Shown here: positions 1 to 64,000 of the stretch, piece after piece | Layout of the letters: the number at the start of each line of letters is the position of its first letter | How positions within the stretch are numbered: the stretch's first letter is position 1 | Assembly: GCA_964016885.1 (NCBI GenBank) | Contig: OZ024741.1 | Location: 135,842,001 to 135,906,000 of the forward strand | DNA: 64,000 nt | Source of the DNA: Eledone cirrhosa | Taxonomy: Eukaryota | Direction of reading: 5' to 3' | Translations under genes and position numbers: made by a program | The notes under the pieces: model-generated | Told to the model about the DNA's origin: nothing | The model's input: only the letters and a program-made list of their open reading frames with translations | Databases searched by the model: none

Positions 1-438
1 ATTTATATGCATATATATATATATCGTTCTTTGTTGAAGAACTCTCGTCTGTGTTAACAACTAGAGAGCGATGTACAAGCCTGGTGTAACATGCTCATAT
101 GAAAGTTAATTTTAAAGCGATAGTTTAGCGGATTCGGTTGGGTGCCGGACAAAATGATTCAGTTTAAATCCCATCGTGTTTGTGTTTACTCCTCAGGACA
201 CCGAGGACGATAAAAACCTATACTCAAAGTCCACACTTAAGCGGTTGTAGTCTATAAATGAAAATAATTTTAATGAATTCAGTAAGAGAGGAATTATAAA
301 AAGAATACATGTAAATGTATGTATCTCAACCGAATGGAAGTGTAATAATTATGTAAGAATCATCTCCCTCTAACATAAATTACGTATTCTTTCTATTTAA
401 CAGTGGTCTCTTTCTGTTTCTCTCTCTCCCTCTCGCTC

Positions 439-523
<85 letters not shown>

Positions 524-604
524 TTGTACAACATATTGGATTAAAAAATGTGATGTTCATGGGTAGAATGTTTTTGATCATGGTTCTTCTCGGTCATGAG
601 TTAC

Positions 605-668
605 CTGGTCTGAGCAACAACAGCAACAATATATACAAATGTGTTTGTTTTGCGGCCTTTATCTCCAT
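605..668 (-). CDS. Probable first coding exon (signal peptide) of a secreted or membrane protein that continues left of the window
   Basis: Minus strand reads ...ttag aaaacgaca ATG, then MEIKAAKQTHLYILLLLLLRP-G, ending at a canonical phase-1 donor CAG|GTAACT. The basic N-terminus, Leu-rich core and phase-1 intron are typical of signal-peptide exons. No downstream exon was identified. Confidence 0.5.
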
Positions 669-1014
669 TGTCGTTTTCTAATTTAGAATCATTGGATCAT
701 GTATAGAATATTGTTATAATAGGGAGCTGTTTATTTCCCGACAACTTAATGCTTATACAAAGCTACAGCAATAGGTTCCTTTACATTGATGAAACTACTG
801 TATACTAATAGCGCATCCAATAGACGATATGAGACACCTTATTAATCAGTTCTCTGAAACTAGTAATTAATTGAATTAACCATCACCCTTGCTGCAAAAC
901 AAACGAGCTCTTCAAAGAGAGAAAACATAAAGGACCATCATTTACATGTTTGACATCAATCTAAATACTATGAACGAAATGAAAAACAATGAACAGGAAT
1001 GAAATGAAATGAAA

Positions 1015-1560
1015 TTTACAGCTCACATGCAGGTTTAGCTGACTTCGTACGAGGTTACATCGCATATGTGGTTTCTAGGCAATGTAAATGATAGGTCACC
1101 TGTTCCTATTATGTTGTTATTGTTACACCTCATATCTATGCAGGTTTAGCTCATATGAGTTGCATCTCATAGGTCGCTTACGTGTTTTAACGATAGGGTC
1201 GGATTATGATGAAATATACCTAGCCTCCTACGAGGTTGCATCGCTTAGGAAATTTCTTGGATATTTTAACGATATGGGCCCCAGTCGTGCCATGTTGTAG
1301 TTGATGTACTAGCTCACAGTTATGAACGTTTAGCTGGTCTTCTACTGGCTTGTATGCTATAGTACGCTGAGTATTTTAACGATAGGGTTCCTACTTCTGT
1401 CATGTAACAGTTTACAGTTATAAAGCTAGCCCCCTACGCTATTGTATGCCATATGTGGTTTCTAGGGTGTTTCAATAATAGGTGCCCCATTCATATGTAA
1501 TTCTTACAGATCAAGCCTAGTTAGGTTTATCTGTCTCCTATTAGGTTGTATCTCATAGGA
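1015..1560. repeat. Degenerate tandem repeat of roughly 90 bp; related copy at about 17170-17365
   Basis: Recurring blocks: caggtttagct, gaggttgcatcgcata, ttttaacgatagg. The same blocks recur at 17.2-17.35 kb. Confidence 0.6.
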
Positions 1561-1935
1561 CAGGGATGGGCAAACACTTTTGATCGGGGGCCATATTGAC
1601 TGGGTCATGAACACCAGAGGGTCGCACCATTTATTATGGAATATATGTGCCAGTAACCTTACTTCTCTTCAGTTAGAATTTAGAAAATATATAATATAAA
1701 CTGCATCATTATAATACATTAATTATTAAAATGATTAAATACAAAAACCTTAAAACAAAGTCTTCTTTTAATTTGTCTGTACATCACAAAATATTATTAA
1801 ATATTGTATACGACACATTAAGTATAATATACGAACATTTGTTGTTTTTTATGAATTCGCAAAATGATTCCACGGACCGCACAAAACTCTTTGGTGCGCC
1901 GCATTAGTCTCGCGGCCGTAGTTTACCCACAGTTG
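1561..1935. mobile_element. Non-autonomous hAT (Charlie-like) DNA transposon
   Basis: Imperfect TIRs CAGGGATGGGCAAAC ... GTTTACCCACAGTTG. 8-bp TSD tcatagga (1553-1560) / tcataaga (1936-1943), one mismatch. Confidence 0.75.
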
Positions 1936-2340
1936 TCATAAGAGGTTTGTCGGTTGGTACAGAGATAGAAATTCTAGTCCTATCATGAAAAGCAATTTGA
2001 ATGAAACATCATGTCCAAGAACACAACATGATCCATGAATCAAATCAGGATCTTATGATTTTGAATTCTTCTTCTTCTTCTTCTTCTTCTTCTTCTTCTT
2101 CTTCTTCTTCTTCTTCTTCTTCTTCGCCCACCTATTCCTCAAACAGTCCTTCCAGCGGGTCCGGTCAGAACGGGGTTAGGAGTGCGTATGTTTGTGAAAT
2201 GATCAGTTATTTATAGGTCAATTTCATGAACAGTTACAACTAGAACACTTTTCATCAGAAGCACGCTATGTCCAACAGTTACACACACACGCACACACAC
2301 ACGCACATACACATACACACACACACGCACGCACACACGC

Positions 2341-2394
<54 letters not shown>

Positions 2395-3013
2395 TATGCG
2401 GGTATATACATACATATATGTATGTATGTATTCTCAGGCATACACAAAAAGCACAAAAAGCACAAAAACGTTATACACACACTCGTGGATATACACATAC
2501 ACACACTCATACAAAACATATACACACACAAGCTCTCATCAAATACATACGCATGTACGCAGGTTCATCCACAAAAAAGTACATAAATATTTCCCAGACA
2601 CACACCGTCATCACGCGCGCGCACTTCCACCAACGATAAACAAACCACACACATACATACACAGAAGCAATAATGTACAATCATGATGCACATGATGCAC
2701 ACACACACATAACAACACCTGTGACAAAACAAACTCTCTACCCAGGCCAGTATATCTCAGTACAGGACTACTCGTCTACTATCAGCAGCCATCTTAAAAT
2801 GTCTTTTACGCAAACTCCGATGTTCTAGCCCTCCCCCTCTCTCTCCGAAATCTCAATTGCTTAAAGAAAGACTTATGTGCGAAACGTCATACCCTATTTT
2901 ACTTCCTCCTAAGTGTGATGGTAATAAAAATGTGTTCTGCATCTCTGCATTTGACTTGTTGTTTCTTGAACTACACACATACACACACACACACATATAA
3001 ATATATATGTATG

Positions 3014-3120
<107 letters not shown>

Positions 3121-3127
3121 GTATATG

Positions 3128-3174
<47 letters not shown>

Positions 3175-3199
3175 GTATATGTATATATATATACACATA

Positions 3200-3230
<31 letters not shown>

Positions 3231-3232
3231 GT

Positions 3233-3272
<40 letters not shown>

Positions 3273-3283
3273 ATATACATATA

Positions 3284-3316
<33 letters not shown>

Positions 3317-3425
3317 GTATATGTTTATATATATACATATATATATATACATATATATATACATATATATATGTATGTATGTATTCTCAGGCATACACAA
3401 AAAGCACAAAAACGTTATACACACA

Positions 3426-3534
<109 letters not shown>

Positions 3535-3634
3535 CCAAATATTAATATGGTTCATTGATTACTCATAGTTTTACAATAGATTAAAAGCACTCTACAGTGA
3601 AGTTATCTGGAGTTATTAATAGTATTCAATATTG

Positions 3635-3715
<81 letters not shown>

Positions 3716-3790
3716 TATATGTCCACAAATAGATGCACACAAATATGTATATATATAAGTATTAATATATATATATATATATATATATAT

Positions 3791-4240
3791 AAACGGGAAA
3801 AATGAAACGAAATTTCATTTCTCACTCTTAGTACGGCTGTTACTTAAATATAAGTATGTATACGTACATAAATATATGTATACGGACGTATATATATATA
3901 TATATAGATACATGCACACATATATATATATATATATGTACGTATGGATTCACCGAACATTTAATATAATGCTCGGTGTGTTTGTAAACAAACATCCCGA
4001 ATTAAGCCGTACAGTGTCTAGCAACCATCGTTGCTCATTTGTTCAACACTGACAAAGGAACGCTGTACTAGTTTCAAGCTTATTAGCTATCGTCAGCAAC
4101 GTATACCTTCCTGCCAGATGATTGAACGTCTGAAAGTATGTACTTTCCTTATGCATATTAACGGCTGAGCAGCCTAATTTGCATATAGAGCGAGTTAATC
4201 GGCCGGGTGCACCGAAAACGGTAAACGGAAAAAATACATA

Positions 4241-4246
<6 letters not shown>
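3791..4246 (-). mobile_element. Retrozyme-like monomer (octamer, hammerhead, tail), a diverged homolog of the 467-bp unit
   Basis: The reverse complement aligns block by block with the 467-bp unit: ATGCAAATTAG, HHR, TGTTTACA and the TTAAG..CAG..TAC..AGTGAG..GAAATT tail. Flanked by (TA)n. Confidence 0.8.
4060..4102 (-). ncRNA. Type I hammerhead ribozyme with intact core
   Basis: acguug CUGACGA u-AGCU-aaua-AGCU-u GAAA CUAG UA^cagcgu. Stem I has 6 bp, stem II 4 bp, stem III is a minimal palindrome. Confidence 0.85.
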
Positions 4247-4285
<39 letters not shown>

Positions 4286-4577
4286 GCAAAGTCTTAAAAT
4301 CTTAAAGGTTATGAAAGAAAAAAAGAAGAGAAATAATATATAATGTAGAGTATATTGTTTATATAAACTGAATACTAAGATATATATAACTGCAGCTTAC
4401 ACACATATGTATGTATTTGTGTGTGTATGGTTAGTTGCATGTTCGTGTGTATATGTGTGTATTTATGTTTGTTTATTAGTTGAGACTACGATCGTATCCT
4501 TTCTACTGTTGGAACAACAAGCGAAATAACGATAATATAAACTGTTAACTTAATAAAACAATACCACCACAACAACA

Positions 4578-4639
<62 letters not shown>

Positions 4640-4661
4640 CGCCGCCACCACCGCCATCACC

Positions 4662-4722
<61 letters not shown>

Positions 4723-4784
4723 AAAGAACACTTGGATTCTTAATATAGGAATAGGAATCTATAATACTTGAATACGATATTGGG

Positions 4785-4865
<81 letters not shown>

Positions 4866-5411
4866 TACATATATATATATATATATAAATTATATAATTA
4901 TATATAAATAAATAAATATTATATATATATATATAAATAGCATATATATATAAATAATATATATATATATATATAAATATATATATATAATTATATATGT
5001 GAGTGTGTGTGTAACACAAACACCAAACCCACTCCACCTACCAATCACTGTAATAAACACAACAAAAGAAAATCAACAAAACAACATTATATCTAAACTA
5101 TAAAATACTAAAAAAAAAATATTGAAGATTTGGTGAAAATGCTTCCATTGGCAGAGTGACAAATAAGAGATTGAATTCTTTTCGAAATAGTACTGTTATA
5201 AGCGAACATTAAACTATGATCGATATATCCTTGGGCGTAATCAATAATCGATTTTCGTTTGGGAAAAGCTGGGCTACCGTTAATGATACTGGCGGCAGCA
5301 ATGCAATGTTAATTTCTCAGTGAAGTGAATGAGTGAGAGAACAGGTCACGTGATTATCGATAGTCGGTCGAACGAAAACGACCATTGCATAGCAACACGT
5401 ATATATATTTA

Positions 5412-5583
<172 letters not shown>

Positions 5584-5600
5584 TACATATATAAATATAC

Positions 5601-5636
<36 letters not shown>

Positions 5637-5664
5637 ATATATACGTAACTATATATATATATGC

Positions 5665-5700
<36 letters not shown>

Positions 5701-5736
5701 GTATGTATATATGCATATATGAATATATATATATGC

Positions 5737-5825
<89 letters not shown>

Positions 5826-5854
5826 TATATGCATATATGAATATATATATATAC

Positions 5855-5897
<43 letters not shown>

Positions 5898-5929
5898 TAT
5901 AGATATGTGTACATATATACATATATTCC

Positions 5930-5965
<36 letters not shown>

Positions 5966-6114
5966 CATATATATATATATATGTGGGAAAATGTTTGACC
6001 CCGACGGCAGAGCTCAAGCCGTTTCAACGGCTAGTTCTGGACTCAATGTGTGTGTGTGTATATATGTTCGTATATATATATATATATATACGTGTATATA
6101 TATGAATATACGTG

Positions 6115-6147
<33 letters not shown>

Positions 6148-6157
6148 AGATATATTC

Positions 6158-6209
<52 letters not shown>

Positions 6210-6650
6210 GTGTATGTATATATATATATATATATATATGTATATGTATATACGTGTATGTATATATATATATATGTATATATATATACATGTATATATA
6301 TATATATACATGTATATATATATGTGTGTATATTGCTATACAATTAAGTGAGAGGCTGTTTTCAACTTTCGTTATTTGCGACTACATAAGCCAACGCAAT
6401 CACTGGAGAGAGCTTTACACGCGTTTGTGTCCAATATTGTAATTCGTGGATGATAAATAAAGTAATCACACTGATTCACGCTATGTTGAAGGGTGTATAT
6501 GGTAATGAGCTAACGCTAAGGATTTGACTAATGTATATGTGTATTTACGTGTGTGTTTCTCTGTGTCTGTGTGTATATTTTCGCATACATATGAATATCC
6601 ATACATACACACAATGTATGTATATATATATGTGTGTGTGTGCGTGTATG

Positions 6651-6765
<115 letters not shown>

Positions 6766-6771
6766 ATATAC

Positions 6772-6867
<96 letters not shown>

Positions 6868-7027
6868 TGTATATATTTAAATATACTATATATATAATAT
6901 ATATATAATATATATACGTGTATATATATTTATATATAATATATGTAATTAAATAGTCGGTTGTCCTCTTGTCTCTGATTTTCAGCCCGATGGATTTTAT
7001 CTGTTATATTCCTTTGTTATATTTTGA

Positions 7028-7085
7028 ATACCTGACGATGTCACCAGATTCATACTGAACCCAGTCATTGAAATGATCATAGTAT
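7028..7085 (+). ncRNA. Hammerhead motif in a Penelope-LTR-like fragment (about 6950-7275)
   Basis: auac CUGACGA [decayed stem II] GAAA UGAUCA UA^guau, followed by AATAAA. Confidence 0.65.
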
Positions 7086-7273
7086 AATAAACCTTTCAAG
7101 GATTTACACCAGTCCAGCCTCCTGTTATTTTTTTATAATTAATTCTGTTCTCGCACCACCAACTACACAAACGAAGACGGGTGAGTTGCATTACGTTGAG
7201 TGGTCTCCATAATATTACATTGAGGTTTACCATACGGAATGACCAGATAAATCCAGTGGTGAATCAACAAACC

Positions 7274-7344
<71 letters not shown>

Positions 7345-7761
7345 GCATATAAATATATGTATGTATATATATATATATATATATCAATATGTGTATACAC
7401 ACACACACACACATATATATGTATTATATATATATCCATATATGAATATATATATGACCACTGCCATATTGCTCACTATCTAGTTGCATGCTCTCTGCAT
7501 GTGCAACGTACGACATTTCAACTGCATGCTTGTTATCATTTTCTGCGAGAGGGTCATGGCCGGAAATATCTGGAATAATTTCGGTGGCTTTCTTATACTA
7601 TATATATATAAGAATAACATCATGAAAGGTGCTGATGTTGCATAATCATTTATTCATAATAATTATTTCAGCGGTTTCTCCTATGCAATCAAAATGTAAT
7701 TCATACATTTGTTGTTGTTATGAGAAAAGTATCTTCAGATGAAATATATATACACACACTG

Positions 7762-9250
7762 CAAGATTCGGCCACTCTTCCATAAAAATGGTTCATTGAC
7801 CGAGGATCCTCAAGGGATAAGTGAAATACTGAATGATTGCACGTCTCATATGAGTGCGTTCATGGAACGAATCATCAGAAAGAAAAGATCGCGTTCTTCG
7901 AGGAAAATGACCACCTAACTAGCACGTAGCATGGCTTTCGCCCTGTAAGAAGCTGCCTTACACAGTTGTTACAACACTATGACTGGGTACTGAAACCACT
8001 GCTGGACAGCTCACATGTGGACGTGATATATCTTGACTTTGCGAAGGTCGACCACGGTATGATATATCACAAACTACACAGACTCAGCATAACTGGAAAC
8101 GTAGGTGAGTGGCTGCTTGGTATCTTTAAAGGCAAAAGCCAGACAGTTGCAGCCAATGGGGGCCCTATCAAAGGAAACATCAATAACAAGTGGGGTGCCC
8201 CAGGGCACCCTCTTGGGACCACTACTGTTTTGGTGGCTCTCTCAGACATGCCCTCTGTAGTACAACATCCCTCACTAGCTATGCTGATGCCACAAATGTA
8301 GCACAGGCAATGGAAAACCCGACTGATGTCCTTTTACAACAAAAACTGGATCCCATATACAAATCGGCTGGGGACAACAACATGCAGTTTAATGCTGGAA
8401 AATGTCTAGCCCTACAATACCAACCTGCTAACACAAAGACAGTGCAACACAGCTACACCGGACAGGGAGGGATCGAAATCCCCGTGTCAAAATCGATACT
8501 AGAACTGGGGATAGACATGAGCCACGATGCATCTTTTTCTTCACATCTCATGATGGTGGCGTCAATGTGCTGGCGACTTGTTGGCTGGATCTTGAGGACT
8601 TTCCAGACAAGAGACTGAGAGACCATGTTGATACTATGAAGGCACATTTGTCCTAACCCGACTGGATTACTGCTCCTAGCTGTGGTCACCCCATAGTATC
8701 AAACTAACCACGGAACTTAAGGCAATCCTACGAAGCTTAACCAAGAGGATTGGCACGATGAAGGAGATGAGGTACTGGGAGAGGCTAATAGAAATGAAAC
8801 CTTACTCCTTGGAACGAAGACAGGAGAGACACGCAGTGATATACATATGGAAAATCCTGGAGGGTCTAGCACTACACTTTGGCATTGAGAGCTGGACCAA
8901 CCCCTGGACAGGACGTCACTGTGTGGCGCCAAATGTCTTTCCCATCTAGAATAAAGAGCAGATATTGCAATAGCTTGCGGTTTTAAGGCCCTCAACTTTT
9001 CAACAAGCTGCCAAGGAATTTGAGTGCTCTGTATGGTGTGGACGTGGAAGTTTTCAAGAAACCTCTTGACACTCTGCTATCCAGGATCATGGATGAGCCC
9101 ACAGCACGGTGCGAAGGTAGCCTAAGGGCAGCAGCAACGACCTCCCTCTGACAGCAATGGCCAGCCAACACAGGCTGGAGATAGAACGTGTAGCAACAAG
9201 AGCGGTACCCCAGCATAGCCGCAGCCGGATGGCTAGAACTAGTAAAAGCG
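7762..9250 (+). mobile_element. Degenerate, 5'-truncated CR1/L2-group LINE (RT domain and 3' end)
   Basis: Frameshifted RT motifs HGFRPVRSCLTQLL, VDVIYLDFAK.DH, GVPQGT, SYADAT, NNMQFNAGKC, LERRQERH..IYIWKIL. The 3' tail ccccagcatagccgcagcc..gtaaaag is also present at 32945-32996. Confidence 0.9.
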
Positions 9251-9790
9251 TATATATATATATATATAAGAAATAACACCCACCTCGTTTTATGTCTGCC
9301 TTATACTTGGATTCGGGGGCCTCTGTTGTATATATGTATGCACTTGTGCGTACATACATATATATACACACCTGTATGGATTTGTGTGTGTAGATGTGTG
9401 TGTGTCTGTGGGGTTGGGTGTGAGTGTATGTGCAAGTCAACCAACATAAGTCTTTTTATATGTAAATTTTCTAGTATTCTACCCTAACCATATTTTTCAG
9501 TAGCACCACCTCACACACATTCCTCAATTTAAGTATGACCTGTAGTATCGAATTTCATACTATTAACCTTAATTGAATATATCTGACCAGGAATGCTTTT
9601 TGTGAAAATCAGTCATATGGAGCTATTGTCATCTTGCCTACTAACCCTACTAGCATCTACAAACTGACCAATGAGAATTAAGATTATTCCTGCTGACAAC
9701 ATTAAATTATCCCTAACAAGCTCATATTTCCCAAGGGTCTGATACCACGAACACTATAAACACAGAGCTGGCATATCTAAGAACTGACTA

Positions 9791-9846
9791 ACTGCCTGAT
9801 GAGGTCATAGCCATTCAATGGCTATCATCGAATTATATATAGCAGT
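9791..9846 (+). ncRNA. Hammerhead motif with one core substitution, in a pLTR-like fragment (about 9440-9890)
   Basis: acugc CUGAUGA ggucauagccau-uca-auggcuaucauc GAAU UAUAUA UA^gcagu, then AATAAA. GAAA is changed to GAAU. Confidence 0.65.
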
Positions 9847-9887
9847 AAATAAAGGATTATAAGTTCATGCAATTGACTTATGTTTCG

Positions 9888-9928
<41 letters not shown>

Positions 9929-10021
9929 TAAGTTAAAGTGAGTTACAAACGAAACGAAATTTAATTTCGTTTCGTTATTTGTTTTTATCGTCTCCGTTGA
10001 ACCGGTACTTACTCACACTCT

Positions 10022-10029
10022 ATGCAAAT
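10022..10029 (+). promoter_or_regulatory. Octamer motif ATGCAAAT (also at 10489, 10956, 11423, 13575; minus strand 4177-4184 and 29835-29842)
   Basis: Perfect octamer within ATGCAAATTAG, retained in three otherwise strongly diverged element types, 70-100 nt upstream of the HHR core. Function is inferred. Confidence 0.6.
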
Positions 10030-10114
10030 TAGTCTGCCCACTACTAATTTTCATAGAAAAAGCATATAACGATATGTGCTTTTACGATTCTCTAGAGAGG
10101 CCGGAAGATAGGTA

Positions 10115-10159
10115 AATATTGCTGATGAGTTGTAACAACAACGAAACTAGTTCAATATT
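10115..10159 (+). ncRNA. Type I hammerhead ribozyme, unit 1
   Basis: aauauug CUGAUGA GUUGU-aaca-ACAAC GAAA CUAG UU^caauauu. Stem I has 7 bp, stem II 5 bp, stem III is palindromic. Predicted cut after 10152. Confidence 0.92.
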
Positions 10160-10581
10160 CCTTGTCTGGCTTTCTGGAGAATAGAGGAGAGGTGTTTCCT
10201 CAAAAACCAGTATGACTCTAAAAACCGGTTTGTCTGTGTGTTTACATACAGAATAGCTGGCCACTCACAGTAAAGTGACCAGTGAAAAAACTTGGTACAC
10301 CTACATATGTATACGTGTGTGTATTCATATACATACTAGTATTTCAGTATACATATATGGATGTACATCTTTAACTTAATTGTTTAAGCGTCAGTCATAC
10401 AAAAGTGAGTTACAAACGAAACGAAATTTAATTTCGTTTCGTTATTTGTTTTTATCGTCTCCGTTGAACCGGTACTTACTCACACTCTATGCAAATTAGT
10501 CTGCCCACTACTAATTTTCATAGAAAAAGCATATAACGATATGTGCTTTTACGATTCTCTAGAGAGGCCGGAAGATAGGTA

Positions 10582-10626
10582 AATATTGCTGATGAGTTGT
10601 AACAACAACGAAACTAGTTCAATATT
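10582..10626 (+). ncRNA. Type I hammerhead ribozyme, unit 2
   Basis: Identical to 10115-10159. Confidence 0.92.
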
Positions 10627-11048
10627 CCTTGTCTGGCTTTCTGGAGAATAGAGGAGAGGTGTTTCCTCAAAAACCAGTATGACTCTAAAAACCGGTTTGT
10701 CTGTGTGTTTACATACAGAATAGCTGGCCACTCACAGTAAAGTGACCAGTGAAAAAACTTGGTACACCTACATATGTATACGTGTGTGTATTCATATACA
10801 TACTAGTATTTCAGTATACATATATGGATGTACATCTTTAACTTAATTGTTTAAGCGTCATTTATACAAAAGTGAGTTACAAACGAAACGAAATTTAATT
10901 TCGTTTCGTTATTTGTTTTTATCGTCTCCGTTGAACCGGTACTTACTCACACTCTATGCAAATTAGTCTGCCCACTACTAATTTTCATAGAAAAAGCATA
11001 TAACGATATGTGCTTTTACGATTCTCTAGAGAGGCCGGAAGATAGGTA

Positions 11049-11093
11049 AATATTGCTGATGAGTTGTAACAACAACGAAACTAGTTCAATATT
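11049..11093 (+). ncRNA. Type I hammerhead ribozyme, unit 3
   Basis: Identical to 10115-10159. Confidence 0.92.
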
Positions 11094-11515
11094 CCTTGTC
11101 TGGCTTTCTGGAGAATAGAGGAGAGGTGTTTCCTCAAAAACCAGTATGACTCTAAAAACCGGTTTGTCTGTGTGTTTACATACAGAATAGCTGGCCACTC
11201 ACAGTAAAGTGACCAGTGAAAAAACTTGGTACACCTACATATGTATACGTGTGTGTATTCATATACATACTAGTATTTCAGTATACATATATGGATGTAC
11301 ATCTTTAACTTAATTGTTTAAGCGTCAGTCATACAAAAGTGAGTTACAAACGAAACGAAATTTAATTTCGTTTCGTTATTTGTTTTTATCGTCTCCGTTG
11401 AACCGGTACTTACTCACACTCTATGCAAATTAGTCTGCCCACTACTAATTTTCATAGAAAAAGCATATAACGATATGTGCTTTTACGATTCTCTAGAGAG
11501 GCCGGAAGATAGGTA

Positions 11516-11560
11516 AATATTGCTGATGAGTTGTAACAACAACGAAACTAGTTCAATATT
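11516..11560 (+). ncRNA. Type I hammerhead ribozyme, unit 4
   Basis: Identical to 10115-10159. Confidence 0.92.
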
Positions 11561-11849
11561 CCTTGTCTGGCTTTCTGGAGAATAGAGGAGAGGTGTTTCC
11601 TCAAAAACCAGTATGACTCTAAAAACCGGTTTGTCTGTGTGTTTACATACAGAATAGCTGGCCACTCACAGTAAAGTGACCAGTGAAAAAACTTGGTACA
11701 CCTACATATGTATACGTGTGTGTATTCATATACATACTAGTATTTCAGTATACATATATGGATGTACATCTTTAACTTAATTGTTTAAGCGTCAGTCATA
11801 CAAAAGTGAGTTACAAACGAAACGAAATTTAATTTCGTTTCGTTATTTG

Positions 11850-11931
<82 letters not shown>

Positions 11932-12791
11932 TGTATATATGTATGTATGTACGTATGTATGTATATATTTGGGGGTGAATATCACTAACAATACAGTCAC
12001 CCCTGTACCTATATTTACATAATTTTATTATAGAATTTACACATAGCAGCTTGTGTGTAACATTTGTAAACTTTATCACGTTTTCCTCATCTTCACTGTC
12101 ATCGACACCCTCAACACCAACATCATAATTATCATTGTCACTGACATCATCAATATGATCGTCTGCATTAACACTATCCTCATTAGAATTAATATTATCA
12201 TCAATTTCAACATCCTCATCATTAAGGTCCTCATCATCATAATAACAATCACAATCATTAGCATTATCCCATACGTCATCAACATTGACATCATTATCAT
12301 CAACACCATTACTACCATTCACACCATCGTCATCATCATCATTGTCACTGCAATCACCATCATCAGCAACCGTAGCAGGGTTATCGTTAGTGGCTCCATA
12401 ATTGTGACAAAATATTTAAAATTTTACTTTGGAATTGTAATGGTAAAGTGTTTATAGAATTGAAATCAGACAAACTGAAGCCAAATTTTAATGATTTGCA
12501 TATAGAGTTGTGAGATGAATTGAACGTCATAGATACGAGTTTGACACCTTCGTTAAGTTTCTCTTCGTGAAGCTTGGAGTTGGTCAATACACTGTAATCT
12601 GTAAATACATACATACACACATACAAACACTTATGAGCATACATATATACAGATGTATGTGCATAAGTATCTACATACGTACTAACATACATACCTATAT
12701 ATACAAATGTATATACGTACGTAGCTACTTACGGTCACTGATAGATATATACTTTATATATACGTATATACTATATACTATATATATATAT

Positions 12792-12987
12792 AACGAAGGA
12801 GGTGTGGTGAGGAACCAGATGGACCATAACGCAACAAGAGTACTCAATACTTAGGGTAGTAGAGTGGGTAATAGGAAAATATTTGACCCCGACGGCAGAG
12901 CTCAAGCCGTTTCGACGGCTATTCTGGACTAAGAAATAGCCGTCGAAACGGCTTGAGCTCTGCTGTCGGGGTCAAATATTTTCCTAT
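12792..12987. mobile_element. Short Penelope-LTR-like fold-back element (family also at about 5985-6045, 14149-14268, 57495-57715; relative at 31850-31935)
   Basis: An ~80-nt unpaired tail, then inverted arms ataggaaaatatttgaccccgacggcagagctcaagccgtttcgacggctatt and its reverse complement. The arms contain the HHR 3' half GAAA-CGG...CCG-UC. Confidence 0.7.
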
Positions 12988-12996
12988 ATATATATA

Positions 12997-14040
<1,044 letters not shown>

Positions 14041-14085
14041 ATATATATATATATATGTATGTATATATATATATATGCATATATG

Positions 14086-14148
<63 letters not shown>

Positions 14149-14489
14149 AACGAAGGAAGTGTGGTAGGGAACCAAATGGACCATAACGCACCAAAGTACT
14201 CAATGCTTAAGGTAGAAGAGTGGGTAATACGAAAATGTTTAACCCCGGGGTTAAACAATTTCCTATAGATATATGTATTTATGTGCATGCACACAAATAC
14301 ATGTACATACTCACATACGTATATAGATGCATACATCCCTACATTCCTTCATACCAACCTACCTGCATACATGCATACATACATACGTATATATATATAT
14401 ATACATACACACACAGACTGGTATATAAGACCTTGATTTGATAAAAGCGGCTCCGCGTCACACGAAATGTTTATGAATATTTAGTTGTC

Positions 14490-14695
14490 GGTTGATTGGT
14501 TGAGTCGCTAGATCATCACTTTGCGGCAAATAGTTACAGCCCATTATGTTTTGAGTTCGAATTCCGCCGAGGTTAGCTTTGCCGTTCATTCTTACGGGGT
14601 GATAAAATAAAGTACCAGTAACTCTCTGAGGTCGATTTAATCGAATTCCCTCTTCCCTTCAAATTGCTGGCCATGTGCCAAAAGTAGAAACAAAT
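14490..14695 (+). mobile_element. tRNA-derived SINE (older copy)
   Basis: B-box gagttcgaattcc, central gccgttcattcttacgggg..gataaaataaagtaccag, tail ggccatgtgccaaaagtagaaac. Confidence 0.8.
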
Positions 14696-15888
14696 ATGTT
14701 GATGTCTCTCCTTGCCTTCTGAATTAATATTCGTCTCAGACGATCATTGACATTTCTGTCCTTTAGAACTTTATAACAATCAATACCAGGCACATACTTG
14801 TATTGATTTTATCGATTATATCCGTCCACATCATATACGTGGCCTCAGTAATTACGCTCGTGGCTTTGTTGATGTTTAGTCCACGTTCTATGTTTATTGA
14901 GCAGACCTGTGATCTAAGACGTATCCGCCATGACCATTCCGACCTCATTTTTACTCAGGCAAACTTGATCTAGTATATATTACCCAATGTATCGTGTATG
15001 TAGTTATGTCTGTAAGCCAATGCGTTAATAACATTAATTATTATTTTATCTTCGTATTAATGTTTATAATTTTAATTTTAATTTTCCCAGTTTCTAGAGT
15101 CTTCTAGGCGGTGAAGTGGCAGTGTCGTTAGAACGTCGGATAGATTGCTTTGTGGTATTCATTTCAGCTCTCTGCTCTCTGAGTTCAAATCCTGTCGAAT
15201 CCAGCTTTGCCATTCATCCTTTTGAGATCGATAAAATGTAACAATCTAGTACTGGGGTTGATTCTTCCTCTATATCACTTTCTCACTTTATTTCTCTCTC
15301 TTTCTATCCTTCTCTGGAAGAAATCTCCTGTACTCAGACCTGGAACAGCATGGACTCCCCCAAGCTTTAAATGTCTAAGAAACGCCGTATGTCAATACGG
15401 TGTTCCTGCGACTCCTGAAGGAGTTAGGGACCATACTATACCAGAGTTCGTTTCTAAAGACATACATTCTAAGAATCGTGACTGCAATGAATCATCGTTT
15501 TCCCAAGATATATATCCATTCATACAACTTCATTTCCTACCAAGCAAACCATTCTACTCACTAAATTATATTATATGAGGTTGAGTATCCCGCAAACACG
15601 TGTAAACGTAACGTAATATGTGGGTACAATCAGAGTGATACAATGTGACAAGAGTTGGATCTCTTATGAGGGAGAGAGTGTCTATGCTATGTAAATTTTG
15701 CAAAGTTTGTGTTGAGAGAATTTTCTTCCTATGGATTAAGTCGGACCAGGATTATGTCAGGTACATTTGCGGATGTTAATACACGCTGCGATCGATGCAA
15801 AGATTGTATGGTTGCAAAATAAGCTTATCAGTTATGTATCCATATATATTTATACATACTCATATTCATTCAAGCATACACATATATA

Positions 15889-15970
<82 letters not shown>

Positions 15971-16127
15971 CAAAGTGAACGTGTGTATAGTCATATATTA
16001 ATAATAATAAAGTGCAATAAATTAGGTGTTTTCAAGCGGGCATTTCCCTTTAGAGGTAACAATATTAAAATACTCCTTTTTTCAATTACATTCTATCGTC
16101 AATAGACCAATATCAATACAGTACCCG

Positions 16128-16149
16128 ACTGCTACTGCTACTGTTATTG

Positions 16150-16208
<59 letters not shown>

Positions 16209-16266
16209 GCTGCTGTTACTGCTGCTGCTGTTACTACTGCTGCTACTACTACTACCACCACTACCG

Positions 16267-16343
<77 letters not shown>

Positions 16344-16415
16344 GCTGCTGCAGCTACTGCTGCTCCTGCTGTTGCTGCTCCTGCTTCTGATACTACTGCT
16401 GCTTTTGCTGCTGCA
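16128..16415. repeat. (ACT)n/(GCT)n microsatellite; similar tracts at 4560-4720 ((ACT)n, (AAT)n), 2066-2124 ((TTC)n), 12075-12370 (ATC-rich) and 19335-19440
   Basis: Directly visible. Confidence 0.95.
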
Positions 16416-18245
16416 ACAACACGTCCAGTCGTACGGAAATTGTCAATTACAAGTTGTGTATATTGTTTCAGTTCACGATATTTCTCTATTTGACCACCAT
16501 TGGCGCAACTGCAGCATTCTATGAAGGCTGGTTCCCTATTATTCTATGAAGGCGTTCGCAATTATTTTGCCAGAAATAGGTACATCATCTCTCTATCTTA
16601 ATCCAATATTATCTCATTTGACGCCATTCCAACACAACTTATCCCTTTTGATACCAACCAGGCTGAAATCACCCTGGTTTTTATGATAGAAAACAAACTC
16701 TCTATTTTTAAATGACCATACTTCATACTTATATTAAACATTGCATCATAATATATAAGAAAGGTTACTAATGAAAACCTTGTCTATTATATATTATTCC
16801 TCTACATTTCGTATCATTTTAAGCATTATTCGAAACAAATACCGTATGTATCAAAATGATTAAACACTCATTTCAAACCACATATATTATAATAGATTTA
16901 TTATAGCTTAGATATGTGATGCATCGATTTGATTTTAGCATTCAATCTGAGGTGTTTAGATTGTAATATACATTATAGGTGCCAGATTGTCAGCATCTGA
17001 TCCGGTTTTAAGTTCAAATCGCCTCCTGCCAGGAATTATGACCGGCTGAGAAGATCAGCATTTGGAAAGATTAATGGAAACATTGTTTCCTTGGTCTGAT
17101 ATAATGATGGCTGCTTTTTGTTTTTTTATTACACATTTTCAGCCGAAATAAACATAAATTAAAATGTCAGTTACAGCTCACACCAATGCAGGTTTAATCA
17201 GCCTCATTCGAAGTTATATCACATAGGAAGTTTCTGGTATGTTTTAATGACAGGGCCCTCATCCTTATTATGTTGTTATTACAGCCTATACCTATGTATG
17301 TTTAGCTGGTTGTATCTCATAGGTGATTTCTCATTTTATTTTAATGATGGTGTCCCCAGTCCTATCATTAAAACGACGGGAAATGAAGTGTCTTTCTCAA
17401 GAACACAACGCACCGCATTGTTCAAAAAACGAACCTACGACCTAATAATCGTGAGTTCAACACACTACCGCTAGACCTGCTAGACCACGTACCTTCACAG
17501 AGGTTCGATTGCAGTCAGTAGTAATAAATCAATTTGTTTAATGTAGCCACTTTATAAATACGTAGCCAGAGTTATAAATATGATTAACATGGTCAGATTC
17601 AATTGCTTTTGTTGTCTTTTCAGGCCGAAATTAGTTAAGGTTATTGTAATCTAGTTGGTTTCTATTCAAAACGAAAACTTAACACGCCATGTGCCAATGC
17701 TCCTGCTTATGAATAAGCTTAATATAGAAATGTAGGCAGTGATTACAACATTTGTAAATCTTCATTTATAGTTGAAAATAGTTTTATTTACAAAGTACAT
17801 GTTATTTTTAGTTGCTGCTCTCCGACCGATCAATTCTTCACACCTATACATGTGTGTGTTATTGACTCGTATAAACCCTATTCATAATACTTACATATCA
17901 TAATACCCGTCTCCATTTAATGAACCACGTTGTGGTTTAATTCCGACCTCTTATTATACGAAAATATGACGTCTGCTGACGGCGGATTGCCAACTATTAT
18001 AATCAAAGAGAAAACCACGTTCTCACATTATATATTGATTTTTTTCAACATCTAATCGATAAACATGTCTTCTAGTTTCCATCGGTACTTACTAGATTCT
18101 TACTTCATTCATTTTTCTGTGTCTATTATATATCTATACATATATCTATCGATCGATTGAACCATCTACATGTGTAACCATACATCGATCGCCCTATATA
18201 TATACATATATATATATATATATAATATATATAACATATATATAT

Positions 18246-18277
<32 letters not shown>

Positions 18278-18318
18278 TTATATATAATATATATATATAT
18301 ATATATAATATATACATA

Positions 18319-18489
<171 letters not shown>

Positions 18490-18497
18490 ATATTATA

Positions 18498-18541
<44 letters not shown>

Positions 18542-18590
18542 ATATATATATATATATATTGTATATATATATATATTGTATATATATATA

Positions 18591-18718
<128 letters not shown>

Positions 18719-18722
18719 ATAT

Positions 18723-18758
<36 letters not shown>

Positions 18759-19391
18759 TACGTGTACAAATACATAAGTTCTCATTATCGCACATTCGCA
18801 AATCGCAACTTGTGTATAAAACTGTATAACTCTAACTCGCTAAAATACTATTTAAATGCTATGTATGTTATTTATAGGATGATAAAGTAATTCAACCAAA
18901 TAGCTATTAATATCAACAATTATTTTAAAAGGCACACATACTTCTATACTTGCCACCACAGCAGCGTCCGTCTCATCATGATCGATGACTTCTGCAAAGC
19001 ATGCGATATGAAAAGTGAGAAGTTTTTCTAGCAATTGCAAACAGCGAACACACTTCAGATAAGATCGTTTCAGTGAACAGTAAAGAACGTTTATTAGAAA
19101 TTAATGGAGTCAATAATAGCTTGCTAAAAGAAAAACGAAACCGAAAGTGAATGTGAAAGTATAAGATCTAAGATCAGGCATGAGAGCCTCATATATTTCT
19201 TCTTTATAGTGGCAGTCAATGAATAGCGCCCATCAATAGGTCAAACATATAACCTTCCAAGGCTTTAAAGTGCTTACAATAATCTTTTGTCTTCTTTTGT
19301 CATTTATATTCCTTCTTTATTTTCTTTCGTATTCATTATTATTACCATTATTCTTCTTATTGTTGTTGTTGTTATTATTATTATTATCATC

Positions 19392-19441
<50 letters not shown>

Positions 19442-20962
19442 GCTTTATTTTTTGGTTGCTTTTATTTCTTTAATCGTTCTATCATCTAAATGTTTGTAGC
19501 AAAAACAGTCGTTCAACCTCAAGGTTCAATCGTATTCACATTCATACTTTACACGTTTTCTCATCTCATGAGTTATTTTAAATATGTTGGCTGTGTTAAC
19601 TCTTACAAAGAAGACAATATACTACAATAAAACAAACAAATGTCTTTTTCTTCCAAGTAATAAAATGGTGACCGATGATGATAATTCTCTATATTCTAAC
19701 TTACAGCCTACAATTGTTGAGGAAAGTTCTTTTATGTTCATGTATTGTGCCTCATGGTAGTAAATTGGCAGATTCATCAGAATGTCCGAAAGAATGCTTC
19801 TGAGGGATTCATTTCAGTTGTCTGTGTTCTGAGCTCATGTCCCACCGAGGTAATCTCACTATCTACCCCTGTCTTTCTCTCCATCTTTATTAGAAAGATA
19901 TCAAATGTCCTCCTCTGTGGAGAGGGATGTTATCCACCAGGTTTAACTGCCCAAATGAACTCCGGATATCATGATGGCACCCATCTGAATCTATTAGGAG
20001 ATTAGGACCCATAAACGGATTCTGCCTCATGTTTGGGAATTTGCTCAGTTTTCTTTTATATTGTGATTTTGATAACAACACCATCGCTGGTGACACATTT
20101 CAAATAAACCAATTTTCGCCAATCAAATTTCACCCACTAGGCTTCGTGAGGCCAACGTACAAGAGATTAACAAAAGAGGCAGCACTTTGGAACCAACCCG
20201 AATCAATGTCGCTGTGAGGCTGAACGTACCTATGCTTAGCGGCTATACCCTTGCCTTCACCGCATTGAATTGCCATATGGTTTAATATTGAACAATGTAA
20301 CGAACCAGCGAGAGATTTTCAACCTACTAGAAAGAGAGAGAGAGGCGGGGAAACAAGGAGAGGAGCAAGTCAATGAATTATATGTGATGTGTATTATTTG
20401 TATCCTTTCATTCTTTTAATGTGATCACGGCGTGATTGGACTCCGACATTAGCTCAGAAATATCTTACAGGTTTTTAGACAATTATATCGAACCTAATAA
20501 ATTGACTCGTATGAAATAGTCTATATGGTCACTCAACTGCAAGAAATAACAACACAATTCCCCACAAAATATATGCGGCCGTTTAAAAAATAAAAAAGGC
20601 TCTAAAATTTAGGTCTATATATAAATAAACGATGCTCATATATGAAACATTTTTTAATTATATATTTTTCGATAAAAGTTTAACCTGAATCTGAATAACA
20701 AAAAACAAATAAAGTTGATTACATTGGAAGCGAAAGAGACAAAACAAGAACAGAAAAGAAGGCAAAAACTAAGAAGAATGGAACCCGTTAGTAGAGGGTG
20801 GTATATCGTCTATGAACCTCAAAGTGTAAAAAGATAAATATAATCTTCGTATAATTTGAACTCAGAATGTAGAGACACACTAGGTGAATATGGCAGATAC
20901 AACTTCGATGTAATAATATATGTATATATTTATATATATATATGTGTGTGTATGTGTTGTGT

Positions 20963-21003
<41 letters not shown>

Positions 21004-21174
21004 TTTGTGTGTGTGTGTATTTATATATAAAATATATGAAATATATAAATATATGCATATACAAACACACACACACACAAACACACACATACACACATAA
21101 ACACACATACACACACACAAACACACACGCACACACATATATATATATATATACTTGTATATGCATATATACAA

Positions 21175-21249
<75 letters not shown>

Positions 21250-22696
21250 TATATGTATATATGTATATATATATAAGTACATTGCCAATTTTAGCTCTAA
21301 TGGGATCACAGAAAATTGTGCGAGGACCATAAACTTGATTTATAAGAGAGAAAAGCTCTTTAGTATCCATTTTGTCGTATGCTTTCAGAAGATCAAAAGC
21401 ACATTTAATCCACTCCCATAGTTTTCATGCTTCTGGCTTCCTTCTGCACCTTTCAGTTAACAGTTTTATATTGGGACAATAAATTTTCATTTTGTCGGAG
21501 TTATTTACATAGATCATTTTGCATGGAAAATATGCTTTCCTTATAGTAATCGCTATCGTCAAAACTTTCTTTGTTTAAGGAATTTGTTCGACATGATACT
21601 TCTTATAACATTTCCTAAATATTGCATTTGAGCAGAGTAATGAATTGACAGATTATTAGGACGTCGGATAGAATTATTTGTGATATCCGTTCTAGCTTGC
21701 TGCACTCTCCGTTTAAATGGGACCGAGACTAATATTGACCTCCTTGCATTTGAGGTCGATGAATAAATTCCTGTTCTACACAGTAGCGGGAGCGATAGTA
21801 CATATATATCTCTTTCCAACTTTCTCCCTCTCGCCCTCACGCTATCTGTGTTTATCTGCAATTATCTGTGTTTAGACATTCGGCGGAATGGACTCCGCCA
21901 TGTTTAAATGTATGAGACACGACATATATCACATCGGCGCCCCTACGACACAATTAGAAATTTAGTATTCATGGCACGACAGAGAAAGACACTCTATTTA
22001 GATCATCAAACTCTTATGGAAAAAATGTTATTGGCATGTAACCTATAATGGTTTGATAAATGTGCTGTTCTTTATCAGGCTTTTATTACTGTTGAACGAA
22101 GATACAAATTTTGTTGGTGAATTTGTAAATAGTATCCAACATTTGAAAATAGGAGTTTTAGTAAAGCTATACTTATGTCACATATTAACATTCTCATATT
22201 TCCGGAATATGCCAAGAAAGATATATTTAGATGGATTTGGAGGGTTTTGTGCTCGAAAAAAAAAAATAATCCTCTGAAATTTCATGAGCACAATGAAGAT
22301 ACGCTTGAATGTTGTTTAGCCAGATATGGACATGTAGAAATTCAATTCCGTTTGAATGTTCAATGATTAAGTGCGATTAATGGTTGCTGTACATTAAAGT
22401 CTGAAGATTAGCGAGGAATTGCAGAGACAGCATTGTCTTTAATAAAATAATCTTCATCCAGTGTGAAATCAGTAGGTAGCCTTATATAATGCAGTATATC
22501 TTTATTTCATAACTATATAGCTCTTATACTGATATAGATATCTCACAAGAGTTGTTGGTTATCATGTTGCACACACACACATGTGCGAGCGGTCTCTCTC
22601 TTTAATGCACATATATAAATGTCTCTTATTCACACACTTACATTCATAGGGAAAAGGATTGTTGTCAGTACAGCACACGGACACATAAGTACCCCA

Positions 22697-22746
<50 letters not shown>

Positions 22747-22832
22747 TGCTGTACTGACAACATTCCTTTTCCCTGGTTAATACGAAATATAAATAATTAA
22801 ATATTTTGATCATAACGATCAATACATATGAT

Positions 22833-22866
<34 letters not shown>

Positions 22867-23661
22867 GGGGGGGGGGGTGATTGTGTGTGTGTTTGTGTGT
22901 TCGTGTTTGTGTGCGTGTGTATGCATACATATATATTTTACATTTCTTTGGCATTTTATAATAGAAACAACAACAAAAAAAAGACCTCAGATTGTCTTCT
23001 ACTGGTATTTGTTTTAACGGGAATCTACGATTTCCATTTAGTTTTCCATAATGCCTATGCTGTATAAATTGCCTCCATTGTTTCTATGTTTTTTGGTTCA
23101 AATAATGACACGTGACAGTCTATTTGATAAAACAACTAAGCTGGTTTGCGTTTTTTTTATTTGAATTAAGAGAAGATGAGTAAGAGTTCCATCGATTCTC
23201 TGTCCTCAATAATAGAATGTTGCTCAACGCATTATTACTGGTGAACTGCGAAATATCCAAACGTAAATTAGGATTGCATGTATGTGGATGCAATTCGACA
23301 GCAAAAACTTAAATTGTTATAATCTTATAGAGATTTTTTTTTCTCGTAACTATTATCTTATGCTCAAATTTGCTGAACGAAAAATGTTATTGAGGATCGG
23401 GAAAATAATGCTCCTCGCAGTTAAATTCTGCTATGCACTCACACACACACACACCCACACACACATGCATCATACATACATATATATATAGAAAGAGAGA
23501 GAAAGTTAAGAGGGAAAGAGAGAGAGAGAGATGCAGATAGATAGATATAGATATAGAAATATATTAAGATTAGGGTTATCATAAACTAACGTTAACATCA
23601 CATACACTCACACGCACACACATACAACACCTTCACACACACATACACATATATATATATA

Positions 23662-23806
23662 CCAGGGCGCTAAAAAGTTGCTGGCTTTGGGTAAAAGAAA
23701 CATATTCCTCTACAAGATTCACACACTTATTGCAGCGGTCCTACCTCCACTGTAGAGGGAACTGCCCCACCCCTTCGTGAAACCCAGGCAATTTTCGGCA
23801 CCATGG
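23662..23806. mobile_element. Mariner/Tc1-type MITE
   Basis: TA-flanked imperfect TIRs CCAGGGCGCTAAAAAGTTGCTGG ... CCAGGCAATTTTCGGCACCATGG. Confidence 0.65.
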
Positions 23807-23827
23807 TATATGAAATTTTGTAACGTT

Positions 23828-23940
<113 letters not shown>

Positions 23941-24022
23941 AAAATAACGGAGCAAAGAAGTCGCGTATAATCCTGTAATTAAATGAGCTCAAAGGAAAGA
24001 GTTTTCCTGGACACTTTAAAAT

Positions 24023-24158
24023 ACGATATATAGAGGGGAAAGACACAGAAGAGTGTGTTTTTCTTTACAGGAAGTTCAAACCACCAGCGTGAAGAGAATA
24101 TAAACTACTGTAAAGAAAAACACACTCTTCTGTGTCTTTCCCCTCTATATATCGTATT

Positions 24159-24159
<1 letters not shown>
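24023..24159. repeat. Inverted repeat (~47-bp arms) with a one-sided tail, between (TA)n tracts
   Basis: aaatacgatatatagaggggaaagacacagaagagtgtgtttttctttacag and its exact reverse complement. Confidence 0.85.
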
Positions 24160-24226
<67 letters not shown>

Positions 24227-24393
24227 CCTTTCTCTCTACCTAAACACCGCAACCCTAACTGTTATTAACCAAATGAATGCACTCTGAACGGCTGATTGCA
24301 ACTGCATTACTGCAACTCGGCAGATTCATTAAGCGACCTAGATGCTGACCTGGGACCGTTGAATTAATACCAGCGATCATCATTGATTTTATA

Positions 24394-24446
<53 letters not shown>

Positions 24447-25185
24447 ATATAATATACGCCAAACAATGAAGTCTCGTTTTTATTGTGTCATACTCTACTT
24501 GTGCATCGAGTGCTCATATTCTTATCACCCCCAGTAATTCACTGAATCACATACACAATATATATATATATACGTATGTGTGTGTAAAGATCATAGCTAC
24601 TAGATGTAGCAGCCAAATACACTGATGCACACAGAATATAGAAACATCAACCATTAGCGAGAGACACACATTCATTCACATAGGAAATAGTTACCGATGT
24701 CTTCTGAATAGCTGGAAGACAACACACATCAACTCTAATTTCTCATAGCGACTGAATACCTGTTTGGTTTCGTTTGGTTTCTACTCAATCTTACATTAAA
24801 AAAAAATTATGATAAAGAAAATTAAACAATAAATCAGATAAAGCACAAATGAAACGCTATTACAATCGAAAGAATGCAGGGCATACATAACAATTATTAG
24901 ATTTTTGTACTAATCGTTAATGTAAAAATAATTGCAATACCAAGAGAAATGTTTAAATAAAGCTTTCCCCCAAAATACAAATGATAGTTTTGTTAATTAT
25001 AAAATTAGACTGTTCTCCTCGTCACTTATTTTCTCCCTCCCACTCACCTCTATATTTATCCCTCCTATATTTGTTTTTTCTCTTTATCTGTCACTTCCAT
25101 CTCTCCCTCTTACACTTTCTATCTAACTATTCCTGCCACCTTTTTCTCACTTTCCATATATCTCTTAATTTTTATCTTCCTTTCA

Positions 25186-25316
<131 letters not shown>

Positions 25317-25894
25317 CACACACACTCCATCTGCCCATTCTATCTCTTTCTCATCTTCTCTATTTCGCTTCTCTTTATCGCCCCTGCCCTCTCTCTCCAT
25401 ATTCTCTCTTTCTTCCTCTCTCTCCCTGTAATCTCTCTATTCCTCCCTCCATATTCTATATTTCTTCATCTCTCTCCCTATTCTCTCTTTCTTCCCTCTC
25501 TCGCTTTCTCCCTCTTCTCTCTTTCTTCACCCCTCTATCTCCCTTCCTCTCTCTCAATTCAAATCCGTAAGATGCCATAGTAATTTTTACTGTATACATA
25601 TTTAAATCTCAAGCATTCAAAATAAGGAATTAACATATATTTTAACAAAGGAGGAGCCGTATCACAAAACTGGTTGTAATAGGATGATTATTTATATAAA
25701 ACAAGTCTTTCATTGAGAATTGACTGAAGACAGCAAACTAAAGGAAAACTACTTAGAGAGCGGAGAGCGAAAGCTTGGTCAACCAATGGTGACTGTAAAT
25801 AAAAGTATGAAAGACTCTGACGGTGTGCTGTGAGAAATGTAACATAGTTGGGACAAGAAGCAGGGAGTTGCTAACAGTGATCTGAACATAATAT

Positions 25895-26072
25895 CATAGA
25901 AACGTTGGAGCAGGGTCAGACGCTTTGCAGCATAGAGTTATAGCTCTTTATTATCTGAGTTCAAATCCCGCCGAGGTTAACTTTGCATTTCATCCTTACG
26001 GGGTCGATAAAATATATTACCAGTAATACACTGGGTATTTGTTGGCCTTGTGCCAAAAGTAGAAACAATTAT
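25895..26072 (+). mobile_element. tRNA-derived SINE; further copies on the minus strand at about 26100-26300, 28875-29025, 29460-29615 and 31553-31718
   Basis: gagttcaaatcccgccgaggttaactttgc(c)tttcatccttacggggtcgataaa...tgtgccaaaagtagaaacaattat. Confidence 0.85.
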
Positions 26073-29000
26073 TTCGCAATCGTGATGATGATTATTAATG
26101 GTTTCTTATTTAGGTACATGGCTCGCAATTTGGGGTAGGGTTAAATCGATAAAAAATGACCCCAGTACTTGACTGCTATTTTATTCTATCGAACACTTAT
26201 GGATGAAAGATCCCGATGTGATTTAAATCAGAATAAATAAATCAGAATAAACAAATGCGGGATGTCATATTTTTCCAACGCTCTAACAATTTTGCCAATT
26301 TGGCTAATAATTATATGCTGGATCCGTGGAAATAACAAGATGGCTAATAATAATATGCTGGATCCCTGGAAATAACAAGATGCCTAATAATAATATGCTG
26401 GATCCGTGGAAATTCCACGGTTGTTGACAATAAAGACACACTAGTTATTCTGACCTATTTTTATAATCAAATATATATAATTTTGTTGAAGTAATTCATC
26501 ACCTGTAGACAGATATTGTACCTTAGTATTTAGTGCCATATGTAATCTCTACAACGTGTACCCTCGTCTCCAGTTATGCGCCCTATTCTTTCAAATAATT
26601 CAATTTCATCTTACAGTTTGGTAAGATGAGGAATCTTGTTTTTGATACTTTCTAATCTTATCAAACTAAGAGAATAACTTAGCCTGTATTTTCGCCTACG
26701 CACTCTTCTCATTGCTTTGGGTATTTCCATAACGTTGCTTCGCGGAAAATGTTTCGTGATTTATTTATTGATTGAAAGAAATAGTTATATATTTCATTTA
26801 ATTATACACAGTTGTATAAAACTGTGATCCTTTACGGTTCAGTAATGCTCTTTTCAGAGTATAGCACCACCAGCTACTGCCTAGTTAACCTTAATTGTAG
26901 AGCAGATCTTCTCTCTAGATGGAAAGAATCGGCTGAATATGAATTAATTTTATTTTGCTCAACATCTAATATAATTAATAATCTACAATCATTACACTGT
27001 TGCATCAGTAATTTATATCATTAAGTTAATACTTCCTTATAAACATTGTTTTTATGATAGATTTATCATTCTTTGTTGTTGTTTTTTTTGTTTATTCATA
27101 TTACCCTCCCTAAAAAACCTGAATTGTTTTCATAGCCTTAGAGAATGCATCATATATCTGTTCGTGGTTAAATACTAGTTGTGGTAAATATACCCTTTCT
27201 TATTAAATGTTTGACTCGGTGCTTTATTTATTGTCATTGAATGAATTATTCTAACTGGAAACACTTCGTTGTAAACGGTGAAGATTTGCAGATGACAGTT
27301 CATTGCACTAAAACGCATGTATTACATAATTGACAATTAGAAATATATAAATTGTATTTCAATAATAAAAATACAGTCTTTGCTTTCTCTTCCTTACCAC
27401 AACTTCAACCAGCATACCCACCGACAACGCCACCACATTAAGAGATAGTGCACATATGAGTATATCACATACGGGTATGTGTGTGTGTGTGTCCGTGTGC
27501 GTGGTGTGTGTGTTTGTGTGTGTGTGGGTGTGAGTCAGTATGTGATTATTATTACCATCTCCCTCCAATAAATTCTCACTTTCTCCCTTGTCTCTTTCTC
27601 GAACCACGTAGCATACGTACGTACATAAGCTTAATATTATTATAAACATTAATTTGTTATTACTACGCCCTTAGCAGTGTAGTCAAGGGCAACAGTTTCT
27701 CGCTGAACAAAATGCCAAATACTTTAATTCCAGTTCAAATTCCACTGGATTTATCATCGATCTCTCTAATGTCGATTACATAAACTCTATTTCTGTGCAT
27801 ATTTAGGTTACTTCGATCGATTGTGAGCGATCCCCACAAAATTTGTTCTCGCCCACGGCACTCTGATTTCAAACCTCCCTAAAATCAACTTTAAGAGCTG
27901 CTAAATAATAAAGTACTAAAATAGAGGCGATGGATTTGTGGAGTCATTAAAGAGTGGGATGAGATACTTGGTGGCATCTGTTCCGATTCTGTAGCCTCCG
28001 AGTTTGTATCCTGCTCTCTGTCACAAAAAAGAAAAAGGAACAGAGCAACGTTGTCGCTACCCAATACTCGGCAGGCTGGCATCTTATGTGAAATAACTAA
28101 CAAAGAAAAGAGAGGGAAACCTTGAGCATTCTCAAATACCGATTGAAAAATGCTTATGTGGTTTCCTACATTATTGCAAAGGAAATAATGATTAAAAATA
28201 CCACTGAATATTTTCTCATATGGAATGTAATGGATCTCTACCGGTTTTAACGATGAGTGTTCTAGTTTCAGATTAATACTGAAATCTGCTGGTAAAATTA
28301 ACGGCTATGCAGCTTAGCATTCCACAAACAATTGATCCATTATCGTAATTCTCAAGAAGATTCAGAGTGGCATTGTGTGTAGCTTAGCTGGTCTTTCTAA
28401 TTACAGGTACCATGCCTCAGTTGGGCTTCCAAGCAATTTCCGACTGCCCAATTTTATTCATAAGCCTTACATTACCCCAACGCTATTGAAAAGAAACTTT
28501 CCCAGGAAAAGACACAGGGATCTAACCCGGCAAAGAATGGTAGCGCATCAAACTTCTTAATTATTCGACAATAGTGCGACCACTAACCATAATATACATA
28601 TATTGAAAATAATTAATTAGTAACTGCAAAGAAATTAGATCGTTGTCTTATGGGAAATTATTTAAATATTTTGATCTAGTGCTCAAAGAAGTACAACAGA
28701 TTTACTAAAAAATATATTTAATAAAATAGAATCATAGAATTATTTTTACATAAATGTATTTGTGAGTGAATAATAGTAACATCTAAACTATAATAAAGGA
28801 AGGTCTGCGGACTGCGTACGGTTTATTTTTTTTTTACCCCGTTAGTAAAATAAGTTGGATTACTTTGAATAAATAATTGTTTCTACTTTAGGCACAAAGC
28901 CAGCAATTATCCCAGTGTATTACTGGTACTTTATTTTATCGACCCCGTAAGGATGAAAGGCAAAGTTAACCTCGGCGGGATTTGAACTCAGACCATAAAG

Positions 29001-29615
29001 GGCCGTAACTCTTTGCTGCAAAGCATAATGAATGAATATTACATAATTTATCTACTAAATTTCGTAAACAAAAATAATTTCGTAAAAATAAATAATATAA
29101 ATTTGACTTCTTTTCAAAGTTGCACTTCCGCTATATCGTCGCCACCACCATCACATCAACTACCATATATATAGAAAGAGAGAGTGTGTGATGTCAACAC
29201 TTCCGGTGGCGATCGCTTAAATAAACATACTAATTTTCTGTCACTAATTTTCTCCTAATGCAGTTTACAATATCGTCTTTTTTTAATGTATCGTGGATCA
29301 TGGATTACGTTACTGAAACATAGTCTTCGTTCAATTTCTGTGTATATTGTCAATTACGATTGTATTTGATGTATCATATCTACATGTATATACACCTGCG
29401 TATAATATCAATATACACACTACACCCGAAGGGTAGTTTTCTGCTAGTTATTATAATATTGGTTTCTTATATAGGCACAAGGCCAGCAATTTTTCGGGAG
29501 GGGAAAGTCGATTAAATCGGCCCAGTAGGTGACTGATACTTTATTTTATCGACCCCGTAAGGATGAAAGGCAAAGTTAACCTCGGCGGGATTTGAACTCA
29601 GATAATAAAGGGCCA

Positions 29616-30113
29616 TAATATTAATATTCTGTTTGTTTGCAAGTAAACAGCCTCATTAACACCAGGTGCATTTTCTAGATGACTATGTCATCGTTTTGTT
29701 CCAGAGGTGGCTGAGAAGAAACAGTCGCCAATTATCTCGGAAATGTTGAGACTGTGCATCCTCATCGCAGCTACGCCCTGCAACTGCTGAGATTACATAG
29801 TGTTTTCAAATGTATACATGGGCTGATTAGCCTAATTTGCATACCGAGCCAATTTACAGCCGACTTTGCCGTAAATTAAAAATACAATTTGTTTTCGCTC
29901 TAATATGCTAGATGACTAAATATATTCGTGAGTGAATAATTATAATATTATTAATATTCAGTTTATTTTGAAGCAAACAGCCTCATTAACACCATGTGTG
30001 TTTTCTAGATGACCATGTCATCCTTTTGTTCCAGTGGTAGTTGAGAGATAACAGTCGACAATTGTTTCGGAGTTGTTCCTCTCTATCAAGACTGTTTATC
30101 CTCGTCGCTGCTA
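29616..30113 (-). mobile_element. Decayed retrozyme-like partial dimer with a ~330-bp period
   Basis: cagcctcattaacacc recurs at 29648 and 29978. The minus strand has ATGCAAATTAGGC, TGTTTAC and the HHR remnant (c)GACGA GGA..UCC GAAA CAAUUG UC^gacug (about 30050-30108). Confidence 0.6.
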
Positions 30114-30514
30114 TTTTAATATTATTGATGATTTACAAGAAAGATGGATTGAAAAGTGATCCTCTTAACCACTCAGCCACTCTCTTCACATCTATCATTG
30201 AAAAGTTTCATAGAAACAGCCATTTTGTTTCATGTAGAAGGAGGAGATATCTACGTTTACATGTTGAGAGTGAATGTCAAAGGTTGTTAGAAAGTCAAAC
30301 AGAAACAAATATACAAATATATCAAACTTGTGGGTTATCCTCCAGACAACCAATTGTAAACAAAGTAACATAATATTGGTAAATATGTGTAATGACGCAG
30401 CCCGTACATTGGTTGTTCAAACATAGCGCATATATATATATATATATATAATATATATCTGTGTGTGTGTGTGTGTGTGTGTGTGTGGTGTGTATGTGTA
30501 TATGTGTATGTATG

Positions 30515-30555
<41 letters not shown>

Positions 30556-30605
30556 GTATATGTACATGTGTATATGAATATATATGTGTTTATGAATATA
30601 TATAC

Positions 30606-30644
<39 letters not shown>

Positions 30645-30781
30645 CATATAGATACATATATATATACATATGTACACACATATATATATATAATTATATA
30701 TATACGTGTATATATACATATATATAAATATACATGTATATAAATATACATATATATACGAATATATATATATATATATAC

Positions 30782-30855
<74 letters not shown>

Positions 30856-31237
30856 GTACATACACAAACAAATATATCTATATGTTCCTTGTTCATAATA
30901 AAGATAAAGAGAATATGTCAAGGGATATCAGGATATCAGATAAGATAATAACAGATCGATAAGTAGATATTTTCCATGGTTTCGTCAATATTGGCCATTT
31001 TGACCATGCTGGCTATACTGTACAAGCCGAAGCCATGTTTACTAGCGCGGCCATGTTGGCGATTTTGTCTATACTTCGGCCATGCTTACGATATAAGAAA
31101 CCAATGTTTATGATGGTTGTAATCCGTATTGAATTAAACGTCCCAGTGGAAAACTATTAAAGATTGTAGGGATAGGCCATAAACATACACACACATTATA
31201 CATATATATATATATATATATATGTGTGTATAGATGA

Positions 31238-31280
<43 letters not shown>

Positions 31281-31337
31281 TGTGTGCGTGTGTGTGTGTA
31301 TATATATGTAAGTACATATATATATATAGATAGATAC

Positions 31338-31401
<64 letters not shown>

Positions 31402-31475
31402 GTATGTATATATACATACATACATATATATATATATATACATATATGTATGTGTATGTATATATACATACATGC

Positions 31476-31557
<82 letters not shown>

Positions 31558-32129
31558 GTTTCTACTTTTGGCACAAGGCCACCATTTATCTCACTGTATT
31601 ACTGGTACTTTATTTTATCGACCCCGTAGGGATGAAAGGCAAAGTTAACCTCGGCGGGATTTGAACTCAGACCATAAAGGGCCGTAACTCTTTGCTGCAA
31701 AGCGTGGCGTCTGACCCTATGTGTGCTTGTGCTTGTGTATGTTTGTGTGTCAGTATTAAAGTAGTATTAAACTAGTTAGATTGTTATTCAACAGAGTTCA
31801 CTATTCTTGGTATAGTAGAGTGTGACTATATTAGAAAGACGGCCTAGTTCTTGACGCTCAAACAGCTAGTTTCAGGCTGGAAATAGCTGTTGAAATGGCA
31901 CGAGCTCACCCGTCGGGTGTCGACTCTTTCTAATATATATAACAGTTATAAATTGTGAATAGTGAAGGGCAAATAGACAAAATATACCTAATACACACAT
32001 AAACACATACACACACACACGTACACATACACACACACATATACACATACACACATATATACACACACTCACACACATACAGACACACACATATATATAC
32101 ACACACACACATATACACATACACACACA

Positions 32130-32837
32130 CACGGTTGAATCGGAGGTAACCACATAAGTAAGGTACTCGATACATAGCAGAGTATAAAAGTTTTAATATA
32201 GAAGATCTTCTACAGGATTAGAACTGTTTCATTCGTGAGAAATCATCAGGAAGCTGGCTGTCCAAGTAAATGGTAATATTTATTTATTTCCTTATCTGGT
32301 GGTAGGAGAAGGTGGGGATTGGGATGGGTGTAGGTCATTGGTTGAAGGATTGATTGAAATCTAATTCTTTAAGGCTAAAATGAAGGTGACAAAGGCAGAA
32401 AAGGTTCCATCAACAGATTGATTCACCCCAACACTTGATCTGTTGATGGAACCTTTTCTGCCTTTGTCACCCACATTTTAGCCTTAAAGAATTAGCTTCT
32501 AAAGAATTTCACTTTTCTTTAAACCATTGAACCCCACCCATCCTGTAGACACCTGTCTTACAGGCATTGTTACTTTAAGTGATAAACAAGGATTGGTATT
32601 CCAATTTTGAACTTGTTTACAGTATTCTTTCTGCCTTTGTTAATATTATAGCTTTAAACAATTAGATTTTAATGAATCCCCTTTCTTTAAATCCTTCAAC
32701 CAATGACCTACACCCATCCCAATCCCCACCCTCTCCTACCACCAGATAAGGAAACACATAAATACTACCATTTACTTGGACAGCCAGCTTCCTGATGATT
32801 TCTCACGAATGTAACAACTCCAGTCCTGTAGAAGGTC

Positions 32838-32842
<5 letters not shown>
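32130..32842. mobile_element. Penelope-LTR-like element with inverted arms, a tail and a hammerhead in each arm
   Basis: Arms at about 32198-32360 and 32690-32842, with an inner palindrome at 32371-32495. Confidence 0.75.
32207..32253 (-). ncRNA. Type I hammerhead ribozyme with intact core (the mirror copy 32788-32834 + has GAAA changed to GUAA)
   Basis: cuuc CUGAUGA u-UUC-ucac-GAA-u GAAA CAG-uucuaauc-CUG UA^gaag. Confidence 0.75.
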
Positions 32843-32896
<54 letters not shown>

Positions 32897-32995
32897 CACA
32901 CATACACACAGAACACACACACGCACACACACATATATATATATGCCCCAGCATGGCCTCAGCCGGATGGCTGGAACAGGTAAAAGAGTAAAAGA

Positions 32996-33045
<50 letters not shown>

Positions 33046-33450
33046 GAATATGTATGCATATGTTTGCATATAGGAGTATATGTATATGTGTATGTCCATA
33101 TATGATTGTGTTTAACAAATCAGCAACATTTGGAAAAATGCAAGCTTTGCTTTTTCTCAGTAAGAAAGATTGATCGAATTAAATGAAAATAATTTATAAA
33201 AATTCAAGCTGCAGTTTTTCCTAGTTAAGAGACCTGTGCCTTAAGACATCAATTAATCAAAGAAAGTAGAGGAAAAAATAGAAACATCTGAAACTTTCGT
33301 ATTTTGATATGTTGCGTGTTGGACATGATGCTATGAGTAATACATAATAGAGGCAAGCATCGACCACACATATTAAATAGATCATCTTTTAAATGATTAG
33401 CCTCGTTAATCGCAAAAATTACCGTTTGGAATGTAGGTTACAGATACTAT

Positions 33451-33484
<34 letters not shown>

Positions 33485-33590
33485 GCGCATGGGTCAAAAG
33501 CATAGCACACGCTTTTTCCTCTTTGCTTTTCTTTGCTTGTTTCCTTAAAGCTTACCATCATTCCATTGGTATACATCTATTACACAATTT

Positions 33591-33648
33591 ACACTTGATG
33601 AGGTCACCGGGTTCTTTCGCAACCTGGCCACTGAAATGTGCATAGTGT
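33591..33648 (+). ncRNA. Hammerhead motif (C3 changed to U)
   Basis: acac UUGAUGA ggucaccggguu-cuuucgc-aaccuggccacu GAAA UGUGCA UA^gugu, followed by AATAAA. Confidence 0.6.
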
Positions 33649-33786
33649 TTGCAGCAATAAAACATTGAGGAAATTCAATATATTTGGCTTCCTGTCATTT
33701 CACTTTATAATATATATACATACACACACACACATATATATATATAAATGACAGGAAGCCAAATATATTGAATTTCCTCAATGTTT

Positions 33787-33823
<37 letters not shown>

Positions 33824-33884
33824 TGAGAGAGAGATATTGTAAATAAAAATACACGGGTGTGTATGATTGTGTATAGGAGATTAT

Positions 33885-34094
33885 ATTAATAAAAGGAATT
33901 CCAACTTTGTCTGATTAACTCGTTTTATTTACAATCCTTTAAAATGATAATGATATTATAATGAAATAGTATGGTAGAATGTTAAATGTTCATTTAATAT
34001 TCTACCATTCTATTTCTTTATAATATCATTATCATTTTAAAGGATTGTAAATAAAACGAGTTAATCAGACAAAGTTGGAATTCCTTTTATTAAT
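33885..34094. repeat. Near-perfect palindrome with ~100-bp arms
   Basis: attaataaaaggaattccaactttgtctgattaactcg... and its reverse complement, centred near 33989. Confidence 0.9.
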
Positions 34095-34412
34095 ATATAT
34101 TTATATGTATGTATGTAAAAGGTAAACAGAAATAACAACACAATCGGTACAGTATATGCAAGGTATATATTAGGTTAACGCTTGATATAGCAGGAAGAGA
34201 CTCTTCACGTTTCGGACGCTTCTCCTTCATCTGAAGAAAGAATGAGAAATAAAATAGATTGAAGGGACGGGCGGGATGGAATTGGAAAAAAATGTCTTTA
34301 GATGAAAATAACAGGTTCATTCATATTGACATCTCTTGCAAATATATATATATTTATATATATATATATTTATATATATATATATGATATATGTAGATAT
34401 ATATATATATAC

Positions 34413-34486
<74 letters not shown>

Positions 34487-34715
34487 ATGTATATAATATA
34501 TAATAGCTGATTCGATTCACGTGGTTTTCCGTCCTTCCCTTTTCTCAATCTCTATCTTTCTATTTCCTGTTTTATTTCTCATCCTATCTTCAGAAGAATT
34601 AAATATGTAACACACTGTTCCTACTTTATCAAGCTTGAAAACAATATAGTTCTTCATTGTATTGCGTTGTTTGTATTGTTATTTCTACTTACGACGTGTA
34701 TATGTATATATAGAT

Positions 34716-34993
34716 ATATGAATTTGATTTGCGAGGTTTTTGATATGAAATCGTGCGTCGAAACAAATATTGTTATATTTGGGGAGGGTCATATTGTTGT
34801 AATATTGCCAGAATTAATAACAGAACACACTCACTGTTTGGTTGGTTTTCTCTTCTGTATCTTTTAACCAACCAAACAGTGAGTGTGTTCTGTTATTATT
34901 TCTGGCAATATCATTACAACAATATGACCCTCCCCAAGTTTAACAATATTTGTTTCGGCACACGATTTCATATAAAAAACCTCGCAAAACAAA

Positions 34994-35000
<7 letters not shown>
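34716..35000. repeat. Palindrome with ~135-bp arms; same family at 46010-46145 and 46363-46445
   Basis: ttgcgaggtttttgatatgaaatcgtg..ttggggagggtcatatt..cactcactgtttggttggtt and its reverse complement. Confidence 0.85.
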
Positions 35001-35034
<34 letters not shown>

Positions 35035-35051
35035 ATGCTTTGGGAGGGTCG

Positions 35052-36050
35052 TGTTAGCAATAAGAAACACACGCACCAGCTGCTTCACTCCAATTTATTA
35101 TAAACTAAATTTATAAATTTAAGAATTTATAAATTTCCGATTAGTTGCTTGGTTCCATAAGCGGACGGTTGTTCATATATTGTCAAAGTTCTTTCGTCAC
35201 ACATTCTGTGACCTCTTCAGTGACTGGGGATTCTTTTCTTTGTTTTGTGCCTCTCCTTTGTTCTGTCCTACGCCATCTTGTTTTTATGTGTGTTGTGTGC
35301 TTAGTTTGCGCATGTGTTATATCCGGGTGTCTGTATGTGTTTTTATTTGTTTATTTATTTGTTTATTTACATGTTACTGGTTGGTTGTTTGTTCTATGTC
35401 TGTGTGTGTTTTCATTTTGTCCTTAATTGTAAGTTGTGATGTTGATATTCCATTCATGTTTTCTATTTAATTTTGGTTGGAGTTAATTTATGTTTATTGC
35501 CTCTGTGATTTGTCTAAATATTGCGTCTTTTCTGTGTGTAGATTCTATTTTTATTTCTATGTTCTCTAATTTGCCCTTATGTTCTATTTTAGCATTTTGG
35601 TGGAGTATTGATGATTCTTTTTTATCTTGAAGTTTTCGCCAGTGTTCATTTAACCGTTCTCCTATGCTACGAGCTGTCTCACCTATGTACACTATATTCT
35701 TATCTTTACATTGTCCTTCAGTACATCTTAAGCTATATACTACATTTCTAGTTTTACAGTTAATATGGGGGCTTAGTTTACATTTTTATCTATATGCATT
35801 TCTTATCTATAAAGGGAGGTCTTTGAAAAGTGTATGTATTGCTAATAAGGGTTTTTATGGAGGTACCTGGTCTTTCTACTATCTTAATATTAAGTTTATG
35901 TTTATCTAGGGCCCTTCTAAATGTGTAAGCTAATTCACCTCCAGGGGTTGTATTGATGAAAATTACACTCTGGTATTTATTGCTATCATACCATGAGTTT
36001 ATTCTACTAACCTTATTACTTGTTCTTTTTATTTTATTCCAAAATTTGCT
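35052..36050 (-). mobile_element. Penelope-like element 3' fragment: GIY-YIG endonuclease plus pLTR
   Basis: Frameshifted ORF reading ...IKIVERPGTSIK...CKTRNVVYSLRC...VYIGETARSIGERLNEH...RQITEAININ, with an HHR downstream. Confidence 0.85.
35182..35224 (-). ncRNA. Hammerhead ribozyme of the Penelope pLTR
   Basis: guca CUGAAGA g-GUCACA-gaaug-UGUGAC GAAA GAAC UU^ugac. Confidence 0.8.
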
Positions 36051-39000
36051 CAATTACTAAACCTTATGGACTCTTTTCTAATCGCTCTTTTCAGAGCAAA
36101 CCACCACTTGTTGTTGACAATGGCCCCCGTCAACGCCCGCTTAACTAGTTCGCTAATCCGGTCTCTGTAGGTCTTGCGCGCTGGTAAGGACGCGTTTAGC
36201 TTCCAGTAGCCGGGTCCTCGTCTATGAAGCCTATCTAAGTGAAGCACACAAATCACGAATTTGTGGTCCGTGTAGCTGACTATCTTGAATTGTGGACAGC
36301 CTATGCTAGACCTATCTATTTCCCTACAAAATACTCTATCTAGATATGATCTGGATGACCCTATGCGGTTTGTTCAAGTCCACATTGGCACATTCGGGAA
36401 ATTCAATCGGTACATGTCAGACAGTTCAAAACGCCTGAGCAGGTTGGTGAGGCTCTTGCACCCTACTCCCTATCTGCTAATCCCACACAATCCTAACGTG
36501 CATCTAAGATCCCGTTCCAGTCGCCCACTAACACTAAAGAGCTGGACGTTCCAAGAAAGGTCTCCAGACGCCGGAAGAAATCGGCCGCCCTGCTCCTGTC
36601 AGGGCATAGACGGCCACTAACCTGAAAGCTTGCCCGTCTCCGCTGGTCACGTCCAACACCACCAACTTACCTTCTGGGTCCAGGAAGATGGCCCGTATGG
36701 CGAGATCCAAACCTCTCCGAAAAAGCACAGCAACTCATCCATCCGATCCAGGACGGCTGGGAGATGCGTACACATCGTAGCCGCCGAAGATCGTTGCGAA
36801 GGCCCGTGCTTCGGAGATTCTGGTCTCGCTGATGGCCACAACATCTATGTTTAGTGACCTGAGGTCGTTGAGCAGGTGGCCCTGCTTCCATGACGACCCC
36901 AAGCCACGCGCATTTATGTTGCCTATACTGATGCGGTCATGTTGAAATGGAGTGGAAAAGATGGGAAAGACCATTTACCTTACTTCTCGTAGAGGAAGGA
37001 TGGTTTGTCCATCCTTTTCACTGCTTCTGGCCTCCTCCAGAAGGATGTCCTTATAAATCCTCCTGGAGAGTGCTTGTCGGAAGTCTCCGATGTCTTTGGG
37101 GAATTTTTGTTTTAGTGTCGTGTACATTTCTGTGTGATGCGAGTGATTTGTATGTGTGTAGGCGGTGTGAACTTTTGGGTTGTTGTGTAGTCTTTTTCTG
37201 TGACGCTGGTGTTGTGTTGGATCTAGTGTAATAATTGGTTGTTGTTCCAATTTAATGCTGTGTACTGTGTATCGTTTTGGTTGTTTTGTTTCGTTTGCGT
37301 TTGTTGTGGGTTTGTTTCTATTTCGCTTTTTGGTGACTTTTGTGGTGTTGGGGTTAATGATGGTGATGGTGTTGGTGTTTGTGGTGATGGGGTTGGTGAT
37401 GCTGGTGTGGATGGTGGCATAGCTGTCCTAACCTTTTTTTTTGATAGTTTATTTGTTTCCCTCTGTATTTCGTTTTTGGAGGGGGAAGGAAGAGAATTTT
37501 TTTCTTTTTTGGTTTCCTTTTCTTTTTTTCTTTTTTCCTGATACCGTTTCCCACTCCTCGTCGTCACAATCTGTCTCCAGTTGCGATAGGTCGGGGAGTG
37601 GAAAATCCTTCACAGGCGTTGGTTTTGGTTGTGGCGTGGTGGATGGTGTAGGCGCTGGTGCTAGTTCTGGCGCGTTGGGTGGTGGTGGTGTTGGTCTTGC
37701 TACTGTTGCTGAGGCTGTTGCTGTTACAGTTGCTTCTGTTGTTGCTGCTAGTTTTTGTCATTTCTGCTGCTGGTGGTGTTGATGGTTCAGTCACTGGGGT
37801 GTGTAAGAGAGGTGGCTTCAACCTTTTAGCCTGACGGCAGAAAGCCCTTAGGTGGGTTTCTTCACCACAAACGACACACCTAGGCCTTCTGCCCTCGACG
37901 ATTACGGTGAGGTAGCTGCCGTCAGTGAGGTCTATTACCTCTGGGATCGCCTCAATGCTTTTTTGGTCCGCTTGGATCAGGAGCTCCATCTCAGATCCGG
38001 ACCAGTTCTCTTGCTTTTCTTTCGCTATTTCGATTATCTTGGTGTTGGCCTCGATGCAGGCGAGGACGGCAGCCATTAGCCAGGGAATTTCGATGGCCGG
38101 TGGAACGTGGGTCACCTGATCTTCACGGGTCTCTGGCCACAATAGCTTGGGAGGAGTGTGAAGTCGTCACTTCTTAATGGGACCATGGAGTGTTCTCTGG
38201 CCTGCTGTGGTGTTCCAAAGAACACGTCTACGGTTCCATATTTCTGCCCACGTCTGATGTGGGTTTTTTTTGCCCACACATGTCCCAAAGCTTTTTGGAT
38301 TTGGGACTCGGTTGCCCGTTCCACTCGGCGCGATTTTATGTTAATCGTCCGATAAGACACGGTGCATAGGCGCCGATGCTCCATTTTATTAGGTGGGGAG
38401 TGAGGCTGACCCTGTACTCATCTTTCTTTACCATTCTCTTAGTTTCATCTAATTCCTCCTGAGTTACCTGGATTGCTTCGCACTTTTTTGCTACTCTGGC
38501 AAAAGACAGGGTGGTTTTCTTATTCTCATTGTTGTTGTTGCTGTTGTTGTTATCGTTATTTTTGTTATTGTTATTTGAAGTTTCAGTTGTGGTGGTGTTC
38601 GGTGTGGAAGATTCCATTCTGGGTGAAACCATTTCGATGTCACGAGATAATTTATTTTTTTCTTTTGTTTCTATTGTCGCTGTGGTGGTGGTGGGGGTGG
38701 CGGCTTCAAGACTTGCAGTCATTGGTAATGGTGGGAAATGAATGTCTGCATGAGACAAATTTAAATTATTGCTACTGTTTATATTTTTTTTGTTGGCAAA
38801 CGTAGTAATATTTACAATGGTGGTGTCGGTGTGAGGTGTTAGTTTGTTAGAAAGGTGTGACTGTGAGACGTCCATGATTTTTTCAAAGAAATTTTTGTTT
38901 GATAATTATAAAAGTTTAAATTTGGGGCTCAAGGCCCCAATCTTTTTGAGTGTCCTTTTCAGAAAACAATGTATGTGCACTTATATACAGTTAACAATAA

Positions 39001-39088
39001 AGATTTTCCATAAATGGCAATTTTAAACAACTGAAAACAATAAACCTTTGCGGAGCTCACGATAATACGATTTTCTACGTAGGTCGCC
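36051..39088 (-). mobile_element. Tx1/L1-clade LINE A: 5' end, ORF1 and APE endonuclease; 3'-truncated
   Basis: Frameshifted ORF1 (38875-36975) with the CCHC knuckle CVVCGEETHLRAFC. ORF2 reads ISIGNINARGL..DVVAISETR..VAVYA..DHKFV..GPGYWKLN. Confidence 0.9.
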
Positions 39089-42000
39089 AATAATAATAAT
39101 AATAATGATTTCATTTATTGGCCACAAGGGCCGACATATAGGGGACAATACAAAAGATTGGGACAGTGGGGTTTTACAGAAAAATCGAGTAAACAATATG
39201 AATAACAATAACAAAGTAACAATAACAAAGTAATAATAAAGTAACAATAAAGTTACAACAAGAAAAAATTCCACAATAGGGAGGATGACCACCCAGGGTT
39301 CGTTCAGGTACCCCACCAATCCTGAACGACTCGACGCTTCGAGAGCACTCTGGAAGGGCACCCCCTCTCCTCCTCAAATTTACCTACCTACAGCCGTATG
39401 ACCAGAGTAGGGCCACTCACACGGGCCATTCTCGCCACATTCACCCACCTTTCAGCAAATGTACTGGGGGGCAGCACTTCTCTCTCCACCCTCATATTCC
39501 TTTCCAAGTGAAACTTGAAAAAGTTGATGAGGGATTAGCCGAAGAGAACAGTGTCTGTCTTCAGTCCTTTCAACCTCGTCCACCATACAACCTCTTTCGC
39601 TACTGCCACCAGACAGAGGAAAATTGCCTACCCTTCCTGGCCAAAAGAAGGCGGCGGGTCAATCTTCACTATGGACTCGGCCGATAGCCGGATCCGTTCT
39701 ACACGCGACAACAGCTGTTCAACATAACTCCACAAGTCAGTAATGCACGGACACTGGACAAGTGCGTGCAGAACGGTTTCGTCGCTCTGCGCACATGTCG
39801 GGGAGGTCCGTTTGACAGCACTTCCGTGCCTGTAGAGTTTATCTCGAACCGGCAGTGCCCCTCGGTAGCACTGCCAAGCGAGGGATTTTTGGAAATTATC
39901 CATCGACCCCGGCTCGAAAGTCCTCCGGTACAGACTGGTTAGTTCGACTTCGTTGACTCCCAGAGCCTCTCCGAGTGCGTCGTCGCACTTGCCCACCACT
40001 AATCCTCTATAGAACTCGAGAGTGGAAGTTCCACTGACCGCATTGCCCTTCTGGTAGAGGGCAGTGAGTTCCTGGCAACATTCCAGATGCTAGTCACTCA
40101 GTCTCGATCTCTTCTTGACCAGGACTGCAGCTCAGTCAAAGAAACGAGCTGCAGAAAGGCCCGTTTGACAAACGGCGACCACACTTGTTCACCGTTTAGG
40201 CAGAATATCTGGAGTTGTCGCAGCCTCAGCGCATGCCTGCGCATCATTAGCCACGGCATACCCATCCCTCCACGTAGAAGGAGGTTGCAGCAGATGGACC
40301 GCCTCACCAGCGGAACCTGACCCCTCCACAAGAATTTGAAGGGGAGTCGTTCCAAGATGGCGATGCGCGAACGTGGGCAAGGGACGACGGTCAGACGGTA
40401 GTAGATGACGGACGCGATGTACGCGTTCGCCACCTCCGCCCGACCTTTCAGTGATAGCTTCATCCCAGCCCATTTCTGGGTGAGACTGGCTACCCTGCCC
40501 GTCACCTCGTCCCAATTCTTATCCACCTGGAGGTCTGGCCCGAACCAAACCCTTAGCAACTTTACCGGTCCGTCCGTCCAGCGCCTAACGAGCCTGTTGG
40601 ACGGCATGGACTTGCCTCTCCAGGTGCCGAGTTGCAAGCCCACCGACTTTTCCGGGTTAAGTTTTGCTCCCGTCAACCTTTCATATTCCTCCAATAAGTT
40701 GCCGACCACCTCGATTTCTGAGTTGTCCGACACCATCACGGTGATGTCGTCCGCATAAGCCGACACAGCCTTTCCGCGTCCCGGTTCGAGCGGGATGCCC
40801 TGCAACAGCCCCAGCTTCCGCAGTAAAGGCTCGAGAGTCAATACCTACAAAAGGGAGGAGAGAGGGCACCCTTGACGGACCGATCGGGAGACCTGAAACG
40901 GTTCCGAGAGGTGGCCATTAATTTTGACCATCGAGCAGGTGCCGTTGTGCATTGCAGCGATCCAGCTTCTGAAGACGGGGCCGAAGCCAGCCGCCTTGAG
41001 GACAGCCTCCAGGTATCGAATGCTTTCGATTGATCTAAATTGATTAGAGCCCCACCGAAGCCAGGTTTACACCCTACCCTCTCTATGATGTATCGCATTA
41101 CGTGGAGGTTGTCGTGTGTGGACCTGGTTGGGATTGCGCAAGTTTGCGCCTCTCCAACCAAATCCCCGACGACAAGCGCCAACCTCTTCGCTAACACCCT
41201 GGCCAAAATCTTAAATTCTGTGTTGAGCAGAGTTATGGGCCTGAAATTGTCTCATGTGTCCCTCTTGTTCTCGTCTTTCCTTATAAGCGTCACTACGCCC
41301 CGGCTCACAGAACTGGGAATACTCCCGTTTTGCTGCCACTTGCAGTAGAGGGCTTCGAGGAGATTGGAGAACAAGTCTGGCATATTTACGTAAAACTCGT
41401 AGGGCAGACCATCCAAACCGGGTGACTTGCGCCTCATGCAGCCGACAAGGGCATCCTGAATCTAGGCTGAAGTAATTGGCCTTTCGCAGCGCCCAGCGTC
41501 AGCCGTCGTGAGTTTCGGCAAGCCATCGAGTTAGGGACTGAAGTCCGCCACCATCTCTGACCCGTCACTTCCCCCGGACAACCGAGCACAATGTTGGCGA
41601 AAGGCCTCACACATCCGCTTAGAATCGCTCAGCTCGTGTCCGTCTCGGTCCGTCAAAGACCGAATCGTGGTTTTGTTACCACGCTGCGCCTCTGCCACGC
41701 GGGCCCATCGAACAGCTTTGGCTCCCTCGTTTCTCAGAGCACGCGCTTTAGCTCTGACAATGCAACCTTCGTGTTTCGCATTGAAGAAATGGTCTAATGC
41801 CATTCTCGCCGCTAGCACATCAGTTGCAATGCCACTACCAATAGCCTCGTCTAACTTATCTACCAACTCCTCCTCCTTTCTATTTTTCTCTAACGCTACT
41901 TCTTTGCTAAACTCTATCGACATTACTCTAGTCTCTCTTTTGAGAGCCCCCCACCATCTATTGTTGACGACTCCCCCTGTCAACTTTTTCTTAACTAAAT

Positions 42001-44937
42001 TGTTGACCTGGTCCCTGTAAGCCTTACGTGCCAGAAATGACATGTTTCGCTTCAGTAACCAGGTCCTAACTTACGCGTCTTATCTAGGTTGACCATACAG
42101 ATCACAAACTTGTGATCTGAATAGGCGACCGTTTCAAAACGTGGACAGCTTACACTATTTCTGTCTATTTTCCTAATGAATATCCTGTCTATATACGATC
42201 TAGATGACCCTATGCGGTTAGCCGAGGTCCACACTGGCGCATTAGGGAAATCTAGTCAGTACCTGTCAGACAGTTGGAACTGGCTGATAAGGTTCTTGAG
42301 GCTTTTGCACCCCCAGCTCCTATTGGATACTCCCACACAGTCCCAGCGTGCCTCTAAGATGCCGTTCCAGTCCCCCGCTAACAGTAAAGGGCGAGCCGTA
42401 CCCAGAAAGGCTTTCAGGCGTCTAAAGAAGTCCGGCCGTCCTGCTCCAGTAGGAGCATAGACGGCCACCAGTTTAAAGGCACCACCTTCGTTATTGTTCA
42501 CGTCCAGGACTACCAACTTCCCTTCCCGTCCGGGTCCCGGAAGATCGATCCAGGCCTTTCCTAAACAGCACTGCCACCCCGCCTCCCATTCCCGGCCGGC
42601 TAACAGATGCAAAGATCTGATAGTCGTCGAAAATGGGGGCTAGTGCGCGCGTGTCGGAAATCCTGGTCTCGCTGACGGCAATTACATCCATTTCTAGAGA
42701 CCTGAGGTCATTGAGCAGGTGACCCTGCTTCCAGGACGATGCCAGGCCTCGAACATTTAAACATCCTACTCTTAATACGGCCATGTTGGCAGGTTAAAAA
42801 GAGAGAGAGAGGAAAGGTTTACTTACCTTCCGGGCTCTTGTCAAGGTCGAGTTGTTCGACCTCCATAGTTGGTGGGGTTTCTTTTGGCAACCCCTTTAAA
42901 AGTCTTGAAGTTGGTTTTACGTTCGGGGTTCCCACGTCCCGAGGAAAGCTGTCTCGTATTTCTTTGTATAATTCGATCGACATTCGCACCAGAACCAAAT
43001 CTTCCGGCACGCGAAATGTGCTCGATTTAAAAATGTCCCCCTCTTTTTGTATATTTTCACTTCGTGCTACGAGGGCCATCAATTCCTTGTTGGCCCTCCT
43101 GACGAGCACGAAGTTTTGTATGTTTTGTTAGCGTGATTTTATTTGTTTGCGTGCCTGTGGTGGTAATGGTTTTGGTGGTGTTGTTTCGGTTGTATCTGTG
43201 TTTGTTGTGAGTGCGGTGTCTGTGGTTTCAGATGTTTGTGTGTATATTTGTTCTTGCGTCTGTTTAGGTTGTTTGCGTTTGAGGGATTCTGGTGATGGTG
43301 GTGCTGATGTTGGTTTTTTTTCAGAGATGTTTGCGCGGGTGGTGTCGGCGTTTTTTTTGTGGGTGATTTTGTGCTTTGTTGAGTTCTTTTTTTCTTTTTG
43401 CGTTTCTTTTTTTGTATTTTGGGGGATTTGGGTTTTCCCTCATCTTCACTACTGCTAGATGAGGGGTCTGTTGTCTGTAAGTGTGTCTGTAAGTATGTTT
43501 ATGGTTTTACTGGTGTGTGTATTTTGGGGGGGGAGGGGGAATTTGACAGCTTTCCTCGTTTCCCCCCTGGGTGGTCAATGTTGGTGGTGGTCTTTCTATT
43601 GGTGTTGTTGTTGGTGGTTTTGCCGGTGCTGGTGTTGGTTGTGGTCCTCGCTCCGGTGTCGGCAGCAGTGGAGCCTTTCGACCCCTTGCCTCTTTCAGCA
43701 GTTGAGGGCAGAAGGCTCGCAAATTGGTTTTTTCCCCACAAACTGCGGCCTTTTGCCTTCGGTCATAATGTGAATGACCGTCCCATTTTGAAGGCGGATG
43801 TGGTCCGGGATTGTCTTCACATTCTCGGGCCTGATCTGGAGAAGGATCTACAGGTCAACCCCGCACCAGTCCTCTCTGGCCGTTCTGGTCACTTCTATAG
43901 GGACGGTATCCGTCCCCTCCACAATCAAACATCCCAGAAGCCACCACATGTGAAGTCCTGGTGGGATTCTGGGAATGCGGAGACGGGCCGTACTTTTTCC
44001 CATGTGGGAGGGGTACACTATGACCTTGCTGGTTTTGCAAGGAGTCATAGCGTGTTTCATAACGAGGGCTTCTGACTTGAACAACACCGAAATGGTGCCG
44101 CACTGTCTGCCCCTCTCTATGTATTCGGTGTCTTCTTGTGGGATTAAAGCAGCCCTTTTGGTTTGTGCTGAGATGCATCTATAATGCACCGTTCTGCGCT
44201 CCACTGCCTCAATAGCTTCTACCGGGACAGTTAAGTTGTCCCAGGTTTGCTCTTTCTTGATGAGCTTCCATGCTGGGCCAACTTTTCATCTTTGTTTGAG
44301 AGGTCTATGTTGAAGGATGGCCTCTTTTTTGCTGCTGCCGCAGCGAAAGTGTTCTTCTTCTTTTCGTTGGAGGTGTTGTTGTCGTTGTTCTTGTTGGTGT
44401 TGTTGTTATCACTGTCGCTGTTATCATTGTTGTCTTTGTTTCCACCATTGTTCTCGGTGTAGTTGGTATTGCTGCTGTTGGTGTTGTCGCTATTCGTTTT
44501 CATGTTAGTGGTGTTGATATTGTTGTTGCATTTGTTTTGTTATTTTTGTTATCTGTATTTTCGTTGTCGCTGTTACTGTCATTTTTTTTCATAATTAGAG
44601 TTCCCATTGGTATCATTGGTGTCTTTGTTTACATTGTTTGTGGTGGTGTTTGTGTTATCAATTTGTGTTAATTTCGCTGTAGCGCTCCTCTCAACTTCTA
44701 CGTCGTTGTCGCACGACAGCCGACATATCGCTGGGGGGCGTAGCTCAGCCATGTTTTTTTTTCTCCGTAAATTTTTTAACATGTAAAAAAAGTTCAAATA
44801 TTATACTTTCCCCTTAACAGGGCAAAGTCTAAGGGCTTATATCCCTTACACAACAAGGAATATTTAACAACAAATAATTTTAACAGGCAAATAAAGCGAC
44901 TTACTGGAAGCGAGCCAAAAAGACGTCCAAACAGACC
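39089..44937 (-). mobile_element. Tx1/L1-clade LINE B, essentially full length (~5.8 kb) but degenerate
   Basis: ORF1 at about 44752-42819. ORF2 from 42784 has APE (CLNVRGL, VSETR, AGDWN, YIDRIF, SDHKFV), RT (KSPGLDGLPYEFY, LDQSKAFD, AYADDIT) and a C-terminal C..DETVLHALVQC. The 3' end is AATAAA plus (ATT)n. Confidence 0.93.
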
Positions 44938-45526
44938 AATAATAATAATGCTTTCTTTATTAACCACAAGGGTTTACATAAAGTAGACATTAAGGACAGT
45001 ACAGGACAATACAGGACGGTACAAATGGGCATTTCTGCGTGTAAAAAACAAAAACAGAGGATGTAACAAAAAAATAACAATGAAAAATTCCCCAATACGG
45101 GGAGACTTCCGAGGGACATTCGTGGAGAAAGCCCATTTAAAAGCCACAGTGACCCTGACCTCCAGGGCAAGTGCCCTCTCCCAGTTTTCCACCTTTAATT
45201 TATAGACACATACTCAGAGTAGGCCCATTCACTCGGGCCATTCTGCCTTTCTCACCCATCTTTCAACAAAATGCTGGGAAGAGAGCACTTCCCTCTCTAC
45301 CCTGATTTTCCTTTTCAAATGAAATTTGAAAAAGTTAATCAGGGCATCACCGAAGAGGTAAGTGCTCGTCTTCAGCCCTTTCAAACGTGTCCACCATACT
45401 ATCTCTTTCGCCATGGCCACGAGACAGATAAAAACTGCTTGCCCTTCTCGGCTAAAGGAAGAGGGTGGGGCAATCCTCACGATGAACTCAGCTGACAGCT
45501 GGATCCGTCCTACACGCGACAGGTGT
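44938..45526 (-). mobile_element. Tx1-like LINE C, 5'-truncated 3' fragment
   Basis: ORF2 C-terminus (EGQAVFICLVAMAKEIVWWTRLKGLKT..NFFKFHLKRK) homologous to element B; AATAAA plus (ATT)n tail. Confidence 0.88.
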
Positions 45527-45715
45527 TAATAATAATGAAATTATTGTGTAAAGTGCTCAGGTGCACTACAACTCGTCAAAGGTGCATGTATAGTACATAG
45601 AATAATATACAAATGTCAGGGAAGTGAATAGTGTATGAGTCATGATACATATGTGCGTATGTGCATGGAGGGGGAACATTAGGTGTAGTGTTAGCGAATC
45701 TCGGGAAGCATATAT
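45527..45715 (-). mobile_element. Probable 3' end of a further retroelement with an (ATT)n tail
   Basis: The minus strand ends gtgcacctgagcactttacacaataatttcattattatta, directly abutting element C. Confidence 0.45.
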
Positions 45716-45959
45716 ATCTCATATATTTAATCATATACGAAATGTTCATGTAAATAAACATTTTTATATCACTGCTGTAAATTATAGAAGTGGTGAATTT
45801 TACCATTGGTTTTAGAAACCGAAGTTGACCACCTTAACTGCCGTTTCTGGTTCTTTACCAACTCTCAGAAAAGGCTAAATCCTCTTTGATGCGAAGACGA
45901 AGATAAGCTGAAAACTATTTATGCTTATGAACATCAGCTGATGAAACATTTATTATATA

Positions 45960-46006
<47 letters not shown>

Positions 46007-46269
46007 CGGCGATGAATTAGTTTTGCGAGGTTTTTGATATGAAATCGTGTGACGAAACAAATATTGTTATACTTGGGGAGGGTCATATTTGTGTAATATT
46101 GCCAGAATTAATAACAGAACACACTCACTGTTTGGATGGTTTTCGCTTTTCGCTCTTGTGTCTTTTATATCGGTAATCTAATTTATTCGGTCCTCAATGT
46201 TGCCATTGACTGACCAACGGTAAAAAATAATACAGATACAATATAGACACAAACACATATATATAGTTT

Positions 46270-46311
46270 ATCAAAGTTCTTTCGTTGCACATCTGCAACA
46301 TCGTCAGTGGT
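46270..46311 (-). ncRNA. Hammerhead motif related to 35182-35224
   Basis: acca CUGACGA u-GUUGCA-gaug-UGCAAC GAAA GAAC UU^ugau. Stem II covaries with the 35.2-kb copy. Confidence 0.7.
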
Positions 46312-46493
46312 GCTATTGTTTCCTCCCGTCGCATTGTATTTTCTACGCCATCTTTATTTAGCGAAAACCAACCAAACAGTGAGTGTGTTCTGTTATTAAT
46401 TCTGGCAATATTACACAAATATAACCCTCCCCAAGTATAACAATATATATATATATATGAAAAGTGTAATTTTCTACACAAAACGAAGGTTAT

Positions 46494-47068
46494 AGAGAAA
46501 ATTGAGGTTGGTAATGGCACATGGAATATATAAGAGACAGAATACTTTTTTGTGAAAAAACATAATTTTATAATGTAAGGAAATAATAAAGGGTATAAAA
46601 AATGACCGGTTTCGATGGGTCTGCAAAAGCCATCTTTTCAAATGTTGATTAATATTAAGAAAAATTAATAATACGAAGAGTTAAAATTTGAGACTTGAAA
46701 ATTCAAGTATAAAATTCATTGTGGGATTTCATAGCAGTTTTCATCTAGGTAGCAACAACAGGTTGACTGCTGTGTCCCAGAAAGGGACACAGCAGTCAAC
46801 CTGTTGTTGCTACCTAGATGAAAACTGCTATGAAATCCCACAATGAATTTTATACTTGAATTTTCAAGTCTCAAATTTTAACTCTTCGTATTATTAATTT
46901 TTCTTAATATTAATCAACATTTGAAAAGATGGCTTTTGCAGACCCATCGAAACCGGTCATTTTTTATACCCTTTATTATTTCCTTACCTTATAAAATTAT
47001 GTTTTTTCACAAAAAAGTATTCTGTCTCTTATATATTCCATGTGCCATTACCAACCTCAATTTTCTCT
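46494..47068. repeat. Near-perfect palindrome (~285-bp arms, 5-nt loop) with an HHR remnant in each arm
   Basis: Centre tgtgtccc-agaaa-gggacaca; one mismatch noticed. Remnant UUGAAAA GAUGG..CCAUC GAAA CCGG UC at 46919-46960. Confidence 0.9.
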
Positions 47069-47203
47069 CTCTCTCTATATATATATATATATCCGTATAA
47101 TCTTATCTGATGACCCAGTGTTAAAAAAGGAGAAACTCCAGAGTAACCAGACTCACTATTTAACCTTAATGAAAAGAATATTTATATATATATATATATA
47201 CAT

Positions 47204-47376
47204 AATTACAACAATGACATAAACATGTACTCAAGTTTCGTTGGGTTCTGGGCCCGAAGTTGTTCAGCCTGTCATGAGAAAAATAAAAACCTTTTTATTT
47301 TCTCATGACAGGCTGAACAAATTGGGGCCCAGAACCCAACGAAACTTGAGTACTTGTTTATGTCACTATTGCAATT
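47204..47376. repeat. Palindrome (~85-bp arms) with an HHR-like motif at 47308-47357 (+)
   Basis: acagg CUGAACA aaUUGGG-gcccagaa-CCCAAc GAAA CUUGAG UA^cuugu. Confidence 0.7.
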
Positions 47377-47835
47377 ATTTGTACTAAACTTATACTTCAG
47401 CATATATATATATATATATATGTTATATGCATAGATCCATCTAGCTCACTCGTAGGGCGAGTAACTAAACCATTTGGTGAAAGATTTCACTTGAAAAACC
47501 AGAGTGGAACCTGAAATATTTGGAAATATATTTTAAAAAATAAATACAAAATTATTTATTGAAAGAAAAAAAATAACAACAAATAATAAAATAAAAACAA
47601 CAAAAATTCCTATACTATAGCTTTGACTGAAAATTCTAATTTAAATGTGATATCTAGAAATATATTTCACCCATCGTAGGTGATTAAATAAATGAAGGAG
47701 AGATATCGAGTATAGTCGATAAATAAAAGAAAACAATAATAAAAAGAAAGCGACAACAAACCTATTACTAAACAAACAGGAAAACGTATTTTGGAAAAGT
47801 TGCCAACTAGACTAGATTACCACTGGGTCTGCGAG

Positions 47836-47907
<72 letters not shown>

Positions 47908-48570
47908 AGATAGATAGTAAATAGGTAGATTTATAGATAAAAGAACATATAGATATACATATAGATGGTTGAATAGAAAGATATATAGCTACACAGATAG
48001 ATAGATAGATAGATACACATATAGAAGGATAGATAAATAGAGGAGAGAGTAAATGAGTGAGAGATAATAAATGAGATTGGAATGTACGTGAGCTCGTTTC
48101 AGTATCACATCTCACCTCTAAACTGCAGAGGAAGAGAGAAACATGTCTTGGTTAGTACAAATAATTATGGGGTAACGAATGATATAATGAGATGGAAGGA
48201 GAAAAAGGCAAAGAGGGAAAACTAGAGGAAGAAGGTAGAAGAGAGGAGAAGAAGGCAGGAGAAGCAGAGGAAGGGTGTAGAAAGGGAAAGGAGGAGCAGA
48301 TGGAGAAGGAGAAAGCTGGAGAAGAAGAAAAACAAATAGAAACATACATACACAACAGCGCCAGCCTCCGGAAAAAGAAGAATTCTTTTGCGCGGGAGAT
48401 TAGAAAAGAGGAAAGCAATAAATACACATATAAAAAAAAAGAATCTAAAGAGAATATAAGAAAAATAGCATTTAGTTGTGGCAGAATAGAAGACAAATGT
48501 GTAAAAGAAAATAGAATGCAATAAATCAAATGAGGCGATATGGTCCTGCGTAGTAAAGAAGGAAGATAAA

Positions 48571-48642
<72 letters not shown>

Positions 48643-49209
48643 ATATATATATAGAGAGAGACGTGTCTGTGTGTTTCTGTGTGTGTGTGTATGTATGTAC
48701 ACATATATATGTGTGTGTGTGTATGTGTCTACACATATATAAGGATTAAATACTGTCTTGTTTGGAGTGCAATGAGTAAGTATCGAGATAAAACAACAAG
48801 TATCAATTAAGAAATGAACTCAGAGAAAATGATTGATAAAGATCGATTATTTAATTGGTCAGTCGGTGTCGTTTTTGGCATGACTCCGTTATAGTACGAG
48901 GCCTGGAAGTCTATTATCGTAGCCATTGAATAGTATCTCCGTTCTCTGCATGACGGAAGAGATTTGATGCTATCTCTGTATTTATTTGATATCACACAAA
49001 CATTAAACCAAGAAATCATGTGTGTGTATTTACGTAGCAGTTAAAAAATCTTGCAAGAAAATCAAAACTGAAACACGTTATTTCTCTCCCCGGTAAATCA
49101 GTGCTGCCTATGTTCATCCTGCCACGTTCAATTTTCCTGAAACGAAAAGACTGTCTGTGATTGACAAGCAGTATATATAGAGAGATATTTTATTTCACAC
49201 ATGTTAGGC

Positions 49210-49577
49210 CAGTAGTTCCCAAACTCTGCGTCTCGAAACACAAGTGGACTGCGAGATGTAATTAGGATTGCCGCAAAAGTTCAAGATCCTATAGCCAAAG
49301 TTCATTTATAACTGTCAAACTTAGAGAAAAAAAAATCAAACTAAACGCTGCTTAATAATATTGCCAAAAGACACCAAGTGCATACTTCTCATTTATAACT
49401 TTGCTCCCTTTATTGACTAAACTACTATATACGAACACATTCTTTGTATTTTTAATTATTTCTATTTCTAATATATGTTATGATTATATACTTAAAACTT
49501 CTCTTTTGACTAAAGTGTTGAATGCAGCTACAATGGTGCGACAATGTTTGTACGACCTGAGTATTTGGAAACAACTA
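49210..49577. mobile_element. Old hAT (Charlie-like) non-autonomous element
   Basis: Ends CAGTAGTTCCCAAAC ... TTTGGAAACAACTA. The TSD is not convincing. Confidence 0.45.
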
Positions 49578-49604
49578 TCTTTAGAAGATAGACTTAATGT
49601 GTCG

Positions 49605-49880
49605 CTCGGTTAACACCACCACATGACCCTTCAGTGGTAGATTTAATCTATGACCCAGTTGAACACAATCACCTGGACTTTGTATGGTAGATTTAATGTG
49701 ACCAGTTTTAACATCATCACATAAACTTTGGGTGGTAGATTTAATCGATGATCCGGTTTAACACCATCACATGAACCTTGGGTGGTAGGTTTAATCTTCG
49801 ATCCGGTTTAACATCCCCACATGACCCTTGGGTGGTAGAATTAATCTGTGATCAATTTTAACACCACTACACGGCCTCTA
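49605..49880. repeat. ~50-bp minisatellite, about 5.5 copies
   Basis: Recurring ggtttaacaccatcacatgacccttgggtggtagatttaat. Confidence 0.85.
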
Positions 49881-50799
49881 GTATCTTTAGTTGAGTGCGC
49901 TTTATTGCAAATATTAGGGTGGGGATTCCTTCCATCTTTCTTTCTGCAGGTTTGTGGAAGCCATAAAAAGAGATACGAGCGTGGCTTAAGGTAAATTGCC
50001 TGGAAGACTGTTGTATCGCCCTCTACACAACGGAGGAGAATTGACGTTATCTCTGTATTTATTCAATAGAATATGGAGTCAAGTAATTATGTGTCTTTTG
50101 TGTTGGATCTCAGTCAGTTCGGACGGAGAGTGTTCCAGATTTTAAATAAACAGAAAAGCCTGCTCCTGAAAATAATGTGCAAATCACTGAAAATTCCACT
50201 AACATAGTTTACTAACGTAGTTTACTGAACGATTAAACGTGATACCATGTGTAACAATGTTTATGTTTCAATTATATGTACATGTCATTTTTGCTAGCTA
50301 AATGGACTGGAGCAACGAAAAAGAAAGTGTATTTGCTCAAGGATACAACATGCCGCAGGAAATCGAACGCAGAATATTACGATGATAGTTCGAGTACACT
50401 AACCACGCAGACACGCACCTTCATAATAATCAGGGCTACATGTGCAATTTTGTCTTACTCTCCTTTCCGATCTTTGTTCAAACCATAACGATGTTGACAT
50501 TGTATTTCGTCCTTCCGGGGGTAAATAAATTTTGACCAATACCAATTTCAATGTTAATCGATTAGATATCGCACAAGAGTTGTTTTGAACTTTTGCCAAA
50601 TTTCTCCGTACTGTGTTATAACTTGGTGCTTTAGTATGTCTAGTATCCTTATCTTAAAAGTTCTACGGAAATGAATATTGCTTTTGTTCAATAATGGTAT
50701 TGGACATGGCAGTGTTACCATTATTGCTTATTTTCTTATCTTTAAGACAAAATTCTTTCCATTTTTGTGGTCAGTCTGCTAGCATGTTCTATACGATGA

Positions 50800-51262
50800 A
50801 CGCAAGCATGGTTATGTAGTTAAGATGTTTATTTCAATTGCTGTCTGAATGATTAAGAAGACCACTCCGGTAGCATGGTCGAGTAGTTAAGGGGGCCACT
50901 TTGGTAACATGGTTGTATAGTCAAGAGGGTCACTTCGGTAGAATGGCTCAGTAGTTAAATAGTTCACTTCGGTATCATGATCTTGTAGTTAAGAGGGTCA
51001 CTTTAGTTGTAAGGCTCAGTATAAAAGTAGTCCACTTCATTAGCATGGCTCAGTAAGTGGTTCACATTAGTAGTATGGCACAGTAGAAAAACAGTACACT
51101 TTGGTAGCATGGTTGCGTGACTAAATCTTTCACTTCGATAGCATGACTCTGTAGAAAAGTAGTTTACTTTGATAGTATGGCTCATTACTGAAGCAGTCTA
51201 CTTTAGCAAAATGGCTGAGTAGTTATGACGTTAAATTTGGTAGACTGGTTGAGTAATTAAAA
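50800..51262 (+). repeat. Degenerate 34-bp minisatellite
   Basis: cacttcggtagcatggctcagtagttaa-like blocks at about 50862, 50896, 50930, 50964, 50998 and onward. Confidence 0.8.
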
Positions 51263-51780
51263 TAATCATTGGAAAATATGGCTTTGTTCACTTTGCAAAC
51301 ATGACTGACGCCGTCTCCTCTCTCTCAATCGAGAAGAACTCTGTAGAGCTTTGAAGGGACCTTATAGTTTCTGGGCTGTTGGATCATGTAACCTTAAATA
51401 CATGGAATCAATAAACATATATTACAGACAAGATGGAACGCCTTTGAACATGTTTAGATTCGCTCATGCCAGCACTGGGGCAAAAGGACAAGTTGACACA
51501 GCACATATAATAGCTCAAAAACAACATGACACAACGGAGGCTATGAGTAAACAATAACTTTGACACAACACAAACACTAAACAATGATCACGTCAAAAAT
51601 ACATATTCTATATAACCAACAACGTCACAACCAACAGCAAATATCCTACAAATTCACCATTCACATAACACATATTCTACAAAATAACCATCCACACAAT
51701 CCACAATACATACTCTACAAAATACCCCCCCCACACACACACACAACTCACAACATATTCTACAAAATCCCCACCCCCTA

Positions 51781-53360
51781 CACACAACCCACAAAACATA
51801 CTCTACAACATAACACCCCACACACAACCCACAACACATACACTACAACATAACACCCCACACACAACCTACAACACATATCTACAACATAACACCCCAC
51901 ACACAACCCACAACACATACACTACAACATAACACCCCACACGCAACCCACAACACATACACTACAACATAACACCCCACACACAACCCACAAAACATAC
52001 TCTACAACATAACACCCCACAGACAACCCACAACATATACACTACAACATAACACCCCACACACAACCCACAATACATACTCTACAACATAACACCCCAC
52101 AGACAACCCACAACACATACACTACAACATAACACCCCACACACAACCCACAAAACATACTCTACAACATAACACCCCACAGACAACCCACAACACATAC
52201 ACTACAACATAACACCCCACACACAACCCACAACACATATCTACAACATAACACCCCACACAACCCACAACACATATCTACAACATACCACCCCACACAC
52301 AACCCACAACACATACACTACAACATAACACCCCACACGCAACCCACAACACATACACTACAACATAACACCCCACACGCAACCCACAACACATACACTA
52401 CAACATAACACCCCACACGCAACCCACAACACATACACTACAACATAACACCCCACACACAACCCACAACACATATCTACAACATACCACCCCACACACA
52501 ACCCACAGCACATACACTACAACATACCACCCCACCCATAACCCACAACACATACACTACAACATAACACCCCACACACAACCCACAACACATATCTACA
52601 ACATAACACCCCACACACAACCACAACACATATCTACAACATAACAGCCCACACACAACCCACAACACATACACTACAACATAACACCCCACACACAACC
52701 CACAACACATATCTACAACATAACACCCCACACACAACCCACAACACATATCTACAACATAACACCCCACACACAACCCACAGTAACATACACTACAACA
52801 TAACACCCCACACACAACCCACAACACATACACTACAACATAACACCCCACACACAACCCAGAACACATATCTACAACATAACACCCCACACACAACCAC
52901 AACACATATCTACAACATAACACCCTACACACAACCCACAACACATACACTACAACATAATACCCAACACACAACCCACAACACATACACTACAACATAA
53001 CACCCCACACACAACTCACAACACATATCTACTACATAACACCCCACATACAACCCACAACACATACACTACAACATAATACCCCACACACAACCCACAA
53101 CACATACACTACAACATAACACCCCACATACAACCCACAACACATATCTACAACATAACACCCCACACACAACCCACAACACATACACTACAATATAACA
53201 CCCCACACAACCCACAACACATATCTACAACATAACACCCCGCACACAACCCACAACACATACACTACAACATAACACCCCACACACAACCCACATCACA
53301 TACACTACAACATAACACCCCACACACAACCCACAACACATATCTACAACATAATACTCC
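51781..53360. repeat. 40-bp C/A-rich minisatellite, about 40 copies
   Basis: Unit ACACAACCCACAACACATACACTACAACATAACACCCCAC, with a 39-bp ATATCT variant. Confidence 0.95.
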
Positions 53361-53834
53361 ACACAACACAAAATAATTACTCTACAAAATAACCACCAAC
53401 ATAAACAATAAATACTCAACAAAATAACCACCCACACAACACACTCTATAATTACCACCTACACGTCAAATTCTACACAGTCGCCACCTACACAATCGAC
53501 AAGCTACACAATTACCTCCCAATGATATACACAAAACATACTCTACACACTGTCCGTATAATTAGTAGCTGGCATTAAAGCATAATAACAATAGCAGCCC
53601 GTCTTAGGAAGGTCCCCGCAAGGTAGGGGTGGCTGTTGCAGCGGATATCGCTGGCCATTGTCCACGGACATGCGTTTACCCTCGGCCTAGAGCCCATCAC
53701 CGTCCCTCTTCACCCTTCCATTCTTCTGTAACCCTAGAACCCTTACTCTTCCCTTCATTTTGCGTTTTTAAATATCTGTTATGTTGTTATTTGAAATAGA
53801 TTTGTTTACGATTTTTATAACAATATATTTACAT

Positions 53835-56800
53835 TCCGAGTTCAAATCCCGCCGAGGTTAACTTTGCCCTTCATCCTTACAGGGTCGATAAAATAAAGTA
53901 CCAGTAATACACTGAAATAATTGCTGGCCTTGTGCCAAAAGTAGAAACAAATATATTTACAATACTATCATCAATAAAACAACAAACCTCACAGAAATAG
54001 CACACGAAACAAATGTTATAGACAGGCAAATGATAATGTTACTCACACCTCAACAGCTTGGAGATGTACAAGACACTCACAGGAATCTGTTGAATAAAGA
54101 AAATAATTATAAATATTATAATTACAGTATTTTTTAATGCAGGCAAAAGGCCAGCAATTTGTAGGGAAGAAAAAGTCGATAATATCGATCCCGATACTTT
54201 ACTGGTACTTTGTTTTATCAACTCCGAAAAGACGAAAGATAACTTTGACCTCGAAAGGATTTGAACTAAGAACTAAAAGAACATAGTACCAAACAGTATA
54301 GCATTTTCTCCAGCGATCTGACAATTCTACCAATCCACCCCCATTAGTTTCTAACTTAGGAACAAGGTGAGCAAGCAGTGTATTTCTAGTAGATTTTATC
54401 GACTCCAACACTAGTTTAGTACTTTATTTTCTCGACCCTGAAAGGATGAAAGGCAAGGTTGAACGCAGCAGGATTAATAATTATTGTTTCTACTTTAAGC
54501 ACAAGGTCAGCTATTTGAAGGGGATGGGAAAGTCGGTTAAATCGACCCCAGTATATTACTGGTGCTTTATTTCTCGACACCGTAAGGCTGAAAGGCAAAG
54601 CTATCCTTAATAATTGTTTCTACTTTTGGCACAAGGCCAGCAATTACTCAGTACATTACTGGTACTTTATTTTATTGACCCCATAAGGATGAAAGGCAAA
54701 GTTGACCTCGGCGGGATTTGAACTCAGAATGGAAAGGGCCGTAACTCTATGTGTCAAAGCAGGACGTCTGACCCTCTACCGATATTGCCAATCCACCGCC
54801 CTAAAGCTAACCTTAATAATAATATTAATAGTTGTTTCTACTTTTGGCACAAGGCCAACAATTTGAAGGGGAGGGGAAAGTCGATTAAATCAATCCCTGA
54901 GAGATGAAAGGCAGCGTTGACCCCTGGTCGGAATAAAGTGTGACTTTCAATGATAATATTTTTTTCTCATTTAGACGCAAACCTAATCATTTATCGTGAG
55001 GAGAGTTCGATTATATCGACCTAGAAAGATGAAAGTAAATTTGATTCCGGCAGGGTTGCAATACTTTTTCAATAATAATGATTATTAATTTAGGCACAAA
55101 GCCAGTAATTTGTGGGGCGATGAAATTCGACCCAGTATTTTACTAGTACTATATTTTATCGACCACTGAAGGATGAATGGTAAAGTTGACCTTGGCAAGA
55201 TTTAAACGCAGTATAAAAAGGGTGGGCACAAGGCCAGTAATTTGGGGCGAGGAGAAAGTCGATTAAATCGACTCCAATACGTTACTGGTGTTTTATTTTA
55301 TCGACCCCGTAAGGATGAAAGGCAAAGTTAACCTCGGTGGGATTTGAACTCAGACCGTAAAGGATCGTAACTCTATGCTGCAAAGCATGGCCTCCGACTC
55401 TCTACCGATACTGCCAATCCACCGCCCTAAGGGTGGGAACAAATACTGATAAGCATGTGTTCGATGTTCTACTAGGGAATTACATGAGATGAAGGAGATA
55501 AGGGACAACATGGGGATAGGGTTTTTAAATAGAAATTGGAAAAAATAATGGTTTATTATATAATAATTGTTTCTACTTTTGGCACAAGGCCAGCAATTAT
55601 CCCAGTGTATTTCTGGTACTTTATTTTATCGACCCCGTAAGGATGAAAGGCAAAGTTAATATAATAATATAATTGTTTCTACTTTTGGCACAAGGCCAGC
55701 AATTATTCCAGTACATTACTGGTACTTTATTTTATCGACCACGTAAGGATGAAAAGCAAAGTTAACCTCGATAATATAATAATATTAAAACAGCTGCTAA
55801 GTTCTATACTTTCGGCACTGTAAGAAATTATTTTAACAGTTTATTTTTTCATTATTAAAAATCAATTTTACCTAGTTTCCATGTAACCTATAAAAGTGCT
55901 AAAAGCAATAAACTTTAAGACTCATACGTATTTTAAATGATTCGTTTTAATTGCCTGTATTTTCTAAACATGTGAATGTTGTACATAATGTATAATGATC
56001 GTGTAACTCTTAGTTGTCATAAATCAACTATATATATATTTACTGATTGATTTACTGAGAAAGTTATTGTAAGAGTTGTTTCCCTTACATTATAAATCAT
56101 ACATGGAGATATGACATCTAAGTATCTTTGGTCCCGTAACTCCTAATTGCGTTGTAGGAGCGACTTATCAATACCGCTTTTCTTGGCCATTTTTCGTTGT
56201 TAAACCTAGCGGAGTCATCTCCTCTCTAAGTCTGAATACACCAGATTTCTTCCAGTGACGAATTGAGAGTTAGACGATGTAAGTGAAAAAAGATATATAG
56301 ATGAAGAAACGACCCCAGTGCTAAACTAATAATTTTATTATCGACCTCGAATGGATGAAAGGTAAAGTTGACTTCGGCAGGATTTGAACTCAGAGAGCCA
56401 GAACAAATGCGCGAAGCATTCTATTCGAAGTTCTAACGACTATGCAAATTCGTTGCCTATATGACATTTATATTTTCTAGTATATTAATAAATTTAAATG
56501 GAATGATTATATCATAGTTATTTCAAACTTTGAGCATTCTACACACATCAGATATCTCTACTGTAGAAATAAGTTTATTTCTATATATACATAAAAAAAC
56601 AACATATACGTATAAATATTCTAAATAATGATTTGAAGAGCATTAATTTATTTAGTACAATTTTAGGGATACGGGGAACGAATATTTTCAAGATTTTTTA
56701 TTTTATGTGAATTATTTGAATTTGATATTTCAATTAAATAAGTTTAGTAAATTCCTTTTAAGTTCATAGGTTTGAGCCTTCGATAGTTGTTTCCCTTGGC

Positions 56801-57118
56801 AGATGAAGGCCACAGGAACTGTTGATATAAGCAGCCAGGCGTTCCCATTCAGTTAACAGTATATGGCTTGTTTGTATAATTACAAACGAACGAATCGAAT
56901 GTTATTGCCTTTCATCCTTACGGGGTCGATAAAATAAAGTACCAGTAATACACTGGTTATTTGCTGGCCTTGTGCCAAAAGTAGAAACAATTATTAATAT
57001 ACGAAAATCCCGCCGAGGTTAACTTTGCCTTTCATCCTTACGGGGTCGATAAAATAAAGTACCAGTAATACACTAGGTTATTGCTGGCCTTGTGCCAAAA
57101 GTAGAAACAATTATTAAT
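53835..57118. mobile_element. Dense cluster of complete and truncated tRNA-derived SINEs, mostly on the minus strand and head-to-tail at 54140-55770
   Basis: More than ten copies of ttgtttctacttttggcacaaggcc..ttttatcgaccccgtaaggatgaaaggcaaag, separated by aataat spacers. Confidence 0.9.
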
Positions 57119-57142
57119 ATTAAAAAAACTCAGATTACATTG

Positions 57143-57192
<50 letters not shown>

Positions 57193-57392
57193 CACTAGGA
57201 GGTTATATCCGTAGTAGAATAGCGCTTACTCCATGGGACGAGTTCGGTAGAAGTTAGTTCCACAACAGTTGATCAACCGTTTACTGCGTCCTCGAAAATG
57301 GTTTATCAAGTGTTCTACTACTATATATATATATATATATAGTAGTAGAACACTATATATATGTGTTCCTTACCACAATTCCTTTTTGTTAT

Positions 57393-57449
<57 letters not shown>

Positions 57450-57911
57450 CTACTACTATATATATATATATATATATGTCATAACAAAAAGGAATTGTGG
57501 TAAGGAACCAGATGGACCATAACGCACCAGAGTACTCAATACTTAGGGTAGTAGAGTGGGAAGGGAATATGAAAAAGTATGACTCCGACGGCAGAGCTCA
57601 AGCCGTTTCGACGGCTATTTCAGTCCAGAAATAGCCGTCGAAACGGCTTGAATTCTGCCGTCGGGGTTAAACTTTTTCCTATAGATATATATTTATGGGG
57701 TCATACTTTTTCCTATATATATCATATATATATATATGTCATATATATGTGAGTGTGTGTGTGAGAGTGTATGCGTGTGTGTGTATATGTGTGTGTGTGT
57801 GTGAGACCCGGGTTCAATCGGTGGTAACGGCAGTAACTTAATACATTAGTAGTAGATTGAAAACAACAAATTTAATAGAGAAATGGCTTCTACGGGACTA
57901 GAACTGTTTCA

Positions 57912-57945
<34 letters not shown>

Positions 57946-58938
57946 ATGATCTGCGGTACTGAAACCAGGAAGACTACATATGAAAGAAGTACTCAATATA
58001 TGATAAGATGCACAGGGGGTATTCTTTCACTAATATGTACATATATATATATAAAATGTGTGCGTGTGCGTGCTTATGTTTACCATTTCTTCACGCCTCG
58101 TAACTTAACCTCCGTACCTCAGCAGTTTTACAGAAACTGAAGGATAAAATAATTTCCAGACTTAAAATGTAATTATTGGGGTCGATATCAGCTACTAAAC
58201 CTATTCATGTCTGTGACCCAGAATGGGCACAGTCTAATGACTGAGACTCAATAAATAGGTGGACTATATATATAGAAATCTATACGTTTGTATGTATATA
58301 TAGCTGATTGATATCTATTTTGTGTTTAATAAAAATGTATTGTATTGTGGTGAATATGACTTTGTAGTCGTTGTCTGATTACATTTATATTGGTTTCAGT
58401 TATTCAATAGATTTTAGTTAGTCATATCCACCCCGGTACTTATTTGTCTTCACCTCAGATATGTTATCATTATGTTATCGATCTAGATAGAAGGTATCAT
58501 TGAGTGGGACTTTTAACTGGTATTTCTAGCAGGTCGAGTGATTACGTAGCTGCTCTTTCTATACTTATTTACTTAATGTAGATATGTTTATTTCAGCGAT
58601 TGCCAACCTGTGGGGCGTCAGAGCATTGGTGATTGCGGGGCACTAAGGGTCGCGGAAGATTGGGGCTCTATAGATATAAGTTAATTTCAGTAGTTCAAGT
58701 ACCTTGTTAGAAATATAATATGCATACTTTACTGCATATCCATTCTTCACTGAGTATAAACATTTTTTCTCGTGTGATTGTTACAGTATTTCAAGTACTT
58801 TTGTTATAAACTTAATATATATACATTATTGGTTATCAGTTTCCTACTTGATTGTTATCTTCATCGTATAAACATTTCAAGTTATTCGTTATAAACATAA
58901 TACATACACTATCGTGTATCTATTATTCTCTAAGTATA

Positions 58939-59126
58939 GAGGGCGGTGGATTGGCAGTATCGGTAGAGGGTCGGACGCCATGCTTTCTAGCATAGTTACG
59001 TCCCTTTACGATCTGAGTTCAAATCCCGCCGAGGTTGACTTTGCCTTTCATCCTTACGGGGTCGATAAAATAAAAGTACCAGTAATGCACTGGGTAATTG
59101 CTGGCCTTGTGCCTAAAGTAGAAACA
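58939..59126 (+). mobile_element. Young full-length tRNA-derived SINE with a 17-bp TSD; next copy at 59165-59348
   Basis: A-box TGGCAGTATCGG and B-box GAGTTCAAATCC. TSD attattctctaagtata at 58922-58938 and 59127-59143. Confidence 0.92.
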
Positions 59127-59661
59127 ATTATTCTCTAAGTATAAATATATCTCACTTTCAAATGTGGATTGGCAGTATCGGTAGAGGGTCGGACGCCATA
59201 CTTTGACGCATAGAGTTACGGCCCTTACCATTCTGAGTTCAAATCCCGCCGAGGTTAACTTTGCCTTTCATCCTTACGGGGTCGATAAAATAAAGTACCA
59301 GTAATGCACTGGGTAATTGCCGGCCTTGTGCCAAAAGTAGAAACAGCTATTATCACTGTATAACAATTTCAAATACTTTGTTATAAACATAATATACACA
59401 CAAAAACTTTTAGGCATCGATTTTTCTCCCCAATTAAAAATTTATCAACACCGAATACTTTTATCACTATATATCAATCTGGGAGGGCGAGTAATTGTTG
59501 TGGGTACGAGGTTTCCCTAAGGAATAATCCTTTAAATAAATGAGGCTCCTTGTTGCGAATAGGTTGAGAGCTGCAGATATAGCTGGGCCCTCATAATGTG
59601 TTGTGAACCTTTCTCTGTCTTAATTTGTGTAGATGTACAAGCGTACATCTTTAATATGTAA

Positions 59662-59695
<34 letters not shown>

Positions 59696-59794
59696 CATGT
59701 GATTGTCTATGTGTGGCGGGTATATGTGTGAGCATAACAGAGAGATTGTCTGATCGTGTGAATGTGTGTCTGTGTGTGCGTGTATATATATATG

Positions 59795-59832
<38 letters not shown>

Positions 59833-59833
59833 T

Positions 59834-59911
<78 letters not shown>

Positions 59912-60149
59912 TTATATACATATATATATATATATATACACGCGCACACACACACATTCACACGATCAGACAATCTCTCTGTTATACTTGATCACATAAT
60001 CACAGAATCACTCTGTCATGCTCACCCAAACTCACATACACCCACCCTGACTCACATATTTCTAATGATTCCCGTGGTTTAACCGAAATTTTATTATGTT
60101 GCCAGTGATCAAACAACATGAATCATACACCAGGAAATTGCTGACATGA

Positions 60150-60550
60150 TTCAGCAGATATCACAGGGATATGCAACGATTATGTGTATATAAGATATCA
60201 CAAAACTATGCAACCGTTATGGCGTTTTATCTTAAAGCAGGGATATGCAACGGTTAAGGATGAATATGATATCACAGAGAGATCGACGGTTATGGCTAAA
60301 TGTGATATCACAGCGATATGCAACGGTTGAGGCTCTATATGTTTACACAGGGATATGCAACAGTTAGGGCTATATGTGATATCTCAGGGATATACAATGA
60401 CTATGGTTATACAAGACATCACAGATATATTCTCCGATTATGATTCACATATCCGGGGAATATGCAACGGTTATGGCTGGTAAGATGTATGAGGGACATA
60501 CAACGATTATAGTTACCTGTGATATTACAGATGTGTGTAACGATTATAAC
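60150..60550. repeat. Degenerate 37-bp minisatellite, about 11 copies
   Basis: Unit resembles gatatcacagggatatgcaacggttatggctatatgt. Confidence 0.85.
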
Positions 60551-60661
60551 TCTATATATCAGCTAGTGTCATATCGCCACCTACAGTTTCACCATTTTAA
60601 AGACACTGTATAACCCTATTTCAGTAGATAGCATGCACAAATCATACACTTCTTATAAACA

Positions 60662-60840
60662 TTGGCAGAATCGGTAGAGGGTCGGACGCCATGCTTTCCA
60701 GCATAGTTACGTCCCTTTACGATCTGAGTTCAAATCCCGCCGAGGTTGACTTTGCCTTTCATCCTTACGGGGTCGATAAAATAAAGTACTAGTAATACAC
60801 TGGGTAATTGCTGGCCTTGTGCCTAAAGTAGAAACAAATA
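60662..60840 (+). mobile_element. tRNA-derived SINE; an older, different SINE follows at about 60880-61110
   Basis: Same consensus as 58939-59126. Confidence 0.88.
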
Positions 60841-61184
60841 TAATGTGATATACAGGATGACGTTTCATATTGTTTAGGTGCATGACTTGGTTTCAGTGTT
60901 CGACAAATAATAGTAAAGCCGTGAGTTGATACACGCCAGTCACTTGTGTCCTTGAGAAAGATGCTTTATTTAACGTTGCTCCAGCCCAGTCGGCTTGCAA
61001 TAATGAGGTGTACCTTTATGCAACACTGGTTCTCTCAGAGAACTACGTTAAGTGTACACGTTTCTGAGAAATACTCGGCCACTTATAAGTTGATTTGTTA
61101 ATTTCTTGAGCCGACCGTTCCAATGTTCCAACACGCACACATATTACACACACACGAACCAATACACACACACACACACACGCA

Positions 61185-61308
<124 letters not shown>

Positions 61309-61604
61309 CAGAGAATACACACAGAAAATCATTTACAACGGACAGGAAAACTTCATTGTTAACTCCTCAGCCACTTTTCTGGCGTTAAATTTCGCGCATT
61401 AAAACAATATTGCTAAGATACACGTGATACAATAACAAAACAAAGAACGCAGAAGAATCTTTACGCAGTCTTCCAACAAAATCAGGGGCATATGCCATGT
61501 AAAAGCTGTTACATAGTCATTTGTATAAATATTACATTATTTCAACTTTATGTTCATATATATTTATGAAGGCGCCGGATATTGTGCGTATACATTTAAG
61601 CCCC

Positions 61605-61639
<35 letters not shown>

Positions 61640-63095
61640 GGGTGTGTGTGTGTGTACTTGTGTATGTATGCATGCATGCATCCATCCACGCATACATACA
61701 CACACACACACACACATACACACACATACACACACACATATATATCTATATATATATATAATACATAATTGCTTATTGCTCTACATAGTAGAACATATTT
61801 TGCGTCATATTCCAATATTGGTATATCAGTTGTTGTAATACTATAGATAATACTAAAATATTTGAGGCGTTAGCAAATTACACTGCCTTGATTTAATAAT
61901 TTATTTTTTATAATGCAAGTCTGGAAAAAATCATAATATAATTTCGTTGGCAGTAAATCTAGCTAATCTAATATCTTAGCCAGCGTATAAGAAGAACATC
62001 AAATAAAAATATATAAACTGTGAAAATATACGGACATTGATATACAACAGTAATATTGATAAAATTGGGAGATAATGCCAGTGTTTTGCTGCTATGATAA
62101 ACTATTGACGTATCTACAAAGAATCAACTGAATATGAAAAGTGGATTTCACTATCAACTGATGGCTACTTCGCCAATTTAATGCAATGAATGCTTATATA
62201 AAGCCGCTACAGCGAGAGTTTAATTGCCTAATATTATCAGTCATGTTTGTAAAAACGTTTGCTTCTTATTATTTCCAATAGATAAAGTGATAATGAACCA
62301 TATATTTTCATTTCAGTGGGGGCGAGGTAGGAAACATTTTCTCGTATATAAATACTGCTTCTTTTTGTTTTTCTCAGTTTTTCTGAAATCCAAAATACTC
62401 CCACATAATATCGGGGACATTTAACACCATTAAATTCATCTTTGATTTAATAATTCTAAAATGATATTTTTATGAAAAAATATTTTCGTTTTAGCTGAGG
62501 GATTTCCACATATATGCATTGTATTATTGTATTATTATTGTTGAACTCCTAAATACTCCCTCATAATACAGGGAACATTTAACCTTATTAAATTCACCTT
62601 TGATTTTATAGTTCTGAAATAATATTTTGTAATATCTATTCTCTATTTTATTCATTATCATATATGTTGTATTTCCTCATTTCACTATCTCTATATCATC
62701 TCCAGTTTATCTGAACGACAATCTGACATTCTACGTTCCACTGAATCGCTAAATCGTTTCAACAGTGCTTTAGTCGTTGATGTGTAGATTAATTCTTGCG
62801 TTAGGTCTCTTTTTCCCATTAATGTTTATCTAAGCTGAAGGTTAGCAAATACTTATTCAGACCTGGAGCCCATGAGTCGACATAAAGTTGCGTAGATGAC
62901 AACATTTTAATAAACAAAGCTCTAATTTAACATTTTAGAATATATCTTTTCATAACAAGATGTTAAACATGAAAACGAGTGGAGATGGTGGTGTCAAATT
63001 GCAGGGGCAGTCACAAACGTAACCTAGACACCCGCGCACAAATGCGCACAACACGCACGCTCACATACACAACACACACACACACACACACACAC

Positions 63096-63167
<72 letters not shown>

Positions 63168-63367
63168 TTATATATCTCCATATATATCCGTCGTACCTCT
63201 GCAGTTTCCGTCTTTCAAATCCCACCCACAAAGGCTTGGTGAACCCGGGACTATAGGAAACGACTCTGGACCAACTTGCCACGCAATGGGACTGAACACA
63301 GCGCTACGAGGCCGCAGAGTGAATTCTTAGCCACACAGTAATGCTTGCACTTATTATGATATTTCTT

Positions 63368-63554
63368 GGGCGGTGGATTGGCAGTATCGGTAGAGGGTCG
63401 GACGCCATGCTTTGACGCATAGAGTTACGGCCCTTGTCATTCTGAGTTCAAATCCTTCCGAGGTTAACTTTGCCTTTCATCCTTACGGGGTAAATAAAAT
63501 AAAGTACCAATAATGTACTGGGTAATTTCTGGCCTTGTGCCAATAGTAGAAACA
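63368..63554 (+). mobile_element. Full-length tRNA-derived SINE with a 15-bp TSD; an older SINE of another family lies on the minus strand at about 63200-63350
   Basis: TSD attatgatatttctt at 63353-63367 and 63555-63569. Confidence 0.9.
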
Positions 63555-64000
63555 ATTATGATATTTCTTAACCGACTAGAGCTGGAAGTGTCAAAGTTGC
63601 TGATTGCCAAATACTATATATATGGAAATTCTCTTCAGAAACCTAGATATAATTTTTCTTTAAAAAAAAATCGAATTCATAACGTAAGTAGTTAAGTAGT
63701 GGGTGCTGAGATATATAAGATATATTTCTAGCTAACGTCTTCTTACCAATCTTCCTTTCTATGATATGTAATTATTATCAATATTCATTTTCTGCTGTAA
63801 TGATTATTGGTATGAAGATAATACCAATATTCCACTTTAGAAAGTTCGGTGATATATTATCATTTTATTAAGCAGAGAATTATGAAATAAAAAAATAAAT
63901 TATTTTTCTCAAATAATAAATTGCATTAAGAAGTTAAAAATAATTACAGTTGAATAAATTATTCTCATAAAGCTCATGATTTATTATGAATGATTTGTAA

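What the first reader, a model, noticed from the sequence alone, without database searches (positions are those of the whole stretch)
3791..4246. Diverged sister retrozyme whose hammerhead covaries with the array copy
Seen: on the minus strand the block order matches the 467-bp unit while the sequence is much changed. Pairing is nevertheless kept. Stem I aauauug/caauauu becomes acguug/cagcgu, and stem II GUUGU/ACAAC becomes AGCU/AGCU. The distal stem I is cuggca..aagg/ccuu.ugucag, and CUGANGA, GAAA and CUAG-UH are unchanged. The monomer is terminally redundant (atttttccgttt-like at both ends). Inference: compensatory change points to selection on ribozyme structure, and the redundancy fits copying of a circular or multimeric template.
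Basis: partly seen in the sequence, partly recalled or inferred. Interest (0 to 1): 0.8.

Follow-up and report, generated by a model that had tools for sequence, protein, structure and literature searches.

The report
Retrozyme carrying host snRNA-gene promoter
This is one of thousands of genomic copies of a small non-coding repeat with a predicted self-cutting RNA (a retrozyme) that is likely spread by Penelope-type retrotransposons, and it carries the same upstream sequence box as the host's own U6, U6atac and MRP RNA genes, so it likely has its own promoter, although animal retrozymes have been described as having none.

Summary
Observation confirmed. Window 3791-4222 (minus) is a 432-bp unit, 61% identical and colinear with the 467-bp array unit, also outside the hammerhead. 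Seven of nine doubly changed stem pairs stay paired, but the core-closing pair of stem II is U·U in 169 of 175 copies. It is not a lone relic: 2,712 exact 3' ends join (AT)n and box-plus-hammerhead occurs 25,086 times against 0. Insertions copy the pattern of a TA-targeting Neptune-type Penelope element of this genome (inverted second end, ~57-nt tail), and one insertion is a direct Penelope-retrozyme chimera. New: the best-conserved block across four retrozyme families is the 12-mer at -77 to -79 of five host Pol III loci (U6, U6atac, MRP), absent from U1/U2; downstream spacing in this family fits U1/U2 genes. Best reading: a Penelope-mobilised non-LTR retrozyme with its own snRNA-type promoter, Pol II somewhat likelier than Pol III. 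No expression or cleavage data. Known class, new variant; interest 0.6.

The parts
3791..4222 (-). One full 432-bp retrozyme unit (family B), 36% GC, no long ORF
4223..4235 (-). 13-nt overlap: end of the preceding unit, the 5' breakpoint of the direct segment
   Evidence: family breakpoints
4235..4247 (+). 13-nt inverted copy of 3860-3848: the second (tail-less) end of the insertion, joined to (TA)n
   Evidence: the same inverted end, 120 nt or longer, in 45 of 90 insertions
4174..4185 (-). 12-mer TATGCAAATTAG, shared with the -77 to -79 element of host U6, U6atac and RNase MRP genes; longest invariant run across four retrozyme families
4164..4168 (-). TCAGC, 4 of 5 letters of the TCAGT box at -56 to -58 of host U1/U2 genes
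4136..4142 (-). TATA-like box 26 nt after the TCAG box; this copy differs from the family at 4140 (107 of 108 copies have the TATA-type letter)
4112..4112 (-). Predicted transcription start (pyrimidine then A, 56 nt from the TCAG box), 47 nt before the cut; inferred
4049..4117 (-). Type I hammerhead: extended stem I with bulge, core 4096-4090, stem II 4089-4076 with U·U closing pair, 2-bp palindromic stem III 4072-4067
4065..4066 (-). Predicted self-cleavage site after GUA
   Evidence: sequence and hammerhead numbering; not assayed
3980..3993 (-). Small hairpin block with look-alikes in families A, B2 and C
3848..3946 (-). TA-rich self-complementary segment ending at the internal end point X (3848)
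3791..3847 (-). 57-nt tail with a palindrome (3821-3804) and T-run (3802-3798; T6 in most copies), ending at the (AT)n junction
2995..3790 (.). (TA)n target tract on the tail side (the other side is 4248-4285)
9925..11856 (+). Family A array, 4.1 units of 467 bp, with the same short inverted end at its start; a second family A insertion with a long inversion lies at 13101-14010
29610..30130 (-). Decayed family C retrozyme (about 1.5 units) with the same 12-mer at 29844-29833
35030..36050 (-). 3' fragment of a Neptune-type Penelope element (family D): GIY-YIG domain 35486-35785, hammerhead near 35220, end at (TA)n; candidate helper

Best explanation
It is a dispersed copy of a high-copy, non-coding repeat with a type I hammerhead fold and Penelope-type insertion ends, likely a non-LTR retrozyme that is likely transcribed from its own snRNA-gene-type promoter (Pol II more likely than Pol III) and likely copied into TA tracts by a Neptune-type Penelope element. 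Shown: the family, its copy numbers, the compensated stems, the shared 12-mer, the two-ended insertion pattern, one Penelope-retrozyme chimera. Inferred cycle: in a tandem array the promoter of one unit starts an RNA about 47 nt before the cut; the polymerase reads through the T-run and the next unit's promoter; two hammerheads pair through the palindromic stem III and cut; the cut-to-cut monomer, which carries the next promoter inside it, is ligated to a circle or stays multimeric; the Penelope RT/endonuclease nicks a (TA)n tract and primes twice, at X and 57 nt further on, giving head-to-head, variably truncated, often longer-than-unit inserts. This copy (one unit plus 13 nt, one hammerhead, altered TATA-like box) would be a dead-end product. 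Odds by step: retrozyme 0.9, Penelope-type helper 0.85, own promoter 0.7, Pol II rather than Pol III 0.6 given a promoter.
For: Homology and compensation. Abundance: 25,086 box-plus-core matches, 0 in the reversed control; 2,712 tail ends on (AT)n, 0 control. Ends: 45 of 90 insertions have an inverted segment starting at X; Penelope family D does the same (18 of 39 ends stop at its X on TA, 21 run into a tail of about 50-58 nt); inverted 5' copies, a one-sided tail and microsatellite bias are described Penelope traits (PMC8557442). L004 joins a D-type inverted tail, a Penelope endonuclease fragment and a family B unit between two TA tracts. Continuous template: 61 of 90 direct and 39 of 45 inverted segments cross the cut; no pile-up of breakpoints at the cut (3 of 59, P 0.23). 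Promoter: 12-mer at -77, -78, -79, -78, -78 of U6 (3 loci), U6atac and MRP; a matrix from those five scores 18.7 in both units, 0 of 1000 shuffles each; it is the longest invariant run among families A, B, C, E while the arm that pairs with it varies; 0 of 12 unrelated hammerhead-like motifs have it. U1/U2 spacing model: family B typical copies 13.7 (0 and 3 of 500 shuffles), E 15.8 (2 of 500), left-out U1/U2 genes 13.5-24.9, Pol III genes 0.4-8.3. Insert ends lie beyond the T6 run and 68 of 293 family A reads of one site (overlapping loci counted) have T5-T7 mid-unit, which suits Pol II.
Against: No transcript, start site, circle or cleavage was seen. The U1/U2 spacing model is not significant for family A (53 of 500) or decayed family C (59 and 125 of 500) and was built after seeing the match; B and E are related, so not independent. 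The 12-mer itself is Pol III-specific here (0 of 9 U1 upstreams; no octamer in 4 U2 loci), and its distance to the TATA-like box is 42-44 nt against 47-49 in the genes, so the promoter fits neither class fully. The 12-mer and the TATA-like box both lie in predicted RNA hairpins. The five gene loci were picked as top-scoring full-length hits; 14 further U6 hits and 5 further U6atac hits lack the box at that place (most look like retrocopies, two full-length ones do not obviously). No sequence homology between D's end and B's end was found, and the chimera is 1 of 120 family B loci. U·U replaces the conserved G10.1-C11.1 pair (PMC4209133) and may slow cleavage; in Xenopus 8 of 9 predicted retrozymes did not cleave.
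Confidence: 0.6

Rival explanations
1. Same element, but transcribed by Pol III from a U6-type promoter (12-mer plus TATA), with the T5-T6 run near the unit end as a leaky terminator.
For: The 12-mer is found only at Pol III loci; no T4 run lies between the predicted start and the terminal T-run in the B unit or the array A unit; U6 and U6atac retrocopies sit at TA tracts and one U6atac copy is joined head-to-head to a family E fragment.
Against: Box-to-TATA distance is 4-5 nt short; T4 avoidance is not significant (P 0.28 and 0.07) and an A sub-lineage has T5-T7 mid-unit; the copied template runs on past the T-run in every tandem junction.
Confidence: 0.22
2. The 12-mer is kept for an RNA role (hairpin arm, RT or ligase recognition); the units have no promoter and are made by read-through from host genes, as the current model holds.
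For: The 12-mer is the 5' arm of a predicted hairpin in A and B; the unit folds far better than shuffles (z -8.7, inflated by the TA block); PMC7761336 states that metazoan retrozymes seem to lack promoters.
Against: The arm is invariant while its partner varies among families; an RNA role does not explain identity with a position-fixed host promoter box (0 of 1000 shuffles).
Confidence: 0.13
3. The units are detached pseudo-LTRs of an autonomous Penelope family not yet found here, and the promoter-like block is that element's own; compatible with the best reading on mechanism, different on origin.
For: In Xenopus 24 of 57 retrozyme families matched known elements, 21 of those 22 elements being Penelope-like, at their termini (10.64898/2026.07.22.740005); L004 places a B unit directly behind a Penelope 3' UTR.
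Against: None of 90 tail-anchored insertions runs into Penelope coding sequence; the only Penelope family inspected (D) has an unrelated terminal repeat without the 12-mer upstream of its hammerhead. Other Penelope families were not enumerated.
Confidence: 0.2
4. An ordinary satellite spread at DNA level (unequal exchange or DNA circles), with a hammerhead-like fold that is a relic.
For: Long near-identical family A arrays exist.
Against: Fixed 3' ends on (AT)n, inversions with a second fixed end, random 5' truncation and compensated stems are not DNA-level signatures.
Confidence: 0.03

Closest known systems
Metazoan non-LTR retrozymes (Cervera and de la Pena 2020, PMC7229834; passages and Discussion read, supplement not readable)
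   Same: Type I hammerhead in short, low-GC, non-coding tandem units, dispersed and arrayed; short palindromic stem III; Penelope elements proposed as helpers.
   Different: Unit is 432-467 bp (theirs about 170-400); a host snRNA-gene promoter box is present, while PMC7761336 (one passage) says such elements seem to lack promoters; helper evidence here comes from end structure and a chimera; expression not shown here.
Newt satellite 2 (Coats, Zhang and Epstein 1994; not held, seen only as cited in PMC2220036 and PMC6765202)
   Same: Hammerhead tandem repeat with an internal snRNA-type promoter used by Pol II; dimer-dependent ribozyme.
   Different: Here the box is the one at host Pol III loci and lies directly beside a U1/U2-like box; that the newt promoter has an octamer far upstream of a PSE is recalled, not checked. 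No sequence relationship was tested.
Schistosome SM-alpha hammerhead repeats (passage in PMC6765202)
   Same: Promoter of one unit transcribes the next, so single copies cannot propagate.
   Different: Described there as Pol III, SINE-like; that its promoter is of the internal tRNA type is recalled. Here the match is to upstream snRNA-gene boxes.
Neptune-type Penelope-like elements and their pseudo-LTRs (PMC8557442, PMC4209133: passages; bioRxiv 10.64898/2026.07.22.740005: parts 1-3 of 5)
   Same: Inverted 5' copy, tail on one end only, TA-microsatellite target, hammerhead; family D in this window shows all of them.
   Different: No RT or endonuclease in the unit; canonical extended hammerhead rather than a minimal one; no homology to family D's terminal repeat; tail about 57 nt against the 30-40 bp described.

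Membership tests
Non-LTR retrozyme | Type I hammerhead with conserved core in each unit | tested here: met
   Core boxes and three stems; array copy scores as HH9 below cut-off; U·U at 10.1-11.1 is a departure
Non-LTR retrozyme | Short low-GC non-coding units in tandem and dispersed | tested here: met
   432 bp, 36% GC; no ORF of 150 aa or more; tandems and monomers
Non-LTR retrozyme | No LTR/PBS/PPT frame around a central region | tested here: met
   The 90 insertions parsed consist of unit sequence in direct or inverted order; PBS/PPT were not searched for by name
Non-LTR retrozyme | Self-cleavage in vitro (monomer or dimer) | not testable with these tools
   Needs an assay
Non-LTR retrozyme | Expressed as unit-length linear and circular RNA | not testable with these tools
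   No RNA holder listed; indirect only: templates longer than one unit
Non-LTR retrozyme | Target-site duplication when present | tested here: inconclusive
   Both flanks are (TA)n, so a duplication cannot be read
Autonomous Penelope-like element | ORF with RT and GIY-YIG endonuclease | tested here: not met
   None in the unit or behind 90 tail ends; family D has them (PF01541, PF00078 weak)
Penelope-mobilised insert | Inverted 5' copy, one-sided tail, microsatellite target | tested here: met
   45 of 90 with inverted X end; 57-nt tail; 2,712 ends on (AT)n; same in family D
Penelope pseudo-LTR derivative | Sequence homology to the terminal repeat of an autonomous element | tested here: inconclusive
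   None to family D; other families not enumerated; one chimera
Pol III type 3 (U6-type) promoter | Upstream element shared with host U6, U6atac and MRP genes | tested here: met
Pol III type 3 (U6-type) promoter | Gene-like element-to-TATA spacing (47-49 nt here) | tested here: not met
   42-44 nt in A, B, C, E
Pol II snRNA (U1/U2-type) promoter | TCAGT box, TATA-like box 25-28 nt later, start at A 56-58 nt from the box | tested here: inconclusive
   Met in B and E, not significant in A and C
Any snRNA-type promoter | SNAPc binding and mapped start site | not testable with these tools
   Needs ChIP, 5' RACE or a reporter

The most novel reading that the evidence does not exclude
A clan of at least four invertebrate retrozyme families has captured a hybrid snRNA-gene promoter (the host's Pol III-gene upstream box fused to U1/U2 spacing), keeps it through cut-to-cut circular permutation, and is copied by a TA-targeting Penelope RT that can switch between its own RNA and the retrozyme's in one insertion; with newt satellite 2 this would make snRNA-promoter capture a repeated route by which animal ribozyme circles become self-expressing.
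Probability: 0.4. Interest if true: 0.75.

Novelty: new variant of a known kind. Interest (0 to 1): 0.6.

Why it matters
Two steps of the animal retrozyme cycle are open: how the units are transcribed (a 2020 review assumes read-through) and what copies them (Penelope elements are proposed from co-occurrence and pseudo-LTR homology). This family offers a named promoter box, a predicted start base, a named helper with matching ends and a chimera, so both become directly testable. As by-products it gives the host's type 3 Pol III promoter box (useful for guide-RNA expression in this animal) and natural hammerhead core variants (U·U at 10.1-11.1; a U3-A8-type core in family C) at high copy.

Tried and rejected
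Rfam at gathering score: nothing in the window; at E up to 1 nothing on 3960-4240. Twister reading of 29600-30130: no Rfam match, and 20 aligned copies show a hammerhead instead. Expression: no RNA holder listed; run X1 laid nothing and the other runs are contigs of unknown kind, so nothing is concluded; low-depth holders in three other organisms were not interpreted. Octamer as a distant U2 enhancer: none in four U2 loci. Breakpoints at the cut or predicted start: not enriched (3 of 59 each); enrichment near one full round (21 of 59, P 0.008) uses a window chosen afterwards and overlaps a hairpin, so it is a hint only. T4 avoidance: not significant. U1/U2 3' box in the units: none with up to 2 mismatches. 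Search for further families by core alone: 12 unrelated motifs, none with the 12-mer. Conservation within dispersed copies does not separate the 12-mer (5.3% off-majority) from other sequence (4.7%), as expected for neutral decay. Scripts with faults: empty unit, rerun; gene self-scores cut short, rerun; stopped at the last line. Earlier-findings look-ups returned nothing. Literature searches listed no paper on this promoter match; Repbase and Dfam could not be searched, and the supplements of PMC7229834 and of the 2026 preprint were not seen and may list these families.

Full report
1. What is there. The minus strand 4222-3791 is one 432-bp unit, 36% GC, here called family B. It aligns end to end with the 467-bp unit of the array at 9935-11856 (family A) at 61% identity, score 250 against at most 90 in 500 shuffles; the parts outside the hammerhead are significant on their own (0, 1 and 0 of 500). 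Before the unit lie 13 nt of the previous unit's end (4235-4223) and 13 nt that are the exact inverse of 3860-3848; both flanks are (TA)n.

2. The ribozyme. Both families fold as type I hammerheads that align without gaps over 73 columns. Of 24 pairs, 10 are identical, 7 change on both sides and still pair, 3 are kept through G-U, 4 are lost in one family, all to U·U. Seven of nine double changes pair (P 0.001-0.017). On nine subfamily rows 90.7% of cells pair against 32-48% with slid partners; the covariation score beats 500 shuffles but the count of doubly changed pairs does not (54 of 500), and the rows descend from two or three lineages. Subfamilies add small compensations (a U-A to A-U swap in stem II of A, a U·G to G·U flip in stem I of B). 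The pair closing stem II on the core is U·U in 169 of 175 B copies, against the G10.1-C11.1 pair called highly conserved in PMC4209133 (passages). Stem III has two pairs round a palindromic loop, the form that paper says cuts well only as a dimer. The cut falls after GUA, between 4066 and 4065. Rfam gives the A motif 37.7 bits (HH9, cut-off 52) and the B motif nothing. No cleavage was measured.

3. The family. The genome is 3.0 Gb; no call names the host (its look reminded me of a cephalopod; that is recall). A search with the B unit raised 901 candidates, 40 scored, 95-97% identical apart from the window itself. The pattern box plus hammerhead core matches 25,086 times, 0 in the reversed control. 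B's 3' end joined to (AT)n matches 2,712 times, 0 control. I fetched 90 of the 100 listed places, all on one contig and all chosen for an intact tail end, so young copies are favoured. In them the direct segment has median 424 nt; 61 cross the cut site, 37 exceed one unit, 6 exceed two; 45 carry a head-to-head segment of 120 nt or more that begins at one fixed point X, 57 nt before the tail end, and 39 of those also cross the cut. TA-rich sequence blurs some breakpoints. Among 59 breakpoints outside it, none pile up at the cut (3) or the predicted start (3); 21 lie near one full round (P 0.008, window chosen afterwards).

4. The helper. The window holds a Penelope 3' fragment (family D) with a cysteine-rich linker and GIY-YIG domain (PF01541, E 2e-5), a hammerhead and an end on (TA)n; it has thousands of relatives (29,559 candidates, 150 scored) and RT-endonuclease frames up to 777 aa (PF00078 weak). 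The label Neptune-type rests on the linker motif described in PMC8557442 (passages); no tree was built. D ends as B does: 18 of 39 ends stop at its own X on TA, 21 run into a tail of about 50-58 nt. Family A has the same plan with a tail of about 72 nt. Locus L004 is one insert between TA tracts made of an inverted D-type tail, a Penelope endonuclease fragment (58% to D) with its 3' UTR, and a B unit ending at X. It is 1 of 120 B loci; the other D-B neighbours that are close are separated by TA. D's end shows no homology to B's, so D marks the kind of helper, not necessarily the helper.

5. The promoter. Aligning B, a B subfamily, A and two further families (C, window 29610-30130 and 19 other loci; E, L277) leaves ATATGCAAAT as the longest invariant run, longer than any in the ribozyme. 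The same 12-mer, with at most one mismatch, lies at -77, -78 and -79 of three U6 loci, -78 of the top U6atac hit and -78 of the only MRP hit, each with TATA 47-49 nt further on. A matrix from these five scores 18.7 in both units; 0 of 1000 shuffles reach it. Not carrying it at that place: 14 other U6 hits and 5 other U6atac hits, mostly truncated or TA-joined retrocopies but two full-length; 9 of 9 distinct U1 upstreams; four U2 loci had no octamer; 12 of 12 unrelated hammerhead-like motifs. But the retrozyme's TATA-like box is only 42-44 nt from the 12-mer. U1 and U2 genes have TCAGT at -56 to -58 and a TATA-like box 25-28 nt later; B, C and E have TCAG 17 nt into the block, a TATA-like box 26-27 nt later and pyrimidine-A at the matching start. 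A model of that spacing scores left-out U1/U2 genes 13.5-24.9, Pol III genes 0.4-8.3, typical B copies 13.7 (0 and 3 of 500), E 15.8 (2 of 500), this copy 8.9 (10 of 500; its TATA-like box differs from 107 of 108 copies), but C 4.4-5.8 and A 7.6, not significant. Host U6 genes end in T7 or more; B has T6 at each junction and its inserts run past it, T4 avoidance is not significant, and some A copies have T5-T7 mid-unit. I read this as a real snRNA-type promoter (0.7), Pol II somewhat likelier (0.6). The counter-reading is an RNA hairpin arm.

6. How it most likely works. Shown: family, stems, ends, chimera, shared box. Inferred: an upstream unit's promoter starts at about 4112; read-through makes multimers; paired hammerheads cut; the monomer carries the next promoter and is circularised or stays multimeric; a Penelope RT/endonuclease primes at two points in a nicked (TA)n tract. 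A copy of one unit plus 13 nt has a promoter ahead of one hammerhead and cannot yield a cut-to-cut monomer, so this copy would be inactive as a source.

7. Comparison. It meets the sequence criteria of non-LTR retrozymes (PMC7229834; passages and Discussion; octopus and cephalopod occur 0 times in its main text; supplement unreadable); cleavage and circles are untested. A Penelope link is already proposed there and in the 2026 preprint (parts 1-3 of 5; vertebrate-centred). A 2020 review says metazoan retrozymes seem to lack promoters (PMC7761336, one passage), yet newt satellite 2 has a Pol II snRNA promoter and the schistosome repeat a Pol III one (as cited in PMC2220036 and PMC6765202; the original papers were not held). 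Insect work shows that such spacing is tightly kept (PMC1761439, passages). Passages of PMC4287351, PMC10886601, PMC6962438, PMC2837043 and PMC4758252 added nothing on this point. Nine searches listed no report of this match; repeat databases were not searchable.

8. Verdict. What lifts it is the host promoter box and the Penelope-type ends with a chimera. New variant of a known kind; interest 0.6; most novel reading 0.4 likely, 0.75 if true.

Noticed in passing
window 29610-30130 (-); L092-L110: Family C: older retrozyme family (75-80% between copies, 1,532 candidates) whose core reads UCGAUAA, a U3-A8-type variant, with a longer palindromic stem III and the same loop II letters as family A.
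   Followed up: partly
L277 1290-1500 (-) and 1501-1624 (+): Family E retrozyme fragment joined head-to-head to a U6atac copy next to a simple-repeat tract; may be a template switch between a host small RNA and a retrozyme.
   Followed up: partly
L197, L198, L274, L275: U6 and U6atac retrocopies begin directly at TA tracts, as if made by the TA-targeting RT.
   Followed up: no
L123, L124, L125, L273, L279; L111-L113, L207, L280-L290: The host's Pol III type 3 genes use an octamer-containing 12-mer at -78 plus TATA, while U1/U2 use TCAGT at -57 plus a TATA-like box at -30: the two classes share no obvious box. The name octamer is recalled.
   Followed up: partly
L253 222 (+) and 1422 on the minus strand; L028 94 (+): Another repeated sequence that begins with the same 12-mer type but is none of families A, B, C, E.
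   Followed up: no
window 46005-46440 (-): Non-coding D-type insert with a hammerhead, inverted X end and tail, between TA tracts.
   Followed up: partly
window about 36050-44100 (-): Decayed LINE-like element (RT-like frame 40098-40844 and endonuclease-like sequence near 36900) that abuts the family D fragment; no family search was run on it.
   Followed up: no
window 13101-13367 / 13365-14010: Family A inversion whose breakpoint falls exactly at the first base of the CUGA box; this insert sits in a TA tract inside another inverted-repeat element.
   Followed up: no
L310-L321: Twelve scattered hammerhead-like cores with short stem II and no shared flanks, 0 in the control; probably relics of old Penelope families.
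   Followed up: partly
G000 C1 256.53 Mb, 56.39 Mb, 5.74 Mb: Family A arrays of 20-30 near-identical units, some head-to-head, point to very recent amplification.
   Followed up: no

What the first reader, a model, noticed from the sequence alone, without database searches (positions are those of the whole stretch)
10000..10260. Internal octamer plus TGTTTAC module conserved across three retrozyme subfamilies: possible snRNA-type internal promoter
Seen: ATGCAAATTAG lies 70-100 nt upstream of the HHR core, and a Forkhead-type TGTTTAC lies about 190-215 nt downstream of the octamer. This holds in the 467-bp unit, the 3.8-4.2 kb copy and the 29.6-29.9 kb copy, which otherwise barely align. Known: the octamer is the POU-bound distal element of snRNA promoters, and newt satellite 2 HHR repeats are transcribed from an internal snRNA-type promoter with an octamer. 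Inference: each unit carries its own promoter, which could drive transcription into the next unit. That would be a mollusc parallel of the amphibian system and would also spread POU/Fox sites around the genome.
Basis: partly seen in the sequence, partly recalled or inferred. Interest (0 to 1): 0.75.

Follow-up and report, generated by a model that had tools for sequence, protein, structure and literature searches.

The report
Ribozyme repeats carry U6-type promoter box
A 12-base block kept unchanged in three families of self-cleaving ribozyme repeats is identical to the box that lies 78 bases upstream of this animal's own U6 and RNase MRP RNA genes, so each repeat unit likely carries a small-RNA-gene promoter that would fire just ahead of its ribozyme.

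Summary
The octamer is real. It is part of a 12-mer, TATGCAAATTAG, the longest invariant run (12; next is GAAAC, 5) between three homologous hammerhead retrozyme families that are only 49-62% alike. At least 25,668 units genome-wide carry it 60-110 nt upstream of a CUGANGA box; the reversed-pattern control gave 1.

The TGTTTAC half fails. It is not column-homologous between families, is absent from the family C majority and from subfamily B2, and is not enriched in the window.

The "distal POU octamer" reading is not supported. The host's U1/U2 promoters have a different proximal box at -57, a different distal box at about -260 and no octamer, and the retrozymes carry neither box. H2B promoters also lack an octamer.

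The host's U6 genes (three loci), its RNase MRP gene and its best U6atac gene do carry the same 12-mer (0-1 mismatch) at -77 to -79, with TATA at -30. The retrozymes have a TATA-like box 43-44 nt after the block, against 47-49 in the genes. This predicts a start at about 10095-10100, just before the ribozyme.

My reading is a U6/MRP-type upstream promoter, likely Pol III, made heritable by tandem or circular topology. No transcription data were obtained. This is a new variant of a known kind.

The parts
9935..11856 (+). Family A retrozyme array: 4.1 tandem units of 467 bp, flanked by (TA)n on both sides. The 5' junction carries a 14-nt inverted piece (9924-9937). The 3' end lies at the T5 run.
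   Evidence: TRF; sequence. The genome holds at least 229 matches at 99-100% identity on many contigs, often as head-to-head arrays.
10021..10032 (+). Conserved 12-mer TATGCAAATTAG (contains the octamer). It repeats at 10488, 10955, 11422 and 13574. It is identical to the -78 box of host U6 gene L242. The TATGCAAATGAG variant matches U6 gene L241 and the RNase MRP gene.
10043..10055 (+). 3' arm (ACTAATTTTCATA) of an inverted repeat whose 5' arm is the 12-mer. The predicted RNA hairpin spans 10019-10057.
   Evidence: minus-strand 1-mismatch hits.: -11.3 kcal/mol, z -3.9. The hairpins of B (z -1.8) and C (z -0.5) are weaker.
10065..10069 (+). TATA-like box (TATAA), 44 nt after the block start. 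The equivalents are TATATA at +43 in B1/B2, TATGTA at +44 in C and TATAAC in D. It repeats at 10532, 10999, 11466 and 13618.
   Evidence: In 30 old family-C copies, the window around this box is the least changed of 351 windows.
10095..10100 (+). Predicted transcription start: TATA + 30, or box + 77 to 79, by analogy with host U6/MRP/U6atac genes. Inferred, not observed.
   Evidence: Host gene geometry; sequence.
10104..10175 (+). Type I hammerhead ribozyme. Helix I is ATATTG/CAATAT, the core is CTGATGA (10122-10128), helix II is GTTGT/ACAAC, then GAAA, then a loop-less palindromic helix III ACT/AGT. The predicted cut is after T10152 (10152|10153). The palindromic helix III implies cleavage as a dimer.
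   Evidence: Rfam HH9, 37.7 bits, below the gathering score of 52; helices I-III have 0 mismatches in A, B1, B2 and C, with covarying helices I and II; paired T>A 10130 and A>T 10141 variants in helix II.
10415..10453 (+). 13-bp hairpin (AACGAAACGAAAT..ATTTCGTTTCGTT) followed by a T5 run (10449-10453; also 9982-9986, 10916, 11383, 11850, 13535, 14004). Arrays end here against (TA)n. It is a candidate Pol III stop and reverse-transcription entry site.
   Evidence: Loose ends running into (TA)n at 9988 and 10455.
10239..10245 (+). TGTTTAC of the finding. It is present in this unit but is not a conserved or column-homologous element.
13101..14010 (.). Second family A insertion. An inverted 5'-truncated copy (13101-13367, minus strand) is followed by 1.4 plus-strand units (13358-14010), 93-95% identical to the array. 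This is Penelope-type architecture.
3785..4262 (-). Family B (B1) single unit. The 12-mer is at 4185-4174, CTGACGA at 4096-4090, and TGTTTAC at 3990-3984. The TATA-like box is mutated to TACATA in this copy (4143-4136).
   Evidence: The genome search gave 2135 candidates, with copies 89-94% identical and a unit of about 447 bp.
29610..30113 (-). Family C, an old copy: one unit (29960-29610) plus a partial upstream unit. The 12-mer is at 29843-29832. The ribozyme core is decayed in the main unit. The CAATTGTC helix III palindrome survives only at 30064-30057.
   Evidence: The genome search gave 1745 candidates, with copies 74-80% identical to this one.

Best explanation
The conserved block is a copy of the host's own U6/RNase-MRP-type upstream promoter box. 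Together with a TATA-like box 43-44 nt downstream, it likely forms a promoter inside every retrozyme unit. That promoter would start transcription, probably by RNA polymerase III, about 55 nt before the hammerhead cut site.

SHOWN
- The 12-mer is the most conserved stretch of three homologous retrozyme families.
- The same 12-mer sits at -77 to -79 of host U6, RNase MRP and U6atac genes, each with TATA at -30.
- The retrozymes have a TATA-like box at a conserved distance, in the same orientation, pointing at the ribozyme.
- The ribozyme helices covary.
- Insertions have Penelope-type architecture in (TA)n.

INFERRED
- The box recruits the same factors as in the snRNA genes.
- The start lies at about 10095-10100, so the whole ribozyme (10104-10175) is in the transcript and the short leader is cut off.
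- Transcripts that pass the T5-T6 run reach the next ribozyme and release unit-length RNA that can be circularised.
- Because the unit is tandem or circular, an upstream ('external') promoter is copied with the element. A linear SINE could not do this.
For: CONSERVATION OF THE BLOCK
1. The longest invariant run among A, the B majority and the C majority is TATGCAAATTAG (12). The next is GAAAC (5). Pairwise identity is 49-62%. The run is also invariant across 7 sequences of subfamilies A1, A', A3, B1, B2 and C.
2. Genome-wide there are 25,668 units with the block 60-110 nt upstream of CUGANGA, against 1 for the reversed control.

THE SAME BOX IN HOST GENES
3. Best match to the box, and its position:
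- U6 L242: 0 mismatches at -78
- U6 L241: 0 mismatches at -77 (TATGCAAATGAG form)
- U6 C19 array: 1 mismatch at -79
- RNase MRP: 0 mismatches at -78
- U6atac L284: 1 mismatch at -78
- 6 U1 classes, 4 U2 classes and RNase P: nothing better than 2-4 mismatches anywhere in 400 nt
4. All five box-bearing genes have TATA at -30.
5. The TATGCAAATGAG form of MRP and U6 L241 is also the variant in about 10 of 30 family-C copies.

GEOMETRY IN THE RETROZYMES
6. A TATA-like box lies at +43 or +44 from the block start in A, B1, B2 and C, and at the matching place in D.
7. Its surroundings are the least-changed window in 30 old C copies: 9 mismatches against a median of 45.
8. Box and TATA point toward the ribozyme. 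TATA + 30 and box + 77 to 79 converge on 10095-10100, a run of purines 4-9 nt before the ribozyme's outer helix I.
9. T runs of 4 or more on the sense strand are absent from the predicted transcript body in A (0 seen, 2.3 expected, P 0.063) and B1 (0 seen, 2.6 expected, P 0.047). They cluster at the unit's 3' hairpin, where arrays end. Host terminators are T5-T10.

POPULATION VARIATION
10. In the contigs of runs X1, X4, X5 and X6, no variant at 10% or more lies in 10018-10085 (box to TATA) in X1. The whole unit has 23 variable sites.

LITERATURE CONTEXT
11. Penelope pLTRs harbour the transcription start and an internal promoter (PMC8557442, passages read).
12. Schistosome hammerhead SINE-like elements are reported as Pol III-transcribed and need tandems of at least two units (PMC6765202, passage read).
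13. Newt satellite 2 has an snRNA-type promoter (as cited in PMC2220036, passage read).
Against: - Box-to-TATA spacing is 43-44 nt in the retrozymes but 47-49 nt in all five host genes. This is about half a helical turn and could matter.
- The host distal box is absent from the units.
- A T5 run (A) or T6+T6+T4 runs (B1) lie between successive ribozymes. Host MRP and U6atac genes end at T5-T6. Pol III might therefore stop before a second ribozyme and give no unit-length RNA. Read-through is assumed, not shown.
- Family C has a T4 run inside the predicted body (P 0.76).
- Family D, abundant and with near-identical copies, has only a diverged version of the box (TCTGCATAATCAG) and no octamer: 0 of 30 loci have one within the unit.
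- RNase P RNA, another classical Pol III type-3 gene, lacks the box and uses the U1/U2-type box.
- 9 of 10 U6atac-like hits lack the box, though these score lower and several sit in (TA)n.
- Among dispersed copies, the block is not exceptionally preserved: rank 67 of 437 windows in B and 39 of 351 in C. Individual copies therefore show no clear selection.
- The block is also the 5' arm of a hairpin, so an RNA-level role is not excluded.
- No transcription start, polymerase or expression data were obtained.
Confidence: 0.55

Rival explanations
1. Octamer plus TATA acts as an ordinary Pol II proximal promoter bound by a POU-domain factor, as in immunoglobulin-type promoters. The match to U6/MRP arises only because those genes use the same factor.
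For: - There is a perfect ATGCAAAT consensus with a TATA-like box about 43 nt downstream.
- The T5-T6 runs between ribozymes would not stop Pol II, so unit-length and multimeric RNA is easy to explain.
- The box-to-TATA spacing differs from the Pol III genes, 43-44 against 47-49.
- Newt satellite 2 is reported as Pol II-transcribed (PMC2220036 and PMC6765202, passages read).
Against: - In this host, the Pol II promoters examined do not use the octamer. It is within 400 bp in 1 of 24 U1/U2 upstream regions, at -399, and in 0 of 10 H2B upstream regions.
- The identity extends beyond the octamer to the full 12-mer of the U6/MRP box, including the T/G alternative at position 10.
- Sense-strand T-run depletion in A and B1 fits Pol III, but only weakly.
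Confidence: 0.15
2. The block works at the RNA or cDNA level. It is one arm of a conserved hairpin recognised by the mobilising Penelope-like reverse transcriptase/endonuclease, or needed for the folding and stability of the circular RNA. The resemblance to the U6/MRP box is a coincidence.
For: - The block is the 5' arm of an inverted repeat in A (12-nt arms, 1 mismatch; z -3.9) and in B. Family D keeps a different palindrome (AATCAG/CTGATT) at the same place.
- The monomer RNA is strongly structured: -148 kcal/mol, z -9.7.
- A Penelope-like RT needs a specific RNA segment for template use (PMC11167929, main text part 1 read).
Against: - The 5' arm is invariant while the 3' arm drifts. The hairpin is weak in B (z -1.8) and not significant in C (z -0.5). 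This is the pattern of a sequence-specific site, not of a structure.
- A structural 3'-end element is already present: a hairpin plus T run at the array end, which does change sequence while keeping pairing.
- An exact 12-mer, or one mismatch, at a fixed -77 to -79 in five host genes is very unlikely by chance.
Confidence: 0.12
3. The block has no present function. It is simply the best-preserved remnant of the common ancestor of the three families.
For: - Dispersed copies do not preserve it exceptionally: rank 67 of 437 and 39 of 351.
- Family D does without it.
Against: - A 12-column invariant run in an alignment with 108 invariant columns, where the ribozyme's catalytic core gives runs of at most 5.
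- It is retained in every young, actively amplified subfamily sampled: A1, A', A3, B2.
- It matches a positioned host promoter box.
Confidence: 0.08
4. The octamer is the POU-bound distal element of a Pol II snRNA-type promoter and works with a Forkhead TGTTTAC site about 200 nt downstream.
For: Octamer and TGTTTAC occur at similar distances (193-217 nt) in the three window copies.
Against: - The host distal element is TTACCTCCCTTG, not an octamer.
- The host's Pol II proximal box (TCAGTnGAT at -57) is absent from the units.
- TGTTTAC is not conserved, not column-homologous and not enriched.
Confidence: 0.05

Closest known systems
Metazoan non-LTR retrozymes (Cervera & de la Pena 2020, PMC7229834; Li et al. 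2026 preprint, 10.64898/2026.07.22.740005)
   Same: - Tandem units of a few hundred bp, each with a type I hammerhead.
- Low GC: 34-37%.
- A strongly self-paired monomer RNA.
- Penelope-like insertion architecture.
- A mollusc example (mussel) is already described in PMC7229834.
   Different: Neither paper analyses a promoter. In the PMC7229834 main text, 'promoter' refers only to T7. In the preprint it occurs 0 times. The supplements of PMC7229834 could not be read and may hold sequences that bear on this. Here a candidate promoter is identified by identity with host U6/MRP promoter boxes.
Newt satellite 2 with its snRNA-type promoter (Coats, Zhang & Epstein 1994; known to me only through citations in PMC2220036 and PMC6765202; the paper itself, PMC308520, is not held)
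   Same: A hammerhead-bearing tandem repeat with a promoter of snRNA-gene type inside the unit. The ribozyme has a minimal helix III and acts as a dimer.
   Different: - The newt promoter is reported as Pol II-type.
- From recall, not from any call here, it has a proximal element plus an octamer-containing distal element.
- Here the matching host element is the proximal box of U6/MRP/U6atac genes with a TATA box, which points to the Pol III type-3 class.
- The host's Pol II snRNA boxes are absent.
Schistosome Sm-alpha/Sj-alpha hammerhead SINE-like elements (as reviewed in PMC6765202)
   Same: - Hammerhead repeats reported as Pol III-transcribed.
- The promoter ends up at the 3' end of cleaved RNA.
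- At least two tandem units are needed for a unit to be transcribed with its promoter.
   Different: Those elements use an internal tRNA-like promoter (recalled). Here the candidate is an upstream, gene-external box plus TATA, which only a tandem or circular element can carry along.
Penelope-like elements (PMC8557442, PMC4209133)
   Same: - Partial tandems (pLTR).
- An adjacent inverted 5'-truncated copy.
- A (TA)n insertion preference.
- Hammerheads in the repeat, some cleaving as dimers.
- The pLTR carries the transcription start in Penelope.
   Different: No reverse transcriptase or GIY-YIG ORF is part of these units. The autonomous partner was not sought here. The only RT remnant in the window (39.6-41.3 kb) is LINE-like.

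Membership tests
Non-LTR (metazoan) retrozyme | Type I hammerhead with conserved core and three helices in each tandem unit | tested here: met
   - CUGANGA, GAAA and an N-U-H cut site are present.
- Helices I-III have 0 mismatches in A, B1, B2 and C.
- Helix I covaries: ATATTG/CAATAT, ACGTTG/CAGCGT, ACGGTG/CATCGT, ACAGTC/GACTGT.
- Rfam HH9 scores 37.7 bits, below the gathering score of 52.
- A compensatory variant pair 10130/10141 is seen in contigs.
Non-LTR (metazoan) retrozyme | Short tandem units, low GC, highly self-paired monomer RNA | tested here: met
   Units are 467, about 447 and about 360 bp. GC is 0.34-0.37. The fold has z -9.7.
Non-LTR (metazoan) retrozyme | Expressed as circular RNA | not testable with these tools
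   No run on record as RNA holds the sequence. Contigs cannot show circles or ends.
Pol III type-3 (U6-type) upstream promoter | Proximal upstream element matching that of the host's own U6-class genes | tested here: met
   The match is 12 of 12 with U6 L242 (-78). The G variant matches U6 L241 (-77) and MRP (-78) 12 of 12. The match is 11 of 12 with the U6 C19 array and with U6atac.
Pol III type-3 (U6-type) upstream promoter | TATA box at a fixed distance downstream of the proximal element | tested here: inconclusive
   A TATA-like box is present in all families, at +43/44. The five host genes have it at +47 to +49.
Pol III type-3 (U6-type) upstream promoter | Distal enhancer element at about -220 to -270 | tested here: not met
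   The best PWM scores for the host distal box (TTACCTCCCTTG) in the units are 3.7-7.2 bits, against 18-26 for real sites, and are not above shuffles.
Pol III type-3 (U6-type) upstream promoter | Oligo-T terminator after the transcribed body and none inside it | tested here: inconclusive
   A and B1 have no T4+ run in the predicted body (P 0.063 and 0.047) and have T5 or T6 clusters at the 3' hairpin. C has one T4 inside (P 0.76).
Pol III type-3 (U6-type) upstream promoter | Transcription by Pol III from a defined start | not testable with these tools
   No 5'-end or polymerase data were available.
Newt-type Pol II snRNA promoter (proximal element + distal octamer) | Host Pol II snRNA proximal element present in the unit | tested here: not met
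   The U1/U2 box (TCAGTnGAT at -56 to -58 in 10 of 10 classes) scores 7.0-9.8 bits in the units, against 14-21 for real sites.
Newt-type Pol II snRNA promoter (proximal element + distal octamer) | Octamer used as the distal element of host snRNA genes | tested here: not met
   An octamer lies within 400 bp in 1 of 24 U1/U2 upstream regions, at -399. The distal box is a different sequence in 9 of 10 classes.
Forkhead-site module (TGTTTAC) | Conserved motif at a homologous position across families | tested here: not met
   It falls in different columns in A and in B/C. The C majority reads TGTTTGC and B2 reads TGTTGAC. It is not enriched in the window.
Penelope-like element derivative | Partial tandem plus adjacent inverted 5'-truncated copy, with insertion into (TA)n | tested here: met
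   Window 13101-14010 and 9924-11856. Head-to-head arrays at many genomic loci.
Penelope-like element derivative | Sequence relation to the pLTR of an autonomous RT/GIY-YIG element in the same genome | not tested
No Penelope-like ORF lies in the window.

The most novel reading that the evidence does not exclude
A gene-external Pol III (U6/MRP-type) promoter has been made heritable by a retroelement. The retrozyme RNA is cut at the ribozyme and closed into a circle, or copied as a tandem, so the upstream box and TATA travel with the element.

Each new array then re-creates promoter, then ribozyme, then body, then hairpin/T-run units. More than 25,000 copies of the host's U6-type box now sit in the genome. 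They could compete with the snRNA genes for their dedicated transcription factors.
Probability: 0.4. Interest if true: 0.8.

Novelty: new variant of a known kind. Interest (0 to 1): 0.68.

Why it matters
Animal retrozymes are reported to be transcribed at very high levels in all tissues (PMC7229834). But what drives that transcription is not addressed in the papers I could read: 'promoter' means only T7 in PMC7229834 and occurs 0 times in the 2026 preprint. My searches for 'retrozyme' with 'polymerase III' and for 'proximal sequence element' with 'hammerhead' and 'satellite' found no such report.

Identity between the most conserved retrozyme block and the host's positioned U6/MRP/U6atac promoter box gives a concrete, testable answer. 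It names the sequence to mutate, the expected start site and the polymerase to inhibit.

It would also explain why these elements must be tandem. It would give an invertebrate counterpart to the newt satellite 2 and schistosome systems. And it raises the question of whether tens of thousands of copies of an snRNA promoter box load the snRNA transcription machinery.

As a by-product, the promoter architecture of this host's U1, U2, U6, U6atac, MRP and RNase P genes is laid out. This is useful, for example, for choosing guide-RNA promoters.

Tried and rejected
- RNA evidence: no RNA holder is listed for the family A sequence. The six holders are of unrecorded kind.
- Laying contigs of X1, X4, X5 and X6 gave variants but, being contigs, no starts, ends or levels. 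I do not use their depth.
- A second read-laying job was meant to tell whether X1 is RNA or DNA, using a U1 tandem repeat. The machine was unreachable four times. I dropped the question.
- Rfam at gathering thresholds finds nothing in the window. In E-value mode, most hits are chance matches of microRNA models to (TA)n.
- Sampling hammerheads genome-wide with Rfam HH9 scored only 58 of about 177,000 candidates. All 30 loci returned belonged to one other family (D). It was therefore not the unbiased sample I wanted.
- H2B promoters were tested as a possible host octamer model: 0 of 10 have an octamer.
- PWM scans for the U1/U2 proximal and distal boxes in the units were negative.
- T-run depletion is only marginal.
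- Conservation among dispersed copies cannot test function, because copies decay neutrally after insertion.
- The newt promoter paper (PMC308520) is not held, and the supplement of PMC7229834 is unreadable.
- Earlier notes of this scan held nothing relevant.
- The autonomous Penelope-like partner was not searched for.
- The host taxon ('mollusc' in the finding) was not checked.
Full report
WHAT IS THERE

The coordinates 10000-10260 lie in the first full unit of a 467-bp tandem array (9935-11856, 4.1 copies, 99% alike), flanked on both sides by (TA)n. Each unit has a hammerhead ribozyme. Rfam HH9 matches 10104-10175 at 37.7 bits, which is below the gathering score of 52 (E 1e-8 on the 121-nt stretch). 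At gathering thresholds Rfam reports nothing in the window.

My own parse gives these parts for family A:
- core: CTGATGA
- helix II: GTTGT/ACAAC
- then GAAA
- helix III: a loop-less palindrome, ACT/AGT
- helix I: ATATTG/CAATAT
- predicted cut: after T10152

Helix I covaries between families: ACGTTG/CAGCGT in B1, ACGGTG/CATCGT in B2 and ACAGTC/GACTGT in C. There are 0 mismatches in helices I and III in all four. In contigs of public runs, the pair 10130 T>A and 10141 A>T changes together in helix II. A palindromic helix III without a loop means the ribozyme can only form across two copies. This is described for newt and Penelope-associated hammerheads (references listed in PMC6765202 and PMC7229834). 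The monomer RNA is predicted to be strongly self-paired (-148 kcal/mol, z -9.7).

A second family A insertion at 13101-14010 has an inverted 5'-truncated copy next to 1.4 direct units. Family A is young and dispersed: at least 229 matches at 99-100% identity on many contigs, often as head-to-head arrays. Partial tandems, an adjacent inverted truncated copy and (TA)n targets are the marks of Penelope-like elements (PMC8557442, passages read). A 2026 preprint argues that animal retrozymes derive from Penelope pLTRs (10.64898/2026.07.22.740005; abstract and passages read).

THE OBSERVATION

ATGCAAATTAG is exact in every family A unit, in the family B unit at 4174-4184(-) and in the family C unit at 29832-29842(-). 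With up to 1 mismatch there are 13 matches against 2.67 expected, and 0 of 100 shuffles reach 13.

The three families are homologous over most of the unit: A-B 62.5%, B-C 59% and A-C 49% identity. 'Barely align' is therefore too strong. In the three-way alignment the longest invariant run is TATGCAAATTAG (12 columns). The next is the ribozyme's GAAAC (5). There are 108 invariant columns in all. The run stays invariant when subfamilies A', A3, B2 and a further B1 copy are added. Genome-wide, the 12-mer followed at 60-110 nt by CUGANGA occurs 25,668 times, against 1 for the reversed control.

TGTTTAC is a different matter:
- It occurs 20 times in the window against 15 expected, and 8 of 100 shuffles reach 20.
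- It sits in different alignment columns in A and in B/C.
- It reads TGTTTGC in the majority of 30 family-C copies.
- It reads TGTTGAC in subfamily B2.

It is not part of a conserved module.

WHY COPY-LEVEL CONSERVATION IS NOT THE RIGHT TEST

I did this for B and C:
- B: 41 copies, mean identity to the majority 95.3%. The block window has 9 mismatches, rank 67 of 437.
- C: 30 copies, mean identity 85.4%. The block window has 23 mismatches, rank 39 of 351, and the octamer is intact in 23 of 30.

The block is better than the median but not extreme. Dispersed copies decay neutrally after insertion, so this says little about function in the lineages that amplify. The between-family comparison above is the informative one. 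A fourth family, D, was found through a genome-wide hammerhead search; all 30 loci returned belong to it. It has only a diverged version of the block and no octamer, yet its sampled copies are very alike. The block is therefore not indispensable for this kind of element.

TESTING THE snRNA IDEA AGAINST THE HOST'S OWN GENES

I fetched U1 (42 hits) and U2 (48 hits) genes. The 60 loci give 24 distinct upstream regions.
- Ten representative classes share a proximal box, aaaTCAGTnGAT, at -56 to -58 (10 of 10).
- Nine of the ten share a distal box, TTACCTCCCTTG, at -254 to -268.
- An octamer occurs within 400 bp in 1 of the 24 upstream regions, at -399.
- Position-weight matrices of both boxes score 14-21 and 18-26 bits on the real sites. 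On the retrozyme units they score only 7.0-9.8 and 3.7-7.2 bits, no better than shuffles.
- H2B genes, a possible octamer-using class, have none (0 of 10).

A Pol II snRNA-type promoter with a distal octamer is therefore not what the retrozyme carries.

The U6 genes changed the picture.
- The two best U6 genes have the block at the same proximal place: TATGCAAATTAG at -78 (L242) and TATGCAAATGAG at -77 (L241).
- The tandem U6 array on contig 19 has TATGCTAATTAG at -78 or -79.
- All have TATA at -30. L241 and L242 also have the common distal box at -262 and -268.
- Of 12 distinct upstream classes among the 30 best U6 loci, 9 have the box at that place, two of them with a second mismatch. One class has the promoter split by an insertion. 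Two lack it.
- Twelve lower-scoring U6 hits are promoterless. 8 were parsed as 5'-truncated retrocopies and 4 were not parsed.

Other genes of the classical Pol III type-3 class:
- The single RNase MRP gene has TATGCAAATGAG at -78 and TATA at -30.
- The best U6atac gene has TATGGAAATTAG at -78 and TATA at -30. The nine weaker U6atac-like hits lack the box.
- RNase P RNA lacks it and uses the U1/U2-type box.

A uniform scan confirms this. There are 0-1 mismatches at -77 to -79 in U6 (3 loci), MRP and U6atac. Nothing is better than 2-4 mismatches anywhere in 400 nt upstream of 6 U1 classes, 4 U2 classes and RNase P. The T/G alternative at position 10 of the box is also the main variant among family C copies.

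GEOMETRY IN THE RETROZYME

A TATA-like box follows the block start at +44 (A, TATAA, 10065-10069), +43 (B1 and B2, TATATA) and +44 (C, TATGTA). D keeps TATAAC at the matching place. Around it lies the least-changed window of the old C copies. In the host genes the spacing is 47-49, so the retrozyme spacing is 3-6 nt shorter. This is a real discrepancy.

TATA + 30 and box + 77 to 79 both point to 10095-10100, a purine run 4-9 nt before the outer helix I of the ribozyme. A transcript from there would contain the whole ribozyme and lose a leader of about 55 nt at the cut.

On the sense strand, T runs of four or more are absent from the predicted body of A and B1 (P 0.063 and 0.047 against shuffles). 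C has one (P 0.76). T runs cluster at a hairpin near the unit's 3' end. Arrays end exactly there against (TA)n, at 11850-11856 and 14004-14010. Host terminators are T5-T10.

This fits a Pol III unit, but it creates a problem. A T5 or T6 run lies between successive ribozymes, so unit-length RNA needs read-through, which I assume but cannot show.

WHAT I CONCLUDE

Shown:
- the block, its exceptional between-family conservation and its copy number
- the covarying ribozyme
- the Penelope-type insertions
- the host promoter architecture
- the identity of the block with the -78 box of U6, MRP and U6atac genes

Inferred:
- that the block and the TATA-like box act as a promoter
- the start site
- the polymerase
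- read-through

I put 0.55 on a U6/MRP-type promoter function. Within that, Pol III is more likely than not. The rivals are:
- a POU-driven Pol II octamer/TATA promoter (0.15)
- an RNA or cDNA hairpin signal (0.12). The block is the 5' arm of an inverted repeat; z is -3.9 in A, but -1.8 in B and -0.5 in C.
- an inert relic (0.08)

COMPARISON WITH WHAT IS KNOWN

Retrozymes in molluscs are known (mussel; PMC7229834). A promoter of snRNA type inside a hammerhead satellite is known from the newt (Coats et al. 1994, seen only as cited in PMC2220036 and PMC6765202). Pol III transcription with a need for tandems is reported for schistosome elements (PMC6765202).

What I found no report of is a retrozyme carrying the host's U6/MRP-type upstream box plus TATA.
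- Searches.
- Texts checked.
- The supplement of PMC7229834 was unreadable.

I therefore file this as a new variant of a known kind. No transcription data could be obtained. No run on record as RNA holds the sequence, and the second read-laying job never ran.

Noticed in passing
L031-L060 (e.g. L036:1113-1600); not in the window: A fourth retrozyme family (D), also in (TA)n with head-to-head copies. Its hammerhead core reads TTGATAA in place of CTGATGA. This changes positions 3 and 8 together (U3/A8 in place of C3/G8), and family C shares the A8 form. If active, it would be a natural swap of the core base pair.
   Followed up: partly
L121-L180, L241-L270, L283, L284, L294: The host's small-RNA promoters fall into two classes.
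- U1, U2 and RNase P have TCAGTnGAT at about -57.
- U6, U6atac and MRP have TATGCAAAT(T/G)AG at -78 plus TATA at -30.
- U1, U2, U6 and RNase P share a distal TTACCTCCCTTG at about -254 to -285; none was picked up upstream of the MRP or U6atac genes.
RNase P grouping with the Pol II-type box is unexpected.
   Followed up: partly
window 12876-12983: An almost perfect 108-nt inverted repeat (AAAATATTTGACCCCGACGGCAGAGCTCAAGCCGTTTCGACGG...), flanked by (TA)n. The same element lies upstream of the U6 retrocopies L254 and L281. It looks like a foldback or MITE-like repeat family. It produced chance microRNA hits in Rfam.
   Followed up: no
window 29520-29610, 55563-55780, 56905-57120; also L247, L271: A short dispersed repeat (…GTCGATAAAATAAAGTACCAG…GCCTTGTGCC…), probably a SINE. 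One copy splits the promoter of U6 genes in the contig 19 array.
   Followed up: no
L271-L282: Many U6 hits are 5'-truncated copies. Their T run is followed by a shared GGGCGGTG… sequence, which suggests chimeric U6 retrocopies fused to another element.
   Followed up: no
window 39628-41251 (-): A decayed LINE-like reverse transcriptase (RVT_1 plus zf-RVT) split over three reading frames. It is unrelated to the retrozymes.
   Followed up: partly
window 51667-53438: A CA-rich minisatellite with nested periods of 40, 119, 236 and 276 bp, about 1.7 kb long.
   Followed up: no
window 9935-10870, as seen in runs X1, X4, X5, X6: Near-identical family A sequence is held by runs filed under four different organism labels. 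For example, one 497-nt contig has 5 differences over 482 aligned letters. The family is therefore shared by several labelled taxa or samples.
   Followed up: no
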